From Podarcis tiliguerta (Eukaryota), in assembly GCA_965153285.1 (NCBI GenBank), contig OZ229117.1: a DNA stretch of 64,000 nucleotides. One strand, 5' to 3'. Both the position numbers and the translations under genes were made by a program. Positions 1 to 64,000 of the stretch are shown piece after piece (the stretch's first letter is position 1; each line of letters starts with the position of its first letter). The notes beneath the pieces were generated by a model. It did not search any database, was not told the origin of the DNA, and saw only the letters and a list, made by a program, of their open reading frames with translations.

Positions 1-479
1 ACATTTAATATATAATTCGTTTTAACATTTCTAACCTCCTGCACTGAAAAATGCAATATGGGGTTTCATCAATCTGAAAAAGAGCCACTACCACACATAT
101 ATTATTTGGCAGAATTAAGGAGTAAAACCACCCCACGGGCAGCAGAATCTCATCTTAATCTGCTGACTAAGCCATGGCCATTAAAAGCAAACCCTCCCAT
201 ATTCAAAGGAGGCAATTTTTAGTGATGTTCTCTCCTTTAGCTGCTATAAGTGTTTCCCAGGTTTTATTGTAGATTTCTATGATTGTTAACAGAGAGGAAG
301 GGCAAAATAGATGTTTTGATAAATCTCTTCCACCATCCTGTTCTATTAGGGGCCAACCAGAGGCCCCAAAAGAGAAGCCCCCATGCAGGACTTAGGTGCA
401 AAAGCCAGCACTCTCCTCACCTGTGCTCGCTCGTGACTTGGATTCAAAGCCATACAGTGACCACTGACTTAATTAAAAT

Positions 480-780
480 AATCCTCTGCTAAAGCCATCC
501 AAGTTGGTGGCTATCACTACATCTTGTGGCAGTAAGTTCCATAGTTTAATTATTTCTTTTCGCCTGTCGTGAATCTTCCAACAGTCAGCTCCACTGGATG
601 GCTCTTCTTTGGTTCTACTATTATGAGGGAGGAAAAACCCCTCTCTCCACCCCATGCATACTTTTATACCCCTCTATAATTCCCCCCCTTACAATTTTTC
701 TACACTTAAAAAAGCCTGAAATGTTGCAGCTTTCCCTCACAAAGGAATTGAACCAGCCCCTGCACCTTCTCCAACACTAC
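480..780 (-). mobile_element. Degraded CR1-like LINE 3' fragment
   Basis: translates IKLWNLLPQDVVIATNLDGF. Confidence 0.7.
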
Positions 781-1631
781 AATGGCCTTGGGTTCTTCCT
801 AGTCCTACTCAAGAGTTGACCATTGAAGTTTATGGGCTTGGCCAATTTAGGGTCATTCATTTCAGTGGGTTTGCTCTGAGCCGGACTTAAGCTGGATCCA
901 ACCTCTTTTATAAACAACTAAATCGGCATTAACAAGGGTTCCCCCACCCAACACCACCACTTTCCAGTTTCAGCTCAAGATGGCGCATGCCATTTTCACC
1001 ATTCAAGTGGGTGATCTTGGGCCAGTTGTTCAATCTCAGCCTAACCCATCTCACAGGACTGCTGTGAGGATAAAATAGAGAGAACTATGTACACCACATG
1101 GAGGAAAGGTGAGATAAAAATGAAATAAACTACTCTATGGCCAAAGGCAGCAAATGATAAGCCCAGAAATTTGGCAAAAGCTTAGTGCAGTTTGGGGCAG
1201 ACCCATTGTAAAGAGGGGGCTGTATCCAATGCTATTCCCTCTCTTGAGCAGGCCCATTTATTCCATCCAGTCTGCTCTAATCTACTTTGAAACCATCTAT
1301 GACTTTTGTTAGCTGAACAGGAATCGCCAATTTCCCCTCTACTTCCAGAGTGCTTTAATTTTGCTGAAACTGCAAAAGCTGTGGGGAATCTTCCTCAACC
1401 CACCATACTTTCATGCAGAAATGCCACCTGCCTGCTTCATTAGCAAGGTTGGAGGAACTGGAAGATGAACTTAAAGTCCAGGATTGTGGGGACTGCACCA
1501 CCCCCATCATCCCTGACCTTTGAGCCTGCTGGGAGCTTGGAGTCTAGCAACATCACCTGTAAGGCTATTGGTTCCTCATCCCTGTTCAAACTCAAGGAGG
1601 ATCAATTCTGCCTGCTCCCAGCAAGATTTGT

Positions 1632-1883
1632 AAAGAAGAATAAGAGTTTGGATTTGATATCCCGCCTTTCACTCCCCTTCAGGAGTCTCAAAGCGGCTAA
1701 CATTCTCCTTTCCCTTCCTCCCCCACAACAAACACTCTGTGAGGTGAGTGGGGCTGAGAGACTTCAGAGAAGTGTGACTGGCCCAAGGTCACCCAGCAGC
1801 TGCATGTGGAGGAGCGGGGAAGCGAACCCGGTTCCCCAGATTACGTGACTACTGCTCTTAACCACTACACCACACTGGCTCTC
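1632..1883 (-). mobile_element. tRNA-derived CORE SINE (Squam3-like)
   Basis: head GAGAGCCAGTGTGGTGTAGTGGTTAAG (A box), B box GGTTCGCTTCC, CORE-like body, (CTT)n-like tail. Confidence 0.85.
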
Positions 1884-4800
1884 AAGGAAGCAGCTTTTAC
1901 CTTCATGGTAACAGAAAGCTGTAGTTAGTGAAGAATGTTAGGCAGGGTGAGATTCTTTTGGTGTGTACGCACATGCATAGAAGCCCATTGTTTATGACGG
2001 CTCTGTTGACATCAGTACTTTTCATAGAACCATTTTAAAAAGGACTCGAACCTTCCTGACCCAAAGCTGCTCTCTCTTTCTCTTTCAATACACACAGAAG
2101 TCATGGTTGCTAAGCTAAACCAAAACCCAGAAATGCAGGCTTTAAAGCCAGTTGGTATTAATAACTTTGGGGCTGCAATTTTGCATGTTCTGCTCACTTC
2201 TCTATCAATACTCCCATTTCTTCAGACCTGCTTCCTTCAGCTGTAAAATTCTAAAAACCAAACCGTAGAGCCGCAGGAGGCTGTGCCATTTTAACTGAAG
2301 CAAACTGTGCCACTTCTAAAACACCCAAACTGTTCAATAGCTCTAAGTGTTTGAATGTGGCTGTGGCTTAATTAAAATCCTTTCACAGCCAACGCCGCCA
2401 CCAGCAACTTCTATATTTTTTAGCTTCTTGCAATAAGGTGGCTGCCAGCCCCCAGGAGTTGAAAGGAGAAAATGATACAGAATGCTCTCTCTCACACACA
2501 ATGGACTTGGGTTGCCTGAAGGCAACAGTGTGAGAATCCCCAAGGAAGTGCTGTAGAAGACCTGTAGGTGCCAGCATAGTAAAATTAGCAAATGTCTGTG
2601 ACACTCTTTGCAAGGCAGCTGCCTGGGTCAGCTTGTAGGCCCTGCTGAAAGCCTGTGCACCTGTACCCCCGCTTTAAATTCCCTGACGCCACCCCAGGGC
2701 TTTGCAAGTCTTGGCCTGGAAATCTAACTTCTTTGGGCTTACTGCTTATGAGGGAGCAGAACCCCCTCCTCAAAATACACACAGTAGTTCCAAGTAAAAG
2801 CGTATTCATTTCTGACTGCAGGTCTTGTGCTTCTGTGGAATGGGTTAAGAACTAGGGCACACTGCTTCAGGTGTATGGTCAGAGACTGCTGGCAAAATGG
2901 GATGTTTGCCCATGATATCCAACCAGTGTTAATTATTTTCCAGATCCACAGATAGGAAATGAACGCCATACAGCATGCAGAAATAAAAAAGCAAGGGTAA
3001 CATATTCAGAGTAATGTTGGGCTCGAGTGCACCATCTCTTCCAAAAAGAAAAGAAAGAAGGAATATGTATCTTGGTTCTACTAGCATACAAAGGAAAAGT
3101 TCACACCCTGCAACTAACAACATGGTATAATTCTGTAGTCTCAAAATGTAGTGCAAAATGACATCTACCCTTCCAACATGGCACAAACAGTGTAGATAGT
3201 AGTCTGCTACACCTGTTCCCATTACCTCTGTGGTAGAAAAGTAAAAACAAAACCCACACATACAAAAAAAACCCCGCCGCCCTCCAATCATGACTACTAA
3301 CACTTTTGAGATTATATGATGGTTGCAAAGTTCTAAGCCTAGGACTCTCCAGCTAATTTACTTTTAGTCAGACTTTGAACTTAAACCTTTTGTTGCGGTT
3401 GCAAGCTTTCAACTGGCTGTTATTGCAACTGCTGATAGAGCTTCATAAAGGGACATTTCAACCCAAGTAATCTGAGTGAGGAAGTGACCAAGTTCCACGC
3501 AGCTTGCTTTACGATAGTGAACTGGGAGAAAGAACCTTATTCCAGGCCTTTTTGTTACTGGAGCCACCTCTGGACTACGACAACTAGGCACTCCTTTGAA
3601 TACTTAACAGGTTGAACAATTCCCTTTCAAAGGAAGCGAGTGTGGACCCACTTACTTATCTCCACTGACTTTGCCATAAGAACGCTGACCAATGCCAGGC
3701 AGGGACAAGGTTGTCAACCTTATTGGAATAAATAACATGCTAGCAGGACTGGCACCAGAGAAAACCAGGCCTTCATTTCTAACAATGCTGTGAAGAATAA
3801 CGGGGACCCTGCAAAGCTTCCAGTGAAAAAGACAAAAACTCCTTTTCTGTTACTACTAGTTTCAGCAGCAAACAATTTGAATCACACCCATTTTCCATAC
3901 AGAAGATGTAACAATGCTTCTTTGTGCCACTGCTGCAGTAGAATTTTCATCTTATGGAAAGGTGAGCGGCCTTGACCCGTCACTCCTTGGCTGAAGAAGG
4001 CAGGGTCAGGAGCAGAGCTCAGAGTTCCTGCACCGTTTAAAAAAAATAATTAAGAGGGGGGAAATACTGTACAGTGAGAAGAAGGCTTTTGAAATGCACC
4101 CCCTTGGCCTGACTTGCCTTGAAGCACGATCAGATTAAAGCCTGCTTCTGCAGAAGCCTCCCCAGCAATACTTAAAACAGTTTTCAGTTTCCGGTGATCA
4201 CATGTAAACACAGCAACCCAGTAACAAATGAAGTAAAACAAGGGTTATTTTGCATTTTCTTTTGGAATGACAAGGCGAGGCCATCCTAGACTTCCACAAA
4301 TTGCAAAAAGCAGCCTGAGGGGGGGCTCATTTAAGAGCAGATGAGCCATCACAGGGAGAGCCAGCAGCTGGTTATCTCAGGCGGCCAACAGAGATCAAAC
4401 TTATTCAGATGGAGAAGGTGCTTTACAGAGAACAATCTACAAATGGAAAAAGCTTCGTGGAGGTGTATTGGGATGTGCGGACATAGCACACCCCCCCCCA
4501 ACCGGATAAAATTGGCCAAGCAGAAATTCTGACACCGCGAACCATTAACCACATTATGTACACTCCTTTCGTCTCAAAGGGAGGGAAAGCAACACACTCC
4601 CTTAAGGGCAGGCGGGAGGTGTAAGAGATTTAATAAGCACCTTATTGGAGGATAATGCTCACAAGGAAGCTGCAGCCGTACTGACCCTTTCTGCACACTG
4701 TAAATCACCTGCAGCAGAGTGCAAAGGTTGGTGAACACACTTTGGCATGCCGCACAGAAAATCCATCCGTAACAAAACCTTTCCCAAAGAGTGACCCACC

Positions 4801-4989
4801 TCCTCTTTATTTACTCCTTTAACTTCCTCCCTCCCTGCTTGCCCAATAGATTTGGGCAAACAGGTCACGGGGGCAGTTCAGGTCAGGAATGTTAATGCCC
4901 CCCCCTCCGAGAGAGGCAGCATGCCATGGCTTGTGGGGGGGCCAGGCACCTTCAAAGCTGCCATCAAAAGAAGCCACTTTCTTGTGCTT

Positions 4990-5817
4990 TTAAACTTGCA
5001 AGGTTTGTCTTTATTTTGTTCTTTATATTTTGAAAGTGAAAAGAAATAGTATCGAGTCAATTTCTTTCTTTTTTTAAATATTTGTTCTATGTATTTACAA
5101 GCCTTAAAGTTGCTCTAAAGGTTCTGAAAGTATCACTAGTACTTTTTGCTGCTTCTTTTTTTCTTCTTCCTCCAGGATAGCACTATTTTGCTTTGAGCAA
5201 GTTATTTTTCCAAGCAGTCTGGTCCACAGCCGTTTTCTCAAACGTGGTTTTCCTTCAGCTCCAAGGTTATGCTTTGTTGCTTTTGATTTTTTTTAAATTG
5301 TGGAAAGCAAGCTGAGAGGCAGGCGGAAAAAAAAATGATGATTTTTTTCTTTTTTAAAAAAAGTTCATCTCCCTCATCCTAGTTCATTCCCAAACCCCTT
5401 TAGAATTTAATACACAGATACCGTGCTTTGAAACAAAACTGAGGTGGCTCTGAAAAGGGAGGGAAATTTATTTATCTGTTGTTTTTTTGTCTATTATACA
5501 ATTTGCTACAGAAACTGCAAATTTAAAAATTACACTGACATTTGCAGTTCTTAAAATAATAAATTAAAGTTCTCACTTTTTGTCTAAAGAGATTTGTTTC
5601 TTTTTAAAGTAGGAGTCCTTGTTTAAAAAGGAAAAATAAAAGATTAAAACAGAAAATATTTTTCTATAAATAGATGTATTTTGGTTTAGTGCTCCTGCCC
5701 TCAGGTTTGAAGTGGACTTGAATTTTCAAGTACTTTTTGTCCTCCATGATCGCCTTTGCGTTTATATCGGTTTTTTTTGTCTCCTCTCCCACTCGTGCAC
5801 ATGTGGGGGAAGGGGGG
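4990..5817 (-). other. EIF4G3: EIF4G3 3'UTR (proximal form; 3' end approximate)
   Basis: AU-rich, repeat-free sequence after the last exon; AATAAA at 5015-5010 and 5472-5467; Pumilio element TGTAAATA at 5099-5092. Confidence 0.75.
5010..5015 (-). terminator. Polyadenylation signal AATAAA
   Basis: TTTATT on + strand at the end of the AU-rich UTR block. Confidence 0.65.
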
Positions 5818-5962
5818 NNNNNNNNNNNNNNNNNNNNNNNNNNNNNNNNNNNNNNNNNNNNNNNNNNNNNNNNNNNNNNNNNNNNNNNNNNNNNNNNNNN
5901 NNNNNNNNNNNNNNNNNNNNNNNNNNNNNNNNNNNNNNNNNNNNNNNNNNNNNNNNNNNNNN
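5818..5962. other. Assembly gap (145 N) covering the EIF4G3 stop codon and start of the 3'UTR
   Basis: run of N. Confidence 0.99.
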
Positions 5963-6130
5963 ACTCCTCTTCGGCTTCTCGTAGCCACGTGAAGAATGCC
6001 GTGACCGATTTTAATGCTACGCCTTTCCCGTTCTGTTCCGCAGGGTCTTTGCTGCTTTCCCACTTGTAGAAGGCATCCTCTGATATCACCTCCTCATCAT
6101 ACAGGCAATCAAAAAACATCCGTAACAAAT
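5963..6130 (-). CDS. EIF4G3: EIF4G3 last coding exon [14 protein letters not shown]...[11 protein letters not shown] (stop hidden in N gap)
   Basis: cacag|ATTTG...; W2 AA-boxes; runs into N gap 5818-5962. Confidence 0.96.
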
Positions 6131-9100
6131 CTGTGGGGGAAGGAAAGGAAGAGGTGAACATTCCCCCCTGGACAGCAACCAAAGCAGACACGACTGGCTA
6201 GCAAGCTCAGTTCAAAATGTGAATTGCAACCCTCCACTTATATTTTATAAATTTACTCCGTCTGACCCTCTTTTAGTCCTTCCTCAATCAGGGAGCCAAT
6301 GAAACACAAATACAGTGGTGCCTCGCAAGACGAAAAGAATCCGTTCCGTGAGTCTCTTCGTCTTGCGGTTTTTTCGTCTTGCGAAGCAAGCCCATTAGCG
6401 GATTAGCGCTATTAGCAGTTTAAGGGCTATTAACGGCTATTAAAGGCTTAAGGGATTAGCGGATTAGCTGCTAAAAAGCTATTAGCAGCTTAGCGCTTTA
6501 GAAAAAGGGGTTGGGGAGCGAAAAAACCCCTAAAAAATCGCAAGGCATTTTCGTCTTGCGAAGCAAGCCCATAGAGAAATTCGTCCTGTGAAGCACCTCT
6601 GAAAACGGAAAACCCTTTCGTCTTGCGGGTTTTCCGTCTTGCGAGGCATTCGTCTTGCGGGGCACCACTGTATCATTGCTCTTCAGAGCTCAGAGGGCTC
6701 TCCCAGGTGAGAGGCCTTTCTAGGGCTCCACAGTGGGTAGGTTTTTGTTCAGATGGTGTGGCTAAGCTGAAGGAACATCCTGCATCAGGGCAGGTTTAGA
6801 ATCCAGGCTCCCAACACTGCAAAAAGCTTTCAGATAGATAGATAAATAAATAATATGTGGATGATATAAAACTGAGGAGAAATTGCTATATACTTGACAT
6901 TTCCTCCATTTCTCTCTCTTTTTTAAAATAATTATATTTTACTGATTTTCCATCAAAAGAAAATACAAATTACACCACATTACAACTTCTATAAATTTTT
7001 CCATTTTTAGACTTCCTTCAGCCTCTCTGCCAATCATCCAAATTATATCTTCTTTAATTACACATTTCTAAATTTTACTATTGCCTTTATGCCTACCCCC
7101 CACTTCTATTTTCCTTTTTTACAATATTTCTTATTCTGTTACAGAGCTTCTTTAAATGCCACTAACGTTATTTCATTATCACTTATCCTCCATTTCTCTG
7201 GATGACAAGGGTAATAGGACTGGAAACAGAGAAACTGGAAACAGAGGCCTGCCTTTTTTGGTTGCTGACTGGGAGCCACGTTCAAACTCAGGAGGATTTT
7301 CTGTGGCCCTTATTCATCCTGAACAAAAGCAAAATGATGCACCCCAAGAAAATCTAGTATAAATTGGCTTTGGGGTACCAGCAAACGGCCCTACGGCCAG
7401 TGACAGCACATCATGTTCCGTCCTATTTTACACAAGCCCAATTCAAGGGAACAAGGCCCAAAGACCACCCTGACCCTGAGTACACTTACTCGGAGGTTGA
7501 TCAAGTTTTACTATTGATGCTTGTAGTGCGTAAAGTGCTTGTAGTTCCTTCTCTGTGTCCGCGTCTAGGTACTTAAGTAAGATCGGCACTCTCTGCTTGA
7601 TAACAGCAGTGTCCACTCGCAAGCTAGAACTGTCCACTGGAAAAGAGAAGAGATTCAATGTCAGCATTTGGTTAAAAGCTGGCCAGGAAGGGAGGCAGGC
7701 AGGCAACTCTTATCTATCCTCTGTCTTCACAGACAAATCTCAATTCAAGGCAAAAGGGATAGCAGCAGCAGAAATTAAACATTCTTCAACGTCTGGACTG
7801 CTTATGCAATTGGAAAGGTTTACTGTATTTTTTGCACCATAACACTTTTTTCCTCCTAGAAAGTAAGGGGAAATGTCTGTGCGTGTTATGGAGGGAATGC
7901 CTACGGGTGGTGGTGGGGATCTGCTGCAGTCGTGAGCAGAGGATCCATGGTTCCCCTTCCTTCCCTCCTCTGTGCCTCGCTTTGAAACAGCAAAGCAGGA
8001 GAAGAGCCGCTGAGTGGGGAGGAGAGAGGTACAGAGAGCCTGCTTCTTTAAAGGAGCAAAGCGGGAGAGGAGAGGAGCCTTCTTCCCTTATACCCCTCTT
8101 CTTCATTATTAGCAGCATCCTTCTCCACACACCCCACGCGTGCTCCTTGTCCCTTGAGTGCTTTTCCTTCCCTCCCCACTTAAAACGTGGTTACAAAGCA
8201 CAGATCCACATGGATCCTCAGGATTTTTGCACTGGGTCACCCCAAATTCACCATCAGATCACATAGCATGTCCATGGCTACATCTTGCACCAAAAAAATC
8301 ACGCACCCACTGTTGCCTGGAGCCGCAGTGGTGCAAAAATGTGGTTACAAAGCATGGATCCACATGGATCCTCAGGATTTTTGCACTGGGCTACTCCAAA
8401 CTCACTGTCAGATCACATGTCTGTGGCCACAGCATGAACCACAAAAATCATACATCCACTTTTTCGTTTAGAATATTTTTTTCCTTGTTTTCCTCCTCTA
8501 AAAACTACGTGCGTGTTATGGTCGGGTGTGTGTTATAGAACGAAAAATACGGTATTTCACCAGCTCATCTTCCAAAAATTAGAAGCTTTGAAAGAAAGAG
8601 GCTGTGTCACGTCATCCTACCTCCTGCAATTTTAGGTACCAAAAATATAAAAGATGGAATACATCACTACCTGTATCTGGGATCTAAAAATATTTAGGCT
8701 TGACTCTCACTGGGTGGTACCCCTTCACACTACAGGAGTGGGGTTCACATTGTGGAATGCTCTTCCATATCCCTCCCCCCAATATCTCTGCACACAGAAA
8801 GCTAGCATGTCAGGACAGAAACCTGACACACTTGTTTTCTATATGCAGGGACTCATTAGCTGGTGTGTTAATGTTCTCCTCTCCCCTCACAGTTTTATTG
8901 AACTTCTGAAGTGGCTACAAGTATGGACTTTAGCCAACTAAATCCCCATTCAGCTACACCACAAAAGCACAAAAAAGGTTTAATGCACAGAAGCTGGAAG
9001 GCAAAAAGGCAACACTCTCACTGGCACCCCTGCCCCAAATCCATGGGGGCCACTGCTGGCTAGAATTCAAAGATCTCCTTACACACACCCTCAAAATGAA

Positions 9101-12100
9101 GAACTGCCATTGGAACAGTTATCACTTGATGTTTTCTAATGGAACAACTCAGGATATAAAACAACTGGTGGAAACGGTAATAAGGTAGGTGATTTCTCTT
9201 CTTCCAACCATAGTATGCTTCCAAATGATATGGATTGGATTCACAGAAAGAACGGATCTGGAGAATCCCAGAAATCCCTGGGATGGAAGACGCATTAACA
9301 TGACCTGTTCTGGTCGCTCGTTATCTGTGTCTCATCAGTGGGACATTTCATGCAGAGTGCATGCTTAAAAAGAGACTGTGGCAAAGAATTCAAATTCCAT
9401 GCAAAACAGAGGAAAGATATTGATGGCTTCATGTCTAAAACTTCTGGATGAACATTACTCACCTATAATAGCGGCTTTACAAACTGCTGTCATTAAAGCT
9501 CTAAGGAATGTAGGTGAACTCATCTGGCTCTCGTCTAGATTAGCCTGAAATCAAGAGTATTTGCAGAAGTCAAAAAAGCCCACGAGTTGCATCACAGCAC
9601 CTCGTCTGAAGAACTCGCTGATGAAGGAATCTTATAAGCTCACTGATTAAAGTGCTTCCTACCAGATCAGCTCACCCCAAAGTGCTCATGGGAGCAGGAA
9701 AATGGCTTATATTCTCTCCCCCAATTCTGCCTTCTACGGTGTTATTTATTCAGCAGGAAAAACAGTCTGTTGCTGGAGAGTCACATAAAAAAAGGCATTC
9801 TAGGATGGAACTCAGTGCTACAGATCAAAACCCTCTGGCATCTGTAAAAGCAATAATTTCTCTCTAGCCCTACAATGCAGCCCTCTAGGCGAGCAAAATT
9901 GTGTTCTGGTGACAAGCAGCAATCCCCAGGGGTGAAACCAGACTCTGGTGAAAGTGAGGGTCAGGAAAGCAGTGTGGAGACAGGTGAGGGCTGTGAAATG
10001 CTCCCAACCCCGTGATTCTGTAAGAACCAAGACTCTACTCCTGAGAGCTGCTCTTTCCAAGAGCCCAGGCTCCAGGAACTGTAACAGATGGGTTCAAATA
10101 ACTCTTAACTTATTAGTGTACGGGCATAGATGGACTTGGGCTTTGTACCTCTACCCAATCAAAGATCTGCTCATCATTCGCCTTGTCCTCGATAATGAGT
10201 TTCTCCAGCTGTTTGTTCAACTCTTCAGCAGAGAGCTCCTTCTTTGAAAGTGCTTCTGAGGAACTGGAACTATCAGTCTCTGTGAAGTCCAACTTCTGCA
10301 GTGTTACAAGAGAAAAGAGAATGGCTTTAGTTTGGCATGACATGCAGGGTTCCCCGCCCACACCAGTGAACACCCTGAAGTGGGGCTTAACCATCTATTC
10401 TTCCAAAGGGTTAAAGACCTTTTGCACTGGAGGCTGGTCCCATCTCAAGGGTCGGAAGGGACAACATAGCACCTAGTCAAACCTCCTCCCCCTATCAGAA
10501 GTGAACAGAGTGACCAAAAGGTCAGAGTGACCCTGCTCTGGCTCCCAACTCACCTGCTCCATGAGAAAGGTGTGGACATCTTCCTCTTCAGGTAAGAAGT
10601 CTTTCCAACTGAGGCCAGCCTCCCTCCATAAGGCTGCCACTTTCTTATGGCTCTAGAACACAGAAGGAATTTGAAAAATCAAAGAAAGGAGAGCAGCAAG
10701 ACCCAAAACAGCCACGGTGTTCAACGCAACCCCCAACCCCACCATGACAGTTCTTTTTTGGGGGTGAGGGGGAAACCTGGGTGAATGCAAAGTATCACAT
10801 TCAATATCCCAACTTTAGGATGTTCTTTTCCAACAGGAGGGTTCAATCCAATGCTGCTGTGGGGTCAACGGGATTCAGCAATCAGTGGGGCCTAGAAAGT
10901 GCCACCCTTTCTAGGGTAGGGGCCTGCTCAGGTTGGGACAGCAACTGGGAACATCTCTGAATTCGAAGCATCTTCTGAAGGAGGCTGTCCTTTGTGATTC
11001 CTGCTCCTGATCAACTAAAGGCAGCTTCAAAGCCTTTTCAGGCAAAAGCTGAATGCAACTCACTGACTTGGGAGTCTTGGGCAGGCTTCTTGACATTTTT
11101 CAATACACTACAGATTCCCTTTGCACACACACACATTCAGATCTGCAAGTGACCTAGAACACTTACCATTTGTTTGCATAGAAGGTGCAATATTTCGGAA
11201 AGCAAGATGCCGGCTCTTCCCACAGGGAGCAAGGGTTTGCTAAATTCTCTGCAACAGGAGAGAGCAAGAGAGCAGTGTAAGCTTTGCTACCTGACAGGCA
11301 ACTAGCACATGGTGAAAGGCCACCATGAAGGGGGGTGAGGGCTCTGGCCTTCACTAGGTTCTACTTCAATCTTCGACCACAGAAGCAACTCTTATTCTGG
11401 AGCTGGAGGGAGACCACAGCAGACAAGGTTTGAGAGGCAGGATATTTGGGGAGTTGCCACCCTCTGCTGGTTCAGCCCTTAAGGCAGGGGTGGCAAGCCT
11501 CTGGCCTGCTGGGAAACCTTATTTAGCCTGCCTGACTGTTTCTGGTAAACTGCACCCACCTGCCATCATATGAGACATCAGGTGTGGGACCAGGGCTAGT
11601 GTGGCTTAAAATGAGCTCTTAAGCGTTCCTTTGCTGGAGGTAAGGCATGTCCCCACTGTCCAACAGCTGAAGCAAACCTTGCTCCAGACTCATGATGGGT
11701 TTACACTGAAATCTCTGTGAAAGCCCCTGTTTTAGCTGAGGTCTGTGCAAATCCCTTCGTGATCTGGGAGTGTGCCTTCAAAAAGTAACATTGCCTGACG
11801 TCATTTTAACTGGTGGGCCCTGTACACGTGACAAATTAGGCCCATGAGGGGTTTAAATCTGGCTTAACCGGGGTGTGGAAATTCACTGCCCCAAGGCAAT
11901 AACAATACAGTTTGTAGCAAGCAACAGGTCTCTCGCATAGGTCACTGTTGTTGACTGTGGCTAGCTTGACCTTATCTATGCAAGGAGTTCCAAGGGCAGC
12001 CGGTGCAAGCATCACCCCACGGCTAACGGAGAAAGAGTGCCGCTTACGTCAGAAGTTCTCTCATAGAGATTCCTCCTTCTTTCAACATAGGCGTCACCAA

Positions 12101-14103
12101 CTCAGCCAGGTATAGCCATATGTGGGGTATATCGATGGCCATGTCGTCTGCCGTCTCCAAGGTGTCCGCAAACCTAAGGAGGGAAGCAGAGTTGCTCAAG
12201 GCGCATTCCATCTGGGAGGCAGCTGGTCACTCTCTGCATCCAGCCCAAATGTAACTGTTTGTAGTGAGCACCCATGAAAGAAAGAAAAAATACCCAGAGA
12301 TCTTGCTTCCTTCCCTGGCAGACTACCAACCCCTTGAAAAAGTCCTGCTTGCTGAGCTTCTCCGACTGCACCAGCTGATACAGCAACTGGCCCATGTGGT
12401 CTCTGGTGATCTGACTCCGCTCCAGGGTTGACTCCACGCCCACCTGCACAAACACAGGCAGCACTCCCGGGATGCTCAGCTCCTCCACGCACTGCATCGC
12501 TTCCTGTCCAGACAATACAAAAGGAGGTTTCTCTGTAGTCCGTGGGCTAAGAGACTTTCCTTGTGCAAAGCTCCTCAGCTGACCTTAATAAAGGTCCTTC
12601 TTGCTCTCTGCACTGATATCGTAAGATCAGCGTCCACAAAGCCAGACCTCGGAAAGGGTGGCTTTTAAACGCTTAAGCCCTCCGCCCCAAGAGAAAACTC
12701 CAATGCACGTCACGATGGGCCATTGCTCTCCTTACCTTATAATCGTTTATGTGCAAGAACTCGTCAATGATCGATTTGCACTTTCTCTCTATTTCCTCTT
12801 CTGACAATGCAGGTTTTTCTTGGGCTGGGGATGTGGAAATTTCAGGCTTGGCTGTTAAAACAGTTGAATGGGTAAGGGGAGAGGGAGAGAAAGAGGCAGG
12901 AAATGTAGAAGGCTTACTTCAATGCAATGCCAGAGAGGCATTTTTCCCATGCACAATGCCATTGTCATTACAGACAAGTCCTTAGGTTGTGTCCTGCCAT
13001 TCTTCGTAAGTCCTACATGCAGCTACACACTCTAGGATTTGTGGTGTAATTCATCCCAGAGAGAGATCTGCACAGAATACCTCGCTTTAGATCACCACCA
13101 TTTTGACTCAGAAGGGGCAACAAATGAACCTGGATGAAATAATGCTATGAGCTCAAGAGGGAATGGACATAAATTAAAGGTAAAGGTACCCCTGCCCGTA
13201 CGGGCCAGTCTTGACAGACTCTAGGGTTGTGCGCTCATCTCACTCTAGAGGCCGGGAGCCAGCGCTGTCTGCAGACACTTCCGGGTCACGTGGCCAGCGT
13301 GACGAAGCTGCTCTGGCGAGCCAGAGCCGCACACGGAAACGCCGTTTACCTTCCCGCTAGTAAGCGGTCCCTATTTATCTACTTGCACCTGAGGGTGCTT
13401 TCGAACTGCTAGGTTGGCAGGCGCTGGGACCGAGCAACGGGAGCGCACCCCACCACGGGGATTCGAACCGCCGACCATGCGATCGGCAAGTCCTAGGCGC
13501 TGAGGTTTTACTCACAGCGCCACCTGCAGGACATAAATTAGCACCAACCAAATCAGTCACAAAATGTTTCTGCTCATCCAGCAGGAAGGACAGCCCAGAG
13601 TTCAGATGCCCCAACGTGGAGGAGGAAGAGGAAAAGCTCACCAGTTTCCTTGGCCTTGCTCCTCTCTGCCTCTGTGCTGTTCCAGTCGCTCTCCAGCCCC
13701 CCTGTCAGCTGCTTCACAGTCTCCAGCATCTCCCGCCGCTGTTCTTCCTGAGCCTGGTTGTCCAAGAGCTGCTCCTTGCTGCTGCTGACCCGCAAGAAGG
13801 TGTTGGGTCGTGAGGCTGGAGAGGGGAGCAGCTTGTCGTTCTTCTCCCTGCCTGTGCTCCCCCGACTGTGGGAGCAAAGACATTTCTCAGGATAATTCCT
13901 TACTCACTCACTGCTTGAAAAAAAATTAACCCCCAACTCGGCTATGTGCCAATTAGCTTTCAAGTGATAGTAAACACAAGACATCAAGCGCTAAAAGCAG
14001 AAGAGTTTTATCGGAGAGGCAATTAAATTTCTGCTTTCCCTCCACATTTCATTACGTGGACAGAAGTCAGCTTAATCACATAGAACACTTCATTCAAGGC
14101 AAT

Positions 14104-14135
<32 letters not shown>

Positions 14136-17100
14136 AATGAAGTGTGAGAGAAGCACCCATGGGTGGCCTGAGACTTACCTAGTTAAGGCCCTGCGAGAGT
14201 CCAACTCTGCGGATGTGGCTGAGGCAGACACAGATGATGCGGGAGGCTGCAGTGCAGAGAATCGGTTCAAACTAGTGGCACTTGGTCGTAAGGAATCTGC
14301 AAGAGGATGTTGGGGAGAGTAACAGCTGCCTCAAGGGCTCCAGGAAACCCATCAGCCAGAGGCCCAGAAGCTCTTAAACCTAGCACAAGTTTAACTGTGT
14401 CAAGTGGATGCCTTGATGATCTCTCTCAACCTTCAGGGCAGAGGGGTTTTGCAGAGAGATGGGTCACCTACAGATACAAGAAACCCTTTAAAGCCTTAAC
14501 TGGCTTGGGTGTCTCCTAAGGACCAAATCCTTCCCTAGAAACCAAGCCTTATGAGGGACAGTTGAGGAAGTTGGGTATGTTTAGCCTGGAAGAGACTAAA
14601 TATCTGAAGGGCAGTCAAATGGAAGTTGGATTCAGCTTGTTTTCTGCTGGATCCGAAGGACAGGACCCAAACCAATGGATTCCAAATGACAAGAAAGGAG
14701 ATTCTGACTAAACACCAGGAAAAACCTCTGACAGTTAGAGCTGTTCGACAGTGGAACAGACTCCCTTGGGAGGTTCTGGACTCTCCTTCAGTGGAGGTTT
14801 CTAAGCAGAGGTTGGATGGCCATCTGTCATGGATGCTATGATAATTTGCTCTGATTTCTTGTTCCAGGCATTGATACTGAGTGAAACTCAGCAATCATCC
14901 AATCAGGGCAGAGTCTTTGCAGTAGAGACGTCAGCACTGTGGTGTGGACTCCCCAAAGATATTTGCCAAGCTCCCACACTGAGCTCTTTCCGGAGCCAAG
15001 CAAAAACCGGCTCTTTCAGGAGACTCTCTAGCTAACTTAATCATGCTATTCTTAGCTCTTCATCGGTTTCCGACTGTAGTACTATAGTGTGTTGTCTACA
15101 GACTGCTGCAGCACTACAGTCGGAAACCGATCAAGCGCTGGTTTGATCTACCAATTCAATTACTTTGGTGAACTATTTGAATGTTTAAGAAGCAGAAGAA
15201 GTAGAACATGGGAGTTATATCAGGCTAAGTCCTTCCCAAAGTAAATCCACTGAATTTAATGAACCTAAGATAGTTGTAACCATTTAACTTTAGTGGGTGT
15301 ACCAAGAGGAGGGCTAGCACTGAATATGGAGTTTGCACAGCCCATTCATAACAGGAAGTAGGCCAAGACTGGAAATTCCAAAAAAGGAGAAATGACAAGG
15401 AGATGTATTTGACGAGGAACAGCAACAGCCAGCACTTTTCAGGGTGCACAGAGCAAAATGCAGGGTGGGGGGGCCTCCACACTCACCAATCTCACTGGCC
15501 TTGGCTCCCCCACTGCTGCCTTTTCCCCAGCTGCCCAACTGGGCTTTAGGCACAAGCTGGATCTTCTCATCTATTGTGGGCTGAAAGACACACAGACAGG
15601 AGCACAAATCAGGGAGAGCCTGCTGGGGATTGGAACCGCCCCACCCAATCCTCTTTCACAGAAGGAAACAAATCCTCCCACCCTCTCTCCCACTTCCCAG
15701 TTCAAAACGCCTAGATGCACAGACAGACAAACAGCTTCTTTGGAGGGCAGGGCAGCAAGAAAAACCAAGATTCCCCAACCAGACACACTCCAGGCATTTT
15801 GAACTACAGTTCCCACTGGCACCAGCTACTGTAGGTGTATGAAGCTGGAGCCTGTGGGAACTGCAATCCAAAACGTCTGGGAGGGCACCACTTTCAGGAA
15901 GGCTGATGTTGAGGATTGGGAATGTGGAAGATGACCAACCAAAGGGGAGTTGGTCTCTCAGGATTCCTCTTAGAAAGAGACTCTTCCTCCATACAAACCT
16001 TGGTGATTTTAAGGAACTTGGTGGGGTCCAGCACACGGGTATTTTTCGCCCCCTGCACCGTGTTCCAGCCACCCTCCTCTACCCTCTGAACACCTGCAAA
16101 CAAAACAAACAAACAGGTTACTTTTTATAATCCCTGATATGGTAGCTAAAGTGGTCTGGGATGAGTTGTATGTGTAAAGCGAAGCTTGAGAGCCTATGGG
16201 AATAAGGCTGCTATGTTTCCTCTGCCGCATCTAGCTGAAGAGTGCATTTCAATTTGCATTTCTGCCTAAGCAATTGTGTGGCAGGTTTTTTAAAAAAAGT
16301 ATCTCTGCAGTTTCACCATTTGCCTATTCTGTGCAATGGTCCATGCACACGCTAGTAGAACAAATGGCTGGAGGTTGTTCCCCAATATGCTTAACAATGT
16401 ATATTGAGGCATATGGGCAGAAAGAGATATTCAACCTGGACAGGGCGCTCTATAATCTAGACACCGGAGGCAATTCTCATGACCTGCACCCTTGTTCCTC
16501 TCTCCTCCTGGTCAAGCATCAGGTGGGAACTCTGGGAACTTACCAGGCCTCCTCTTCTCTTTGGTCATTAGTTGCTGGACTTTCCGCTGCTCCTCCTGTT
16601 CTTCAATTTTTGCTTCTTTATGGATCTGCTCTATCGTCTTGGGGCCTTGATCTGCCCTCCGTGAGACCCAGTTACACTGTGGAAGACAGGAAAGAAAGGA
16701 CGGATGAGGCCTTCTTTCTCCCCTGCACACTGTGGGGTAGTTGTGGTTGATGCAGACAGAGGAAGCGGGATATTCTACCGAGGGGAAAACTGCTCGCAAG
16801 CTCCTTCCACAAGCGTGACACAAGTCGACTGTAAAACCACAGCAACCCCATGACAGAAGCCCATGATGCAGGAGACAGCAGCTCCACTGCCCATCATCAA
16901 AAGATGGTCTCTGGCAGCCCTTTAAAAAACCAAGAACTACCCCTCAAGGTAAGACTAAGAGCCAGGTGAGGGCAGTACCCCTTTTCTCTTGTGGACAATT
17001 ACTCATCTGCTTCCCTTGCTGGACACGTACCTGCCTGAGGTCTATGACATCTTGAAGCATGAATCGTATTCTGGAAGAGGTTTTCCTCTCTTTGACTATC

Positions 17101-20100
17101 TTTTCCATTTGATTGAAATACTGGTCCATTCGAGGCTAGAGGAAACACAGATGCTCTCACCATATTTCATAGGAACATGAAAAACTGCATTACAGTGGGG
17201 GGTGGGGATCCTTTCCAGCCTCTCCTGGGAAACCTTTCAGGGCCTGGAGCAATGAGGGTGACTCTTACCTTTGGACAGGGGCTAATCCCAGCCAGGCAAA
17301 AGTAAAGAGGTTTCTACGTAGAAATACATAAAAGTCACCCACCCGCCCCTGCACTTTCCAAGTGGCCTCACATTCCATCCACTCCTGGCGGGTATGAAGA
17401 AGGGCCAGTAAGGGGTATGGATCTAGCTTTTCTGAACAGTTAAGTTCTTTTCAGAACCAAAGAAGATGCATTTGGGTGTTCACTGTTCCCCGATGACACA
17501 AGGGGCAAAGCAACCCTACTGCCCCATCTTCTAGGGGAAAGCACGAGCGCCACTAAGCAGCCCACAGAAAAGGCTACAGCCACCAAGGGTCTTAGTGTGG
17601 GTGCCAGGTTCTTCTAACCTTGGCTTTCTCAAAGTCCAAGTCTTTGCCAATGGTAGTCAAGAGGCGGCAGAGGCACTCAAGGGACTCCTCGTCGTGGTTC
17701 TTCAGCAGCTTCACCACACAGTCGTGCATGATGGCCTCTGTCAGCATCTTCAGCTTGAAGAGCTCCCCAATGAACTTTATGTTGCCAATGGAGCGCCGCC
17801 GGGCCTTGTCCTTGGCTTCTTCCAGTTCATCGTGGAGCCGTGTCCTCTCCTCTGGCTGAGGGGCAGAGAAGGAAGGGGTGGTGAGAAAGGGCTGCCTGCC
17901 ACACCACAAGCCCATGGCCTCGCTTCCCAGGCCAGCAGCACCACAGGACTCCCATGTCTTGGGCTCCCTGCTCCTGGGAGCGCACAGAGGGTGCTCTGCA
18001 GACACTCACCGTTGTGGCAGCTTCCAGCTCCTTCTGCTTCTTCTCAAAGACATCGTCATCAGCTTTGTCCTTTTCAAATTCCTTCTGGCAACGATTCAGG
18101 AGTAGCTTCCGGAAGTTGACAAAGCTCCCGGGCTTATCCGCCATGGGCACCTTCAGCTGTGTGCAGCACGTGTCAAAAGGGCCAAGGAGGAGGACGGTGA
18201 GCACAAAAGAGGCAAAACAGGGCACTCTCATCACTTGCTGCATTCCATTCCTAACCAGCATTTTATCATTTTATTTATAAAAATATTTACGGGCCATTAT
18301 TCATAAAAACATATTAGAGCAAACAGACTGGCTCACAGCATTCATATTGAAAACAACACAGTAATATATACATATACATAATATATATATAAACTTTTAA
18401 TATCAAAGGTGAACTATTATGGAAAGGTACTATTATTATTTGCCTGCATGAGCCTGGTTCAGATAAGCATCTTCAGGACAACCTCCCCATAAACCCCTTT
18501 TCATTCTGGTGTCTAAAAGGCAGCAGATAACAGACCAGAGCAAACTCTTTGTCAATTCAGCCCAGTATTGTCTACCCTGAATGGCAGAGTATCTCCTGAG
18601 ACTCAGGCCAATAAGGTCCTTTTCAAATCATCCTTTTAACAGCAGATGGCAGGGATCAAATCTGGGCTTTCCTGCATGTTAAGAAGGAGCTCTGCCATTC
18701 CCCCGCTCTCACTGGGTATTCTCCTCTTCCAACTTCCCACACCACACTTACCGTGACGAGACACCTGCACATGTTTGCATAGGCCACAGAGAAGCTGGGT
18801 TCATCAATGGCTTTCTCGAACACAAGGTCGATGACGCCTTTCAACCTCTCTTCCGTGTCCACAGTTAGATCAGTCACTTGCTTCATCAGTTGATTGAACA
18901 TCTGTGGTGTCAACTTATTCAAGATGCTTCGGACCTTGCGGAATAGCTCCTGAAGGGAAAATGCAGGTGTTAAGGTGCAAAACTCAAATGAGGCCAAAGG
19001 CCTAGGAGAGCAACGGCCCAAGACAGCTGCTTTCAGTACCCAGGCATGGACGCTTCATTGCGCCGTATGCCCAAACCATCCCATGTCAGCTTGAACAGCT
19101 CCACCCATGTTCATAGCAACTCCAGGAGGAAAGGGGAAGACCGGCAGACAGGGAAGTTCAGACACAGCCAGGTTGAAACAACCAGACTCCAGAGCAGCAA
19201 AAGCTTTGTACAGTGGCAGATCAGAATGCAAATATATTCCACACAGGAAGTCTGTCCTTTGTGGGATCCCCCTTCTTTCCTCTCCCAAGGAAAGGCAGAA
19301 ACAGTCAAGTAGATAACACAGAGGAAATACACCTGCCAGAGAGGTAGTAGGTTGTCTGGTATCCTCACTTGTCCTTTTAAGCCAGGGAGGTCCAACATTT
19401 CATATCAAGTGGGCCGCAATCATATTTCAACAAGGAACCCGTGTGTTGGGGGGGGGGGAGGGGGAGGAGCGAGGCCAAAATTTGTGTGGCCTTCTCATAG
19501 CCGGGTGAGGCCCTCCCACCCCATTCCAAAGCAGGAAAGCACTAACCAGGCTTTGGGAATAAGGTGGCAGAACTCTAGGACCCTGTTAGAGAACACACCC
19601 CCAGCCCAGCACATCACTTGCTCAGCTTGGGAAGGCAGCACGAGGCCTGGAGAGGTGGGGGTGTCAAATGTTGCCATATGCGGCCTTTGGGCTGCACGTT
19701 GGACCACCCTGTTCTTAGCCATGCAAATAACGCTACAGCTACGGGTGGGTGTTAAAGTGGGGAGAAGGATCAGCCCAGCCAGCCTCACCTGGGTTTTGAT
19801 GCTCTCAGAGTCTTCCGCTTGCGTCTCACGCTTCAGACTCGGCTTCCAGGCATTCTCAGCTTTCTTCAGGTGTACATCCTCTTTGACACAAACCGTGATG
19901 ATCTTCCTGGGCTCCCGCCTCTGGCCTGGCTGAGATCTCCGCTGTCCAACGTTTAACAGCTAAGAGAAAAACCAGTCCCTTGAATGTTAAGTCCCTTTTA
20001 ACACAAAGAGGCTCAAACAACACATACAGTACGTCCAGCATCAAAGCAACCCTGCTCTGCCAACACTAGCATCTACTTGGGAATTTATGCAGGTGAATAT

Positions 20101-23100
20101 AGGAATGTAGCAAACTGCCTTATACAAAGTCCATCTTCAGGGTTTCAGACAGGGAAACTCTCTCAGCCCTACCTGGAGATGCCACTGAGGACTGAAGCAT
20201 GGAGTTACAGACCTTTCCCACAGAGAGAATATGAATCAAGACGGAATGCTGCCGGCAAGCAGTCCCTGCCACACAAAAAGCAGCCCCTCCTTTGCTACCT
20301 GAGGCTGAGCCTTCCTGACCATGCTTCACTGTGGCTGTGATAAACAACCCCAAGTTTTCAGGATACTGCACCTTCTGAGGTACAAGAGAACCAAACGTTT
20401 AAGAAGGGCAAGGTAGGAGGAGGAAGAAAGAGAAAGAGTGGGGCTTTTTTTGTTTTTTTTTAAAGGTGCTGGAGAACACACTTCCCCCTGCTGTCTGGCA
20501 AGTGAGCACAATAGCCCCAATCCTGCAACATGAGGTCCATATCCAAGCAAATAATCAGGACTTTGCCTGAGAGGCACACCAGAGTACACAGGCCAGTGTG
20601 ATCCAGATGCAGCTCCAACTGGCCCATGGTGCTGCTGAGGAGACAGTGCCAACAAGCCTAACTGGTGGGACAGAGCAGCGAACCACCAGCTCGCTCCTCC
20701 TGAGGTCTCACCATTCACACATGTTCTGCACCAATTAAGGCTAGCACGCAGGCACCAGCACCACATCAACTCCTTCGAGAATCCAGCCCTTGACATCCAA
20801 AATGCAGCAAGGAGCTTCTCTGTGTGCTTAAATTCTACACCAGCAGCTTGAGCTGTAGCACCTGCTACTGTAGGTCCCTTTCTACAAATCTTGGGGGAAG
20901 CAGTGATCATTATGGGATACCCTAACAGGCAGCAGGATACCTTGATTTTGGCACTTCAAAAAGTGTTTCATGGACATCCCCCAGCAGGAGTCTCTGCTCA
21001 ACACAGAGTAAAGCAAAATCATTTCCCAGTCCGGGCAGGAATAAGCAGCAAAGGAGCTGTACTAAGATCACAAACTTGTGAAGTTCACGATGCCGGCCAC
21101 ATCAGGTCTGACACAAGATCTTCGCTTCTGTCCCCCTGCCCCCCCCCATACCTCTCACTCCCAACCATCGCTCCCAACCTCTCATTCCCAAACACCACCT
21201 AAGAATGTTTAACATTTTGCAGTCAGACGTAAGGGCTGCCATTTCATGGTAGCCCTCAGCCAGCATTCACCTATCAGCACCACAATCAAGAACAATTCTA
21301 TCTCTGGCACCTTCTGTAACATAATGTCCCTTGTATTCTTTTCTAGTGTTAGAAAACTGAGCCACTGAGTTAGATTAAGGCCTTCCTCCTGGTGCATCTG
21401 GGGTGGCTTTTACAGCACAGCAGCTGGCTATTTTTCTTAAGCTATTTGTACCCATTTCTACTTCACCTCACCCAAGTCCTTTTTGAAAATAAGATGCATT
21501 TTTTAAAACCTGTTACCCGATTAACTGTGCCACCAGGTACCAAGGTTAGTGAAAAGCTGTTACTTTCCAAAATGCAGAAGGGGGGGAAAGCTGCCATTCA
21601 GCAAGGCTGAGATGGAGCATCCACGAGCTGCTAAATGCTCCAAGCCAAAAGAAAAACGAAGACAGGCCAAGCAGGACTTACCTGGTCTCCCCCTCTACAC
21701 AGGACTGCGAAGAGCAGCCCTAGGGCAGATCCAGCTCAGGCCAAAGTCCCAGTATGCCCTCTGCTGGTGCTGTCCCACCCACCACTGAAGAGACGGCAGC
21801 CTAGAGAAGAGTACAAGGCAAGGCTGGTGCCATTTCCATTACAGGCTTGTGCTCTGTGGGGTTGTTTGCTAGCTCCTCTGAAGACAGGAGGGCAGAGGAG
21901 AAGGCTTTGCAAAAAGACGCTCACAGTGAGGGAGGAAACTGGGGGCGGGGGCAGGATGGCTTACCCCTATGGTCAGGTTCCTCAGCTGTGGGTGAGATGA
22001 GACCAACAAAGGGCATGCTGGGGGCCCACACCGAGCAAGGGGCTGGAGTCCAGGTGGGGGCTGCACTTTGCAGGCCTGTAAAAAGAAAGAAAGGGGTGGG
22101 GGAGAGGAAGGTATTATCCACAGGCTGACACAGAAAGACCTGGCATGCCCAAGTAGGCGTCTGTTACAGCAGGTGGGCATCACAACTTCAGAAGGTTAGC
22201 TTAAATTTAACTCCAACCCTCCTACTTTTTGTCATTTCCCATTAAAAACCCATTTGCTGGATTGCTGTTCTGCAAGCCAAGAAGCAGATGCCACTTGCAA
22301 AGACCTTCTTTCACCTGACTCCCCATGATTATTTTAAGATTTCTCCTCTTCTTTTTCTTCTTCTTCCCCCCCCCGCCCCCGCCCCATATCGTCCCTGCTT
22401 GGCCTCCCCCTCCCCATTTCCAGGCCCCCACTATACAGAAACCAAAGGAGCTCAAGAAGCAGAACCTCAGCCGAATACTAAGCTGGTGGCCATGTTCCTG
22501 CCCACCTGTGTCAACAGAACCAATTGACTCCTTCAGAGGGGAAAACACTATTTTCCAGTCATATAGAGTCAAGGAAGCACAGGAGGAGCCTTACAGGTGA
22601 TAGAAAGACGCGAGAAGAAAGTAAGGGATGGGAAGGAAGACAGAATGAGGAAAGGCACAGACCAGCAGAGGGAGGAGGAAAGGGAAGAGGAGGAAGGAAA
22701 GAGAGAAAACGGAGAAAACGTGACTGCAGAAGAGCTCCCAAACTGGGAGCTGCTCCAGATTCTGGAGGGGAAAGGCAAAAGGTCATTTTTAACTGTGGAT
22801 GTAACTCTGACACTTACAGGTGTGCCCCGCCCTCCAGGGATTTGTCTTCCGAAATCTGCAAACGCTGGTGTGAAATCTGGACCCCGTGCCAATATCCGAG
22901 GATCCAAAGTTCGAAGAGGCAGTTTTGGCTGATTGATCTGTATTGGTAGAAAAATGTAAAGTTACGGGTAGCCATGCAGCAACCGTCTGCACAGACAGCA
23001 GCATTTGGTAGATACTCCCAAGTAGCCTCAAGAGCTACAGTTGAAAGCAAAAGGCACAGCCAATGACTCATCCTGCCCATCAAGATCCATTTCCCTTCTA

Positions 23101-24778
23101 ACTTGACCTCTGAGGGGGTGCCTGCTAAAGCTGAGCAAACTGAGGCATGGCACTTCAAGGCCATCTAACTACCCCACCACCAGAAAGCAAAGCTTCTTCA
23201 TGTCTGTTGACAGAGAGGCAGCTCAGGGGAAGGGAACTGGGGTTTTCCTGCTTCCTGAGGCTAGAAGAATGTTTTGGGGAAGATGAATACATATCATCTA
23301 GTTTTAAACCCAGTCCAGTGGCAGCATCTCCTCTTGTGCCTTATTAAATCGGAGCAGGTCTTCAAAATGTTGCAAAATCCAAGTTCTCAGTTTAAAACAT
23401 GCCTTTCTCTCGACCTTCAGCCGCCACCACAAACTCACTTCCTCTGCCTATATACTAGCCCCATACCTTGTCAAGGACCACATCGCTGATGGGCGGCAGC
23501 CCCTCCGGCTTCTGGATGCAGGCAGGCATGAACTGGAAGTCTAAGAGGAACTCCCGGTCGTACTGCTTCTTCCCTTCGGAGTCCAGGGGCTTCCACTGCT
23601 CTGTAATAACACCACCAGCCTCAGGTTGGGGCAATTCACTGCGCCATGTTTTCCCACCAAGGCCCCCTTGCTCCAATTAGAATTGTGGTCATGGGGGTCT
23701 TTCTCCTTTGCCTCACCCTGTCCCCATTTTGTGGGGAAGTCACGAAATGGTTGAGGGAATGAGTGCATGGCTCCATGGAAAAAGAATGTTGCACTGTGAT
23801 TGGGGAGGTCTGGCTTTGCATCCCTTTGGTCACAGGGAGCCTTGCTTGAGCCCTTTTTTGACTGAGGGACACCCCCCACCCAGGATCTCTTTGCACAGAA
23901 GAAAAAAAAGAGAAGGGTTTGAAGCTGAAGGGGAAGGAGCAGGAGCAGGACAGCACTGGGACATCCGTCCACAGGTTTTGTAGCTTTGTTCTAAAGAACC
24001 CTTGGGAAGCACAGTACAAGCAACAGTAGTGCATGCAGCAGAGGGACAGTTGTGCACTCTGCTCTGTGCAGATGCACCTGGAGGCTCAGGGAGCATAGGC
24101 TGCCCAAAGAGCTACAGGTGGTCACTTTTATCACACAGAGGGGCAATGCAGCAGAGATTTGCAGAGAAGATGGTAGTCTAGGTCCAGCAGATATTCTATA
24201 AAGAATTTATATGTTTCAGTCTTTCAAAGGGTCATTTTCAGGAATTGACCACCAATGAAGTGCTCTTTAAAGGGAGGCAAACATCTGGAGCCACAAGTCT
24301 GACATCCTGGAAACGAGAGCTCTGGCACCACATGAAAAATTAAAAGGCCTGGAAGGGAGTCGGGAGGCGTAAGTGCAGTGACGACTGCCAGCTAGGGCCC
24401 TGGAGGTGCCAGCGTGGGCTCCACCACGTGCCCTGCTGAATCCACACGGATTCAGAGTCAGAATCTCAGGGAACCAAGTAGCAAAGGCAGGTTTCCAGGC
24501 AGGAAAAGCACTGACATGGAGTGATGCCTTCCTCTCCAGAAATCTACTTCTGGAGAGGCCACCTCACATGGGGCTCACTCCACCTGCAGCTAGCTACTTC
24601 TTTCAAAATACTGGCAAGTCATAGCCAACTGTCCATTTCCGGCTCACGTGTACAAGAAATAAAGGCATGCCTGCCAACTGCATGAAGCAGCCCTTGAACT
24701 CCGGAGGTGGCCTGGAGATCTGACTCAAAGAATCACCCTGAGTCCAGAAGCTGACACCAAGCCCTCTGCTAGGAAGGT

Positions 24779-24822
<44 letters not shown>

Positions 24823-27800
24823 GCTCTCTCTTTCTCTCTGAGTCAGCTTGCTCAACATTTTCCTGGTTAGAAGTTGCCTTACTCTGTTGATCTAGTTCAG
24901 TATCATCTACACTGATTGACAGCAATTCTCCCTGCCCTGGAGATGCTGCCGAGGGCTGAATCTGGGGCTTTCTGCATGCAAAGCAGGTAACTCTGCCACT
25001 GAGCTAAGGCCCCTTTCCCATTGTTTTCTCTCACCCCTTTGCTAGGAGAAATGCTGTTTCCCCCAAAGAGGCAGAGGAGTAACAGCCCATGCCACGGGAA
25101 GGCAACACTGCTGAGTATGCCCCAACCTCTGGGGTAAGATGAGCAGAGGGTGACTGGGACTTACCTGGCTTATACTGGCAGGCCGGGGTTTCACTGGGAC
25201 TCTCTGCGCAGCCTGAATTCCCCTCACCTCCTTCCCCCGCGGAGACGTTCTCAGCACCGTTGCGAATGGGCTCCCCTTCCTGCTCACCATTCTCCTCCGC
25301 AGCTTTCGCTACCTTAAGGTCAGAGTGGGAGTCCCTCCTAGGGCAAGTCTTCTGGCTCATTGCCTCTTGATCAGATTCAAGTATCCTGTCACCTCCAGGT
25401 TCCACTTCTGCTTTAGGCTGAAACAGCAAGCAAGCCCCAAATCAGCGCCCTACTCTCTGCCAAGCACTCAATAAACAAAGCTCCGCTGCCTCTAATCTAA
25501 GGACTGGAAGGAAATGCCCCTTTCCTTAGCAATGCTGCTGCACACCTGATTGGAGCTGTGAGACTTCTCACTTGCCTAGATAGAGTGGCGTGTAGAATCC
25601 TGCATGACTGTACAAAGGGTGGGAGTTGCATCTACTGCCCTGCCTTCTTTTTTATGCCCCTGGCCCTGCCCTCCACTGGCCCCTGGAAGGCTGCCCACGA
25701 GGGAGAAAGGCTCTCAGCCTGAAAAAGGGAAATACTGGCCAAACAGAGATTATGGATTTTTTTTAAAAAAACACACACCAGGCATTCTCCAGTTTCTATC
25801 ATTTTGGAATAGTTTCCAAAGTACCGACACTGCTCTGTTGCTGTAAAGGGTCCAGAACAGCCCAAATGACTTTTTTAAAAATGATTTTGTTTTTCAATTG
25901 ACACCCCCCCCCACCAAATCAACACTTCCCCATCAGGACTGATTAAAAGCTCCACTAGTAAACAATACTGCAGCCTCTGCCAACCTGGTGCCCTCTGGAT
26001 TTCCTGGACTGCCAGTCCTAGCTGGCTAATGGGAGTCTGGTGAAGGTTGTAGCGCTCTTAACATTTCCCTCAACTTATCCCTCTCTACAAGGGCAGTCAC
26101 TCAAAATCAGAAACTAGGCAAATGTCTGGGGCTCCCTGGCTTAGTAGGTTCACCTCTAGGGCCAGAGAATCCCTTGAAACTTGGCAGCACGATGGCTCCT
26201 GAGCACCCCACCTCTCCGCTCTCCTGCCCACCTTACCTCGGGTTCGGCCTCCACCCCCTCCTCGGCGGCCTGGCTCCGCTCTTTTGGTTTGTTCCACATC
26301 TTTGGTGCAGTTGCAGCTGTTTGGGCTACAAGATAAAGTTGGACAGGTTATTTGCCAGATCCGGAGCCTGCTTGGAACGGAACAGCCTTGAGCACGGGCT
26401 CCCCTTTTCCAGTAAGCTTAAAACTATGGGGAGGGGAGAAACTTGCCTCAGCCTCACAGAAACAACCTGAAGACAAGGGGAAAGGGGTCACGTTGACAGC
26501 TGCCATTAGGAAAACAATTCAAGAGATTCTAGAGCTGCAAATGAACCAAGAGGTGACACTTCTGCCCCTCACTGAAGTTCCTCTGACTTCCTGACAATTT
26601 ACAGAAGCCTGGCCCTGGCCCTGTTGCCTCTTCCTTGGTCCAAAGCAAGACACAGCAATAGGCAGCTGTGGGGTGCAGTGGGGACACAAAGCTGCCTATG
26701 TAAGTCCTCTTGTATGACTCTTGGCTGAGACTTTGTAAATGAAACACTGAAAGCATCTGATTTTTGCAGTGTAATTTTAAATGCCCCTTGAAAAGATGCT
26801 TCATTGTGCTTCCAACCTGGAAGAGCAGATTCCCCCAATTATCTCTTTCTCTCATGCACACCCACACCAAATCAAAACACAGCCACAGTGCAGTTCCACA
26901 CCTCCAACACCAGAGGGCAAACACCAACAGGGCCTATATAGAGAGTGCAGATTCTTCTTTGCTTAATATTGTTTCTGTTGGCAACAAGAGCAGAAATAGG
27001 CCTGAGCACCTTAAAATGTGCCAAAGGGTTAGCAGTTTGTTAACAGCATCAGCTTGGAAGAGACGGTGGACCCAGAGAGCTGTGACAAAGCACGAGGGGA
27101 CAAAGAGCCTGGCCAGCTTTGACCCAAGGAAAAGAACTTAACCCTCAGTCCTGCTCTTCTTCCCCAGCGACTGCTATTTCGTGCGGATGGGGATTCTCAG
27201 AAGCCAGGTCTACCGACTAAAATGCATGGGGGTTCCTGGTCTACTCGCAGAAAACCACAGAGATTTTTGGTGGCCTGTTCTACCCACTGGTATTCAGAAG
27301 CAAGCGGCCTCTGAGCTGGAAGGAAGCACATAGCCACTGTGTCCTATTGGTGGTCTTATCCTTCCAGGAATGAGTGCAGCATTTCAGCTGGTGAATCTAC
27401 AAAGAGTTCACCACCTACTACCTCTGGAGGCTGGTGCAAAATGTGCTCCCCACACCGTGCCCTGCTACAACCACAAAGGGCTCAAACTCACTTCCCCCAG
27501 TTCAGAAAATGGTCAGGACTTTCTACAGAAACTACCGTATTTTTCGCTCTATAAGACGCACCAGATCATAAGACGCACCTAGTTTTTGGACGAGGAAAAC
27601 AAGAAAAAAAAATATTCTAAATCTCAGAAGCCAGAACAGCAAGAGGGATCGCTGTGCAGCGAAAGCAGCAATCTCTCTTGCTGTTCTGGCTTCTGGGATA
27701 GCTGCGCAGCCTGCATTCGCTCCATAAGACGCACACACATTTCTCCTTACTTTTTAGGAAGGAAAAAGTGAGTCTTATAGAGCAAAAAATACGGTAGTTA

Positions 27801-30800
27801 CTGGTGGACACACAAATGAACTGCATAACTGTGCAACAGGCAACTTTTCACCTACTCCTCAAAACAAGCCATAAAGCAAAAGTTATCCCCCGTCTGTGCA
27901 TTAAATTGTAATAGGCTTAATTACCCTAAACCTCCCTCCTTCCTTCTAATTGCACTATTTAAGCTTGATAGAAACAGAGGATAGCGGAGAGGAGCCTCCT
28001 TGTGCGGTGGCTTCTTTGTACGCCCGTAAATAGAGGCAATGAGGACTGATAAAGCAACACAGGATGCTTCTCAGCTGCACCTGACAGACCAACCCAAGAT
28101 ATTCTGGACTTTAGCAATTCAGAGCCAGCCTAAGTAGAAGTCATTAGAACCGCAGAACAGTCATTCATATGCCTGGAGTCATGGTTATTAAAACATTCCC
28201 AGATGCTTCTCTTTTTAACAACTGATGGCCATAAAGCCCAGCCAAGGTTCCTCTTAAGTGTTTCCTCTCTCCCTGCTCCCCCCAGAGTCCCCTTCAAGTT
28301 AACTGCAGAGTTCAGTAATGAATCCAGTGCTTCCTCCCACCTGGGGAGATGCCCAGAAGACAAACGCCACTGCTTAGAAATGCTAGTGGTGAACTGCCTT
28401 AAGCACATACCTGGGATTCTCCCACCGGGACAGGAACTGCAAATTCTGTGGCCACCCCACAAAGCAGCCCACGGCTTCCCTTTCCACTAGCACTGGCCGC
28501 CAATGACCAAGGACGAAAGGATCGCAGGGAGGTCCGAGGGATGAAACTTAAGGCTTGACCGGAGCACAGCCTGTTGCCATGTCATAATGCGATGGCAGAA
28601 GACTATGACATACTGCCCTGTCAGGCAAGGCTCAGGAGGAACCCTGGGAGGGGTGTGTGCAAGTCCAGGCCATGCCCACATGAGGCACCCCATGGCACTG
28701 GGTGAGGGGGGGAGGAGCTACCATCTATTTCCATCTGTCGTGGCAGCAGCCCCCATGTTTGCAGAGGAGGAAGGAATGGCATCAGACTTCAGACAATGGC
28801 AGCTGGGTGCGAAGAGCCATTTCAGAGACTGAGACCCCCAAGTCATGTCCTGGTGCTGTCAGCATCTCTGCTGGCAAGGAGGCTCCGCTGCCAAACCAAG
28901 TCCTTTGCAGCATTACAGCAGCTGGCTTCCCTACTTTCCATTGCAGCGCATGCCCACGCAGGGAGCTGCAACACAGATGAGAGGGAAAGCTTTGCAATCT
29001 TCCCCAGATCAAGAGAGTGATTAAGAGACGTGCTTGTGAAGGGCCCAAGTCTGAAAGGACAACAATCCAAGCACACCTTCTAAGGCACCCAAGCACCCTG
29101 GAGAGGCAGCTTCCAGCTCACACAAAATATTGGTGAGAAGCAGGAAGAAGCAGGTGCTACACTGACACAAGAAAAAAAGAGGGGCTTTTCCTACTTCCCA
29201 TCTAAACTCCACACCCCCTATGCTGCTGCTGGCTGACTTTCCTCAAATCCTCACAAGCCACCAACATCCCATAATTGGCTTTTATGGGGGGGGGGGGAGA
29301 GAAGGAAGGAAAAGAGAAATTATTTTGGCAAAGCTGTGCAACTAGAGAAAATTAAAAGAAAACTACCTCAAACTGGGGCGATGATCTCTTTGATAAGAAA
29401 TGCAATTCAAATACCATACATATTTCTCAGAGACACAGTGAAACTTTTAACATTAAAGAGTGTTGGCAAGTAATCTCACAAATCATTTGTGAGCACCTCT
29501 GGGGACTGCTTGGGTTTCTTTTTATGCAAAAGGAAAGGGAACAGTGCAAAGGTAAAAAGCCCAATCCTAAAGATGTAGGATAAAAAGGTAAAGGTACCCC
29601 TGCCCGTACGGGCCAGTCTTGACAGACTCTAGGGTTGTGCGCCCATCTCACTCAAGAGGCCGGGGGCCAGCACTGTCCGGAGACACTTCCGGGTCACGTG
29701 GCCAGCGTGACATCACTGCTCTGGCGAGCCAGAGCCGCACACGGTAACGCCGTTTACCTTCCCGCTAGTAAGCGGTCCCTATTTATCTACTTGCACCCGG
29801 GAGTGCTTTCGAACTGCTAGGTTGGCAGGCGCTGGGACCGAACAACGGGAGCGCACCCCGCCGCGGGGATTCGAACCACCGACCTTTCGATCGGCAAGCC
29901 CTAGGCGCTGAGGCTTTTACCCACAGCGCCACCCGCGTCCCCAAAAAGATGTAGGATAAAAATAACTTAATAATGAATAACCTGGGAAGTGATTCTGAGC
30001 TGGAAAAGAAGGTGGGTTTTGTGAATTATTTTTTTTATGAGAGAGAGAGAGAAGCAGCAAAATGCCAGGCATCTGAACCATCCCAAGTCTGCCACCCACC
30101 CACCAATGCAGCTCTCCCTAAATGGTTGTTCTGCCTGCTTTCTGCTATATAAAGCAGGAAGCATAAAAACAAACCACTTTCACAGGCTGTTTCTCGCTTT
30201 TGCTCATCATACCGCAGAAGCCCTCTTCATTGTGGGGAAGGAAACAAGCCTACCCCGTCCCCATCAGTCCCTGTCTCCCCTTCAGGATTTGAAAAAAAAA
30301 CCTAAGGAACTGGGCAAATTTCCCACCCATCCGGCCTCCTCTGGGCCTACTTAGCTGCCCTCTGAAATACACATCTCTAGATCCTTTTCCAAGTTGCAAC
30401 CGAACAAGAGAAAGCACACACACACACATGGAGTTGAGGCAACTGATCCTATTTCCCCTGTGCAGCCAACCCCACCCCCACAACCCCGCAAAGCTGTCCA
30501 GGCTCTGAATAAACTGTACCACAGACTTTAAAGGAGTTGGGAGAGACCACTGTGACTCCGTGAGGACACTCACCTGCTCCGGGGCCCTTCTTTGAATTCA
30601 AGCCCTGAGAGTCTGCATTGTCCTCCGGTTGTCCGTCTACCTCCACCTCTTCTTTCTCCAGATTTTCCTGGGTGTCTTCGCCAAGGGTAGTTCTTGTGGC
30701 CTCCTCTCCTTCTAAATCCCCCTGAAGAGCAGGGAGGGCACCAGGTAGTGGGAGAGGAGAAGCAGATGGTGGCGGAGGAAGAGGGCTCATCGCTCTAACA

Positions 30801-33800
30801 GCAGCAGCGGCAGAAACGGGAGGAGGGCTGGGAGGAGGAGATGGAGGCAGAGACGGAACAGCAGGAAGAGCGACGGAAGCTGGAAGTGGCACGCTTTCTG
30901 CCTCGTCCAGAGGTGCCTCTGGGCTCTCCAGATCCACAGCCAAGGGTCCAGCTGCCTCTGGTTGATCTGGTTCCAAGATGCCATCAGTCACTGTGACCCT
31001 TTCACTAACTCCGTTCAGTTCAGTAATTAGATTAGTACTAGCAGTCACTTGGAGGTCGTTGGGGACTATTCTAGGGGGCTCCCTGCCTATATCCGCGCTG
31101 GCGTCATCTGTTGGGGGGCAGACGGGCACTTCCAAGCAGGGCACAGCACTGTGAAGAGGTGCGGCTTCCTGTTTCGAGGAAGCAAGTTCACATCCATCCT
31201 CTGAGTCTGGTGCAAACGTTGATTTAGGAGGCAGAGGAGTGGCGGCGGCAGCAATGACCACCGCAGGGGTGGGCAAAGCCGTGAGAGGAAGCTCTGTTGA
31301 GGTCTCGGAGGAGGAGGTGGTCGGGGTCTCTGCTGTCAGGCCCATTTGATCTTTCCTCTCTCCACTAGGCTCTGGTCTGAGGGCAGGGGAAGGAGATTTT
31401 AATACTGGATCTGCTTTAGGCTTCTCTTCTGGGGGGAAAAAATGGAAGAGTTAGAAAGGGCCATTTAACTCGTCAAATCAGAATGAATTTGCATCAATTA
31501 TCCACGCACTCCCACTTTGCAAGAGGAACTGCAGAAACCCCCACGCACCTCCCTGCCCAGAGTCCTCAATTCTCAGCCCAGAGGTTACTGAAGGAAGAAA
31601 TGAGGATTAAGCAAGCAATGTGCTGCTCTTTTCTGTCAAGTTTGCTTGCCACCCATTCTGCAATACAAAAGGAGTCTGAGCCACCAAACCCTAGCTGTTC
31701 TCTTTGGTGGTTCCTAATAGGGCAGTTTGGAGGGGACTTTTTGGGGCTACAAAGGGCTCCCATGCGCAAGCAGTATAGATGTGAAAAAAGTGAACTACGG
31801 GCCCTTTTGTGGATTTCTTTGCCAAGGTTGCTTCAACGATGCTGATGAACAACATGGATGTGCATTTACAGGATAAATCAAAAGACAATGTCTCAAGTCC
31901 TGAGAACTATGTTGGAGCTCCCTCCGCCCCACAGCATTCGTTTTTCACCCTAAAGAGTCTTGTTATGTGCATGAGGGGTGGAGATGCAAGATGTACAATG
32001 GGAATCTTGGGATGCAAGCCCAATTCAGCAGCCAATGCAACGAGTGGAGCGCATGCATCACCCCCAACCCCCACAAGCTAGGCTGAGCCTGGTGTCTCCT
32101 GTCACTACTGTCAAGGGACCAACTGAACTTCCCCCTTTGGACTTGGTGCCTTTCTAAACTCACAGTCAAGAGGGCCAGTCGCTATTTGCAAAAAAGGTTT
32201 TGCCACTAATATCTGAAACCCAACTGTCTTGCACAAGTCAGTAAATAAGGGACTGAACCCTGGAAGGCCACCTCTGCTATAGGGTCACCAAAGACAATGG
32301 CAGCAACTGAGGGGATTGGTTCAAGGGCACTGAAGCACCAATAGGAAAGAAGAGGACTAGTTTTGTGGGAGTCGCAAGGCTGAGAAATCTTCTGGCTGCC
32401 ATTTTCTCAAAGCTTTTGCAGCCAGCCTCTGACTTTCAGATCAGCTATCATGAACTGACTGAATGCAACATCTTCATTTTTTATTTTTTGCCTTTGGCAA
32501 AAGCAGAATGTGGCTCACTCCCAGTAACTACAGTCTCTCACATGAGGTCTGGACGTCAAGATTTTCCAGAGGGGCTCTTCTTTCTGTCCTGTGAACACCC
32601 AAAGGACATGTGGTGGGCTCCTAATTGGGGAGCCCCTTCAGCGTCTGCTCCCAATGTCTAGAGCTCCCATATCAAGGGGAGTCTATATAATCCCCTCTGA
32701 CTGCAAGAAAATACAGGTAGACCACACCTTAGGCTGATTTCACTTTCTTGATCATACCTTACATGGATCATTGAATTTTTTAAGAAATAAAAAGGGGCAG
32801 AAGAGCAAGAAAAAACCCCTGGAAGCCTTGTCCAAGATCTCATGAGCACCCTTGCAAGACCTTTATACAACTTAGTGAGAATGATGAGGTGTCTTACATG
32901 GAGGGGCGGGGCAAGGCCTGCTCAGCACTGCTTTTGGACAGGTAGGGATGTTCTTGCAGGACCATTCCAGAGGCTGTTCTAGTTTTACATGCTTTTGCCT
33001 TTGCACGTGACAGCCAGGATCATAACCCCGACGTAATGTGAGATGCACCTGTGCATTTTTATCCTGACAGGTGTTTGACCCCAGTACCTATAAATTGTTT
33101 AAATTTATTCTAGTGCCAGTGGTATTTAATTAATTCTATAGAAGTGATTTTACCTGCCTTGTTTATTGCCATTATTATTATTATCCAATGTTAACTGCCT
33201 GGGGCCCCAGATGGGTAATGTATTACCTGCTCCACTCCCTGCCCAGAGTCTTACCCCAAGGTGACCCTGCATATCCCAGAAGGAGGAGTTACAACCCAAA
33301 GCCCCATTGTACAGCTGGGGGAACTCAAGAAATGTGCAAGGTGTTCAAAGAGCAGGTTTAATTTCTAATCTTGACATCTACAAGCACAGACTGTTTCATG
33401 GATACATCAAGTCTCAACAAGGCTCTTAGATATATTCTAAGTTATATTGCAAAAACAGAAGTAAAGACGTGTATTTTAAGAGCACTTACTGTTGCAATGT
33501 TTTTATAACAACCAGAAAGAGAACAAGCGACAGCCCACCCATGCATAATTATAAACAGCGAAACGAATATTAAATTAACACCATCATTATTAAATTAAGA
33601 GCAACAACTATGAATGCCTGTCAGCCCAGGCAGCCCTACAAACATCCCCCCCCCCACCAGACTCTTTCCTACTTGGCCAAGAGTCATAGCAGCTGCAGTG
33701 ACTCAGAACCCTGCCAGCAATGCCCCTAAAATGTATCATTCCCCCAATGTCTTCTCCATCAGCCACCCCACAGAATACCAACAACCTCAGCTACACCTGC

Positions 33801-36554
33801 CTCCCTCCTCAATGGGGAACCCTAAGGAGTGCAGCTGGGTCCCTCTAAGCACTCAGCAGAGCAGCAACTGGGCAGCCACTCCAACCTGGCAGTTGCTGCC
33901 CTCCTTCCAGGTTCAGAGTGGCTGTGCTGGGTCACAACAGAACTGGTCAGAACTGTGACCACGACCGCTCGCTGCTGCAGCCACCTACGTCAACCACCCC
34001 TGCGGAGGTGTTGGCAGCAAAGAAGCACTTGGTTCTATTGAGCATTCAGTGGGGAGCAAGTGTGAAAGGAGCTGCTCAACGGGCCAGCAGTCAAGCTGCG
34101 GGGGGTAACTGATGGCTCTAGGGTGCCAAAGAAGGGGCTTCCTTGTCACAAAGAATTTACAGCTCATTTAAGCACTAGCTTGAGACTGCCTTTGCCAACC
34201 TGGTGCCTTCCAGATGTTGTGCTCCTATCGGCGATAGGTCATTCATGACACATTTCCCCCCTAGTCTGCCTTGGCCAAAATTCAGAAAACTTGTTAACTT
34301 CATGTGTTTTTGCCCAACAGGCTGCTTGTGAAAGCGCTACAGAAACCAGCAAGGTGGGTCAATGTTATCATCACCACCAACTTGCAGATGGGAAGCTGAA
34401 AGGTGGCGCTTTCCACAAGGTCAGAAATGATTCAGTGTTCAGGCTCACAGATTCACCAGCTCTCGAGGCTCCTCTCAGAGAGAGGGAGAGCACCTCTCAA
34501 AACTGGGACAAAGAGATCCGTCCACCCACCTTGCTTCAGGTCGCTTGTCACAGCGATGGGGGTGCTGGCAGCGAGGTGAGAGCTCTCCATGGCCCCGAAC
34601 GCCACAGGGCTGTGCTCGGGGACCTGGCTGGGCAGCTGCTGGGATTTGAAGTACAAAAAAGGGTGATAATGAGCATGCGAACATAAAAACTAGCAACATG
34701 GAACACAAGCGAGCAAGAGGGGCAGAAAACCCAGTTGGGTTGGAAAGGAAAAAAAGGCAAGAAAAGGAAGAAATAAGATATACGGTCATAAAAAAAAAAA
34801 AAGCGCATGGGGAGGGAGGGAGAAAAGCAGCAGGAGGAGAAAGACAAATTACTATTCACAGCAGCGAGAAGGGAGAAGGCACAACCAGTTATCTGGACAC
34901 CCCCCATGCCATGGAATTTGGGGGGAAAGCATGCCTCTCCCCTATGCAACTATTTAAAAGTTGCCACAATTCAACTGAAAGCCTTTCAAAGCACTTTGTT
35001 AAAAAAAGAAGAAGTGTTGAATAACAATAAACTGAGAGGAGCTACAATTGGGGCATGTTCCACAACCCAAGTCCTGGAGACCCTCCCGCCTGAAACAGCC
35101 AAGGTCCTTCTCCAACTTTCCTTGCCCTCAGAAGCTGGCTCATCTCTGGCAAGAAGTTTTCCAAGGACGACTGGCTTTGCCTTGCAGCTGATGAGCAGGA
35201 GAGGGTGAGGGCAAGAAGCGCCACCGGGATACAGACGCTGCGCAAGGAGGCTACAGCAGAGAATGAGTGCCAGCCTCCTACCACCATGTGTCCGTCCCCA
35301 CGCAGTTACCTGGGGTGGGGTGGGCGTGGACGAGGGCCTGACCGTGGGAGGTGTGGGGTTGCGGCTTCCTCCACCAGACATGATCTCTTCCGTTATGTCT
35401 TTGCCCCCTTGGTTGGGGTCTCGGATGCGGATCTGGAAAGGATGGAACGAAGCACCCGCTCAAATCACCTCCCCAAAAAAGTGGCTTGGCTGGGGGGTCC
35501 AACCTCATGCTGTGAGGGGAGCATGACACTTGCAACTCACGGTTCAGAGGGCCGCACCAAGGGCCACAGCAGCACATGGTGGAAGGAAACCCCACCCCAA
35601 GAGGTGCCCCTTTTATAATGTTACACCCCCACCCCCAAAGGTACCCCCATTATAACGCCCACTAAGGTGTTGCCAAGAGGTATTTCCCCCCCCCCCCGAA
35701 AAGCTTTCTAAGTGGCTGAGGTCTCCACAATGGGTGTTTCTTTTTAGGGTTTTCCCATTCGTTTGCTGCTATTTTAAACTGTTTTGATTATATTGCATAT
35801 ATCACCTTAAAACACATAGGAGGAAGGGGAGTAAATAACAACAAAGGCTTTAAACAGAACACCTGTGAGAGAGACTCCTCCCATGGCGAGGGGAGTGTCA
35901 ACCTCCCCAGTTTCCAGCTTCTCCCTTCAACCCACAGGGCTCAGCATTCAGCTGCAGAGCTCTCTTACCGTTTTCTTCTCCCGCTTGGCTGGTGGGATTG
36001 GCTGCTGCTGCTGCGTAGGCACTATGATGGGTGTGGACTGATACACCGGGGGAGTTGGGTAGAAAGGTGCCCCTGCGGTGGGTAAAGGGGGACAAGGAGA
36101 ATCTTAGGCTCACTCCTTTGGCTGCCTGCCTGTGGCAAAGTGCTCAAAGCCACGTCCCTTCACCCAGGATGAGCTACCTCAAAGTGTGACTCCTAGTTTT
36201 CCTCTTTCAAGGTCAGGGAAATGAGGGGCCACTTGCTCCCTCTGCTTGGGAGGGCCCCCCCCCCAGGCTTGCATATGTGTGTGTATATCACAGCAGCTTA
36301 CTACAATGAAAAGCCATAAAGTAAAACCATAAAAAAATAAAAACAAGCATTATTAGACCACTGTGGAAGGATGTACTCTTAACTGCCTGCACAGGCCTAG
36401 TGGAACAGAAGAGTTTTCAGTAGGCATTTAAAAGTTGGCACAGAAGGCGCCGCTGAATCTCCAGTGGCAATGAGTTCCATAGGAATGGGCCAATGGCACG
36501 ACAGGCTCAGTTTCTTTCCTGGAGGAACAAAGCCACCTCCTCAACCTCTGCATG

Positions 36555-36588
<34 letters not shown>

Positions 36589-39500
36589 CACACACACACA
36601 AAATTGCCGCCAGAGCCAATAAAGCCAAGTGCACCCTCTACTCCTAAGAAAGTAAAGACCTCAGAGTCTCCTATTTGCCAAAGGTTCTAAGCAAAGTGGT
36701 GAACATGCCCCAATTTCACAAGAAAGCTGGGCAGACTCCAGCTTCCAGAGATTTTCAACCCCCAATCAATCCACTCCCATACCTCTTTTTTTAAAACACC
36801 ATTTTACGCCTTCTGATGGCAAGGCTGGCTCTGACCTCAGCTGCCAAAGGAAGATCTCCAAGCAAGCTCTCCAGCAGTTAAGTGCTTTGGTTGTCCTTGC
36901 CTAACTCTCTTCCTGCCCCCTCTGCCCCAGGATGACCAGAGCGCACCAATAAGGCAATGCAGCCAAAGTGACAGAATTCATTCATCAAAATTAAAGAGGA
37001 AAATCTACTCAAGTCACAATTTAGACCTGCAACTTACATGTGATTTATTTGCACAACTGCAGCTTTGTGCAGATGGCAGGAAAATAAACAAACTGGAGGG
37101 GGCAGCCAGCCATGAGGGGTCATACAAGATCTCATGCAACCTTCCCAGATCTTGATAAGCAAGGTGAAGGCTCTGGGAAGGCTGCGCAACACCTCTGGAA
37201 GACTGTGTGAGACTCCAGCAAGATCTCACAGAAGCTCCCCCGCCTCTTCCAGAGGCCTCGCATGACCTTCCCAGAGCCCAGTAAGACAGGGACAGTTAAA
37301 CGGGGGTGATTCTGGGGTTTTTCCTGGCTTTGCATGATTTTGCATTTGCATGTGAACCCCTGGAATGTAACCTGCAGGCCTACATTTTAACACAGAGAAG
37401 CCAAAATGGGAATGCTACAGTGCTGAAGGTGTGGAATACGAACACAGGAAGCCTGGTTTGCATAAAGGTCAGTCTACAGGGTGAAAGAACCATATCAAAT
37501 GGCCCTTGCTCTGCTACCCATCCCCCTTCAAAGGAAACCTCTTCTTACCATAGGCGTTGGGGAACTCTCCGGGTCCCGGTCCTGGGTAAAATGGTCCAGG
37601 CCCTGGCGGCTGAACGGGATATTGTTGTGGGGGGCCCACATACGGAGGGCCGCTATGACGATACTGAAACAGAAATGGCACAAGAGGCTCAGAAAATGGT
37701 GCAAGGCGCTTTATGAGCAGGAAAAGCTATCCTGCTAACTTATTAATGATGCCGTTAATGCAGTTCCCCACTCGGCCCTGCAAATGCCAACTCTTGGCCT
37801 CATGGCAAGTGCTGGGCAGTTTGGCGCCCACTTCCTGACCTGCTGGTCCCTTGGCAGCAGGGACTAAGTCCACAATCAATACAATTCCAGACTACTTACT
37901 GGCCTCTCTTCCCACACCAGGCAGAGCAAAGAGGGAAAAGATGCAGCAGTGGAGGGCAATACAAAGGGCGCAGCCACCTACCTCACAGGGTTGTTGTGAA
38001 GACTTAAAAAGGGGGAGACTGAACATCATGGGTTGTATCCAACAGTAGGCCTGCTCAGAGGAGATCCATTGGAATCAACAGACTTGGTTAACCTAGGTGT
38101 GTTCATTTTGATGGGTCTACTCTGAGTAAAACTTAGCTGGATACAGTCCCATGCGATGCTGCTCTGAACACCTTTGAGGAATGCTGGGAGCTAAAAAAGC
38201 AATAAATAAATAAAACAAATATACTGAAGATTCCAAAATTCCAGGGGAAGGGTCTCAGCAAAGTGGCAGAGCCCCTGCTTGGCATGCAGAAGGCCCCCAG
38301 GTTTGATCCCTGGCAGCATTTTCACATAGGGCTGGGAAAAGACCCCTTCTCCTGAAACCTCAGGGGCCATTGCTGCCAGTCAGTGTAGACAATACTGAGC
38401 TAGGTGGGCCAATGGCCTGGGTAAGGCAGGTGCCTGCATATCAAGTGCAAGAGATTCCTCCCAGACCTGCCCCGATTCCCCTTTTCCACCCAAGGACTGA
38501 AAACTCAGGGGAAGGAGGGAAACGGAAGCACACCTGTGCTGTGGATTTAACTTGCACCCAGCTGAGTCACAGGAGGGCTGACATTGAACACAACCTGCAG
38601 GCAGCTGCAGATACATCGTCACCACCAGCCGAATTAAAGAACAGGAGCACTTACATGCCTCCCTCCCTGACTTGCCATACCTGCCATTAATGGCAAAACT
38701 TTACAGTCAACTCGCAACTTGCGCCGCGGTTCCTTTCTGGGGATGTCACATAAAACCAAAATTGCTTATAGTCCAAACAACCCTGGAAACACCCTGGCAT
38801 GAGCATCGCTACCTTGCTGAAATGCCAGTGCATTGTGTGGGTCTTGCCCTCCCCATGCAAGGCAGAGAGCTTTTAAGCTCTCTCACTTGCTTACCAGGGA
38901 CTGGGAAGCTTCTCACACAGGCTTAATGAGTTCTTCACCTTGCGTAGGTTTAATTTGTGCCCTGTTAGCTGGCTGGGTGCCAAGCCTGTGAAGCTGCGAT
39001 TGTGCAGGTTAAGATGCAAGTCAACTGTATCATTTTAAGGGTGCTGTGACCTTACCTGTGGTATACAGTACTGGGGGCCCTGAGGCATTGGATACGGCAT
39101 AGGAAGGTGGTTCACCATCATGATGTGCTGATTGGTCTGATAGACAGCGGTTGGCGTCTGTGCACCAGGACGGATGGAAGGGCTGCTATTCTGGATCGTT
39201 GCTCTGGGAGGCTGGATTTGAGGCCTCTGGAAAAACTGGAGGAGGGAAGCAAGGAGCCCCATATTTTAGCCGGCCATCTCCTGGAAGAGCAGTGCGCCGC
39301 ACTCATGGTGCTTTCGCCATGCACCTGATCAACAACTAGCTGGCCCTCTCTGGCCAAGGGTCTTCTGCCTCGGAAGCCCACTCGCCCCACGTGCAACGCA
39401 GGTGGGCGGGGAAAAGTGATGAGTCTGACCAGGATAGTCTTTGCATCTAACGAGTCCTGCCCTGGGAGTGAGGGGGCAGGGCAGGAATGGTGATGGGTGT

Positions 39501-42500
39501 CATTTGGAGATGGACTGTATAAGGCCACTTCTCTAAAGGGGTTGCCAAGAGGAACCTGACACCTGCACTGGCGTTCAGTCCTAGGCCAACCACACACTTA
39601 CCTTCCTTGACCTGCCTGAAACTGGGGAAGCTTCTTCATCACTCCGGGCATGATCTAAGTAGACGGCAACCCCTTCCTGGATCTAAACTTAACTTCTCTG
39701 ACCATACAAATGTCAACCAGAGGACTAGAGACGTGTGACGACGACATCTCCCAACGCTCAACATTCAATGTGCGAAATGATGCGTCAGGCACTAAGACAC
39801 CTGGCCGCTAATGGCGCATGTGACCGAGAGGCAGTGAGGCCATGCAGAACCAGTAGTGAAAGTTACCTGGATGGGTCTGAATCCTCCCTTCAACAACGAA
39901 GCAAGAAAGCAGCAGGAAATAGAAAGAAAGCCAATGGAACAGCTGACAGGTCAACAACAGGAGGGGTGGGTGGGGTTCCAGCATGCAACCTAAGGCCCTC
40001 CTTCTGCCTAGCCCCTTCAGTAGGCATCGAGGACTCCTCCATGGCCCGAGTCACCATCATGCAACCGTCTAGGGCTTTCTAAAATTAGTATTTGTTTCAC
40101 TGACATTAGCTTTCCTCAAAACACAACAAGGGACTAAAGCTTCAGTGGAAAGAAAATGGCTAGGAAAAGTTGCCCTATCGACAACTACCCTTTCCTGGGG
40201 GTCCCTTCTCCTCTCCAACAGAAACAGCCCAATGATCATCAGAACCCTGCTAAAATCCTCTTGAAAAAAGATGAGAGAAACCAGCCCCAAGTTTAGTGGT
40301 CAAGCAGGAAGGGAAGGGAAGGGAAGGCTCCCTGCCTCACAGCCACAGGTTGTCTGCAGAGGACAGAATGAGCCACCTGTCTGAAGAGATCCACCTCCAG
40401 GGTGGATAGGGAGGAGGAGAGATGCAGAAGACAACCCCTGGGATGCAGCTACAGGCAGGGACGGACAGCTATGCTGGCTATCAAGAGCAGCCTTGCTGGC
40501 TGGCAACTCCAGGTTTAGATGGCCATGAGGCCTCCTCTTTCAATCTTCTGCACAGAAACCAGGACACACAGCAGGCCACTGACAAATTTTGTCCTGCTCT
40601 AAGCAGTGCAAGGGGGTTGAGCTCAGGGTCAAGTCAAACCACAGCCACCAGGGATGTCCCGGCTGGCCTCAGTTCTCTCTCCTTGGAAAGCAGCCTTGCT
40701 TACAGAGAAATCTCAAGGCTGCACAAGACATCAGCTGGAAAGCTCTCCAGGCATGTAAAACTGGCACAGATGGGATCGTAAGGAATCCGGAGATTGTCTG
40801 GGCCACCCCTCAAAAGAACCACTTTCGACCTGCTGAGACAGCCTGTCTGGGCCACCCCTCAAAAGAACCACTTTCGACCTGCTGAGACAGCCTGTGGGGC
40901 GGAGAGAAGGAAAAGTGATGCCTTGGAGCTTTGCATTTTGTTTCCTGTTTAAGAGAGCAGACCAGGTCCAGCAGCCGCTCAGGGACTCAACTAGCCAAAG
41001 CCTCTTTGATGATCAAGCAAACACAACGAAGTACCTGACCAGCTTCAAGAGCTGGAAAGAAATCCCAAAATGCTGCTCTGAAAACAGCACCAGAAAAGGG
41101 TCTGGAAGGGGAACATGCAAGACTCCGGCAGCTGCTACTCCCCTCCCAGATCCCAACTCCTGCAACTTGCAATACTAACAGACTAGTGAAGAAATTCAGG
41201 GTTCCAGACAAGATGATGGAGGCCATGGCTGCAGCAGAGAGTTAGAGATGAATTGGTGTCCTTTTCTCTGTTTTATAATCGTTCTGTCAAACAGTTCAAA
41301 ATACCAGCGCCTGTTCCAAATCCCACTGGAGGAGCACTTTGTGCTAAATCAGGAACACAAAGAGTCAAGGCCAACCCTATGCAGCAGGCCCACTGGCTTG
41401 TCCCTGGCCCTCATGGCTGGTGCTGTTAAGACGCAGGCTTTGTGATGGTGGTCATCAGTGGGATGCCCAGACACACCAAACTTCCCAAGCCCAACAGTTT
41501 CAGCTGCCTGACAGAGCAGCCTCCGAATGAGAGGATGAGCAAAACTGCTTCCATTAGGGAAGAGGTAGGGGGCCTCAGACCCAGGGCCTGAACACAGCTC
41601 TCCAGGCTTCTCGATCTGCTGGCCCTCAGGACTCTAGGCAGCACCAATCACTAGCCCTTGCTTTGGACCCCAAATGTTTTAGCCTTTCTGGAATGTGCCC
41701 TTGACCACTAGTCACACTTCTTGTTTGCCTGAATGGAGGACAGAGTGAGTGTGTGAACAAATAGCTCATTTTCTTCCAGCATCAGAGGAGGGGTGGATCT
41801 GGCTCAAGGCACCTAGCTGCAGTTTGCGGACAACATCTTGGCTGGATGGTGGGAAGGTTACTCCCCTGCTACTGCTTTACTCTCTAACATGGTATCTTGG
41901 GACCCTCAGATAAGGAAGGGGGGTGGGAGAGAGAAAGAGAGGAAAAAAGAAAGTAAGTGGAAATGGGAGCTTGAAGAGCTCAGAAGAAACCCTGCCCTTT
42001 GGAAGGTGACAGAGCCAATCGGGGAGGGCAGGGATTGTTCCACCTGTGTACCACACCAGAAGTGTGTAGAAGGGACCAAGCCTGCTGGAGAAACAAGACT
42101 GGCACAAGAATCCTTGCTCAGCAGTCCTGAAACTAAGAGGCCTGGCAGAATTCACAGCATCTGCCCAGCGGGAACTAAAATAGAAATTTTCTTAAATAGA
42201 AAATGTGATTCCCTAATGAGGCAGGAGTCAAAGGCTGCCAAGGAGAAACCCCTCCCACTCTAAGGCAAACCTCAGTTCCTGGTAAGCAGAGTGTTTTCAC
42301 ACCCTCCCTCCTTTCCTTGACAAGGTTTGCTGCTCCTCCCCACAGGGGAGTTCACAGTTGCTTCCAACAGCTTTGTGTTGCACATCTTTGTGCAAACACT
42401 TTGCGCTAATTGAATGAGCTGCAGAAGCAAGAAGGGCCCCAGGAATAGCGCTCCTCCTGGAGAAAGAGTGCCCACAGCCCCCTCGGTCTTCAAATAGCAG

Positions 42501-45500
42501 TTGGCAAGTTCAATGAGCCTCACCAAGCGTCACAGCAGCTGGGCCGGAGGAGCTGCCAGTTAATGGCGCGAGCACATGAGTCACACTGACCTGAACATCT
42601 TATGACACAATAGCTGCAGGAAATGATGCCTGTGAGAGTGCTCTGCATTAGACTATCAGAGTTCCTGTCATTTTCAATGGCAGCAGGAGAGAGGGAAGGA
42701 ACCTCAAGTTGCACCTGACAACCAAGAAGCTCTCCACAACTCTCCATCAATCCAGTTGCCTCCTCATCACCCATTTGCTTTGAGCCATTTGGTAACATTT
42801 GAATTTAAGCTGAACTCTGGTTCCAAGCTAACCCTTGATTATATTGAGTTGGGTGAATGGGACACCATAAAGGTTTACGGCAAGTTACAACACTTTTCAA
42901 AGCTGTCTCTAAAGCTAAGCTAACCTAACTGTAACCATGTCCATCAATGAAGATGGTAAAAGGATATTTGAAAATCTACAGCACCAGCCAGGAAGCCCAG
43001 TACTCCCCTGCCCCCCACTGATATGGACCCTTTTAACAGCCACAGAAAATATGGGATCTGGCATCTCCAGCATGTAGAACTGAAGAAACCACAACATTTT
43101 AACCAGAAACAAAACAGCACCTCTAAAAGCCACACCCCTCCACACAGCAAGTAGCAGCCACAAGAGTAACTCAGGCTGTCTGTTTGGGGGGGGGGGGGGG
43201 AGAGAGAAGATGAGCACATCATAATTAACTTATTCCCTGATGATTTAAGGCTACATGGGGAGGAACCCCCCTCCTATGATGTGACTTGTGTGATGGGCTA
43301 CACAGACCTACACTTTCACCACTCCAGTATGCTTCGGCTCAGATGAAACAACAGTGCAACCACCTTCTCATGAGTTGTTTCTGACCAAGGATGGGTTGTA
43401 GAAATGTGGCGGACTCCAAGGTCCATCCACAGCAGTCAACCTCAGATGATGAACACCTCCCCTAGATGCTGCCTTGAAGGGGGCATGGAAGGTGGGCTGG
43501 GCCAGCCCCACAAGACCAGAGAAAAACCCCTGAACCCAGAATCCGATTTCACTATTCAAGATTTTTCGCGTGTTTCCAACTTAGCATGGCTCTATTTGGT
43601 AAAGAAAATCAAGCAGTCTCCTGACTGTGGTCGACGTTCATAGCGTTTTTATGTCAGGTGGAATGTTGCCATCCTCAGAACGGAAAGTACTTGGGGGTAT
43701 TGTAATGTGGCAATTGCTCCGGGCAAGTCTTTTGGATTCTGACCCCATTTCCCCTGGTGCCCAAGAGAACTAGATAACCAAACTAAGCACACACACACAC
43801 CTGACCAAGCAAACATCAAAGATCCCAGACCAACAGCCATCAGAAAGCTTTGTGGCAGCAGCAAAAGCCAGGGATCACAGTTAGTGGGGTTGTTAATTGA
43901 TGCAACAGAATTAGTAACCGTTAGAAGCTGAAGCTTGACTGTGCCATGGGGTTAGGGGGCTCTTTAGAAAGGGGGGGTTCTAAGAAAGCAAGGTGCAGGA
44001 CATGGCCTGCGGAATTAGTGGAGGGCCAGCCAAGTAACACCCCCCCCCGCACATTTTCCTCCCAACCAGTTGGCAGCAAAGGGGAGGCGTAGTGAAGAGG
44101 GGCAAGGAGGGTACTGTACCTGATGATGATGGGCAGGTCGAGGCCCCGCTGCAAACTGAGGAGAAGCAGGAGAAACAAAAACACAAAAAGGAAAGGCACA
44201 GAGAGTCAGAAACACCACAACAAAAGGCAAAAACTGTCACACTGTATGCAAAAGAAACCCACAAGGGGAAATCAAACAAAAAAAACCCAACACACATACA
44301 CACACACACTCTCACGGTCAAAGCTGTGCTGCAGGACAGTGACAGACAGGTACCAAAAACCCAGAAGGTAAAACTCTGCTGCCAGGTGAATGCACTGCTC
44401 AAAATGTGGGTGGTGGAGGTGCCTGCCAAAGTTGTTAGATAGCCCAAAGACACCCTAACACTAACATAGTTGAAGGAGGGCAGGGGGAGAAGGGTTTGCT
44501 GAAAAACCAAACACTAAGTTATTTTTTTAAAAAAGCAAGGCAGGCCAGCCCTTGCTGATGCGCATCAAAGCTGAGTGCAGGATGGAGAGCCCTGTCTGTG
44601 GCACAGCCACAACTTGAAAGACAAGTCAGCCTCACCTAGGGATGCTGATATCTTGGCATAGATGAAGCTTTCTAAGTGCAGCTGTAGAAACCTCTAAAAA
44701 CTTCACTGGGCTCTCCTTCCTTTTTTAACGGAAAGCAAGCAAAATCCTGCGGCATATTCAGTGCAGCTGAGTGTGTGGGGACGGGTAGATCTGCAATGCT
44801 GTAGAATCAACTCAATATTTCTCCCCTATCCTCTCCCACATGAGAAAAGCCACACTCACTATCCCCCCCCCCCGAACATTAACAGAAAATCTGCTATGAA
44901 CAATAAAGCAAAAGAGGAGACTGCAAATGAGTTCACAACAACAACCAACAAGCAGAGAGAGTGTCATCAGAAATCAAGGAAACTACCAGAGCCTTCAGAT
45001 CAACTGCCACTACTACCTTGCGGAAACATCTGGAGAGTTCAAGCTCTTTCTCAGCAGAAATCAGCTTTCCTAAGTGCCAAAGTTTACTGTGATACACTTA
45101 AATAACCTACTTTCCACACCAAATATAATATTCAGAAACAGAAACGGCAGACAGTCTCTCACTAGCATACAAACCTACAGAACAGGCTGCAGCGTCTATT
45201 TCAGGCAGAAAGAGATCACTTGTTTTCCATCAAAACGCCTAACAGATAAATGTCATTTTTTTCTCAAAACCTCAATGTGCTTCTTGAAACTTCCTAAACA
45301 CTTTAACACAGCTGAAGAGACAGTTTCTGGCCCGCTTGCTCAACTCTGCCATTCTACTGATCCTCTAGCTGTTGAGAAACACACAAATTGAGAGCAAGAA
45401 TTGGCTGCTAGTTCTTATATTAAATTTGGCACAGAAATATGGTTCAAAATTTGCTCTGTCTCTAGTGCGAAAAGTGGGGGCACAAGCAAAGTAGGATGGT

Positions 45501-48299
45501 AAATATCTGATCAGAGAAGCATAAAGCATTAAGCATGTCTACTTCTGGTTAAATAGGTTGAGGGATAGAAAGTCTATATTCCCAGAAAATCAGCAAATGC
45601 ACATCAGTAACAGACCAAAAAAACTGGTGTTCATCTGTCCAAAAGCAAAAGTACCTGTCTTATCACTGTTCCACAGGAAGTATCACTTCTAAACAGCTCA
45701 GAAATCAGAGCCAGATAGCTGCAACTTAATAAAATTATGTGAAAACCAACGGCCCAGTAAACATGTTATATGAAAAATAAATAAAACTTCAACGTTAGTG
45801 GGAGGAAAAAAGAAAGACCCTAGTCTATTTTGCACTTGTCACCATTGGCTATTGGCTGCATAATTCCTGCGGACAGAATTCTTTCTCTCTGCCTCTCTCT
45901 CTCTGCCCCTCTTTCTATTAAGTAACTGTAAGCAACAGAACAAACTGTAGTCACTGCTGGCTCAGATTAAAAATAGGTTTCCTTTTCCCCTTTGCCTGGA
46001 GTTACAATTTTTGCCTGCCAGATGCTGGTCTTGCTTCCAATTCCTTCTGTGCATATTTGGCAGGGGGCCCCCTCTCCCGCCATGGGTTAAAGCTGCGTTG
46101 TGGGCACACTGGCTGTGGCCATTTGAAAACGAAACCTCCCACTATAGCTCTTCTCTTCCCCACTTCAGCATTTTCGCTACGAAGGCCAAATTGCTTTAAA
46201 AAGAAACAAAAACCTGTTGCAATTTAGAAATTCACTGAAAAGTTTTTAAAGTCTTCCCAACTGGAATTAGCATGCAGAGTGTGAGGCACTGGCCCTGCTG
46301 TAACAGAAAACCTGCCTGGGAATGACACCAAGCTACCTGAATGGCAAAGGTAGCCGTGTCGAGGCAGAGGCTGTGCAATTGCCAATGGCCCTTGAATGCA
46401 GAAATAGATCGGAGTAAGCTGAAGGGCAGCTATGGGAAGAAGAACTAGGGTCCCTTCATTTGCCAGCACAAAACCAACTCCAGGGCCCACCAGCTCCCTC
46501 AGCTGGGGCTCTGGTGCCATAGTGGGTGGGGGGCTGTCTCTCTTTCTCTCTCTCTCGCTCTCCCTCGCTCACCCTCCCCCAAGCCTCCCTTCAGGGCCAC
46601 AAAGGGGGGACGGGGAGAATAAACCAATGGAAACCAAGCCCAGAACGAAATGCAAGAGCTGCTCAGCCTAGCCCATTTTGCATTTGTTTTGGACTTGCGA
46701 GGGGAGGAGGAGAGGTGAGTGGGGGAAATGAAATGTTATGTGAGCAATTTTTAGTCATGGGGTGGTAATGATCACAAAACGTGACGATGGCAGAAGACTG
46801 CACGCAGGGTAATATTTTAGAGGAGGGATTGTTCATGACCACAGAAAAATGGCTGACGTTATAGGTAGCTTCTTCCGTCTTAAGGTTTCTGCCAAAATTG
46901 GGGAAAGTTCCTGTTTTGAGGAGTTCTTGCCAATTTCCCTCGAGTGACTAATCCAATCAAATGCAAATCCCCCACAAGGGCTAGAAAAGTAAATCTCAGG
47001 TACCTGATCACTCAGACCACCTGAAAAATTTGTAACAGGGTTATTGGGTTGTGGCTGTTGTGGGTTTTTTTAAGGAGGGGGCACCCTGCCTCAATTTATT
47101 CCTGCCACCACCTTTGACAGCCTTGGCCCCTTCCAAACTGCCGCTGAATGCGGCAGCCCGCAAGACACAGCGGCTTAAAGCAGAGATCGGATCAGTGCTT
47201 TTCTGTAGATCAGTCAACAATGTGGTCAAAAAATGAAACCAAAAAAAGCAACAGAACTGAAAGGGGTGCCGCGGGGGCACGACTGCCTGCAAGAAGGGAG
47301 TACAGTTTGTTATATTGCTTACAATGCAGTATTTTATCCAGCCTCTTCCCGCCAAGGACCTGTAAACCGGACTCTGTTCCAAAACCTTCCTCCGCTTCCA
47401 GTTGTCTGGGCAATGTACTGGCACTGCTCTGCTGGGCTGTCAAGAAAACTGGTTTAGAGACACGGCTCTCGAGTCAGACTCTCCCCTCTCGTTTCAGCCA
47501 TGAATGTTTCAGCTCTTGCTTTTTGCGCATCGTAACAGGGAGGAACATGCCCTACTACAGTAAGGGTGGCTGGGGATGGAAAGGTGTCCCTTCTGCTGCT
47601 CAATACCAGTTTGTCATAGAGCAGGATTGTGGCCAACTACTGGGGCTGAGTGAGGAGGGAATGAGCTGGAGGGTCCTTTTCTAGACAAAAAACAAGAGTG
47701 TGCAGCTGGAACCAGCAGGGCTGTGAGCACAGGAGCCCAGAATTGCATTGGCCGCAGGAAACAAGTTTCTCCTTCCCCACTCGCTACAAGCCCTTTAAAG
47801 AAGGGGGCAGTAAAAGGTAAAGACACAAAGGGAGGGGGTGTCCATGCATCTATCACACAACAGCCACCACCAGAAGACACACCCTTGAAAGGCACAGGTT
47901 GTATCACTCAAACTTATGATGCAAGGTGGTATGGATCAACACAAGAGATTGAAGCCGGGCTCAGGGCCCCCTCCGGAAGCAGGGCACCAGTACCGTAGGC
48001 AATGACAGAAGTGCCCAGGAGTAGGCATTTACAGGCTTCTGGAGAGCAGGCAGGCAACTCAAAAAAGGACCTGACTCTTCATCTCTGAGAGCCGCAGAGG
48101 GCTTCAACACTACGTCACTTGTGCCACCTGGAAGCAGAGGGGAAGTCCTTCGGGTGCCTTTTTCTCAGGGAAGCTACTCGCAAAAAGGTTAGGAAGTGCA
48201 ACGCAATGGCTTTGCTGGACGGCTGGACAGATGCAGCACAACACGCAGGCAAAATAAGGGCTCCCTTACCGGCGAGCGCGTCTGAGGCTGGGTGCTCAT
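5963..48299 (-). CDS. EIF4G3: Eukaryotic translation initiation factor 4 gamma 3 (eIF4GII), spliced CDS span from the first in-frame ATG (48299) to the N gap containing the stop; about 1,690 aa with all cassette exons
   Basis: 34 exons with GT-AG boundaries and consistent phases. They encode [10 protein letters not shown], the PABP-binding segment, YDREFLL, MIF4G, MA3 and W2. The C-terminus [33 protein letters not shown] is the EIF4G3 type rather than EIF4G1, judged from recalled mammalian sequences. Confidence 0.97.
6313..6670. mobile_element. Tc1/mariner (pogo/Tigger-like) MITE
   Basis: TIR CAGTGGTGCCTCGCAAGACG / CGTCTTGCGGGGCACCACTG, TA target duplication, many internal CGTCTTGCG repeats. 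Confidence 0.9.
6916..7185 (-). mobile_element. 5'-truncated retroposon (probably an L1 3' end) with 14-bp TSD TCCTCCATTTCTCT
   Basis: direct repeats 6902-6915 and 7186-7199; A-rich tail on minus strand. Confidence 0.6.
7490..7636 (-). CDS. EIF4G3: EIF4G3 W2 exon [25 protein letters not shown]...KLDQPP (147 nt)
   Basis: ccag|TG...CCGA|gtaagt. Confidence 0.96.
7823..8552. mobile_element. Longer non-autonomous member of the same pogo-like family, opposite orientation, with an internal direct repeat of about 60-80 bp
   Basis: ends CTGTATTTTTTGCACCATAACAC and GTGTTATAGAACGAAAAATACGG flanked by TA; subterminal similarity to 27535-27794. Confidence 0.8.
9463..9544 (-). CDS. EIF4G3: EIF4G3 W2 exon [27 protein letters not shown] (82 nt)
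   Basis: ttcag|GCT...ATAG|gtgagt. Confidence 0.96.
10149..10295 (-). CDS. EIF4G3: EIF4G3 exon KLDFTETD...EQIFDWVE (147 nt)
   Basis: tgcag|AAG...GAG|gtacaa. Confidence 0.96.
10554..10652 (-). CDS. EIF4G3: EIF4G3 exon [33 protein letters not shown] (99 nt)
   Basis: ttctag|AGC...CAG|gtgagt. Confidence 0.96.
11167..11248 (-). CDS. EIF4G3: EIF4G3 exon [27 protein letters not shown] (82 nt)
   Basis: tgcag|A...ATG|gtaagt. Confidence 0.96.
11485..11888. mobile_element. Old hAT-type MITE
   Basis: CAGGGGTGGCAA start; imperfect 8-bp TSD CCTTAAGG/CCCCAAGG. Confidence 0.5.
12048..12173 (-). CDS. EIF4G3: EIF4G3 MA3 exon [42 protein letters not shown] (126 nt)
   Basis: cttag|G...AC|gtaagc. Confidence 0.96.
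12331..12503 (-). CDS. EIF4G3: EIF4G3 MA3 exon EAMQCVEEL...KQDFFKG (173 nt)
   Basis: acag|GAA...GG|gttggt. Confidence 0.96.
12736..12851 (-). CDS. EIF4G3: EIF4G3 exon [39 protein letters not shown], start of MA3 (116 nt)
   Basis: aacag|CC...AAG|gtaagg. Confidence 0.96.
13177..13528 (-). mobile_element. Sauria SINE (Squam1-type), near full length, 12-bp TSD GGACATAAATTA
   Basis: (ACCTTT)n tail, B box GGTTCGAATCC; TSD at 13165-13176 and 13529-13540. Confidence 0.92.
13642..13865 (-). CDS. EIF4G3: EIF4G3 exon [11 protein letters not shown]...SKAKET (224 nt)
   Basis: cacag|T...ACTG|gtgagc. Confidence 0.95.
14104..14135. repeat. (TAC)n microsatellite
   Basis: direct observation. Confidence 0.95.
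14179..14296 (-). CDS. EIF4G3: EIF4G3 exon [19 protein letters not shown]...SRRALTS (118 nt)
   Basis: tgcag|AT...AG|gtaagt; NRFSAL motif. Confidence 0.95.
14540..14845 (+). mobile_element. CR1 LINE 3' fragment
   Basis: translates [33 protein letters not shown], typical CR1 ORF2 C-terminus. Confidence 0.85.
15054..15139 (-). other. Intronic hairpin, pre-miRNA-like
   Basis: 19-bp perfect inverted repeat (15062-15080 / 15113-15131), extendable to about 34 bp with G-U pairs on the transcribed strand. Confidence 0.5.
15487..15580 (-). CDS. EIF4G3: EIF4G3 exon [31 protein letters not shown] (94 nt)
   Basis: ttcag|CCC...ATTG|gtgagt. Confidence 0.96.
15999..16093 (-). CDS. EIF4G3: EIF4G3 exon [32 protein letters not shown] (95 nt)
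   Basis: tgcag|GT...AAG|gtttgt. Confidence 0.96.
16544..16676 (-). CDS. EIF4G3: EIF4G3 exon [22 protein letters not shown]...KEKRRP (133 nt)
   Basis: acag|TGT...CCTG|gtaagt. Confidence 0.96.
17031..17135 (-). CDS. EIF4G3: EIF4G3 MIF4G exon [35 protein letters not shown] (105 nt)
   Basis: tctag|CCT...CAG|gtacgt. Confidence 0.97.
17619..17855 (-). CDS. EIF4G3: EIF4G3 MIF4G exon [13 protein letters not shown]...DFEKAK (237 nt)
   Basis: ctcag|CCA...AAG|gttaga. Confidence 0.97.
18010..18156 (-). CDS. EIF4G3: EIF4G3 MIF4G exon [10 protein letters not shown]...ELEAATT (147 nt)
   Basis: acag|CTG...ACG|gtgagt. Confidence 0.97.
18752..18949 (-). CDS. EIF4G3: EIF4G3 MIF4G exon [16 protein letters not shown]...MCRCLVT (198 nt)
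   Basis: ttcag|GAG...ACG|gtaagt. Confidence 0.97.
19789..19959 (-). CDS. EIF4G3: EIF4G3 exon [21 protein letters not shown]...ESIKTQ (171 nt)
   Basis: cttag|CTG...CAG|gtgagg. Confidence 0.95.
21682..21800 (-). other. EIF4G3: Candidate poison (PTC/NMD) exon, 119 nt, that is an inverted diverged copy of the 111-nt cassette exon
   Basis: tactcttctctag|GCT...CAG|gtaagt (consensus donor); reads [26 protein letters not shown] with TAG at 21722-21720; complementary to 21965-22079. Confidence 0.6.
21965..22075 (-). CDS. EIF4G3: EIF4G3 in-frame cassette exon (111 nt) [37 protein letters not shown]
   Basis: ttctttttacag|GCC...GGG|gtaagc; phase 0-0, no stop; resembles a recalled 37-aa alternative exon of mammalian eIF4G3 (CKVQ...CPPLVMSHPPMKSL). 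Confidence 0.85.
22818..22937 (-). CDS. EIF4G3: EIF4G3 exon [40 protein letters not shown] (120 nt)
   Basis: tacag|ATC...CCT|gtaagt. Confidence 0.96.
23467..23600 (-). CDS. EIF4G3: EIF4G3 exon with eIF4E-binding motif YDREFLL (23562-23542) (134 nt)
   Basis: tacag|AG...AAG|gtatgg; canonical YxxxxL-phi motif. Confidence 0.97.
24780..24839. repeat. (CT)n microsatellite
   Basis: direct observation. Confidence 0.95.
25165..25417 (-). CDS. EIF4G3: EIF4G3 exon [18 protein letters not shown]...CQYKP (253 nt)
   Basis: ttcag|CCT...CCAG|gtaagt. Confidence 0.93.
26237..26325 (-). CDS. EIF4G3: EIF4G3 exon [30 protein letters not shown] (89 nt)
   Basis: ttgtag|CC...GAG|gtaagg; phase bridges the neighbouring exons. 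Confidence 0.9.
27535..27794. mobile_element. Tc1/mariner (pogo-like) MITE with internal palindrome (27621-27699)
   Basis: TIR CCGTATTTTTCGCTCTATAAGAC / GTCTTATAGAGCAAAAAATACGG, TA TSD. Confidence 0.9.
29585..29942 (-). mobile_element. Sauria SINE (Squam1-type), full length, TSD AAAGATGTAGGATAAAAA
   Basis: highly similar to the copy at 13177; direct repeats at 29569-29586 and 29945-29962. Confidence 0.93.
30574..31428 (-). CDS. EIF4G3: EIF4G3 large Pro/Glu-rich exon (855 nt) [14 protein letters not shown]...SKKGPGA
   Basis: ccccag|AA...GCAG|gtgagt; phase 1-1, open frame (ORF 30449..31345). Confidence 0.94.
34530..34638 (-). CDS. EIF4G3: EIF4G3 exon (Q)[35 protein letters not shown]; NAGNAG acceptor (34638 or 34635)
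   Basis: cccag|cag|CTG...CAAG|gtgggt. Confidence 0.92.
35310..35432 (-). CDS. EIF4G3: EIF4G3 exon [20 protein letters not shown]...PTPPQ, PABP-binding region (123 nt)
   Basis: ttccag|ATC...CAG|gtaact; conserved eIF4G PABP-binding motif. Confidence 0.96.
35969..36072 (-). CDS. EIF4G3: EIF4G3 exon [35 protein letters not shown] (104 nt)
   Basis: ccgcag|GG...ACG|gtaaga. Confidence 0.94.
36558..36600. repeat. (CA)n microsatellite
   Basis: direct observation. Confidence 0.95.
37549..37663 (-). CDS. EIF4G3: EIF4G3 exon [38 protein letters not shown] (115 nt)
   Basis: ttcag|TAT...TATG|gtaaga. Confidence 0.95.
38245..38432 (+). mobile_element. tRNA-Cys-like SINE (Squam2-like); related degraded copies at about 18540-18710 (-) and 24875-25020 (-)
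   Basis: tRNA-like head ...GTGGCAGAGC...GCATGCAGAAGG...CAGGTTTGATCCC; shared body GCCAGTCAGTGTAGACAATACTGAGCT. Confidence 0.7.
39056..39235 (-). CDS. EIF4G3: EIF4G3 exon [13 protein letters not shown]...PQYCIPQ (180 nt)
   Basis: ctccag|TTT...CAG|gtaagg. Confidence 0.95.
39867..39887 (-). CDS. EIF4G3: EIF4G3 neural microexon (21 nt) GGFRPIQ
   Basis: ttgaag|GGAGGATTCAGACCCATCCAG|gtaact; UGC motifs upstream; known eIF4G3 microexon peptide. Confidence 0.92.
40795..40892. repeat. Perfect 49-bp tandem duplication
   Basis: 40795-40843 identical to 40844-40892. Confidence 0.95.
44120..44155 (-). CDS. EIF4G3: EIF4G3 small exon (36 nt) [12 protein letters not shown]
   Basis: long polypyrimidine tract, ctcag|TTT...CAG|gtacag; like mammalian FAAGPRPPHHQ. 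Confidence 0.88.
47323..47436 (-). CDS. EIF4G3: EIF4G3 cassette exon (114 nt) [38 protein letters not shown]
   Basis: ttgacag|CCC...ATT|gtaagc; in frame; resembles an alternative exon of long mammalian isoforms. Confidence 0.85.
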
Positions 48300-48365
48300 C
48301 GTCTGAGGGGCCTGCGGGTACACCAGCGTAGTGGGTGCGGCGTTCTGTCCAGAGGGGTAAGGGGC
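48270..48365 (-). CDS. EIF4G3: EIF4G3 exon with first in-frame ATG (48299-48297): [32 protein letters not shown]
   Basis: ggcag|GCC...CCG|gtaagg, 96 nt; matches mammalian MNSQPQTRSP start. Confidence 0.93.
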
Positions 48366-51300
48366 CTGCCATGGGAGAGAGAAGAAAGATGGTTAAAGAC
48401 ATGACAAGCAACGGCAACCGGGATGGAAACTGCCTTCCCGCTGCTGCCTCAACTCTCAACTAGACTCACACTTTGTACCTTCAGACATACGCCATTGATG
48501 CAAAAGCCCGGATACAAGGAACTAACCTTAACTTCAGGTTTTCAACAGTTAGGGGGTGTCTACTATCTCACTTAAAAGCAATGGTTATCTTGAAGGCACT
48601 TAACTGCAACATTTGCCATGTTGGGTCAAGAGTAAGAATCTGTCCAGCCCAATGTTTCATCTCCTGAATGATGCTGGGGGGGGGGGGGGGGGGCTGAACC
48701 ATGGCAGAGATAGCTGTCCTCTGTGTCTGCCAGCAGTGCCTGTAGGCCAAACCATTTGCTTCTGAGACTCTATACACCAGGTACTCCCACCCTGCTGGCT
48801 TGCTCACCTCACTGACATAGAATCTCACACACCTCATCCTCCTCCCTGCTGGATGGCTCAGTGGCACACTTAGCGCCAGAAATGTTTTGCTAATTCATGC
48901 CAAGAAGCAGCAGAATATTCAGCTCGTTACAATATTCATCAAGAGACTATTTGGCTCGAGAAAAACATTTCCGGATTTATGTCACAGTGATGCGACTGAG
49001 GCTTAGTGCCTCTTTATAAGACAGGACAATGGCAGCTTGCACATCTGACACCCACACAGTTTTAGAAGACTTTAAAAAAGAAGCTCTACTGTTGCCCTTT
49101 GACTCTATGTGGCCAGGAGTTAAATGCACCTTCCTTCTTGCTCCCATTAACAGTCCAATCCTCCTTGTAAGATTACAGCAAACAGCCCCGTTCCCAGGCC
49201 CCTTGGTTGCTCCAGGGCCCTGTAGAGGAGGAGATAAGGCCCTTTGCAAAAGGCAGCAACACAGATAAAGCAGGTAAACCTCTTGCAGTCAGTTAAGTCT
49301 AAGCAATGACACCTCAACTGTCATTCCACAAGAAAAGCAGTGCCTTCTCCTAACAGGCCCCTGCGTAAGGCCAGCTTGTTGGTAGGAGGGGAAGCCTGCC
49401 CAGCAACAGAGCTCATAACACAGGCTGGAGGACCCATTCACATAAGCAAGCAAACTCCCCATCACCCCATTTCAACAGAGGCAGCCCACTCAACAGAACA
49501 CCACACCCTGAGCCCCAGAACAGTCCTACAGCTTAAAGCAAATTGCAGTGCCAGAGCAGCATACCCTTCCTCCATAGCCAGTTTTGACACACAGGCTATG
49601 AAAGGAAAAGTTCTTCCACCAAGCAGACTGGCAGAGGAGGCTCAGTTATCTATCCTGGTTGTGGAGGATGAAACCTTCCTTCCACTGCAGCTAACACAGG
49701 ACTCAAACAGACTGATGGTGGTAGAGAAATGGAGTGATCTATCCCTCCTCCGTTAGTCCATTCACATGCCTGAACAGAATTCCCGGTCACTTATGGCTAC
49801 CAGGCTAGTGCTTAACTGCAAGGCTGGTACAAAGGGTAAGCCAACTGACAACTGTATGCAGGTTGCCTGTGCGCGCCAGGCTCAATCCATAATTGGTCTC
49901 TGGGTGTTCAAACAACTGCCAGGTTTAGAGCAATTCCTGTTGCCCTTCCATCAGGGCTCACCAACCCATATGCCCCCTAAAAGATGCTATGGACACCTCC
50001 ATAAGCCATTGCTCAATTCTGCCCATCCTTCAAGGCTCTCACTGAAACATGTGACACTTGCCTTTCTTCCATCCCAGCTGAATGGGATAATTATCTTGCC
50101 TACTGATCTCTGCTTGGCACAGAAAGATGAATGCACATGAGAATTTTAATCGGCTTATTTGTCTGAAAAGTGGTGGATCATTAAAGTTTATTCTGTTCAG
50201 CATTTTATGATTTGCCTGCCAGATGCAATGAGAGAACCAGGGAGTGGATCATTCTAAAATTCAGGGAGATAAAATACTGCTGTGCATATGTGTGTGCGTA
50301 TGCGAGGTGTGTGTTTTTTGTGCACAGAGGTACTTTTTTTTTTTTTTAAGAGTCTCTTATCATCAGGTACATGTGACTACAAACACTCAAAGCAGGGCAT
50401 AAGGCAGTCATTTGGCTCATATTGAATGAAGAATTCCAAGATGGACCAGGCTAGGTTTCAAAGTCAGCAGCTCAAAACTGTGAGATCTTAGACCTCAAGA
50501 GTACACAGCTGAACAAAGGGATCAGTGGCAGAAATGTGGTAAAGGTCTCTAGTCGGAACCCATTGCAAGGTTGCAACCTAGCCTAAAACAAGTTGCAACA
50601 GCAACAGTACTACCACCATACAAATAAATGGCAAAAAAAAAAGTGGGTACCCTAATGCCATTCTGGGCTAAGAATAGGTGCTGAATCTGAAAAGGTTGAA
50701 TGAAAACTCCTCCTAAAAGGGGTGTGTGACAATAAATCATACTGTCCTTCCCTTATTACAGTCAATAGATTAAAGTCAAGTGCAGCTTTCTGAGACGGGG
50801 TGGATTTTGGTCCCACCTTAGCCCTGGACAAGCCCAATACTCTGGAAGGGACTCTGGAAGTCATCTAGTTTCAGCTGCTGCTCAAACAGCACCCTGTTTA
50901 AGAAAAGTTACTACAGGGTATGCACAGATACTCAGAAGCTGTTTGCTAATTAAAACATGCCAGAAAAACAATCACTACTGTAGTGATTTGCCTTTGACAG
51001 AGGTAAAATCCAAAGCAGGCACCTAACCACCTTCCAGGCTGGTGGAAGGGAGGGGCAACAGAGGGCAGCCAGGGCAGCCTGAAGCAGCAAAATAGCATTT
51101 TTCAGGAGCTGTTCAGTTGCATGGCTCTGGGGATGACCAGATGTTTGAAGCCTGCAACTGTCTTGTTAGGTGGAGTGAAATGGCAAATCAGACCAAGATG
51201 CAGCAAGGTCACTTAGGAAGCAAATTTTGGCTCCAGTCAGGAAACATTCTGCCCCATGAAGCACCCCAAACTTTTGCCAGCCTCGCTGCATCAAGCCCAC

Positions 51301-52237
51301 TGCAATGACTCAACAACCCAATCTCTTCTCCAATTCACTGTCTTTGTCTTGGAGTACATCAGCAAGCGGCAATTAGCAGCCACATTTCTGAGTCCAATTT
51401 CAGAGCCCAATTAGCTGGCCCAGAAGGGCGAGATGAAAGTTCCAATGTAATCCTGGGGAGCCAATCAGGGTCTGGCCTGGGGTGGGAAGAAGTGCTTCCT
51501 GCCATGCACCAAGAGCATTCCCTGCCACAACAATCTGTATCCAGGTTAACTCCAATTCTAGCCTGTCCAACCTCAACATCTGAGGGTTGGGACATGTATT
51601 TTTTTTTTTTTATAAAAAAAGCAGTGATTATTTCTAAACTTTACAAATGCTGTAGCACCGTGAGACACAGCAATGAGTGATGACTACAATTTGCAGAGCA
51701 CTTCCCACATTCACACCATACATTCAAAGCAGGATTCTTTGGGGGAGGCCATATGCTTCAGATGCATGGTGCAGATAAGCCCATGAACATGTGGACTTAA
51801 GGAGGAGGAAGTTATTTGTGCAAATAAAAGCAATTACTAGACAAAGTGTCTAGCGCTCCTCAACCTTTTCACGGGAGGCAATATTAACTTAACAGCTTAA
51901 ACCTTTAAGAAGTTCTCTTCTCCTAGCAGCCAGGCTCATTAACAGCACCATACTGGAACAACTTAGAGGGGGATTTTCTGACAAACTGGAACAACAAAGT
52001 GTGGCAAACTGTATTTGTGGAAAAATTAAATAAAACTGACACAAGGCCTGGAGCACAAAGACTCATTTGGAATCAAATGGAACAGTTTTGTTTATGTATA
52101 TGGCTAAAAATGAAAACAGAGGACTTTCCTCACGTTACTAAACTTTGGTTAACTTAAACGGTTTATCACCTTCTATACAAACAGTAGTCTGGGATAAGAA
52201 GCTTACATTATTTGCTTAAACACCAGCATTCAGAAAA

Positions 52238-52275
<38 letters not shown>

Positions 52276-52278
52276 TAA

Positions 52279-52600
52279 TATTATTTGTACCCCGCCCATC
52301 TGGCTGGGTTTCCCCAGCCACTCTGGGCGGCTTCCAACAAAGATGAAAAATACACTAAAATGTAAACAGGGCTGCCTTCAGATGTCTTCTGAATGTCAGG
52401 TAGTTGTTTATCGCTTTGACATCTGATGGGAGGGCGTTCCACAGGGTGGGCGCCACTACCGAGAAGGCCCTCTGCCTGGTTCTCTATAACTTGGCCTCTC
52501 GCAGTGAGGGAACCGCCAGAAGGCCCTCGGAGCTGGACCTCAGTGTCCGGGCAGAACGATGGGGGTGGAGACACTCCTTCAGATATACTGGACCGAGGCC
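52279..52600 (-). mobile_element. L2-like LINE 3' fragment next to a (TAA)n microsatellite (52239-52278)
   Basis: GPVYLKECLHPHRSARTLRSSSEGLLAVP, an L2-type ORF2 end; second copy at the window end. Confidence 0.75.
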
Positions 52601-54409
52601 TACATACATATGTGTGTAGATGTTATATGTTTGAATGAATTTAATGAAGAAAGAAAAGAAGCAGCAGCTGCCTCTTCCTGAGTCAGCCAGCTGGTTCATT
52701 TAACCCAGGGCTGTCTCCTCTTACTGGTGAGGACTCTGCAGGGCAGAGAAGGGTGACCCCCAGCCCTGCAAAGAGCCTGGTGAATATGGGGCTTGATGCA
52801 GGCAATGGGTGTTCTTTGCCACCAAGCAATGGCACTTCCTCCTTCCTACCTTATCTCGGAGTAAGAGGTACGATAAAGGAATTCTTATGTGTTTCAAGTT
52901 GTCAAAGAATCCTCTCACCATGGACCTTCCCCCTCATTCAACCCCCACCCTCTGTTCCTGCCAGCTGAAATAAGCAAACAACAACAAGGGGAGGATTATT
53001 TTTATCTGCATTTCGAAAGGAGTTAGACCTGCTGTGCAACAAGATCCCCCCCCCCGCCCTTGCACTAAATGTGCCAGGAATAAACAGGCGAAAGCCGGGC
53101 TCACGTCAGGGGGAGGCTGAGAAAATGCTGAGTCACGCACAGCTCTTGCGCTTCCTGCTCTGAGCAGCGGAGTGGAAATTTCTGCCTCGGCGCTGTGAAT
53201 TCTTTCAGCACCCTGAGAACTTTCCGTGCCCACAGGAAGTCACTTGCCAGGTTAAATGCTGGGTGCATCCGAGGGACCACCAAGGAAAGACATGACAAAA
53301 CCAGCAACACCTCACACCCTTACACAATCCCAGCTCTGAAATGTCCCGTGGATGAGGACAGGCTTGCAGTCCCTGGGAAAGATTAGGCAAGGGATCACTC
53401 TCACAGCATCTCATGAGCAGGCCGGACCCGGAAAAGGTATGGTTCCACTCTCACCACCTTAATGCATTTGGCAATTTAATCCTACTTCTAGCTACAAGCA
53501 ACAAGGCCCCTGGGTATTTCATGCTTTCCTTCGAAAGCCAGCCGTGACCTAATGACACTTAAAATAGCTGCCTTAGATTTCAGAAGGTCTTTATGAAATT
53601 GTTGCCAAAACAGCTCACTGGAAAAGCATCCATAGTCTATAAGATGGCTCAGTGGCTTCAAAGCTCCTTAAAGCCACACCTTCTCCATCCGTCTACACAA
53701 AGTTCCACGGAGAGCTATTTATATAAAATATAGATATTCTCTGCCTATCAATTCTGCATGCAGAATGTAAGCCAGCATTAGCAAAAGCTTCATTTAAGGT
53801 TCTCAAAAGAGGGATTCTTTTTTCTTTTCTTTTTTAGGGAATGGAGTGGACCACATATCAAAATATCAGTCCAGCTGCAAGAGTTTTGCTTTTTAAAAGA
53901 AGCAAAAAGAGGAAGGCTGCATCCTGTGACTGCAGAGCTAAACTTCTCTGAGATTATTCCTCAGCCTAGCAAAGGACACTGCTGGTGATCCAGGGCAAAA
54001 AGGAAGAAGACTAGCATATCCTTACATGAAATGGCCCGAGAGACCTTGGCTGGCACTGCTGCACGTTCCCATCTGTAGAGCTTCCTTCTAAACACAACAT
54101 GCTTTTGAGTCACATTATGAATTAAAGCAAACCCCCATCTCCTCCCACTCCATTGATGAATTGCCGCAACAGGCACAAAACAAAATGCTTTTGGGCACTG
54201 GGGACAAAAGGACAACAGTCAACATGACTTTTCCTCAAAAGCCCACACAGAAAATGACATCCCCCATGCTGTTTTCTATGGCAGCACACCGATGACAGCG
54301 TATTACATCATGCCATATTTACATGTGATATGGGATCCAAGACACGCTGCTTTATTAAAGCAGAGTCTACCATCAGGAAGTGCTGTGGAAGGCTGAGCAA
54401 AGAGTTGGA

Positions 54410-54530
54410 AGAGACCCTGAGGATCATCTAGTTCAACATCCTGCAACGCAAGAATATGCAGCTGTACCTTACAGGGATTGCCCCTGCAATCTTGGCGTTA
54501 TCAGCACCATGCTCTAACCACACTGCTACA
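54410..54530 (-). mobile_element. Degenerate tRNA-Ile-like SINE with CR1-type tail
   Basis: minus strand TAGCAGTGTGGTTAGAGCATGGTGCTGATAACGCCAAG...; tail GTTGAACTAGATGATCCTCAGGG. Confidence 0.6.
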
Positions 54531-56242
54531 GCCAAGAGGGAACCAAGCTGTAGAGAACTCTGGAAATGCCTTGCAGGAAAACATGACTCACGTAAGGCAC
54601 CACATAGGAGAACGCTGCTCACCAAAGCCTATGGCACAATTCCTAATGCCGTTTCCACTACTACTATACTTTACCCAGCCAAATGGGACAGGAAGGGGAC
54701 AATCCTACAGTAAGCCACATAGGAAAAGGCAGCCAAGGTCACAAAACTCCAGAGTCGTGAGTGGGTGTGGAATTTCTGAAATTCAGAATCTCTTCATTTC
54801 GGAAGGCAAATCGCTGGTTCTGGGCTACCTGAATATTAAACAAAGTCTAACTACATTCTTGGGAGTTAAAATAATAAACCTCCTATTCATGAAAACTTAG
54901 AAAACTGCAAAAACCCTTTCAAGTAGGACAATAAAAATATTTTTCCAGAAAAGCATCTTGTAGATAGGGGACGTTTTATTCTCTGCCACTCAGAGCATCA
55001 TCAGTTGGGCCAAGAAAACTCTAAATCAAGGGGTAAAACGCTCAGATACTCAAGTGGGACACCTTTGCAAGAACTCAACAGGGCTGCACGACTATGTTAA
55101 CCACAGAACAGCTTTGTTACAAAAGTTAAATGTCTTCTATGACCCATTCTCTGTTAACCCACTTCCCTCCCTGTCCATGCCTTACAGCACCACTTCTCTA
55201 TTCTCCCTTTGTGAGCCTCTCTTTTCCCCTTTATGTGCCACACCATGTGCTTCTGGATCCAGGAAGACAAAAGGAGCAACACAGAAGTCATGCTGCAAGC
55301 TGCATTTTCCTGTCCCCACCCCTTTGGACCGCTTTCAGTGGACCTTGGATAGCTCTCTGCGGCTCCCACACACCAACACACCATAAAGGTTTGGAACCGA
55401 AACTTTCCTATTTTAATTAAACACCTTCCTAAAGGAAACATTTTGAACCTGAGCAATGAGTGAGCGCCAAACCAAGTATAAGCGACTTTCAATGCAAGAC
55501 CAGCCCTCCCTCGGCACTGCCAAACTGAGGTTAGTGCGAAAAGCTTCACTTTCTGACCTCCTCACATGCAAAATCCCTTATAAGCAATCCTGAATAAAGG
55601 GTGTGGAGGGAAAATGGAATCCCTGCTGTTTGAGGGACAGCCCAAGTAGTCAAGAGGGTGGCACCCAATGCTCATCCTACTCAGAGTAGACCCACTGAAG
55701 TTAATGGGTATGACTAATGATAATTAATTTCAATGGGTGTACTGTGTGTAAAACAAATGTTGGACACAACCCAGAGTGTATGGGGGAGGCAGATGTGGGC
55801 CGACAGGTACAGCGACTGCCAATGGCTGGGAACACAGGTGGGCCTTTAAAATGCTAAGCCACCATCCTCAGACTGGACACGGAGCTAAGACTCTCACCCT
55901 GCACATCTACGCCTACTCCAAATTTGAAACTTTGCCATAGAATTTAACACTTTCCAAGACAGAGCAACAGCTTTGAAGCAAAAAGTCCAGATGGCATGGT
56001 AAGATGCCTCAAGGGCAAAATACTGAATGGAGCTCCTCCATACATCTCAAGTTCTCAACGTGTTTTTAAGGCTCCCCATGAACATTCCTTCTGCCCTGAG
56101 TCTTCCACGCCTTTGCAGGAGGGGCCTCCCCTGTAAGCCACAATGGCCCCACCCTAAATGAGATCTCCACCCATTAGAAAAACAAGAGCCAGGCTTTTCC
56201 AGCGGGGCATCACTTAACCTTTTTTTTCCTCTTGTCACTCAC

Positions 56243-56347
56243 CATCCCACATCCCAGAATCCTTTGCACCAGTTCCCTTGGATCTTCAAAAAGACTGCTG
56301 GCTCTTGGGTGGGGTGGAAAGCTTCTGTCCCTCCTCCCTCCTGGCTG
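56243..56347 (-). other. Candidate alternative (first or cassette) EIF4G3 exon ending in ATG|GT
   Basis: long CT tract, ctccag|CAG...GGGATG|gtgagt; 105 nt, open, phase 0 with the next exon. Confidence 0.4.
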
Positions 56348-58879
56348 CTGGAGCGAGAGTGAAAGAGAGCGACAGAGTAAGAGAGAAAGAAAGAGAGTGA
56401 CAGAGAAAGAGACAGAGAGAGGGGGAGAGGGGGGTGGGGAGGACGAGAATGATGGCGGGTGGGTGGGGGATGGACAGGGGTTGGCACATCTCCACGTCAA
56501 TGCTCCATTCTCTCTCCCCTTCTACCAGGCTGATGGGAGCAGATGCATCCCCTCCAACTTCTCAAAATACTTTCTACACACCTGGATGGGGACGACCTCC
56601 CTTTCTACCTGCCTTTTTACAATGGGCTAAATGAACAAAAGCATCCCAGGGACATTTCTACCCATTCTTCCCCTACTCTAGGACTAGGGAATTGTTGTCA
56701 GCAGAGCTTGGTACTCTAGATAAAAGGGTACCCATTAGTAGTGACCTGTCCTGTCATTATGCTCTCAGTGGCTTCAAGTGCAGGACTCTGCTAATCTCAA
56801 AACAGCAATGTGAAAGGTCTGTGGACCAGTTGCCATCAATTCTCAACGCCCCCTGCAGGAGACCAGCTCCTTTATTTGACACCCCCCTCTCCAAGTCTCC
56901 TGTGAGGTTGCAGGGATCTGAATGGGGAAACCAAATGGATCTATGCAGGCAACCCTTTTTACAGAACAAGCTACTATGCGCTTCAGTAAGACTGCCTCTC
57001 CAGGGGGGAAAACGAAAAAGTGGAGAAATACGATCAGTTATCAGAGACAGGTGACCAATACATTTTCCTACGATCAGCACGCTACACTCATGACAACATC
57101 CCAAAGATGAATGTACAAGACTTTATATATTCTTATGCCATGTATCAAAAATGTGAATTACTTTTGGTAAATTTAGGCCTGTGCCCTGGAAAGAAGCAAG
57201 AGTGCATATCCTGTTAACAACTGAGAATACAGGCAAAATATTGGTTAACAATTGCCTTAAGTCCTGAGTGGGTGAGCAATGGATCCCCCCTTTTTGTAAG
57301 TGGAGGAAGTGGTGGCATTCAAAATTATCTGGACCCATTAGAGAAAGATCTATAACAAATGAACAAGAAGTGCCTCTTGTTGGCAGACAAAGAATTGCAA
57401 GACCTTCTGAGGCAAGGAGGACACCCCTTGCTTTTGTTTAGAATCAAACTAAGAAGCCTAGCAGACTCTGTGCAGGGCTGACCTGCCAGACTTGGCCGTG
57501 ACTTAAGTTCAGGTAAGAAATCTGGAGAAGGTGTTACACAATCAGAGGTGCAACATTCTGAAGTGACTTTCTGTGGAAGAACCTCACTGTACTCAGGACT
57601 TAACTGATAAATTCGTAAGGAATATTTGCAGTTTTTTCTGATGCCTGGAGGTGGGAAAAGGTTGTGGCTTTCATCTCTCTTCTGGAATATTGGGGATTGA
57701 CACAGGAGTTGGAGGTCGTAGAGATGCAGCTGGGCAGGGTAGCTGTTTCTGGTGCCCACAACAGTTACTACAGTAGCTACTCCACAACTTTCAGAGCACT
57801 TTTTGTCTTCTTTGGTTAGGCTCTTAACACACAAGACTACACAAAATCCTTTTCTATCAATAAACTTGGCAGCAAGTTTTGAGCTGAACTGGTGGGGTGT
57901 CATGCCTACTGTCACATGATGCACATGTCAAGTCCACTGGAAAAGGTGCAACAACTTGAGTGACTCATGCACTGTCTGGCTGGAGGAAACAGATGCAGAG
58001 GGTTCTCTCATGCCTGTATAAAAAAAAGCTCAACCTCGCCTCACCCCCAATTCCTCCTTTACTAAGGAACCAAAATGGGGCCCTGCATCACGCTTCAGGG
58101 TCTGGAAGTTATCATGGGAATCAAAGCAGCTGATTATGTTCCAAGTAGGATTTCAAGCACCAGCTCATCTGTCCGAGAACCAAGACTTCTAGTCTCATGC
58201 AGGAATCTACAGAAACAAAGAAGGGGCCGATGCCCCCTCCACTTGTATGCTTCTGAAAGCTCCCACACACTCTGCCTTGAGGCATCATTGCCAAGGAGGC
58301 CTTGGTGCTCAGCAGCTCACTGCCTGAAGCTGCCACAGGTCACATTGCCTAGGCATGAGGCCCACCCTTGGACAGCGCATCTGCCCTACCTTTGCTAACT
58401 ACAAATACATTCCTCCTCTGCTTTGCCACGTCATCCCTCGTCTCTTGGAAACGTTTTGAGGAATTAAGTGATTAAAAACAAGTTATGGTTTTCAATTATC
58501 TAAATTCCTTGTCCACATGTATTATTTTTACTGTGTCCATTTTCTCTTTCAGCACATGCAATGAGTGCTGGTCAGAAAAGAAAAATGTACCTGCCTAAAG
58601 GCATGTTATTAAAATCACCGCCACTTAGCAAAAAAAAAAGCGTTTGGTCTGACACGAGAGGCGTCCCTGCCAATTTCCAATTGAGGGGGTTGGGGTGGGG
58701 AGCGCCCTAAAGGGAACCCCTCTCCTCTTCCCCTGTCCTTGGCCAGCAAGAGGAAGAGCAGCTCAAGTGAAAGTAGCATGCAGACCAGGGTTAGCACTGC
58801 GCAAAGCCAAGATCTCACCCACACCCCATAAACTTATAGAAAGGCAACTCAGACCTGAGAAGCAGGCGCCAAACCTTAC

Positions 58880-59008
58880 CTGGGTGAGGCTTGGGGAGGA
58901 GGCATGTCCTGGTGGCGTTGCAGCAAGGGATGGGTGCCCCTTGCCTATTTCATGTGCAGGGTAAGGGGAGGGGGCAGGAGGGCCTGGCTGTCTCGCAACC
59001 TGCGTGAC
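58880..59008 (-). CDS. EIF4G3: EIF4G3 upstream exon (129 nt), in frame and ATG-less: VTQVARQPGPPAPSPYPAHEIGKGHPSLAATPPGHASSPSLTQ (N-terminal extension or 5' leader)
   Basis: ctcacag|GTC...CAG|gtaagg; phase 0-0; the peptide resembles the recalled mammalian eIF4GII N-terminal extension. Confidence 0.85.
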
Positions 59009-60128
59009 CTGTGAGGAGATAAACTGTTAGTAAAACCAGAGATTAGTAAAGCTCCCTCCATGGGGGTTCATTTACATGCTGAGGCTACAGACCTGGGGAG
59101 GAAAAGGAAGCGATCCATCCTTTGGCTCACAATTAGCTACCACCGGATACACTCACCGTCTCTCTGGCCACCCGTAAAAAAGGACAGGGAGAGCAAGAGG
59201 CTGCAGGAGCAGAGCTTGTTCACACGCCTGATCTTGCATCTCAGAACTTGAACACAGATGAAGGGTACATCTCGAATGGCAAAAGGGCGAGCCTTTCACC
59301 TGGTCAACATTGCCTTGCTTTGAGAAATCTTTAGAGCTTCAGTAACGAGAAAGCACTTATCTTTCCTTGTAAAACTTCCCATTATTTCCCAATGCATCCC
59401 CGCCCTTGGCACATGCTCGGTCCGCATCAAGCATCCAATGGAAACAGGTGGCTGGCAATTATTTTGGAATTCTTAAATTCCTATTTGGCCCTGAGACACA
59501 CTCAAAGAGGCTTCCCCCAAAAAAGATAAATCCTACAGTTTGTAGCCAATGCTAGTCCTACTCAAGAGTAAAGCTAATGAAGTTAATGGACACAACTGAT
59601 TTAGGTATACACTGAGTGAAACTTAGCTGGATGCAACCCCATAAAATTGCACTGAAGGAGCACTAAACACAACCCTCATTGCAAGTCAAACAGCAGCACT
59701 CTGAAGCTGAAAGTGGGCACAGAAGTCACTCAATGCCTGGCAGAGAAGAAAGACTGAAAACAGGCCTGAAGGTGGTCTCCTTAGAAGGAAGTCCTAGAAC
59801 ACCTGATGACGCAGGTGAAGAAGCTCATCTTCCAAGAGGCGACAGAGCTGGTAACAGCAGCTCTCCCCATTTGATTTTTCACTCGCAGACTGGAGGAGCA
59901 ACTTGGGAAAGGTCCTCCTGGAGAGATCCAGAGCCCAGGCTGTGCAGGGCCTGATTGGTCCAAACAATTGGAACAATTCAATATGAGGACATCAAGTTTT
60001 AATATTTTAAATCCCCAAGGAAAGAGATACTAATTTGAAATCACTCGGTTCAACTAACTTTCCCAAATTTTACTTTATTGTTATTATTTACTAGATTCTG
60101 AGTAACTTACAGTATATTTAAAAACACA

Positions 60129-60248
60129 GGGTTGTCTCCAACAAAGTCCTACCCAGAGTAGACCCACTGAAACTAATGGCCCTAAGTTAGCCGTGCTTAT
60201 CAATTTCAATAGGTTTACTTTGAGTAGGACTAATATGGGATACAACCC
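60129..60248. mobile_element. Hairpin MITE family of about 120 bp (other copies near 789-903, 38030-38150, 55656-55772, 59537-59640)
   Basis: palindromic GGGTTGTxTCCAA...CCTACTCAGAGTAGACCCA...TGAGTAGGACT...GGATACAACCC, recurring through the window. Confidence 0.75.
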
Positions 60249-61179
60249 ATAAGCATTAAGCAAAACATATTGTACTATCAGCACATTCACACAGAAACAT
60301 ATGCAATTCATTAAAAAATAATCATAATATACGAACCCACCCTTCCACAGCAGAAACAGAAAGCTTTGGCAGCACGCTAACAGATTTTGCAAATCATGCA
60401 ATTGCAATCAGTGGCTGTGAACTATCCTTTACCAACCAGATATTTAGGACTACAAATCCCATTTTCCACAGAGAGCTCCAGCATGACACAAGAGCTTCAG
60501 TCCAAAATTTCTAGAGGGCACAAGGATGGTGACGGTCACTATAAACAAATTAATGCATGTTGGTTTGCAACTAAATGAAACTTTTTGACTGCCTACCTAG
60601 TAGCATACATAAAGGAAAACCTTTTGTATCTGCTCAGAGGCAATAAAGGCGGGGAGCAATTGCAAAAACACTGTGATTTCTGTGTGGTTCTATATACACA
60701 AGCGAAGATACTAAGGGAGAACACTGAAAGGCCACAAACCAGTGGAATGAGATGCCCTGGATTGTGGGCCAAAGTCCCAGAACTGCACAGTAGCAAGGCA
60801 GGTAATTACTGAACAAAAACTGCTTTTCTTCACAACATTTGGCTGCTAGAGAGTCATAAACACACATGAATTTACTGTAACGACACATTACATATTGAAT
60901 CATGCTTATAATGCTTGGCCTGAGAAGTCAAAACACCCCACCATGGAGTTTCCTTTTGCACAGAAAAATGGGCTTTAATTTAGTGTATATGAGAGAGGGT
61001 CATGGGCTCCAGTTTTAAGAGGGTAGGGCACAATTTAATCCCACAGCATGCAAAACAGGGCAAAAGCCCGAGTCCTAAAATTTCCAGTTTGAAACAGTTG
61101 TGAATATTAACCTAATGCTGAAGCTGACAGAAAATGCACATCGCCATAGATGTCACCTGATTCAGGAGTGCCCTTAACC

Positions 61180-61421
61180 CATGGGTAGGCAGCCTAAGGC
61201 CGGATGCGGCCCAATCGCCTTCTCAATCCGGCCAGCGGACAGTCCGGGAATCAACATGTTTTTACATGAGTAGAATGTTTGCTTTTATTTAAAATGCATC
61301 TCTGGGTTATTTGTGGGGCACAGGAATTCGTTCATTTCCCCCCCAAAAATATAGTCCAGCCCACCACATGGTGTGAGGGACAGTGGACTGGCCCACAGCT
61401 GAAAAAGGTTGCTGACCCCTG
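61180..61421. mobile_element. hAT-type MITE with 8-bp TSD CCTTAACC
   Basis: ends CATGGGTAGGCA / TGCTGACCCCTG, GGCCGGATGCGGCCC subterminal motif; TSD 61172-61179 and 61422-61429. Confidence 0.82.
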
Positions 61422-63799
61422 CCTTAACCCATGAAAATTATTGTCAGAGGAAGTGTAACATAATCATAATGCTTTATTTTATATTTTTGTAGATTGCTCA
61501 GAGGTTTTCTTACAATCAGGTAGTATATAAATTCTCTTAAATAAATAAATATCTCCAACACAAACAAAAATATGCAAGTCTATTCTCCATATCCAGATCA
61601 ATGTATCATCTTGTCTGGATTCAGTTGCTGCTTTGAACACTGAAAACCTGTTCAAAAGACTGCTGTAAATTTTTGTTATATTTTTCATAGCAGAATGCAA
61701 GTATAGTAAATAAGTTGTTCTCTTATTGTAAGATTATTCAGTTAAATTAAGTGGCTAATTAAGAAACTTGTGCTTGTGTTTTCTGTAATACAGAACCTTA
61801 CCTTGAGCTCCCTGCCCCCCATTGGAAATGTACTTGAAATTAATTCCACAATAAATACAAGATCAGATACATTAAAGTGCCAGGAAGAAGGCATTATCCT
61901 GAATGCCACCCTTCATTACTTAACGGATCTCTCTCTTTCAGCATTTTCTCTTGGGGAAAAACTCCACCCACCTGTACCAACACCAGCTTCTACCCAAAAG
62001 GAGAAGCAGAATTGATACAAATCCAAAAAGGACAGAAAAACACTGCCAAGGGTTTTGCAAATGCCACTTTTATGAGTTAACTCCGCACCGTTTGCCAGTA
62101 AAAACAGGCTTTTCTCCACTGGGGGAAGGCTGCAAATCTGTAAATGGGATCTTAACTTTGCAGCTTTGCAGGGACAAAGCAAGACTGGGCTGCCTTTCCT
62201 GCCAGCCGGCCCTTTGTGATCTGACAAAATGGCTGTCTGTGTAGGAAGTCAATGCAGACTGGGCCAGAGGAATAGTGCAGCGTGTCTGTCACTCTTGATT
62301 CTATCACAAAGTGTGAGAGATTCTTCACCTTAGGGATGCTTCTGCATTCTACCCTGAAAACCTATTTCAACAGCCCTTTAAACACCCAAACCACCTAAGA
62401 TTAGAAAAACAACAGCTGAGAGGAGGAAGGCAGTAAGGAAGCCCCACAAGAGAGAGGCCCTCCAGTCTCAAGAGCCCAGCAGGAAGCAAGAATTACCAAT
62501 AGTTCTATTTCCCCAAAGCTGAGGCATCACAGGAGCAACGGCTGGAAATGGTCCCAGGAGCTTCTGTCTGTGTGTGTTTCTATGCTGACAATACCTAGGA
62601 GAGCAAGAAAAAGGACACAAATCCCAAGACCCTCATGGAGCTCAAACTAAGGAGCTAAAGGAGGCCCTAAAAAGATACCCAGCCTTTGGGCTGCATCGCC
62701 CAATCTCCTGAGGTAGTCCTGGCTGTTCCCTTCGGAGTCATAGAACTGCATAGAACTGACTGGCTACCAATTCATAAAAACCAAAAGTGCTTTTTGTTGG
62801 GAAAGGAAGGCTGCTGCTCACCTAAGGGGCTCACTGGCCACTAGCAGAAGCACTGGCAAAGGTGCTCTTTGGGGAGAAATCATAATGGGGAGAGGTTCCC
62901 TCTCTTTCGCTTATTTCAACTGTGTCAAGGTGGATCAGAAACAAGGAGACCCAAGACAGGAAGCAGAAACTCTTCAAGAGACACTTCAAACAATGCCAAT
63001 TAACACATCTGCTTCAGAGGCTGCATTGCCGGATTCCTTTTGAAGAGAGGTGCTACGCTAAATGTTAGCACCTAACATGTGCCTCTTTGATCAGAAATTA
63101 TGCACATTTTGCAGGTATAAAGAAAAACCTAGAATCCAGCCAGCATACAAACTGGCCCTTGCTTTTAAGAGCACAGCACTGCAGTTCAGTAGCAGCAGCA
63201 GGAAAGGTCTCCTCTGTTCTGCTTATGAAGCGGCAAGAGCTGCTTAGATCACAAGAGACCAAAGTTTTCGAGAGGATGCTGGAGATTATTGCTGTGCCTT
63301 TGTTTAAATGACACCCATCTCTTAACAAGGGGCTGTAAATCCTTTGGCTCAGATCTTCAGAGCTCTACAAGTCAGCCAGCTTTACCAGTTACCTTCTACA
63401 GCAGGTATAGGGAAATTCTCTGCATCTGCTCAGGGAATAAGTAGGCTGGGCTGGGAGAGGGCAATGGGCAGGGCCTACATTCAAAGTGGGCAGGGCTAAA
63501 GCAGCATTGTTACAACACAGTTGCTATTCTCATCACATTTTTATTTATTGTATACATTATTTATATAACTGACTTTTCTTTTTCTTTTTTGTGGTAATTG
63601 TATTTTGACTAACCTGTACTTTTATTGACAAATAAATAAATAAATATGGAAGGAAAACTGAAATCTAAATACAACAAACACTGTAGTATTCTGGTGAGGG
63701 AGAACCCACCATTCTATATCTGTCTTTATGGTTTGCAAAAGCTATCCAGACTTCTCAGGCCAATAATTATAAATGATACAAAGTCATTGGTTGCCTTGA

Positions 63800-64000
63800 T
63801 CATTGGCCTCAGCCCTGTATACCTGAAGGAGCATCTTCACCCCCACTGTTCAGCTCAGACAGAGGTCCAGCTCCAAGTACCTTCTGGCAGTTCCCTCACT
63901 GAGAGAAGTGGAGCTACAGGGAAGCAGGCAGAGGGCCTTCTTGGTAGTGGCGCCCTACCATCAGATGTCAAGGAGATGAGTAACTATATAACCTTTAGAA
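63800..64000 (+). mobile_element. L2-like LINE fragment of the same family as 52279-52600
   Basis: colinear similarity with the reverse complement of 52380-52600. Confidence 0.7.

Follow-up and report, generated by a model that had tools for sequence, protein, structure and literature searches.

An inverted copy of an EIF4G3 coding exon is a candidate poison exon and pairs with its parent in a predicted splice-site hairpin

A 37-codon coding exon of EIF4G3 and, shortly downstream of it, an inverted copy that carries a stop codon lie close together in the stretch of 64,000 nucleotides analysed here (the window). We put at about even the chance that an inverted duplication supplied both a poison exon and an RNA hairpin which, by looping out or masking splice sites, would control the two exons. 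The existence of the repeat, of the coding exon, and of the splice signals and stop in its copy is a matter of observation; the hairpin and its consequences are set out below in conditional terms, together with the alternatives against which they were weighed.

Nearly all of the coding sequence of an EIF4G3 orthologue lies on the minus strand of the window. In a local tblastn search, for which positions 18873-18919 were masked, EIF4G3 proteins from tuatara, turtle, alligator and bird could be followed through successive exons from approximately 39.2 kb down to 5.9 kb; identity is 76-82% and much the same for all four. The exon pair sits between the exons at 22818 and 19959, that is, after the eIF4E-binding motif (located in an exon near 23464-23601) and before the MIF4G domain, and more than 15 coding exons follow the inverted copy (hereafter the mirror exon) within the window. 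The VRG(D/E)PIKQ microexon of alligator and birds gave no pattern match between 22930 and 23470. In order of transcription, the features of the region are as follows.

22818..22940 (start approximate), minus strand: upstream constitutive EIF4G3 exon, ending in phase 0 with a CCT/GTAAGT donor (tblastn, with sequence and frames)
21965..22075, minus strand: coding exon, 111 nt, 37 codons (sequence and frames; EIF4G3 annotations of birds, turtles, alligators and tuatara)
21801..21964, minus strand: intron between the coding and mirror exons, 164 nt, part of the hairpin loop (sequence and fold)
21682..21800, minus strand: mirror exon, 119 nt (sequence; its sense translation corresponds to the C-termini of truncated isoforms from Gopherus, Chelonoidis and two species of Alligator)
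19789..19959 (end approximate), minus strand: next constitutive EIF4G3 exon, with tcttag/CTGTTAAAC at its acceptor (tblastn, with sequence and frames)

The initial annotation took the 111-nt exon to be a coding exon of EIF4G3, and this is borne out both by its annotation in sauropsids and by its presence in one spliced bird transcript. The exon is preceded by a long pyrimidine tract and a …tttttacag/ acceptor, ends at a GGG/gtaagc donor, and is in frame with both of its neighbours. When the 37 residues were searched against 1.8 billion representative proteins, only EIF4G3-type matches came back. A targeted search located the exon in the annotated EIF4G3 of dozens of birds, several turtles, Alligator and Sphenodon; in the annotated sauropsid proteins it is always in frame and always embedded in the same flanking sequence (…GGR… before it). 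Direct transcript evidence comes from P0079, a 5.8-kb Logan contig from a bird that encodes a 1481-residue EIF4G3 and contains the exon in spliced form. Between the window and a galliform, 29 of the 37 residues are retained. A junction that skips the exon, GGRGTP/LLNVGQ, would also be in frame, and is presumably the sequence of the canonical human EIF4G3 protein. Metagenome scans with the exon alignment and with P0012 gave no match in either case.

The mirror exon has the makings of a functional exon. Judged by consensus, without a scoring matrix, its acceptor is pyrimidine-rich (…ctcttctctag/) and its donor, CAG/gtaagt, is a full consensus site. Read from either upstream exon it encodes 26 residues followed by an in-frame TAG at codon 27, and its length of 119 nt is not a multiple of three, which shifts the frame; from the sequence, inclusion would place a premature stop far upstream of the last exon junction. 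Four predicted isoforms read through the coding exon into the mirror-exon peptide and then stop.

Alligator sinensis X16, XP_025059416.1: predicted isoform with the mirror exon
An Alligator X11, XP_059572592.1: predicted isoform with the mirror exon
Gopherus flavomarginatus X23: predicted isoform with the mirror exon
Chelonoidis abingdonii X15: predicted isoform with the mirror exon

The mirror-exon tail of these isoforms ends in [AV]EGMLGRWPERDPR[WG]VCTLQTCGKGE[KT]SC and a stop, and the tail peptide matches the mirror exon of the window at 63%. Joining the window's mirror exon to the next exon gives AG+CTGTTAA, that is serine, cysteine, stop, which is the ending found in the tortoise and alligator models. 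Because this ending corresponds to AG joined to the start of the next exon, those models employ the copy as an internal cassette with the same donor, and since the predicted isoforms include it and terminate there it behaves in them as a poison exon. Comparison of the window with a galliform showed 26 of 39 mirror-exon positions retained, counted in an arbitrary frame; in three read-through open reading frames from bird assemblies (P0004, P0132 and P0134) the mirror element lies in another frame and its length is unchanged relative to the window.

The coding exon occurs without the mirror exon in many annotated productive isoforms, so inclusion of the former need not bring in the latter. The mutually exclusive use of the two exons that had been suggested is contradicted by the annotation: the four annotated isoforms with the mirror exon are the only models that use the copy, and all four hold both exons.

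A gapped alignment of the inverted repeat runs from about 22114 to 21960 against 21678-21809 and matches in 96 of 129 columns, which makes the repeat longer than the initial annotation had stated. On the acceptor side the homology takes in approximately 44 nt of the intron that precedes the coding exon, and on the other side it continues beyond the donor of that exon; as both splice-site flanks are covered, the unit copied was the whole exon unit. The pairings described earlier were recovered on recounting. Block 1 (22058-22079 with 21699-21720) contains 19 Watson-Crick pairs among 22, and block 2 (21979-22022 with 21748-21791) contains 33 Watson-Crick and 6 G-U pairs together with 3 A-C and 2 other oppositions, 44 in all; between the blocks lies the UCCAGC/GCUGGA helix, at 22042-22047 with 21730-21735, and the downstream donor AGGUA (21679-21683) pairs with UACCU (22109-22113). 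The spacing of 164 nt between exon and copy holds, and the copy, when read on the plus strand, still spells a 17-residue peptide resembling that of the exon.

Both alignment scores and duplex energies were compared to backgrounds sampled across the whole window. The inverted local alignment scores 23, as against 9.2±1.8 for window pairs of the same geometry, of which 6 of 2973 reach 23. The duplex energy is -145.3 kcal/mol; same-geometry controls average -61.2±12.4 kcal/mol and none of 2484 reaches the observed value, while arms that have been shuffled average -79.9±6.6 kcal/mol and again none (of 1000) reaches it. The inverted repeat is far beyond chance. An argument for chance complementarity between two GC-rich, proline-codon-rich stretches could be built on the GC-richness of the region and on the fact that shuffled arms already attain about -80 kcal/mol; it founders on the 2484 background pairs and 1000 shuffles, and on the recovery of the same complementarity from the amino-acid sequences of other orders. 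The alignment score, the duplex-energy controls and the codon-degenerate register test described below rule it out, and we treat its probability as practically nil.

Palindromic architecture is also a property of hairpin transposons, and the unit of approximately 450 nt might be an ancient MITE-like DNA transposon whose arms were exonised. A weak Rfam match to MIMT1_1 (MER1-repeat-containing region) at 22006-22098, with 22.8 bits and E = 0.06-0.19, lends this some colour; the match, however, is G-rich and falls under the gathering score of 45, and Rfam returned sub-threshold matches only, the other being SNORD15 at 12.8 bits. Neither arm has a second copy in the 64 kb, in line with the earlier statement that no like repeat is found in the window, and one of the arms is a coding exon that is in frame and deeply conserved. 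We consider a transposon origin highly improbable.

The reverse complementarity of the two arms allows the nascent transcript to form an imperfect hairpin of approximately 94 bp. Folding of the region had been proposed as a check in the initial annotation; the minimum free energy (MFE) structure contains the hairpin, with z = -4.09 for the 501 nt folded. Its 94 arm-to-arm pairs have a mean probability of 0.92, and between 74 and 94 of them persist when the sequence is folded in contexts of 1-2 kb. The two exons alone give a duplex of -111.2 kcal/mol. The arms are composed as follows.

21979..22119, minus strand: hairpin arm A, comprising 44 nt of the upstream intron (with UACCU and the polypyrimidine tract), the AG acceptor and coding-exon nt 1-97 (MFE pairs and pair probabilities)
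21674..21791, minus strand: hairpin arm B, comprising mirror-exon nt 10-119, the GUAAG donor and three further intron bases (MFE fold)

The pairs of the fold uphold the view that the predicted duplex covers the acceptor of the coding exon and the donor of its copy. On the coding-exon side the stem buries the acceptor (22075-22080), the pyrimidine tract (22098-22105) and UACCU (22109-22113), which are paired with the 3' end of the mirror exon, a purine run (21686-21693) and the donor AGGUA (21679-21683). The loop holds the 3' end and donor of the coding exon, the 164-nt intron and the mirror acceptor.

The G-U pairs had been read as a sign that pairing is maintained on the transcribed strand, and this argument fails. 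The whole unit contains 10 G-U and 6 A-C oppositions, with no skew, and the antisense strand folds as well as the transcribed one: -218.6 versus -204.8 kcal/mol for 501 nt, with duplex energies of -142.2 and -145.3 kcal/mol, respectively. Given that the two classes are unskewed and that the antisense strand folds equally, the G-U count is no evidence for pairing.

In two of the A·C mismatches the A belongs to the coding exon (nt 7, the first base of Lys3, and nt 78), and this raises the matter of editing. In ADAR exon-ECS duplexes, such as that of the GRIA2 R/G site, a coding exon pairs with a conserved downstream complement. The EIF4G3 coding exon likewise faces a conserved complementary sequence downstream, and the mirror copy could act as the editing complementary sequence that lets ADAR recode the coding exon by A-to-I changes. 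Unlike in the exon-ECS duplexes, the complement in EIF4G3 has strong splice sites of its own and is annotated as an exon, a use that editing leaves unexplained; we regard this account as improbable.

Pairing in orthologues was tested from amino-acid sequences, allowing every synonymous codon, which means that only non-synonymous changes are visible. Applied to the whole diagonal the codon test proved too blunt, and a block-wise version was used instead. When nucleotides 54-97 of the coding exon were slid against each species' own mirror exon, both Gopherus and Alligator showed a single register with 0 of 44 impossible pairs; the next best register had 5, and the mean was 10.3-10.7 (sd approximately 3.3). 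The same test in two birds gave 2 of 44 impossible pairs, with 7 in the next best register. The partner of block 1 was located, again by the codon-degenerate test, near the 3' end of the mirror exon. By parsimony against the codons of the window, 39-40 of the 44 positions of block 2 are pairable in tortoise, alligator and bird, compared to 39 in the window, and the duplex in these animals is thus as good as, or slightly better than, that of the window. Judged from the encoded proteins, complementarity is conserved in the orthologues at a unique register. Because the arms are complementary in tortoise, alligator and birds, the mirror arrangement predates the split between the lineage of the window and that of turtles, birds and crocodilians. 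The old inverted duplication of the exon envisaged in the initial annotation finds support here: the copy is the reverse complement of the exon unit, and the complementarity is shared by these other animals.

Two pairs show compensatory change. The pair 22044/21733 is A-U in the window and C-G in tortoise, alligator and bird; 22060/21718 is C-G in the window and A-U in tortoise, the serine codon being ambiguous in the other species. Of 36 controls with a shifted register, 2 also show two double changes that remain compatible with pairing, and as covariation evidence for selected pairing the two pairs are suggestive only. Among single changes three keep a wobble pair and three to four break a pair in other lineages. 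Paired positions carry fewer forced changes, as expected from the manner in which the pairs were ascertained.

These data bear on a simpler explanation, in which the duplication is merely the origin of a conserved poison exon: protein constraint would have kept the coding arm, splicing-regulatory content the mirror arm, and pairing would be a passive relic. We think such a relic less likely than not. It accommodates the strong conservation of each arm on its own, the lack of strand asymmetry between G-U and A-C, the borderline covariation and the partial conservation, between the window and birds, of the start of the intervening intron, which is usual around regulated exons. It accommodates less readily two compensatory changes of transversion type and a stop-bearing exon whose perfect donor needs some form of repression; moreover, a duplex of -111 to -145 kcal/mol that covers two splice sites, its arms only 164 nt apart, would probably not be free of effect.

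The hairpin probably affects splicing, and we infer that the duplex forms in vivo and that the resulting change in splicing has the direction outlined here. In the account that we favor, an ancient local inverted duplication would have copied the 37-codon exon with both splice-site flanks, and the inverted copy, 164 nt downstream, would have turned into a stop-bearing poison exon. The hairpin would then serve as a loop-out or masking element over the two outer splice sites, with the inner sites left in the loop; when folded, it would silence the near-consensus poison exon and lower inclusion of the coding exon. Removal of the upstream intron, or opening of the stem, would expose the mirror donor and render both exons includable. 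As the mask of the mirror donor is partly intronic, and lies upstream of the coding exon, removal of that intron should expose the donor, and this would explain why the coding exon is present in all annotated mirror-exon isoforms. In transcripts that include both exons, translation would end prematurely, after the eIF4E-binding motif and before MIF4G, with nonsense-mediated decay or a truncated protein as the outcome.

Several described systems resemble this arrangement in part. Exon 3b of BRD2 and exon 5b of BRD3 are poison exons controlled by conserved complementary regions, as experimentally tested (PMC10789245), and by analogy they would be the closest tested precedent for the EIF4G3 pair. 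Common to these cases are a conserved stop-bearing cassette exon in a regulatory gene, a stable and conserved duplex placed near splice sites, and unproductive splicing as the expected read-out. The arms in BRD2 and BRD3 are, however, intronic and unrelated to the exons, whereas those of EIF4G3 are the coding and poison exons themselves, inverted duplicates of one another; and pairing in BRD2 and BRD3 has been tested by experiment, whereas that in EIF4G3 is known here from sequence and predicted folds. Inverted repeats can also cause loop-out exon skipping, both as inverted Alu pairs (PMC13019027) and as reverse complementary matches (PMC8330042), and in these too a stem can cause the skipping of exons that it encloses or covers. 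Such repeats are intronic, transposon-derived and mostly lineage-specific; the EIF4G3 repeat, in contrast, is exonic, single-copy in the window and common to the window species, birds, turtles and crocodilians. Lastly, competing RNA structures operate at duplicated mutually exclusive exons in Dscam1 (PMC12962786) and at exon 5a/5b of the SCN alpha genes (bioRxiv 10.1101/2025.08.16.670673), and there, as in EIF4G3, exon duplication creates sequence relations that RNA pairing can exploit for the choice of exons. In Dscam1 and SCN alpha the duplicates lie in tandem and share one orientation, both encode protein, and their use is mutually exclusive, whereas the EIF4G3 copy is inverted, non-coding and annotated together with the original. 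Literature searches on EIF4G3 found no description of the coding and mirror exon pair, and EIF4G3 is not among the entries in the text supplements of Kalmykova et al. 2021.

The protein concerned, eIF4G3, is a scaffold for cap-dependent translation that is required in mouse spermatogenesis and used in hypoxic translation. Since the stop is placed precisely after the eIF4E-binding motif and before MIF4G, inclusion of the mirror exon would either remove the mRNA or make a potential competitor fragment. A more elaborate proposal, which we think unlikely as a whole, is that the double-stranded RNA has been kept since before the lineage split as a switch: it would couple the coding exon to the poison exon and thereby set the dose of eIF4G3, or yield an eIF4E/PABP-binding fragment that lacks MIF4G, depending on RNA unwinding, on the speed of elongation or on editing activity. 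Were this true it would represent a new evolutionary route, in which one inverted exon duplication delivers a poison exon together with its own structural regulator. The cases described to date involve intronic complementary regions or pairs of transposons; pairing of exon against exon that arises from inverted duplication is a different matter, and pairs of exons and inverted copies could be sought systematically across other genes. A cryptic poison exon of human EIF4G3, 12b (73 nt, testis), is listed in PMC11632617. The literature searches brought up no eIF4G gene with a reported conserved module for unproductive splicing.

Two copies of the RBFOX-type motif GCAUG are found at the coding exon, the in-frame cassette exon of EIF4G3:

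22014-22018, minus strand: GCAUG copy 1, inside the coding exon
22144-22148, minus strand: GCAUG copy 2, approximately 70 nt upstream of the coding-exon acceptor

The exonic copy falls in the invariant PACP codons and within the palindrome GGGCAUGCCC. The mirror arm, the inverted, stop-bearing copy of the exon with which it is predicted to form a hairpin, carries GCAUAC at the counterpart of this motif in the window. When the translation from tortoise (EGML) is combined with that from birds (RACW), GGGCAUGCUGGG is implied at the mirror-arm position, and therefore the tortoise and bird lineages may possess GCAUG in both arms. Upstream of the coding exon, the 17 nt at 22134-22150 repeat the mirror core (21743-21759) in direct orientation at 76%; this upstream repeat could act as a competing pairing partner for the GCAUGCCC stretch of the coding exon.

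Similarity to birds is retained, in translation, over roughly 60 nt at the start of the intron 3' of the coding exon (21893-21964, minus strand), where an 18-residue window translation was compared with VSHIPPSFPIFAPFCRV. This similarity is flanking intronic conservation, a pattern known around regulated exons. The upstream intron contains long homopurine/homopyrimidine and C-rich runs at 22330-22400 (including …CCCCCCCCCGCCCCC…), for which the G-rich run at 21941-21956 provides a complement (repeat search pairs I4 and I6, 88–93%).

The Rfam family MIMT1_1, a MER1-repeat-containing lncRNA region, gave a weak match at 22006-22098 on the plus strand, scoring 22.8 bits where the family's gathering score is 45. 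The underlying sequence is G-rich, and the match is probably due to chance.

Elsewhere in the window, an ORF segment of 31 residues (47041-47424, minus strand) is near-identical to an N-terminal segment of isoform X16 of Alligator sinensis EIF4G3 (P0005), one of the predicted isoforms containing the mirror exon. It looks like a conserved element, either an alternative 5' exon or intronic sequence. The stretch 18873-18919 belongs to the MIF4G exon region.

The last coding exon, which encodes the end of the W2 domain, is broken by a run of 145 Ns (5818-5962).
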